Source: Octopus sinensis
Lineage: Eukaryota
Direction of reading: 5' to 3'
DNA: 27,552 nucleotides
Assembly: GCF_006345805.1 (NCBI RefSeq)
Contig: NW_021833342.1
Span: 1-27,552, forward strand
Shown: piece by piece, positions 1 to 27,552 of the stretch
Numbering within the stretch: the stretch's first letter is position 1
How the letters are laid out: every line of letters starts with the position of its first letter
Notes under the pieces: model-generated
The model's input: the letters and a program-made list of their open reading frames with translations, nothing else
Database searches by the model: none
What the model was told of the DNA's origin: nothing
Program-made: the position numbers and the translations under genes

Positions 1-156
1 ATTGCGGAAACAACGTTCAAACAATTAAAAGACAGACACCCAAACGCCATCCGGCATATCGCGAACTTGCCGGACTATCTGAAGAAAGAGGAGAAAGAAG
101 GGGCCCACAAACGTGTGGTGAGGTCGGCCCCCACCTCTCCAACGAAATGTAAGTAG
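1..156 (+). CDS. C-terminal end of LINE ORF1 (partial)
   Basis: Frame 1 is open from base 1 to TAG at 154-156 (IAETTFKQLKDRHPNAIRHIANLPDYLKKEEKEGAHKRVVRSAPTSPTKCK*), just upstream of the ORF2 ATG at 174. Identity is inferred from position only. Confidence 0.55.
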   Translation: MAETTFKQLKDRHPNAIRHIANLPDYLKKEEKEGAHKRVVRSAPTSPTKCK

Positions 157-173
157 AACTTTTACTTTTTGTA

Positions 174-3100
174 ATGGCTTCGCTTAACCTTGGTTGTTTA
201 AATGTGCGTGGCCTGAGTTCGAAGTGGAAGCAGGCTTGTTTCCTCGACGACCTCAGATCACATGATATACATGTGATGGTTGCTACAGAGACCAAGCTGG
301 ACAGCCTACAAACCTTCTCGCCTCTCCTGAATGGCTACGAGAAAATCATGTCTCCTGGCCAGACCGGAGGCGAGGGGGCGTAGTGGTACTGATCCGTAAA
401 GACTTGGCTCTACAGACAAGTACAGTCTATGTAGACCCAGAAGGTGGGCTGGTCGTCCTTGATGTGACATACAGCAGTAAGGCCTTCAGATTAATCGGAC
501 TCTATGCACCTTGTGCTAGAGGTTTCCAAACTGATTTTTATCGGCGCCTAGAGGGCTTTCTCGTGACGTCGAAGACTTTAGTGATATTAGGGGACTTTAA
601 TGCTATCGTTGACGTACACATCGATAGCGTTGGCTCGATCTATAGGAAAGTGAACTCACGTCTCGTGGATCTGCTTAAGCGGTTTCAGCTGGCAGATCGT
701 TACAGACTTGACCATCCGAACGTCCCAGAGTGGACCTGGATGAGTGGCGACGGAAGGTTCAAGTCTTATCTAGACAGGATAGTGATAAGAACTAGAGATA
801 AGTCTAGTTTTAGTTGTCCACAGCTCGTCCAGGTGCCCTATACTGACCATAGAATGGTCACGTGTAGACTGGACATAGATAGCACACTTAAGATAGGAAC
901 CGGCTACTGGAAGCTGAACAAGTCTACTTTGACACGTGAGGCATACCGTAGTCGGATTAAGGTGTTAGTGCAGAGGGTGTTAACCGGAGCCGTGGTTAAT
1001 AACCGGTGGTGGTTCACCCTCAAAAGAGCCATTCTATTCGAGTCCATTAGATTTAGTAAACAACTAAGACTAGATAGGGCTAGAATAGAAGGGCAACTAG
1101 TTAAGAACTTAGAGGAGGCGTTGAGGTTGGGCTCTGCATCTCACATTTTAGCGGCAAGAACGGCATTAGACCGTCACCTCAAACCAAACATGAGGGATGT
1201 AGAGTCCGGGCTAAAGTACGAGCATTGGCCGTGAGGGAATTAATGTTGCCGGATGGGCCCGTACGATAGAAACACAGCGTGGAAACGATGCCACAATTGG
1301 GTCTCTTGTTGATGAAAACGGATGCACGATCAAGAAGCGGGACGAGATGTGTGAGGCACTTCACAAGCACTTCGCCGAGTTGTTCGGGAGGTGCGGGACG
1401 CTGGATCATGGTGCGGCCCTTAGGGACTTCTTCCTGTCTGGTGCCCCGCCTCTCGACACGAGAGGCTGAGTGCTGTGAAGGGCCAATCACAGCCGAGGAA
1501 GTAATCGAGGTGTTGGGCAAGTGCCCCGGGAGAAGTCGCCGGGTCTCGATGGTCTGCCCTTTGAATTTTATAGAAGTATGCCAGACTTGTTCGGGCACCT
1601 GCTGGCTAGCGTCTACGCCAATTGCAGCAAATGGGAGAATTCCCAAGTCTGCGAGCCGGGGACGGTGACGTTGATCAGGAAGGACCCGAACAAGGGGACG
1701 AGATAGGGAACTTCAGGCCCATAACTCTGTTAACACAGAGTTAAAGATTCTGGCCAAGGTGCTAGCAAAAACGTTGGCGCGGGTCGTGGACAAACTTGTC
1801 GGGGAAGCGCAAACGTGCGCTATCCCCGGCAGAACGATCCACGACAATCTCCACCTTATACGCTACTCCTTAGAGAGGGTGGGGAAGCTTTCTGGCGCAG
1901 GGGGAGCACTGGTACATTTAGACCAGTCCAAAGCATTTGATAGGTCGACCATCGGTACCTGGCGGCGGTCCTCGGAGAGGCTGGCCTAGGCCCGACCTTT
2001 CGAGGTTGGATCGCTGCTTTGTATAGCGACATCGAGTCTGTAGTCAAGGTGAACGGTTCCTTTTCGAAGCCGTTCAGGATCGAGCGTTCAGTTCGTCAAG
2101 GTGTCCCCTGTCCTCGCTCCTATACGTATTGGCTCTTGAGCCTTTGCTGCAGAAGTTGGAGGCACTAGGGGGCGCGCCGCATGATCTATGGTGTGGAGAG
2201 AGAGCTACGGCGTATGCGGATGACACCTCCATCATCGTGGCAGACGAAGGCCAGCTTCCAGTGGTGGAAGAGGCCATCAAAAGCTACGAGGCGGTGGCAG
2301 GAGCAAAGGTTAACAAGGACAAGTCGGTCGGTTTGCAACTCGGCACCTGGAGGGGCAAGTCGATGCCGTCCATAACGTCGTAGGGCGTTGGACGCAAGGT
2401 CCTGTTAAGCTGCTCGGAGTCTGGTTCGGGCCAGACCTCCAGATTGAGAAAAATGGAGTGAGGTGGCCAACAAGGTGACCGCTCTAACCCAGACCTGGTC
2501 TGGGCGGGCGTTATCCCTGCTAGGGAAGGCGGAGGTGGTGCAGATGTTTATAGCATCAGTAATCACCTACCGTCTGACCGTGGTGCCTTGCCCCGATTTG
2601 TGGCTGAACAAGTTGGAGAGAATCCTTTTCCGATTTTTGTGGAAAGAGGAAAGCCACTTGTAAAGCGCTCTGTCTGCTGCCAGAAACCGCTAAAGGGTGG
2701 GCTAGGGATGCCTTGGCTGAGGATGCGAAAACTCGCGTTAAGGTTGAGGCACCTCTGGCTTTACCTGGATGGAGAGCAGGTGTGGTCACCGCACGTCCGG
2801 TTCTACCTTCCCCAGTTAACATCCCTAACGGACATCGGTGCATGGATCAAGCGGAGACCTAAACTGAGTGAATGGCATTATCTCGGGTGGGCAACGCCGG
2901 CAACAGGAGTTCCACCACGGATTTCTATAGCGGGTTAGTGGAGATTAAGTCCGAAGACACCTTGGGGGAGACCCTGGGCTACGATGAAAATCAGTTGGTC
3001 AACCTGTTCCGGAGGACGTTCGGGCCGGGGTATCTGGATAATTACCAGAAATCCCTGGCTTGACAGTGTTTCCGTGCGGCTTTACCTGTTCGCGACAAGC

Positions 3101-3532
3101 TGTCAAGGCACAGTAGTGCCGTCTCGCCGACATGCCCGCGATGGGAGCAGGATAGGGAGACCGTCTTGCACGCATTCGTGGAGTGTCCGGAGTTATCAGG
3201 ACTGATAGCTTTTGTTGAACAACTGTTGTCAGTGATGGGAAGAGTACAGCTATCAGCTGAGTCTATCATCGAGATTGTGCCGCCCCCTTTCCTTAACAGG
3301 GAAAGAAAGGCTTGTTTTTTCTGTGTAGTAGCCATACTGAAAGAAACAGTATGGAAGACGCGTACGAAAGTATAGTGACAGGCACCTTTGTCTCCGGCCA
3401 GGGGTTGATTAACTTTTTTAGTTACCCCTCAGTAGCAAAATCAGGCTGGAGAAGAGGTGTCTGTCACGAGATATGTTTGTGAAAAGATGGAAGCCTGTGG
3501 CATACAAGATGGGTATGTTAGGCACCAGGTAA
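174..3532 (+). pseudogene. LINE ORF2 (APE endonuclease + reverse transcriptase + zinc knuckle), frameshifted and with stops
   Basis: APE motifs: CLNVRGL, ATETK, LGDFN, YLDRI, YTDH, then YWKLN. RT motifs across frames: KSPGLDGLPFEFY, FRPITLLN, LDQSKAFDR, RQG-CP, YADD (2213-2224). Knuckle CPRWEQDRETVLHAFVEC (3133-3186) with the second Cys mutated to Trp. Frameshifts near 380, 1180 and further downstream; W-to-TGA stop at 3061-3063. The end coordinate is approximate. Confidence 0.92.
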
Positions 3533-3760
3533 GTGTGACCGGATCAGAAAGTAAAGATTCTACCCGGATGGCTGGGTGTCCGTCCTTCGACATGATCATT
3601 AATATTTTTAAACATTGCCTTCGTAAAATTCATTGTTTATAATCTTATCCGTAATTTCATTCGAAAATTGTAACTTTGTTAAGCTACTTCACCCTTTATA
3701 TTTGTCTGTCCTTGTTTGTCCCCTCTTTGTAAATGCCTAAATGGCAAATTATATGAAATA

Positions 3761-3900
3761 AAGTAGCTTGCTAACCAGCCACATGGTTCCGGGTTCGGTC
3801 CTACTGCGTGGCATCTTGGGCAAGTGTCTTCTGCTATAGCCCCGAGCTGACCAATGCCTTGAGAGTGGATTTGGTAGACGGAAACTGAAAGAATCCTGTC

Positions 3901-3937
<37 letters not shown>

Positions 3938-4140
3938 CATGTGTTTGTGTGTCTGTCCCCCTAGCATTGCTTGATAACCGATGCTGGTGTGTTTACGTCC
4001 ACGTCACTTAGCGGTTCAGCAAAAAAGACCGATAGAATAAGTACTGGGCTTACAAAGAATAAGTCCCGGGGTCGATTTGCTCGGCTAAAGGCGGTGCTCC
4101 TGCATGGCCGCAGTCAAATGACTGAAACAAGTAAAAGAGT
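3761..4140 (+). mobile_element. tRNA-derived CORE-type SINE, 5' head cut by the LINE
   Basis: B-box-like GGTTCGGTCC (3792-3801), CORE-like CTTGGGCAAGT (3815-3825), internal (TA)n (3902-3933) and a second half ending GACTGAAACAAGTAAAAGAG. It starts mid-head with no A-box. Family recognised from memory of octopus SINEs. Confidence 0.8.
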
Positions 4141-4412
4141 ATATACAAACTAATGACCAATCAAATCTATACAATACTCATCGCACTTCTCTATTTCCTC
4201 TACAGTAACGTTATATTATTCTCCAGCACGTAGTGGAGTTTATATCTTCGAAATAATGAAGTCGCGAGACATCTTTTTGTTTCACATTATTTCTAATAAC
4301 AAATATAATATTTGAGAAACTAAAATATTTCCCAATGACGTACATTGCACTTAAAACGGTAAGACTTCCTTTAAGTGTATGTGTGTTTGTTTTATATATA
4401 TAATGTGTATAC

Positions 4413-4470
<58 letters not shown>

Positions 4471-4536
4471 ATATATATATATATACATTCATATATATAC
4501 GTATGTATGAAATATATGTATGGATGTGTGTGTGTG

Positions 4537-6956
4537 TTAGGGTGTGTCAGTTTTGGGGAGTAAATAGGAAAACTCATAATCTTTAATATTGGTAGTAATT
4601 TATTGTTGGCTTTTAGCATATAAAACAAAATTATGCAAACAAAACCAATTCTAAATAACTCCTAACTCACCAATAAGGGCTTGAAACTGATATGTTTTGA
4701 AAATTTTGACAATAATTAGTTTTTGCCAGCACCGTTCTGTTTCAAATTTCATTTATACTATAATACATTCCAGCTCGCTGTTGTTTCTTTTCATCAGTTG
4801 CCGTTTGACTGCTTGTGCTTTGATGTAATCCTCTCGCCTCTCGTGACTGTAAGCAGGACTCGTAGCTTCAGTGGCCATTTTACCACACCTCTCAACACTT
4901 TGTGTGTGTGATGGCCATTTGTGTACGATCATTGGTGTCTTTAAAGCTTTTGAGATTCTTACTAGCTAAAGATGTTGTCAATAGTGGTTCCAAGGCCTCA
5001 GAACTCAGACAGCTTGGTGGCATTGGCATTTAATTGGACAACTTTTCTTTGACTAAATGAGCAGTCTCAAACTGGTCCTCTTCAAACAGGATACCTCTAA
5101 TCCTTAGAACGGTTTCTAATAGCCTCAGTACGAAGATTTGAACATTGGCTGGAAAGCGTTACTTGCAATACTGCTTCTGATCGAGAATAGCATGCAGACC
5201 TTCTTACCACAGGTAACACGATATCCATCACTTATTTTGGGTTCTTACAAGTTGCAATTGAAACGAAAGGTGGTTGGGACCATCACACATTTTGGATTGA
5301 GCTTAATATTAAATCCGCTGGGAAGTTAGACTGCAACTATCAATTCAAGAAATAGTTTCAAATTCATCAGAACATTTCCCTTCAGTTGGTGTCTGGAAAT
5401 CCAAACCCTGCAGAAGCGCAGAGCTGTAGTTAAACAAAAGCTGTAACTAACAGATCCAATCTCCAAGAGAACCAAAGACTGAAGAACTTCACCTGCTCTT
5501 ATTGCCTGAGCAATGTGATAAGCATAGGACTGATCTTTACAGAGGTCTTTGACAATTTCTTCTGGCAACACTGGAATAGGAGGGCCTACATCAATCTTTG
5601 GAAAGTTTGGAAAGGACCTGACCACTTACTGCTTTTTATAAGACCATCATTTCCTGGATGATGTGATGATGAAATGATACACCTGTATGCAAATCACATA
5701 CAATCCAAATAACTGTTGTGCTCTTCTTGATTAGACCTGGAAATGTTTTGGAAATTCCATCTACTTCAGCCATTTGGTTTCATCTATTCTTCCATCAAAC
5801 AAAAGACAGGAGAGACCTCTTTTTCATTATTTTTCTCGCTGATCAGATATCTCACTCATTACTTTTTCCTGCCTTTTCTAAGTATATGATCTATTACCAA
5901 CGATGAATCCCTTTCACTGATGAGGCGTACATCTATCCAAGCGGCAGCTGCAATCACAGCAGCCTCACGGAGTCCAGTATGGGGACGAATGTTTGAAATG
6001 TCTCTTGTATTGTGTTTTCTTTCTTTAGAATTTTCATCTGAAATTACTTCATTTTCTTCAAAAGGATTATTAAACAACTGATAAACATCATGTCAGTGCT
6101 GTTCTACTGTTTGCATGATTTCACTTTTTATTCTCTTCTCTTCTTCCTTCTCTTTGACAATCCCTTTCCTTTTTTCAATTGAAATGTGTCTCTTACTTTC
6201 TTTATAATGAGTTGAGCCTTGGCCTCCTGCTTTTCTCTTCTGTGAGCTTATGAAATCTAATTCTAGAAAAGGTATCTTCTTTTCAGGAGGGTAACAACAG
6301 TCAATGTGGGAATGATTTCCTCTCTTACCAGTGGGAGAACAATCCTCTTTTGAACACAAAACTGTAGAACACTTGCAGCTCAAAATATCGAACAGTGTAC
6401 CAAGTGAGTGTAGAAAAAGCATTTTCCATTGCCAAGTTTCCTTTACCGGGTCAAGTGTGTACTGCTTTCTGTCACAATCCCATTGGTTTTAGTTCAATTT
6501 TCGATACTATTTGATCACTGGTGGTTTGAGTTGTGCATTAGCTTTTGTCCACTGGCGCAGAAGATGGAATATTATATCATGTATGAGTTCCTACTGTCTT
6601 TGGAATCTTGTTCCTGAAGTAGTAACCCAAGTCTTAAAAATATCTCTCACTGTTGGAAGCTCTTTCCCCCTACCAATTAACAGGTTCAAGTGGAATCACA
6701 TCTGGCCTCTAGCCTTCAGCGTGAATATCTGCAAATAGTAAAAATTCATTTAACCATTTAAGAGTCTAATCAGTTTGTCATATTCAGTTATTCTTTTAAA
6801 ATAACACTCATATTCAAAATTTAGGATAGAATTGATTTCGTTTAGAGTCATTTTAATCCATTTCGGTATATATATATCTCAAGTCTGGGAGTAAAAAGGC
6901 ACAATAATTTCACTACCAAATTAGATTTTTAGTATGTTATTAAAATTGACATCCTA

Positions 6957-6957
<1 letters not shown>
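4537..6957 (-). mobile_element. hATm-like DNA transposon, internally deleted, both termini present
   Basis: Left end TTAGGGTGTGTCAGTTTT (4537-4554); the right end reverse-complements to TTAGGATGTCAATTTT (6942-6957). TGTGTGTG flanks both sides (4529-4536, 6958-6965), consistent with the 8-bp hAT TSD. Transposase remnants lie inside. Confidence 0.8.
4753..6680 (-). pseudogene. hAT-family (hATm-like) transposase remnant
   Basis: Minus-strand motifs in the expected order: LFDILSCKC...KKIPFLELDF; GLREAAVIAAAAWID; LLFDGRIDET (first D, 5791-5799); WIVCDLH (CxxH, 5687-5698); DLCKDQSYAY...LTTALRF; PSHTQSVERC (catalytic E, 4891-4893). Many frameshifts and stops. The hATm subgroup label is from recollection of the family motifs. 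Confidence 0.8.
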
Positions 6958-6993
<36 letters not shown>

Positions 6994-7099
6994 CGTGCGT
7001 GCGTGCGTGTGCGTTGAATTGACTGTATTTGTGACTTTGTTTCCACATTGTTTTCTCCACGTTATTCGCTCAAATTAGCTACAGCACTCTCAAGTACTA

Positions 7100-7980
7100 G
7101 CTGGAGCACTAGAGGTAGTCACAATTGCACCTTACCTGTTTGCACTTGTATTAGATTATGGAATTCGGCAGGTTGTGTGCAACAGTGAGAAACACCTTGG
7201 TTTCATCATAAACTGGCAAACACCGCAGAGAATAGCAACAGTAAGAATCACAGACCTAGACTTGTAGATGATATAACACTCATATCTAATGAAACAGATC
7301 AAGCATAACAGCTGCTCAGAAGAGAAGGGACACAACTGCTAACTTGGACAGTTCAAAAATGTCAAAAAAATGGAATGCATGTCTTTCAACGAATCGTGTG
7401 ATGCTGAATTGAATTTGTGTTATGCGGTTCCAAAATGGATGTTGTTGAAGACTTCAAATACTTGAGTAGTTTGGTGAGCAGTTCGGAAGAAGACATGATG
7501 ATCAGGAAGGCACAAGCATGGACTGCCTGTCTCAAACTAAAGGTCTGCAACTCCAAATTGTCCAGGCAAATCAAAACGAAACTGTTCATTGCAACTGTTA
7601 TATCAGTGCTATTATCATATGACAGTGAAACATGGACGCTGACAAAGAAATTATCAAACGGGCTAAATGGATGCTACTCAAGGATACTGCGAATGGCCTT
7701 AAAGTGAAATGACAGCAATATATGACAAGTGAATGCATTTATGGAGAGCAGCCAAAAGTTAGCGAGAATATCAGGCAAAGACGGTAGCGAGTATCTGGTG
7801 AAAGAGGGCGCCACCTGAACTTGGAGGTATCAAAATTAATCTTGTGGAACCCTCTTCATGATGATGTAAGCAGAAGCGTACTTCGTTACGCTTACTTCGA
7901 TAACTTGGTCGCAGACCTTTTCTTGGAATGTATCTAGGACCGAGAAACCGTGATGATGGACCAAGAATGTTGGTGCGCCC
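7100..7980 (+). mobile_element. RTE-type LINE, 3' RT fragment (decayed)
   Basis: Remnant motifs IAPYLFALVLDY, ITDLD-VDDI (degenerate FADD, ~7247-7278), VEDFKYLSS, RKAQAWTAC, SETWTLTKKL...GCYSRILRMAL and a C-terminal KLILWNP...MMDQECW. 5'-truncated. Confidence 0.85.
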
Positions 7981-8009
7981 ACCAGTCACACTTCTCGGTC
8001 CATCATCAC
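7950..8009. repeat. Imperfect inverted repeat (hairpin) at RTE 3' end
   Basis: GTGATGATGGACCAAGAATGTTGGTG (7950-7975) versus the reverse complement of 7980-8009, GTGATGATGGACCGAGAAGTGTGACTGGTG; 4-nt loop CGCC. Confidence 0.85.
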
Positions 8010-8739
8010 TGCTGTGGCCCGGGTTGGAACCCGACCGTGATAATCATAATAGTTACAGCTTTTTATGACCTTACTGAGCTCTCTCGTTTACTGCAAAGCG
8101 GAAAGACATCGTCATGATTTTTTTGCAAAAGTATGATCTATTGATTAATACATACATTCTTACATAAGATAATATAACGACTGACTGAGAGAGAGAGGGA
8201 GGGAAACAGGGTGACAGAGAGAGAGAGAGAAGTGAGATAGAGAAAATCATAGAATTTTGAAATAGGAGGAGAGATGGAGGAAACAAAATCACTTCAAAAT
8301 ATTGTAAGGTAAGATACATAGATAATGATAGAATCTCCAAGTTGTGATTTACATGAACGAGCCATCTAGCCTGCCAGACAATTAAATAGAAAACAGAATA
8401 ATTGTTATTCATATAGACGGAGGTTGTTGTAAGGAAAATAAATAACGGCATCAAAGAAAATATTCTCCACATTTCAGAATTCACCAGAGATAATATTACG
8501 AAACTGATCTATGTTGTTTGTCTGTAAAAATTCAATGCTATGAGGCTTTGGTTGTTTTGATGCCATTGAAATAAATGGATCTGCGACACAACTCAAACCA
8601 ATACACTCCCTCCCAGATACTCATAGAAAATATATTTCAATTGCTCTATGTTTATGCTTTTGTTTGTGTATATTTAGGCGTATGTTTGGGTTGATATCAA
8701 GATCTGGTGTAAATATTATTATGTATATTTACGTGTATA

Positions 8740-9065
8740 TACATACACACACACATACACACACACACACACACATATACGCATATATATATATATATAT
8801 ATATACATATATATGTATATATATTTATATATACATATATAAATTTATACACACACATAGACACACACACGCACACGCATATACACATACACTCACACAC
8901 GCACGCACAGACACACACATATACGTATATGTATACGTATATATAAATATATATAGATATATATAGTTATATATATACACGTATGTGTGTGTGTCTGTGT
9001 GTACAAACATAATTTTATCATTTCTGTAAGCGCAGTTATATATGGATATATATGTATACGTGTAT
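8740..9065. repeat. Compound (CA)n/(TA)n microsatellite
   Basis: Directly visible dinucleotide runs. Confidence 0.9.
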
Positions 9066-9877
9066 TTGTGTGTATCCGTGTGCTTATGTATATAGAACAT
9101 AGATATGTCCATGCTTAAATATGCGTCCGTGTGGATGAGAGTATATGTGTATCTATAGAAATACATATGCGCACAAATATATGTTTGCCGATTTCGTTAT
9201 TTCGGTTTGAAATGTGTCCAATAGGAATGGTTCTCTTATTTTCCTTTGATATAACATATCGAATCACCTTGTCACCTACAATGGTAGCTTCCTCTGCTTT
9301 TGTACTCTTTCTTTTTTTTAAATTTAATTTGCGCTGCTTCATCTAATTTTACACCATCCATGATATAGAAACTAATAGAAAACATACAATTGGAATTTTG
9401 TAAACCTTCGTCTCAAGTGAATGCATATGTTAGTTGTATCTCACTTTAAACAAGTTCGCAGAACAAGAAGGCATATATAATTCTCCTCCTAAGGGTTACA
9501 CTTTATGAATAAATACATGGCAACTGAAAGAAAGTCAATTGTTCCACTAGAAAGATATTATGAGGTTGTCTGTAAAAAAAGTTATCGAAGTTAAGTTTTG
9601 TTGTTAGAATACATCCATCGCCAACATAAAAACAATGATGTCGGGATTGTTCTTTGAACTTCTTGAAGAATATAGTCTACATTTGCGGGTACCAGATATA
9701 TCCTATTCCTGTTAATTATTATTTAGTTAGTTAACGCATATATTGTATGTCGTACCAATCTAGACCTAAATATGAACTGAATACATACCAAGATACGCTG
9801 GCCACAGTCATCGAATATGACGAATACACCTACATAAGATATGTAGTTATACGATACATGTATGTGTGTGTAATTAC

Positions 9878-9939
9878 TGTGTATTTACCATAGTATTTAG
9901 CGACCTGTGCTGGCACTATGAGCAAGTGACATGTTTTGC
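9878..9939 (+). repeat. 62-bp direct repeat, copy 1
   Basis: 60/62 identical to 11310-11371. Confidence 0.9.
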
Positions 9940-11029
9940 TGAAATAGTCAGAGTGGGAGAGATAAATGAAATATTGCAATATTGGCTAAATATTTCGTAA
10001 ACGGAAGTTTTTTCTCCATACACAATCAGCCTACGGTTTTTCATTGTATTGCATTAATAATAGTTTAGGTAACATATCTAAATACAATATATGGATAGCA
10101 TCTGTAAGATATTTAAATATAATATACGGATGCTTTACTGTAATAATTAACAAGAAGAGGATATCCTCTACACAAGCAGATGAAGAATATATTCTTCGTG
10201 AGTTTTAAAGAACACTCCCGGCATCATTGGCGAAGCTAATATTCTAAGAACAAAATTATGTATTTCAAAAGCAAATGTGATTTGTTTTACATGAAATGAA
10301 AACAAATAAAATGCGGTTTTATGGAAGGAGAGGCAAAAATTGCTTCGCATACAAAGGAAATGCAAATGTGTGTGCCATAGGAGAAACAATAAGAGAAATA
10401 GAGAAGATAATCCATGCAGTTATGGTTACATGCAGACATCGTCAGCATTTAACTAAGCTACGAGCGAACAACAAATTTGTGAAATGTGGGAGTTCTTTCT
10501 TTCGTTTCTTGTTACGTTGCTCACGATTATATACCACTTTCTATATCTACTCTACACAATTTTCCAAAAATTTGTTGTGCAGCGGTTTCAGCTTTTTGTT
10601 TGCTTGTCCATGTGAAGCCGCATAGCGCACTGCGTTGTTTCTCTGCTGAATCCATTGACAACAATTTGTGGCAAACAACACAACATATTCTGGCATTTTC
10701 CAGCAAAGACAAACAATGCGATTAAAATTTCAACTGATTTCAATGATGCGGCGCCGATGGGAAAGAATTTAAAACATTAAACCTTCATTAGATGGATCTT
10801 AACGAGGCATATGTCTAGGCTGAATTCTTTTACAATGTTTTAACTTTCTTTAGAGTGAAATTTAAAACCAAGGTTAAAAGGGATGTTTTGCACGTGAGAG
10901 ATATCTTTCTACATTTTTAATTAATTCCATCTGCCGTAAAAAGGAAAGAAGTTTATCTTTTTTGATGCTAATCATATCAAGAGTTCTGTTAAACTTTTAT
11001 GATACAGGCACAATGTTATGAATTGTGAT

Positions 11030-11272
11030 TGTCGATGTTGTCGACCCATTATTTGAAAGGGATTTTGTTTTGTCGTCTGAAGATATGAAAGGCAAAGTCG
11101 GCTTCGCTGAATTCGAACTCAGATTGGCAGAAGCTGAAACATAAAGCAGAACATTTAATTTCTGATGTAAACACAAGCAAGAAATTTGTGAACGAAATGA
11201 TTATTGTACCCCCATTAATGCCAGCACATGACGTATACTTTAGTTTATTGGACCCGGAGGAATTACAGGTAA
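11030..11272 (-). mobile_element. Two decayed SINE fragments (same family as the 12073 array)
   Basis: ATGAAAGGCAAAGTCGGCTTCGCTGAATTCGAACTCAG (~11085-11122) is the diverged reverse complement of the array's B-box plus central domain. A second, weaker match lies at ~11195-11272. Confidence 0.65.
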
Positions 11273-11309
11273 TGTATATATATAATATATATATTATATA
11301 TATATATTA

Positions 11310-11371
11310 TGTGTATTTACCATAGTATTTAGCGACCTGAGCTGGCACTATGAGCAAGTGACCTGTTTTGC
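11310..11371 (+). repeat. 62-bp direct repeat, copy 2
   Basis: 60/62 identical to 9878-9939. Confidence 0.9.
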
Positions 11372-12045
11372 CATGTATTTATTCAGTTGGATATGAATTC
11401 AGAAAGTAAGTAGACGGAATAATATTCTAAGAGACATTTTACCAACGCTCTATCGACTCTTGCACCTTGTCACCTTTTTATTTGTGTTATTTGAGAAAAA
11501 AGTCACGTTAACCATAGCCATGTCCTACGGAAGGGTTTGCATTATTTTGCACAACCGGTTGGTGTTATAGGGGAAATTTTAGACATTTGTTGCGTGTCTT
11601 TTCAGCAATCATTTCAATATTGCTTCAAATAACTTTGAATCACGATTTCTGGACATCATTAACATAAATATCCCGATTGGATATTTGATCCATTTCCTTA
11701 TTCATGAGGATTGCGTGACGAATCCAAACATCGTTGAAAACCTTCTCAGTTGCGGTATAATTCTGAAGCCAAAATGACAAAGAAAAAGGTCATAAAGCCA
11801 TGTGGATAAGTATGGGTATTTTTCTCAGATATCCGAATTTGTGGTCAAATGTCGAAATTATTATCCCATTATTTCGCACCTTGTAGCGTATTGAAACGAC
11901 GATCTACAGCAGAAATTCTATATATGATTAGACCAGAAAACTGCATCTACTATTATAAAAAGGTTTCTTTACATCTCGGATTAAAAAAAAAGTTTTCTTC
12001 AAATATTTAGGCTCTTGATGAATAAGCATCGGCCTTGGCGAATGT

Positions 12046-13035
12046 AAGGGACGGCAGTATCACTAAAGTGTCGTAAAGCGGCGAGCTGGCAGAAACGTTA
12101 GCACACCGGGCGAAATGCTTAGGGGTAATCCGTCTACTGTTACGTTCTGAGTTCAAATTCCGCCGAGGTCGACTTTGCCTTTCATCCTTTCGGAGTCGAT
12201 AAATTAAGTACCAGTTACGCACTGGGGTCGATGTAATCGACTTAATCCCTTTGTCTGTCGTTGTTTGTCCCCTCTGTGTTTAGCCCCTTGTGGGTAGGGA
12301 AAAAATGGGTATTCCGTCTGCCGTTACGTTCTGAGTTCAAATTCCGCCGTGGTCGAATTAGCCTTTCATACTTTCGGGGTCGATAAATTAAGTACCAGTT
12401 ACGCACTGGGGTCGATATAAACGACTTAATCCGTTTGACTGTCCTTGTCTGTCCGCTCTGTGTTTAGCCCCTTGTGGGTAGTAAAGGATTAGGTATTCCG
12501 TCTGCCGTTACGTTCTGAGTTCAAATCCCGGCGAGGTCAACTTTGCCTTTCATCCTTTCGGGGTCGATTAAATAAGTACCAGTCACGTACTGGGATCGAT
12601 GTAATCAACTCAATCCCTTTGTCTGTCCTTGTTTGTTCCCTCTATGTTTAGCCCCTTGTGGGCAATAAAGCAATAAGAAACGTTAGTATGCCGGGCGCAA
12701 TGCTTTACGGTATTTCGTCAATCATTACATTCTGACTTCAAATTCCACCGAGGTTAATTTTGTCTTTCATCCTTCCGTGGTCGATAAATTAAGTACCAGT
12801 TACGTACTGGGGTCAATCTAATCGACTGACACCTTCCCCAAAAATTTCGGGACTTGTGCCTACAGAAAAAAAACGAGTATCGCTAAAGTGTCAGACAAAA
12901 TACCTTGATGTACTTGTTTTGATGCATTAGTTTCTGAGTTCAATTTCCGTAGGTGTCTGCTTCGATTTTGATTTTTCATAGGTTCATAAAATACCGTGCC
13001 GCTCTGGTAATGAGAACGAAGGGATCGACTAACCT
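12046..13035 (+). mobile_element. Older SINE split by the array (12046-12072 and 12876-~13035)
   Basis: 17-bp duplication AGTATC(A/G)CTAAAGTGTC at 12056-12072 and 12876-12892. The right part continues into a decayed B-box (CTGAGTTCAATTTCC). Confidence 0.65.
12073..12875 (+). mobile_element. Nested/tandem array of four tRNA-derived SINE units
   Basis: Unit 1 has a full head (A-box TGGCAGAAACG 12087-12097, B-box GAGTTCAAATTCC 12149-12161). Units 2 and 3 start at GGTATTCCG (12308, 12492; 184-bp period). Unit 4 starts at AGAAACG (12676) and has a different tail. The central GAGGTCGACTTTGCCTTTCATCCTTTCGGGGTCGATAAATTAAGTACC block resembles the MetaSINE domain as I recall it. Confidence 0.9.
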
Positions 13036-13374
13036 TTCATTTGTAATTGCTCTCTTTGTATAAAAAAACAAAATCATGATTTGATGGAACATAGCGTTCG
13101 CCGGTTTTATTCTTTCGCCATTTTCTGTATCGTACGTACATCACCAACAAATATATGAACGACATTAGAAAAGAAATGAGTTCACATTATCATGTCACTT
13201 CCATTGAACTTTCACTAACAAAACATTTGATAAACATTAATGAATAATTAAGTAACGATTGTTTAACTTTGATAAATCTTATTTACCCAGCTTAATTCAA
13301 AGATTATCATGGTTTTGGTGGGCGTTCCAAATTTTCATTGTTTAAAAGGACACATAAACATATACATCACACAC

Positions 13375-13439
13375 AGATACATATGTATATGTATATGTAT
13401 ATATATATTTGTATATGCATATACATGTGTATATATACA

Positions 13440-13476
<37 letters not shown>

Positions 13477-13499
13477 GCATATATCTATGTATGTATATA

Positions 13500-13544
<45 letters not shown>

Positions 13545-13904
13545 ATATATATATATATATATAATGAATAGTACAAATTGACGCGTGATTGTGCGGGAGT
13601 GGCTATGCGCATAAGTCTGTTTGTGCGACACTATACGCTTGTTTTCGCTGTTTACATTTAGATGTCACGCATATATATATATACATATATCGAAAGATAA
13701 AATTTGTCCCCCGGTAATACTTCCCACTCAAGTGCGGTTCACAACATGAAACGATTATGGAAATCAAAGTGCATAATGTGTGTGTATGAAATGTACATAA
13801 CTACACATATACATGTACATGTATATGTATATAGATATACAATAAATATATATATATAGATATAAATATATATACATACCTATATGCATATATATATATA
13901 AATA

Positions 13905-13963
<59 letters not shown>

Positions 13964-14119
13964 GTATATGTGTGTATATATATATAAACATATCTATATG
14001 TCTAGTTTTATTTGTATATATGTATATGTATGTATGTATATATACATATATATACATATATATGTATGCATATATAATGTGTATAAGTATATATATGTAT
14101 ATGTGTATAATATATATAC

Positions 14120-14153
<34 letters not shown>

Positions 14154-14230
14154 GATTATATATATATATATTTGTGTGTGTATGTGTGTGCCCTTCTTTA
14201 TGTTTACGTATATACATATACATATGCATT
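13375..14230. repeat. Large compound (TA)n/(TG)n/(CA)n microsatellite region (two blocks)
   Basis: Directly visible runs at ~13375-13563 and ~13790-14230. Confidence 0.9.
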
Positions 14231-14953
14231 TAAACATTTATGTAAATTAGTATTAAACGTCATATATTAGAGTTAATCTCCGATAAATTGTTGCTTGCAG
14301 TGAGGTGACTATTCCCGATTGGTCTTATTTCATTCAAGAAACCTCTTCTATCCCTATCACCATTCACTGTCTTTCTCTCTCCCCTCTCTCACACTCTTCA
14401 CCCGTCTCCCTCTCTCTCTCTCTCGGTCTCTCTCTATTTCTGTTTACATATATATATATATATATATGTATGTATATAGGTGTATACGTATATACATTCA
14501 TATAATCTTTCTATCTCTGCAGATTTAGCCTCTTTCACGCTGTTGCGCCTTTGTTTCTCGCTTGTTTAAAATGTTATTATCTGGTTTTCACACTACAAAT
14601 CATGCACAAAACATCAACAGAATTTCTGCATCTCCACTTGTCTTCACTTCTCGTCACTTATAACAAGGTTGTATATTAGCAGTAATTTACCATAAAATCG
14701 TGCTTCCGGCTGAAGCATTTCAGTGAAATTGTTCATCGAAATCTTCTCAATAAAAAGTTCCGTGTTCTAAACTCGCAATACATTTTCCACATTCCCGAAA
14801 ATGTAGAAATACTAAAACTTCATTTTCAGCAACCTTATTTCGTAACATAGTTTAATGTTTTTTGGGTTTTTTTACCCTTTTAGATTATAAATAAATAATT
14901 ATAGCGATTGTCATGGTAAGATTATCGTTTTTTAATCAAGCAATTAAATTAGG

Positions 14954-14980
<27 letters not shown>

Positions 14981-14987
<7 letters not shown>

Positions 14988-15171
14988 GAGAAAGAAGCAA
15001 CAAGAATGGATCGTACTAAAAACTAATCCATTCTTGTTGCTTCTTTCTCGTTTATAATCACCCCACATTACTGTATGGTTAACATCATATAGTTTTTCTG
15101 GTGCATCTAAGTAAGTACCACATTCAAGTAAATTCATTGGAATTTACTTGAATCTTAATTGCTTTGATATG

Positions 15172-15172
<1 letters not shown>
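14981..15172 (+). mobile_element. Penelope-like 3'-end fragment with a perfect 31-bp fold-back at its 5' junction, between (TA)n tracts
   Basis: Arms 14981-15011 and 15026-15056 are exact reverse complements. 15009-15125 aligns by eye to the minus strand of 24300-24412, the tail downstream of a hammerhead motif. Confidence 0.65.
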
Positions 15173-15211
<39 letters not shown>

Positions 15212-15215
<4 letters not shown>

Positions 15216-15406
15216 TATACAGTGAACAGGTCGCGGATTTTAGCGACGAAAATATTTTGACAAATTAAACTTAATTGATGAAGTGAACCGAACGGCTTTT
15301 GTGTGTTTCTTAAATGGCTTACAAACACCTTCCACGCCGCCAATTATTTTCGTTTCAGCACACGATCTCAGATCAATCACTTGCTATGCAAGTACATCTC
15401 CGTAAT
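15212..15406 (+). mobile_element. ~195-bp insert between (TA)n tracts with a hammerhead-like 5' end
   Basis: Non-repetitive island flanked by (TA)n. It contains the GTCGC/GCGAC hairpin followed directly by GAAA and the palindrome AAAATATTTT. Confidence 0.45.
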
Positions 15407-15422
15407 AGATATATATAATATA

Positions 15423-15465
<43 letters not shown>

Positions 15466-15908
15466 TATATATATATATACTTTCAATAATAATAAAGGGT
15501 AAAATTAAGTAATTTATAATTAATAATTTTACCAAGTAGTTCGGTATGTTAAAATAACCTTTATCGGTAACCTTATACAAAAATTCTATAATCATAGGCA
15601 TAATTATAATTGGAGTTCAGCACATTGCTTCACCACATACAGAATTAGAAATAGCAGTTAAAATAATATTCCTCAACCATACGATATCTCCCAGACAGCA
15701 ATGCTCTTATTTTACGTAGATATAGGGAAAAAATAATGAATCCACAGGCTTGTCGTTAACCACATACGCGATTCGGAATTAAAGAGATATACAATTCGTG
15801 TTTTACCGCTATTTCTAATAATATAATATATACATATATAATATATATATATTATATATATATATATATAATATATATATATATAGATATAATATATATA
15901 TATATATA

Positions 15909-16041
15909 TATATTAATCAAAATAAAAACATGATTCCGCTAAATCCTTTGAATCATGTTTTTATTTTGATTAATATACTCTATCACCTACACCACTAAAT
16001 GGTATATACAGGTGCTTACAACTATCAGTATCACCCTTAAT

Positions 16042-16046
<5 letters not shown>
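15909..16046 (+). mobile_element. PLE-like tail fragment with a perfect 28-bp fold-back, between (TA)n tracts
   Basis: Arms 15909-15936 and 15950-15977 are exact reverse complements with a 13-nt loop. The body shares TGTT..TTATTTTGATTA and GG.GC.T..AACT...AGTA.CA blocks with the 24300-24400 tail. Confidence 0.55.
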
Positions 16047-16089
<43 letters not shown>

Positions 16090-16095
16090 ATATGG

Positions 16096-16127
<32 letters not shown>

Positions 16128-16163
16128 ATTTATTTATTTATCTATTTATTTATTTGTAACAGG

Positions 16164-16757
16164 GCAGCAAACATTAATGCAAGGCATGTACCTCAAGTTG
16201 TATGCAATATTATTATAGGAAGAAATCAAAATCTTACACCTACCTCTGCGATATCCCTGAGTATGGTTTATTCCATCATCAGAAACAAATAGGGAAAGGA
16301 GAATGGTATATATCAACGAGATGACGATATAGACGAAGGGATTAAAAGAATAAGGAGATGGAAAAAAGAAGAAAAAAACAAAAACCATTCTGTTATTGAA
16401 CGTTGATATGTTCGCGTCTTGTTTCTTGGGATGTCTACTATATCAGGATGTTACCCCATGTGGATATACGCAAGATTGTACCTAAGATCTCAGGTTCTGG
16501 CTTCTATAACTTTGGAGAGTTGAAATATGAACTTTTTTTAATGCTTTTTTCCACCTCTTTATCATTTTACTTACTTCCTCTGTGTCGCCAACTTATTAAT
16601 ATGCACCATTTTCCCTATTTTTGTCCTCTGTTTGTCTCTCATGACGGAATATTCCATACTCGGGGATATTCAACAAACAGCTGTAAGATTGTGAATTACT
16701 TCTTATAATAATATTGCATACGACTTGAGAAGTTTACCTTGCCTTGATGTTTGCTGC
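16164..16757. repeat. Diverged inverted pair (~135-150 bp arms)
   Basis: 16164-16296 aligns to the reverse complement of 16610-16757, sharing blocks such as GTATGCAATATTATTATA and GAGTATGG. Confidence 0.8.
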
Positions 16758-16869
16758 ATCAGAAATCTGCAATGGCTCCATAACTACTGTCTTGGCTATT
16801 ACCTTGGAGCCCTAGTAATCCGTTACAGCATTTACCTAGCGTACTTAATCGTTTAAATCACCTGTGAGG

Positions 16870-16955
<86 letters not shown>

Positions 16956-16956
16956 A

Positions 16957-17339
16957 CTAGCAGTATCACCGGTGTTGCTTGGGTTTGTTTCCACCCTTTA
17001 GAATTGGAATTTTTGATAAGTAAAAATTCTGCATTATGCAACTTGTTATTCTCTTCAAGTGAACATTTTCCCAGTTGAAATACATCGAAAAATGGTGACA
17101 CAGCAGTCAAAAATCGTAAATAATTGGGATTTTCATAGAAAAAATCACCTTTTTGATGTGAATAATTTTTGGTGTTAACATGGTCCGATTTGAATTTTAT
17201 CTTCTACAGAATGAAGAGCAAGCCTTCTATCATACTCTCAATTTCGGTCAACTTGCGCTGCAAATCTAGAAGGAGATAGTGTTAGTTGAAGGCTACCAAG
17301 CCTGCCACACACAGACAACTTCAGCTTTATATATATAGA
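16957..17339 (-). mobile_element. Non-autonomous Helitron
   Basis: On the minus strand it starts TCTATATATATAAAG and ends with a degenerate GC hairpin (16969-16983) then CTAG (16957-16960). It sits between A (17340) and T (16956) with no TSD, the canonical Helitron termini. Confidence 0.8.
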
Positions 17340-17340
17340 T

Positions 17341-18063
17341 TTGCTACACACTACTTTCCATCCTTAATAATGAAACTTGGTAGATACAAAAGTTAAACAC
17401 GCATACACACACACAGATACACATACAGACACACAAGTTGAGTTTTATATATATAGATTTCTCAACGGGGATTTTAGGGAAGACTTTCAGGGAGTCGCTG
17501 GCGATGTATCGTGATGATCAAAAATCCGGCCTGCTAAAATTTGGTTAAAGTGATTCAAACTGCAGACTCAACGCAAAATGGTCATATTTGATTCAAAGCG
17601 TTAAAAATGTTATGAAAACAACTGGTATGTGTTCACAAAGTCCAAACGATTAATACGAACCCCCCCCCCACCAGGCTACATCCCGAAAATTAATTTCTTT
17701 GCCGAATTCCTAAAATGTTTACGGTGATTCTTTTTTATGTCTTGATTTTTTTTTGATTTTTCATGCAATTTACGCATGCTTGCACGCGTGGTGAACACAG
17801 TTCACGTCAAACAGCTGACTGAGTAAATTTCACTATTCAATGCAAGGAATAAGGCCTAAACAAATACATTATCGATTTTTGCACTTGCGAGATGAATTTC
17901 GGAACAGAAATAGCGCAGTTCAATTTTCATTCACCTAACCTTTAAGTGACCCATTTTGGGGGGTACTACGATTTGTTGGCTAGGAGGAGATGTGCCGGGA
18001 AGTTAAACACACAGACACACATATACTGACACAGACACACAAGTTGAGTTTTATATATATAGA
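17341..18063 (-). mobile_element. Two further Helitron-like 5' segments (5' ends at 17457 and 18063)
   Basis: Both read A|TCTATATATATAAAACTCAACTTGTGTGTCTG on the minus strand. No separate hairpin+CTAG terminator was found for either. Confidence 0.65.
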
Positions 18064-18197
18064 TATATAAAAATTAGAAAAAAAAACACCTTTTATCAAT
18101 TCAAAATGAACAATTAAATTACACCACCTAAAAAATTACATATAATATAAATATTAACAATAAAATAACAATAGAATGTCCAAGAATAAGTAAATTG

Positions 18198-18229
18198 CAA
18201 TAATAATAATAATAATAATAATAATAGTA

Positions 18230-18263
<34 letters not shown>
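18198..18263. repeat. (TAA)n microsatellite
   Basis: Directly visible. Confidence 0.95.
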
Positions 18264-18264
<1 letters not shown>

Positions 18265-18431
18265 GTATATAAATTGTAGAATAAAAGGTGTTTTTTTCTT
18301 TTTTTTTTAATATATATTATATTGTGTGAAATTTGATTTAATATTTCTAAATTGAATCTTTTCCCCTTGTAAGTTTTGGATTTTATTCCCTCAAATATAA
18401 ATAATTATATATATATATTATACATATATAT

Positions 18432-18844
18432 GCCAACCTTGTGAAGACCTGTTGGGACATGTGAAATCGGAATCGAAAATGAACCAATCCTATGTCTGGC
18501 ACCCGGCAGTTGCCAGTGCCGCTGGACTGACCTTTGTGCAGGTGGCAAGTAAAGAAACACCGTTTTCACCCTGTGCTTGAGGAGGCCTATTGAGTCAAGT
18601 ACACCAACATCAAAAATCAATGGAAACTGCAGTTGTGATCCCTGTGCCGGTGGCACGTAAAAAGCACCCACTACACACACGGAGGTGTTGGCGTTAGAAA
18701 GGGCATCCAGCTGTAGAAACACTGCCAGATCCGACTGGAGCCTGATGCAGCCTTCTGGCTTCCCAGATTCCAGTTGAACCGTCCAACCCATGCTAGCATG
18801 GAGAACGGACATTAAACGATGATGATGATGATGATGATGATGAT
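18432..18844 (+). mobile_element. SINE-like repeat, 3' part, with (GAT)n tail
   Basis: GGCACGTAAAAAGCACC and GGCGTTAGAAAGGGCATCCAGC blocks, then AACCCATGCTAGCATGG and a (GAT)n tail. Recognised from memory as a common octopus repeat. No tRNA head seen. Confidence 0.7.
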
Positions 18845-20465
18845 ATATATACAGAGAGAGAGAGTGTGAGAGAGATATACACAAACACCTACATATATAT
18901 GTGTATGTGTGCGCGCGTGTGAGCGCGTGCGCGTGTACAGAAAGAGAGAGAGAGAGAGAGAGACATAATGAGAGGGTACTGGGAAATTCTTTAAAGATAT
19001 CTCGTATTTTTTGGCTTCTTTTGCGCTTGTGTTAATTCATTTATAATTTAACACCACGCAGTTTGTCGGGCTTTGAAGAAGCCTCGAATTTAAGCCAATT
19101 ATTTCTCTAAAACGAAACGCAATTTACTTTCAGAAAAAAGCAACAAAAAATATCAAATGTGTATTCCTCTTGTCCTTTTCCTCCTCTGCCCAAATCAAAA
19201 ATATTTGGAATGGAAATAACACTTTAATTTTTCTTTGACTATTACACTGCGACTCCTAGATTTATTTGATTAATTCCTTAAACAGATCCCATGCTTGATT
19301 TACGCTTTGGTTTTATTGTCCGTTTTGGTTTTGGATATATTCCGGCATACTGGCATAATATATCGATTTCAATGCGTGCTAGTACAGTCTCTGATATGAA
19401 TATATCGGTGATTTTTTTTAAATCATAAAAGGATTGCGCAATACACGTCATAACACAGTACAACTTCAATACATAGCAAAAGAAAAAGGTCGGCCTAAAC
19501 TTACATTTATAATAGCGCTTCAGTTCTTTCAGATCTTTAGGTATTTGCTGACAACGCCTCGCTCTTTTCTGCACTCAATAATGTAAAATAATGTTACACA
19601 AAATAATATGAAAGTCACCATGTTATATATTGCTTTTGTATGTTCGTATTAATTTTTATTGAAATATATTCAGAATACAATTCTGTGATAGAAAGTTCTA
19701 GAATAGGATCTATACCCAGTGCGTCTTGTCCGATGTAGGAATAGAGTCATATTAACGTTGTCTGACAAAGGGTCATGTCCCAGTACACTTTAGTCGGTAT
19801 GAAAATCTTCCCCAGGCAACATTCTCTAGCATACAATGTCACAAGTACCTTGATAACAATGGCCTTATTTTAAGGAACACATATTCCGGAAAGGAAATTT
19901 TAAACCAAATTACATTCTGGGGAATATGTACACTGGCCAGAAAATAATGGAGAGAGTATTTCGGAAATAAAAATGGTAAAAGACACTAGCGAAATGCAAT
20001 ACCTCCCTAATAGATGTTGTTCAGAATTTAACCCTACAGTTGTTTTACATAGTTTTCAAGTAAATCACACATATATGCACAGAAAAATAATTCATACAAG
20101 CGCACCTCACAAACACACATACGCACCAAACGCTGCTGCAAATACTTCTTAAACTTAGCATGTAACAGATGTGGACAATATGGGGTAAATTACACGTGAA
20201 GAATTAAAATCAAAAATCCAAGATTCAGACGTTGCTGTATAAAAAAAATATAGAAGAAATATTTAACGATGAAATTAAAGCAACACCAGTGTAATATTCA
20301 TTATCGACCACGCATACTTAACGCATGCACAAAGTGTATATGCCGGCAGGCTACGATTTCATGTGGTTCAGATTATTCCCTCAAAGATGATTTAACATGA
20401 GCATAATACTCACGCAGGCGCTACACAGAAGGTGAATCAATTGTTATACATTACTGAAAGGTGTA

Positions 20466-20710
20466 TGAAGGGTGTTAGAAAAAGCTGAAGGGAACATTAC
20501 AGTTGCAGACACAAGAGGGTGTGCACAGAAGTATTCTTGGTTTCAAGAGTACCTTGAAATATTTCTTCTTTTCTAGGACTTAGAAAAACTGAAGGACTAC
20601 TGCAATAAGTGTGTGAGTCGGTGAGAGAAATAGGTTGCATAAAATCGTAATGAAATAATCCTCCTTTATGTTTTTTCATCCGAAGCCATGAACTTTTTAG
20701 TTCGCCCTCG
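20466..20710 (+). mobile_element. Mariner-derived MITE/remnant
   Basis: The right end reverse-complements to CGAGGGCGAACTAAAAAGTTCATGG next to TA (20711-20712). A degenerate left TIR follows TA at 20464-20465. The interior gives a decayed mariner C-terminus (GL-KLKDYCNKCVS). Confidence 0.65.
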
Positions 20711-21323
20711 TATATATCTATATGCACACACACACACATACACACACACATCCACAGACACACACATCCACAGACACACGTACATGAGTCTGTCTGTTTG
20801 TCTGTGTATGATGATATGACGAATGATAAGAAGAGAAATGGAAACAATCTAGTGATTTTGGTTATGAATGTGATCAATACGGTTGTCGAATAATTCTTCA
20901 TGTTTGTAAGCGTTTCACTTACTGAGACAGGGTCTCTTGTACGTAATATATTGATTTGAAAACCCATTATTCAAATGAGATTATCCAAGGAAGCAGTAGT
21001 AATACCCACCCCTCTTGAAAGGTTTTAAATCTAAAATCCTTATTTGAAGTGTTTCTTGCTTTAAGTAACATTATTCCCCGTTTTTCTTTCCCCCGTTTTT
21101 TCCATTATATTTACCCGAAATACTATTGCATTGATACACCTATTTTCCATTCTATGTTTTTCTCTATTCACCAGATCATTCTAAACCAACTTGTAAGATA
21201 TTCATACCTTCAAAATTTCGTACATGTTCACCGACTCTAATTTAATAGAATACATTTTATTCAGTTCATAATTCCTTGAAATTTTAAAACGAGAAACGTC
21301 AATTTTTGATTGGTGACCAATAC

Positions 21324-21348
21324 CTATTATTATTATTACTATTATTAC

Positions 21349-21444
<96 letters not shown>

Positions 21445-21471
21445 GACGACGACGACGACGACGACGACGAC
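21324..21471. repeat. Compound trinucleotide microsatellite (ATT)n-(ACT)n-(ACG)n
   Basis: Directly visible. Confidence 0.95.
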
Positions 21472-22544
21472 CTATTTTTCTTTTTCCCAATCTCTAACAC
21501 TGTATGAGTACATAATTGTATTTATAACGAAAGCCTAACTTTGAAGGAATATTTCATTTTCTTTATTGTTACATATAAAAATTCCATAAAGACTGGAAGC
21601 CATTACTGTAGAAATTTTGTCGCAAATATTTCCTTTATATTTTCTGTCACTACAACGAATATATTTTAATCTTCGAAACGTTTATAACAGACACAAACAT
21701 TCATAAAGCCACATTCATACGACTTATATACGGCTATACGTATTGAAATGTCTGAGTGTGTATACATATCATACACGTAGTTATGAAAATATGCACGCTT
21801 ACATTTGTACACATATATATACTTGACTGTATATTCATATACGTGTGTGTGTATTCGTTTGGTACGTATGTGTCTTTGTTTGTGTGTTTTTGCCCGCGTG
21901 TATGAGTGCGTGTCTGTGTGCGTGTGTGCATGTGTGTGTATTAGTTAATTATTAATAACTACTCTTACTGCATTCTTGCAATCTTTCTTTTATACTGATT
22001 ATCGCCAGACTACACTATACACGGTTAAAGACGATCCATGAATCCGTGTATTTTTCTTAAATCCAATGTATTATTTATCAAACAATATTTCCATCTGCTC
22101 ATTTGCAGAACTTGATGCACGAGAGCTTCTAAACAAGAGTTATAATCGTCAAAGTAGACTCAGAGAGAAAGAGACATCGATACTCATCTGCACACCGAAT
22201 AATCGTCCCGTTATGATTATTCATGCAACTGTTATAAAATGCATATAAGGATCGCATTTATGTGACATCATTACAGAATATTGAAGCGTGTGTAACAAAT
22301 ATAACTGAAGGATACCAAGATGAAGTAAATGTTTTCTTCTTTCTTCAGCAAACTGCAATTTGTACAAAGTTATAGCACTATTCAGACCACTTAGAACCCT
22401 TTAGAAACAGGCAACGGTGTGAATTTAATGCAGTTACCAGTAAAGAGACGAAATCACAAAGGTAAAATAAAATAAAATGTGAGTGTGTGTGCATGGGTGC
22501 GATGAAACATATTAGCAATGTATGTGGAGTGTGAGGTGTCATGG

Positions 22545-22715
22545 TGGCAGTATCGTTAGCACGACAGGTAAATGCTTAGAGACATATTCGTGCGCCTTAC
22601 ATCCTGCATTTTAATTGCCTGAGGTCAACATTAACTTTCCTTATTTCGAGCTCCATCAAATAACTACGAGGCGAGAATTGGGGTCAATCTAATCGACCTA
22701 TCTCATCCTCCAGTA
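22545..22715 (+). mobile_element. Old tRNA-SINE (same family as the 12073 array)
   Basis: TGGCAGTATCGTTAGCACG head, GAGGTCAAC and GGGGTCAATCTAATCGAC blocks, heavily diverged. Confidence 0.7.
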
Positions 22716-22965
22716 CTGGTAACCCTTGAAACCAAATCTGAAATTTAAAACAGCTATACGGAGGGTGTGAAAATTGAATGGCACTTTCCTCTTGCGATCA
22801 GTGTTTGTTTCTGCTGTAAAAAGCAACCCTACACAGACAGCAACAGGGTGAAAGAGGCTGTCCCGTCTCCTAATGTGTTACCCCACGCGCTTTTTGTAGC
22901 AGAATTTTGGGAGTTATCTGAGATGCTTGCAGTGATGGGGAAACCGACTGAATTTCAGAGTTATA

Positions 22966-22966
22966 C

Positions 22967-23051
<85 letters not shown>

Positions 23052-23052
23052 A

Positions 23053-23102
<50 letters not shown>

Positions 23103-23116
23103 TTTTTCTCACTCAC

Positions 23117-23161
<45 letters not shown>

Positions 23162-23240
23162 TCATCTATCTTTCTTTCTATCTACAAGCCTACCTACCTA
23201 TCTACGTATCTGTCGGTCTATATATTTATATATCTAGTTA
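22966..23240. repeat. (CTAT)n tetranucleotide microsatellite
   Basis: Directly visible. Confidence 0.95.
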
Positions 23241-23767
23241 GCTATCTATGTCTGTCTGTTTGTCTATCTAATTATTTATTTGTATGTCTCTCCTTCTCTC
23301 TCTCTCTCTCTCTCTTTCTCTTTATCTATCTAGCTATCTATCCATATACTTATCTAGCCAGCTAGCGAGGTAACTAACTATATATGTGTGTGTGCATGTA
23401 TGTGTGTGTGTGTGCGTGCGTGAGTGTGTATACGTGTGTGTGTGTGTTTGTGTGTGTGTATGTATTTATACACACACACTCACATCTCTATATTTCTGTT
23501 AATATTTGTTTTTATGTTCAGTTATATTAAAAACAAATTCATATTAATCTGATGCATTATTCAATACTTATGCAGAGTGGAAATTTATTATGCTTAAACA
23601 AGAATATTCTTGACAGCAACTTAGAAAGAATAATATTATATATACATACGTAAATATATATAAATATATATATATATACATACATACATATATTAATATA
23701 TATATATATGTATAATATATATATATATATATATATAATATATCTATATATACATTTATATATATAT

Positions 23768-23801
<34 letters not shown>

Positions 23802-23802
<1 letters not shown>

Positions 23803-23952
23803 CCGGAGTAAACATAAATGTCAAACAAGGTGGAAAAAAGAGTACTCAAACACTAGTGGTAGAGTAATATGCTTTATTTAAAGCAGCAGAAACTTCAACA
23901 AAACCTGTTACTCTGAGTTTCCCGTTGCCGTTCATCGGACAGGTTGCTAGCA
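23802..23952 (-). mobile_element. Penelope-like solo pLTR/3'-end insert in (TA)n
   Basis: ~150-bp island between (TA)n tracts. The minus strand begins with a hammerhead fold, followed by AATAAA and a short tail. Confidence 0.65.
23902..23945 (-). ncRNA. Type I hammerhead ribozyme motif (U4C variant)
   Basis: Minus strand reads AACCTGT-CCGATGA-ACG(GCAA)CGG-GAAA-CTC A GAG-TA-ACAGGTT: perfect 7-bp stem I, short stem II with GNRA loop, near-palindromic stem III and a GUA cleavage triplet. Confidence 0.7.
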
Positions 23953-24088
23953 AAATATATATATATATATATATACATAATATACATACATACATAAATA
24001 TGTATAAATATATATGTATATATATATATACATACATTATGTATATATTTATATTTATACATACCTACATATATATATATATATATAT

Positions 24089-24135
<47 letters not shown>

Positions 24136-24281
24136 TATATATAATAGGGTACATTTAAACACATGAGACTACGACCTTTAACAGGTAGTTTTACACGCTA
24201 GAAGAAGCAGTCAAAACATTTAAGAGCAATTTCCAAGGGGATGAAAAATAAAAACTGTTATATATATATATATATATATAA

Positions 24282-25480
24282 GTTCAGCAAAATTTAGCTT
24301 CAAATGAATATGGTACTCAAGTTAGATGCCCCAAAATTTTGAATGGCGTTCTTCATATAAATCCATGGGTAATTATAATCAAAATAAGCAACAAGAATAA
24401 TTTGGTACGATCGTTTCACGCTACATCAATTTATTAAATATTGTAAGTATTACAACAATTTTAAAATGTTGAGCAATCATCAGCCATTTATAGAGGTTTT
24501 CCATTAATACATAATTTTCATATTAATTGATAACATTATAGAGAAGGTAGATATATAGACAAAGATGTCGATTTAAATTTTAAGAACATTAAGGTAGTAG
24601 ACTTTATCTTGACTGAAGATTATTCATTAAGTTATTTTGAACTGCTAGAAGGTTGGGAAGTATAATCAGTTGAAAGAAGACAAAAACATATTTTCTATTT
24701 ATAGAAATACGGGTGAAATAAATGTCAGAAGTTATTCATAAAGAAATTAAGGTAGAGAGGGGGTTGCAATGCCATAGAAGCTGTTTATTTCTATTTGGCA
24801 AACAGGTTTTGTATTAAGAAAACTAGGTCAATGTCAGATGATCACGGTGACCACCTATATACCAAAATGTTATACAGAATACATAGATCCCTTTAAACTT
24901 ATATACATCAGCATTATATTTAGCTGGTAGGTGTTGAATATTTTGATACGTTGGATTAAATGAGAAATTATAAATCTAATATTTATTCATTTTGGAGAAA
25001 AATCTATCATTTATTATGAGTAGGCATAATACTCAATAACTGAGGACAAAAGTCTTATTAATAAAGTGAATATATTAGGGGTCAAATATATATATTAGAA
25101 AAAACTGGAAGAGGAGTAATCAAGATGAATAAATTTCTAAGGTTTAGTAGAAGGTGATTTATTTTTATGAAGAGAAATAATTAAGAAGAGTAGATTACTC
25201 AGATTTAGTAGATAGTGAATTGTTATTAATGAATTAAATTATAGAATCTGTTGGACATAATATTTACTACCCGCGGAGAAAAGCTAATTAGTTAGGTAAA
25301 AATATCCTGGGTTAATGATATATTAAGAAATGGAAGTGAGGTAATCAAGGTGAACTGCATAGTTTCTTTAGGGACATAGAATTTATACTATTTAATATAA
25401 AAGATTATCAAAAAAAAGAGACAATTTAATTCTAAATATGCAATGAAGTTTTTTACTAATCTATGCGTGATTTAGTAATC
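24282..25480 (-). mobile_element. Decayed Penelope-like element (3' portion)
   Basis: Minus strand has a DVYKFKGIYVFCITFWYIG stretch (GIY-YIG-like, ~24848-24904), then an AT-rich UTR, a hammerhead motif and a tail ending in (TA)n. The 5' boundary is uncertain. Confidence 0.5.
24403..24486 (-). ncRNA. Type I hammerhead ribozyme motif, degenerate stems
   Basis: Minus strand reads TGG-CTGATGA-(59-nt imperfect stem II)-GAAA-CGATCG-TA-CCA: canonical core and a palindromic minimal stem III. Predicted cleavage lies between 24406 and 24405. Confidence 0.65.
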
Positions 25481-25506
25481 TATGCAAATATATATATATA
25501 TATATA

Positions 25507-25610
25507 GATCACGTGATCACGTGACCGACCAGACCATCGCTGGTCACAATGCGTTCGCATTGTTTTAGCCTTCAAATGACGCCCCCCGCTGGCTAAGCGA
25601 GCAGACCACA
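25507..25610. repeat. Dispersed-repeat fragment, family unassigned
   Basis: GATCACGTGACCGACCAG...CATCGCTGGTCACAATGCG...GCTGGCTAAGCGAGCAG matches a sequence I recall as a high-copy octopus repeat. Single copy in this window. Confidence 0.45.
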
Positions 25611-25645
25611 CACACACACACACACACATACATACTACATCTATA

Positions 25646-25676
<31 letters not shown>

Positions 25677-26069
25677 ATCTATATATATATATATATATAT
25701 AATATATATATATATTATATATATATGTGTGTGTGTGTATGTATATATTATATATGTATATATATATATAATATAGATATATCGGAATTGGTTAACGATT
25801 TGCATATAAATGTATCAATAATGGCAACAGTATAGGAGAAGTCAGGAGCAGCGTGTCTGAAAGGAACCCACATCACCTGCAGTGATGGGTTTTGTACATA
25901 TGCGTTCTCTATATTGTTAATCGTCAAACCATCCAAACGCAACACACATACCCGTGCCAAATTGTAAATTCATATACATACATACCTATAATTACAAGTG
26001 TGTGTGCGTATGCCCCCAAGTAGGCGTGCATGTATGTGGTACTCTCGGTATCTGACACCTACCCCACTA

Positions 26070-26242
26070 CTACTGCCGGTGTGTTTACGTCTCTGTAAGC
26101 TGTTCGCAAATGAGAACTAAAACTATGGAATAATTACTAACTTTAAAAAATAAATTTTCTGTTGGTTTGTTTCCTTAAACACCTTCAAGGTGCTGCCCAG
26201 CAGGCTGCATTGAGATGGCTTAAACTTGCAAATGATAAAACT
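26070..26242 (+). mobile_element. Decayed second half of the CORE-type SINE
   Basis: GGTGTGTTTACGTC and AAGG-TGCTGCCCAGCA blocks align to 3985-4140. Confidence 0.6.
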
Positions 26243-26250
26243 ATATATTG

Positions 26251-26290
<40 letters not shown>

Positions 26291-26336
26291 TTAAGTGGTG
26301 TGTGTGTGTGTGTGTATGTTGTATATATGTATATGT

Positions 26337-26384
<48 letters not shown>

Positions 26385-26764
26385 ATATAATATATATATA
26401 TATTATATGTACTTGGTTATAGAACACGAGCCAAAATATAGCATTACAACAGATGATAGAAAGTCGAAGGCGAATAGATATTGATTCATTTCAGTTCGAC
26501 GGAAAGAATAATTCTATTGCGTTGCGTTGACAAGTAATTCATTGCAAATTCTTGTTTCTCTGGCTTAATGGTAAATTTTGATATGGAATACTGCTGGAGA
26601 CAATGGTAAATGCGGAACATGTGTTATAATATCTATTCACGATATCTTCTATTACAGCTGGATTATATATACGTGAAATATACATACATACATACATACA
26701 CCATCACGAAACAACACTATATGTGTGTCGGAGGGTGTGTGTATGTATATTATTATACTAATAT

Positions 26765-26809
<45 letters not shown>

Positions 26810-27515
26810 TATATATATCTATTATTTTATATAGATATGTGTGTATATATGTATTTATATATATATAAATCTTTCTTAATATTTATGCGTGTCAATAAGT
26901 ATGTATGAGTAAACCCCCAATATCACTCACGCATATATATTCATACATATATGTATATGTGTATATACATATATGTATATATATATATATATGTATGTAT
27001 GTATGTATACACGCATACAAATGCAGACAGACAGTCAGTCTCACACACACATACGCACACATATATCTGCGAATCTCAGTTTCAGCTTCATGTAGACCTT
27101 CTATCTACGCATTTTTATTTGATTCTAATAGACGATACGATATATTGATAATTGCTTTTAGATTCAACGTTTATTTGATAACAACATGCACGCATTAATG
27201 TATGTCAATGCGTACATCTTCGTGTGTGTATATATGTATACAACAATCTATTATGTATTTCTCGATATATCGTGGTATACACACACACACATATATAGAA
27301 AGTAGCAGAGACCCGCACAGCATGCACGAAATCTTGACATACTCTTGAACATATATGTGATGTATATGAACGTGTATGCGCATGTGTCTGTGTAGGTCGA
27401 TAGAATGACAATTACACACGTACAAATCACCGAAGCGAGAATCACATAAGAACATATAGATATACATACATACATATTTATATACACTTACAAACACACA
27501 CACACACACACATAT

Positions 27516-27552
<37 letters not shown>
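27516..27552. repeat. (GATA)n microsatellite, runs off the window
   Basis: Directly visible. Confidence 0.95.

What the first reader, a model, noticed from the sequence alone, without database searches (positions are those of the whole stretch)
12073..12875. SINE array looks like repeated self-targeted nesting, with tail variant tied to insertion point
Seen: each LINE-like tail is followed directly by SINE-head sequence. The tails of units 1 and 2 (GGGTAG...) resume at GGTATTCCG (12308, 12492); the tail of unit 3 (GGGCAATAAAG..., closest to the LINE) resumes inside the A-box at AGAAACG (12676). Unit 4 has a different tail and looks most diverged; unit 1 looks least diverged. Inference: a host SINE (head 12073-12090 plus 12676-12875) was hit in its head by a Tx1-tailed SINE, which was then hit twice more, with seamless homologous 5' joins. 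With the LINE's own insertion into a SINE head, this suggests a Tx1-driven system that grows SINE arrays by targeting its own passengers.
Basis: partly seen in the sequence, partly recalled or inferred. Interest (0 to 1): 0.8.

Follow-up and report, generated by a model that had tools for sequence, protein, structure and literature searches.

The report
Head-to-tail SINE array in octopus
Four copies of an octopus short retroelement sit head to tail inside an older copy, joined by the copying enzyme of a partner element rather than by plain DNA duplication; this is a variant of known SINE arrays, and one locus cannot show that the elements aim at their own heads.

Summary
Window 12073-12875 contains one full-length SINE (u1) and two units of exactly 184 bp that start at GGTATT (u2, u3). 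A fourth unit (u4) starts at AGAAACG and has a different tail plus an A8 run.

- A 17-bp target-site duplication (12056-12072 / 12876-12892) brackets the whole array, and there are no inner duplications.
- The array lies in the head of an older related SINE (u5). The nick site there is homologous to the u3|u4 junction (GGC^AG).
- Every inner tail ends at the natural end of the LINE-type tail core.

CpG decay suggests u4 is older than u1-u3 (p=0.016), which points to at least two stages. Reverse transcription most likely made the junctions (about 0.75), not plain DNA duplication.

I slightly favour repeated target-primed insertion into resident heads with homology-assisted 5' joins (0.35). Template jumping, copying of a composite master, and unequal exchange remain open.

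The age gradient among u1-u3 is not significant. The link between tail variant and insertion point rests on three units. Tx1 clade membership is untested. No further octopus DNA was reachable, so the genome-wide test could not be run. In Argonauta, 7 of 12 related tails are followed by DNA not recognised as a repeat.

The parts
12048..12055 (+). Leader of the older SINE u5 (GGGACGGC), just upstream of the nick site.
   Evidence: Aligns with the leaders of u1 and of the copy at 22520-22710..GGC^AG(A/T)A(A/T)C.
12056..12072 (+). Left copy of the 17-bp target-site duplication, AGTATCACTAAAGTGTC. It is part of the head of u5.
   Evidence: Matches 12876-12892 at 16 of 17 positions. The one mismatch is a CpG transition.
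12073..12090 (+). 5' leader of SINE-A (GTAAAGCGGCGAGCTGGC). Under the nesting model it belongs to the host element whose remainder is u4.
   Evidence: Leader plus 12676-12873 aligns as one full-length SINE. A similar leader is seen at L001 16264.
12091..12307 (+). Remainder of u1: tRNA-like head from AGAAACG, a CORE-like body and tail A, ending ..CCCTTGTGGGTAGGGAAAAAATG.
12308..12491 (+). u2: 184-bp unit starting at GGTATT, with a complete tail-A core and no terminal repeat.
12492..12675 (+). u3: 184-bp unit starting at GGTATT. Its first 35 nt are identical to u2. Tail is ..GGGCAATAAAGCAATA.
12676..12875 (+). u4: SINE-A starting at AGAAACG (tRNA-like +1), with tail B, an A8 run at 12866-12873 and an unassigned CG. 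It carries more CpG decay than the other units (reading it as older assumes the decay happened at this locus).
   Evidence: 6 of 11 CpG sites kept, against 30 of 33 in u1-u3 (p=0.016). B box changed G to C. The only T4 run is at 12758.
12876..12892 (+). Right copy of the target-site duplication, AGTATCGCTAAAGTGTC.
12893..13069 (+). Remainder of the older, diverged SINE u5 (B-box-like TTCTGAGTTCAATTTCC), ending in an A-rich run.
   Evidence: About 63% identity to u1 and u3. The empty-site join aligns as one SINE.
1..3763 (+). Decayed LINE of the L1 superfamily. It carries APE and RT domains with frameshifts, and its 5' end lies beyond the window. Its 3' tail is related to SINE tail A.
   Evidence: PF03372 and PF00078. 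83% identity to O. bimaculoides LOC106873154. The relative P0002 is nearest to L1 ORF2p, E=7e-43. Tail match.
3764..4140 (+). Second SINE family (SINE-B), lacking about 22-27 nt of its head and abutting the LINE tail. This is another tail-to-head junction.
   Evidence: Alignment with three L001 copies, two of which carry fuller heads.

Best explanation
The array was built by the partner LINE's machinery (endonuclease plus reverse transcriptase), not by DNA duplication, and in at least two stages.

Stage 1, shown: a tail-B SINE-A copy (leader 12073-12090 plus u4) inserted by target-primed reverse transcription into the head of an older SINE (u5). The nick was at GGC^AGTATC and it left a 17-bp duplication.

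Stage 2, inferred: tail-A SINE RNAs were reverse-transcribed from nicks in resident heads. The first nick was at the homologous GGC^AGAAAC of the host. The next two were at AGC^GGTATT.

These nick sites look like each other (GC^RGTAT / GC^AGAAA). They also look like the element's own terminal motif: the tail core ..AAAGAAATC is normally followed by ATTATT or TATTT. The RNA 3' end could therefore pair with the nicked strand, so each junction shows a complete tail core and no terminal repeat.

The target is a homologous SINE. The top-strand end can therefore prime second-strand synthesis by annealing to the matching part of the cDNA. That gives a seamless 5' join with a hidden target-site duplication.

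Reverse-transcription origin of the junctions in general: about 0.75. This specific nesting route: 0.35.
For: 1. One 17-bp duplication brackets the array and there is none inside it.
2. The outer nick in u5 and the u3|u4 junction fall at the same aligned head position. A template jump on RNA would not predict this.
3. The site contexts resemble each other: gacggc^AGTATC, ctggc^AGAAAC, ttagc^GGTATT.
4. Tails of the LINEs (window, JGI contig L015, Argonauta L014) and of the SINEs align. All three inner tails stop at the end of the core. The following GGTATT or AGTATC falls in the column of the canonical TATT (A3).
5. u4 shows more CpG decay (p=0.016) and has a damaged B box. The outer duplication also has one decayed CpG. 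This fits a host that was already in place.
6. u2 and u3 are identical for 35 nt starting exactly at the junction, yet differ at 17% of sites beyond (p=0.0026; for the first 17 nt alone, p=0.066). That is what a hidden duplication of host DNA would give.
7. The last 18 nt of u1's tail differ from u2 at 6 sites and from u3 at 7 (p=0.004 and 0.001). This is unlike DNA-level copies.
8. Five tail-to-head junctions in the same orientation occur in one 27.5-kb window, where SINE heads of one orientation are about 1% of the sequence.
Against: - Only one locus was examined. No dispersed tail-A copy from octopus could be fetched, so neither a subfamily consensus nor a junction census exists.
- Private changes over whole units (9, 11, 14) show no gradient.
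- u1, which should carry the youngest hidden duplication, differs from u2 at 3 of its first 17 nt. Rescuing the model needs mismatch correction or a different order of events.
- All three units are exactly 184 bp with no indels. DNA-level amplification predicts this most simply.
- In Argonauta, 7 of 12 tails are followed by DNA not recognised as a repeat.
- The window was picked because it looked odd, so the chance estimates are biased.
- The microhomologies are short and AT-rich.
Confidence: 0.35

Rival explanations
1. Template jumping. In one insertion event into the host's head, or in one event for the whole array, the reverse transcriptase reached a defined 5' end or stop in a SINE RNA. 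The candidates are AGAAAC, the tRNA-like +1, and GGTATT, the first base of the 3' arm of a 13-bp hairpin. It then continued on the 3' tail of another SINE RNA, up to three times. The result is a concatemer with a single target-site duplication.
For: - The architecture matches chimeric retrocopies. There is a single duplication. The 5'-most part is full length. The downstream parts are 5'-truncated. An A run occurs only at the 3' end.
- Double template jumps are documented for LINE reverse transcription (PMC2104539). Template switching is the accepted route of SINE module exchange (PMC4758252, PMC4494074).
- The truncated units start at the loop/stem border of the predicted hairpin.
- Total private changes of u1-u3 are about equal at 9, 11 and 14.
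Against: - u4 shows more CpG decay than u1-u3 (p=0.016), so at least u4 seems not to be of the same age.
- It does not predict that the outer DNA nick in u5 falls at the position homologous to the u3|u4 junction.
- It does not predict the 35-nt identity tract of u2 and u3 that starts at the junction (p=0.0026).
- The hairpin fold is not better than shuffled sequence (z=-1.2).
Confidence: 0.22
2. One junction made by reverse transcription, then DNA-level amplification. A tail|GGTATT junction arose once, by nesting or by a template jump. Unequal crossing-over, slippage or gene conversion between the two units then added the third 184-bp unit.
For: - All three unit segments are exactly 184 bp, the junction position is the same, and there are no indels.
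- Tandem-like SINE arrays of the form TSD-(SINE)n-TSD, with a complete first head and 5'-truncated inner units, are described in the clam S. broughtonii. There they are attributed to unequal recombination (PMC11481361). SINE-derived satellites are also known (PMC10702118).
- u2 resembles u3 in its first 35 nt and is nearer to u1 afterwards (12 against 24 differences in positions 36-174).
Against: - A crossover predicts that u2's 3' part, including the tail, is a sister of u1's. Yet they differ at 18 of 149 sites and at 6 of the last 18.
- With that amount of time elapsed, about 4 differences are expected in the first 35 nt of u2 against u3. None are seen (p about 0.015).
- Unlike the clam arrays, the tails here are not truncated.
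Confidence: 0.17
3. Retrocopy of a composite master. The four-unit structure formed elsewhere. It was transcribed as one RNA from u1's promoter and inserted here once, using u4's tail.
For: - A single 17-bp duplication, a full-length 5' head and a terminal A8 run are what one retrotransposed composite would show.
- No T4 terminator occurs before 12758, inside u4.
- The decay of u4 could predate the insertion, because u4's promoter is not needed in a composite.
Against: - No second copy of the composite is seen in the 48 kb of octopus DNA available.
- Internal tail cores would offer competing start sites for the reverse transcriptase.
- This moves the question of how the junctions arose to another locus and does not answer it.
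Confidence: 0.13
4. Pure tandem duplication of DNA, with no role for reverse transcription in the inner junctions.
For: TRF period 184, 2.9 copies, no indels.
Against: - The duplication border would have to coincide with the natural 3' end of the tail core, at a chance of roughly 2-3%. That end is defined independently by LINE and SINE tails from three genomes.
- u4 has a different tail and start point, which homologous exchange cannot create.
- The two units that should be youngest are not each other's closest relatives.
Confidence: 0.05

Closest known systems
Tandem-like SINE arrays of the form TSD1-(SINE)n-TSD1 in bivalves (Scapharca broughtonii), and similar arrays in potato (PMC11481361)
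   Same: One target-site duplication surrounds several same-family SINE units. The first unit has a complete tRNA-related head. The inner units are truncated at one head position. The host is a mollusc.
   Different: In the clam the units are also truncated in the 3' tail and are highly similar, and unequal recombination is invoked. Here every inner tail runs to the end of the LINE-type core. The units differ by 11-14%. The last unit belongs to another tail subfamily and shows more CpG decay, suggesting it is older.
Chimeric retrocopies made by LINE reverse-transcriptase template jumps: U6/L1 chimeras and the tripartite chimeras of Magnaporthe (PMC2104539, PMC4476161)
   Same: Parts are fused directly in one orientation. 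The downstream parts are 5'-truncated. There is one duplication and a single 3' A run.
   Different: Here the parts are copies of the same SINE family, and two junctions fall at the same nucleotide. One part shows more CpG decay than the rest. The outer DNA target lies at the same head position as an inner junction.
Tx1-clade LINEs and their SINEs that share a target: Tx1-Mar and SINEU in Mariner-N4_AMi, and Keno in U2 genes (PMC4494074)
   Same: A LINE and the SINEs that carry its tail insert into one repeated sequence, and copies pile up next to earlier copies.
   Different: Here the proposed target would be the head of the passengers themselves. Clade membership and target preference (Kojima's criterion of more than 20% of flanks) were not established. 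In Argonauta, most tails of the related family are followed by DNA not recognised as a repeat.
Octopus tRNA-derived CORE-SINEs OR1/OR2 (Ohshima and Okada 1994, cited in PMC4824008 and PMC4758252)
   Same: It is a tRNA-like head (I read the anticodon-arm remnant as Arg-like) followed by a MIR/CORE-like body in an octopus genome.
   Different: Identity with OR1/OR2 is recalled from memory. It was not tested because no reference sequence was available.

Membership tests
tRNA-derived SINE paired with a LINE through a shared 3' tail | tRNA-related head with A and B boxes | tested here: inconclusive
   ARAGORN and Rfam find no tRNA. A B-box-like GAGTTCAAATTCC and a D-arm/anticodon-arm remnant are visible by eye.
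tRNA-derived SINE paired with a LINE through a shared 3' tail | 3' tail homologous to the 3' end of a LINE in the same genome | tested here: met
   u1 positions 178-207 match the window LINE at 3701-3730, 93%. The terminal core aligns with LINE tails of L015 and L014.
tRNA-derived SINE paired with a LINE through a shared 3' tail | Dispersed copies flanked by target-site duplications | tested here: met
   Other copies lie at window 22545-22700 and 11031-11123 (minus strand), and at L001 9375-9553 and 15835-15910. A 17-bp duplication surrounds the array. Argonauta relatives carry duplications of 10-20 bp.
Tx1 clade of target-specific LINEs | APE endonuclease plus an L1-superfamily reverse transcriptase | tested here: met
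   PF03372 and PF00078. PF13966 in relatives. Nearest solved structure is human L1 ORF2p, E=7e-43, against R2 at 1e-22.
Tx1 clade of target-specific LINEs | Phylogenetic placement inside Tx1 rather than L1 proper | not testable with these tools
   No Tx1 reference sequences or RTclass tool were available.
Tx1 clade of target-specific LINEs | One kind of sequence in more than 20% of flanks (criterion in PMC4494074) | tested here: inconclusive
   In octopus, one LINE 3' end abuts a SINE-B head and three of about five independent SINE-A events lie in SINE heads. In Argonauta, 7 of 12 tails are followed by DNA not recognised as a repeat. The numbers are far too small.
Template-jump chimeric retrocopy | Single target-site duplication, same orientation, 5'-truncated downstream parts, A run only at the 3' end | tested here: met
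Template-jump chimeric retrocopy | All parts inserted at once, so all have equal age since insertion | tested here: not met
   u4 has lost 5 of 11 CpG sites, against 3 of 33 in u1-u3 (p=0.016). This holds only if u4's decay happened at this locus. Among u1-u3 the ages are not distinguishable.
DNA-level tandem SINE array, TSD1-(SINE)n-TSD1 | One duplication, a complete first head, and inner units truncated at one head position | tested here: met
DNA-level tandem SINE array, TSD1-(SINE)n-TSD1 | Units also truncated in the tail, and units that are each other's closest relatives | tested here: not met
   The tails reach the end of the core. The mosaic pattern of differences fits no single duplication order. 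Comparison with dispersed copies was not possible.

The most novel reading that the evidence does not exclude
An L1/Tx1-superfamily LINE of octopods, and the SINEs that carry its tail, home to two or three defined positions in the tRNA-like heads of resident SINEs. Those heads include the heads of the LINE's own passengers. Homing would work because the sites pair with the element's terminal motif or fit its endonuclease. Homologous second-strand priming would hide the target-site duplication. SINE arrays would then grow by self-targeting, which would be a target class not described for LINEs.
Probability: 0.3. Interest if true: 0.7.

Novelty: new variant of a known kind. Interest (0 to 1): 0.45.

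Why it matters
If head-targeting holds genome-wide, it gives a simple and testable route from dispersed SINEs to tandem arrays and satellites. It would also be a case of a LINE using its own passengers as safe landing sites, with invisible target-site duplications that standard annotation misreads as tandem repeats. If it does not hold, the locus is one more composite retrocopy. It would then be useful mainly as a warning. A census of 'the base after the tail' can be inflated by amplified composite elements.

Tried and rejected
- I translated the SINE in the frame that reads from the tail through the head, and searched the protein collection to harvest SINE-derived ORFs from octopus assemblies. 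No candidate was found.
- Exact-pattern scans of metagenome, prokaryote-genome and viral contigs for SINE body and tail motifs gave nothing or only chance hits. None of L002-L012 matches the SINE. L016-L018 were not examined.
- A search for LINE relatives in viral contigs gave nothing.
- Among the LINE homologues returned, only one was octopus (P0001, giving L001, which is gappy). One was Argonauta (L014) and one came from a JGI metagenome (L015). The ENA hits are another organism: L013 has no octopus SINEs.
- Searching papers for the SINE sequence as a text string gave nothing.
- Rfam and ARAGORN do not recognise the heads.
- Pfam finds nothing in eight other window ORFs.
- The hairpin at the GGTATT site is not significant against shuffled sequence.
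- I rejected 'tail variant decides insertion point', because n=3 and the variants differ by two transitions.
- I rejected a re-used target with repeated duplications, as seen in Argonauta, because no inner duplications exist here.

Full report
**What is there**

The window is octopus DNA. The LINE fragment at its start is 83% identical in protein to an O. bimaculoides gene model, and both abundant octopus SINE families are present.

- u1 (12073-12307) is a full-length SINE.
- u2 (12308-12491) and u3 (12492-12675) both begin at GGTATTCCG.
- u4 (12676-12873) begins at AGAAACG and ends with a different tail and an A8 run.

TRF reports period 184, 2.9 copies, 87% matches and no indels. The u1 segment from its own GGTA to its tail end, u2 and u3 are each exactly 184 bp.

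A 17-bp direct repeat brackets the whole array. AGTATCACTAAAGTGTC lies at 12056-12072 and AGTATCGCTAAAGTGTC at 12876-12892. The chance expectation is about 3e-5. There are no duplications between the units.

Joining the two flanks gives an older, diverged SINE of the same broad family, u5. In that alignment the duplication starts right after GGC, at GGGACGGC^AGTATC. This is the position homologous to GAGCTGGC^AGAAAC of SINE-A.

So the DNA nick that primed the outer insertion lies at the same head position at which the tail of u3 meets u4. A real insertion into a SINE head, in the same orientation, is therefore shown for at least one event.

**The tails**

The LINE in the window (1 to about 3763) has APE and RT domains with frameshifts. 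Its Argonauta relative P0002 (56% identical) is closest to human L1 ORF2p among solved structures. This places it in the L1 superfamily. Whether it is Tx1 could not be tested.

I aligned the 3' ends of this LINE, a related LINE on a JGI metagenome contig (L015), and an Argonauta hians relative (L014). I added the SINE tails from the window, L001 and L014.

All share a core, ..CCCTTGTGG(C/G)NAATAAAGAAATC. In ordinary copies this is followed by (ATT)n, TATTT or an A run.

The three inner tails of the array stop at the end of that core and have no terminal repeat. The GGTATT or AGTATC that follows falls in the column of the canonical TATT.

The unit border therefore coincides with the natural 3' end of the retroelement. 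A random DNA duplication would reach this only about 2-3% of the time.

The last 18 nt of u1's tail also differ from u2 at 6 sites and from u3 at 7, against about 10% divergence elsewhere (p=0.004 and 0.001). I conclude that reverse transcription made the junctions (about 0.75).

**Order of events**

u4 keeps only 6 of 11 CpG sites. u1, u2 and u3 keep 10, 11 and 9 (Fisher p=0.016). u4's B box has lost its conserved G, and the only mismatch in the outer duplication is a CpG transition.

A tail-B copy in L001 keeps those CpGs, so the losses are decay and not subfamily markers. The host, leader 12073-12090 plus u4, was therefore most likely in place before the tail-A units arrived.

Among u1-u3 the picture is mixed.
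- Private changes over whole units are 9, 11 and 14 (p=0.57).
- In unit positions 36-174 they are 2, 10 and 14 (p=0.013).
- u2 and u3 are identical over the first 35 nt after their junctions and differ at 17% of sites beyond (p=0.0026).
- u1 differs from both at positions 5, 13 and 15.

An identity tract that starts exactly at the junction is what a hidden target-site duplication of host DNA would give. But it sits on the pair that the simple 'newest at the 5' end' order makes the older one. No simple model explains all of this.

**Mechanism**

I favour nesting (0.35). The LINE endonuclease nicks resident heads at GC^RG(T/A)A sites. The RNA's terminal motif pairs with the nicked strand, so the cDNA starts at the end of the core. 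The top-strand end, being homologous SINE sequence, then anneals to the cDNA and gives a seamless 5' join.

The rivals are:
- **Template jumping within one insertion (0.22).** The architecture is that of chimeric retrocopies (PMC2104539). The truncated units start at the loop border of a predicted 13-bp hairpin, although the fold is not significant.
- **One retro-made junction amplified by unequal exchange (0.17).** This resembles the TSD1-(SINE)n-TSD1 arrays of S. broughtonii (PMC11481361).
- **A retrocopy of a composite master (0.13).** There is no T4 terminator before 12758.
- **Pure tandem duplication (0.05).**

**Wider evidence**

Five tail-to-head junctions in the same orientation occur in this one window. 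They are LINE|SINE-B at 3764, u1|u2, u2|u3, u3|u4 and u4|u5. The window was, however, selected for looking unusual.

In 22 kb of Argonauta DNA, the related family has 12 tails.
- 7 are followed by DNA I did not recognise as a repeat.
- 2 sit in TSD-SINE-TSD arrays. One target there was used twice by different SINEs.
- 1 lies 27 nt upstream of a further full-length SINE that has its own duplication.
- 1 ends the array with the twice-used target and is followed by the last copy of that duplication.
- 1 is a truncated tail fused to an internal head position.

Clustering is therefore common in this family. Strict head specificity is not a family trait.

**Limits**

No further octopus DNA could be reached. 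There is therefore no subfamily consensus, no census of junctions and no orthologous locus. The claims about 'tail variant tied to insertion point' and 'Tx1-driven' remain untested.

**Verdict**

The structure is a new variant of known SINE arrays and chimeric retrocopies, of moderate interest. A genome-wide census would decide among the models.

Noticed in passing
L014 1430-2110 (minus strand), Argonauta hians: A roughly 16-20-bp target sequence (ATTTYCATTACARAGNCTAA) occurs three times. The copies separate a tRNA-Phe-like SINE from a block of three fused SINE pieces that has no inner duplication. The same target therefore seems to have been used twice by different elements. One inner junction is a truncated tail (GGCTAGT) fused to an internal head position.
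   Followed up: partly
L014 14820-15310 (plus strand): Two full-length SINEs with the same tail core lie in tandem. Each is followed by AG(G/A)(C/T)CAGCAC, so this is a dimer of the known TSD-(SINE-TSD)n type. The two units are only about 80% alike (estimated by eye).
   Followed up: partly
window 3764-4140: A second octopus SINE family (SINE-B) lacks about 22-27 nt of its head and directly abuts the LINE's 3' end. Its own 3' end (..CAAGTAAAAGAGT) loosely resembles the LINE tail core. The missing head piece would lie beyond the window's start if the LINE inserted into it.
   Followed up: partly
window 12107-12136, and the SINE-A consensus: The head can fold as RNA into a 13-bp hairpin, CGGGCGAAAUGCU / GGUAUUUCGUCUG, with loop UAGC. 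The truncated units start at the first base of the 3' arm. The whole-head fold is not better than shuffled sequence (z=-1.2).
   Followed up: partly
L015 (JGI metagenome 3300045642, Ga0486131_03187) and protein P0081: A metagenome contig carries the 3' half of a cephalopod-type LINE ending in a long (ATT)n. A protein labelled 'MAG: Herbaspirillum sp.' is 55% identical to this LINE. Animal DNA has probably been binned into microbial data.
   Followed up: no
L001 16264-16320: This is a SINE-A fragment with only the head. It ends at GATATTTC, 8 nt past the GGTATT site, and is preceded by TTATTATTAAG. Unrelated sequence follows, and no right-hand part lies within 4.4 kb. The locus has several assembly gaps.
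   Followed up: no
window 12874-12875: A CG dinucleotide between u4's A8 run and the right copy of the duplication could not be assigned to the tail, to the target or to untemplated addition.
   Followed up: no
window 7417-7707: An ORF resembles, by eye, the C-terminal part of a reverse transcriptase from another LINE. Pfam gives no hit. The rest of the window is rich in (TA)n, (CA)n, (CTAT)n and trinucleotide runs.
   Followed up: partly
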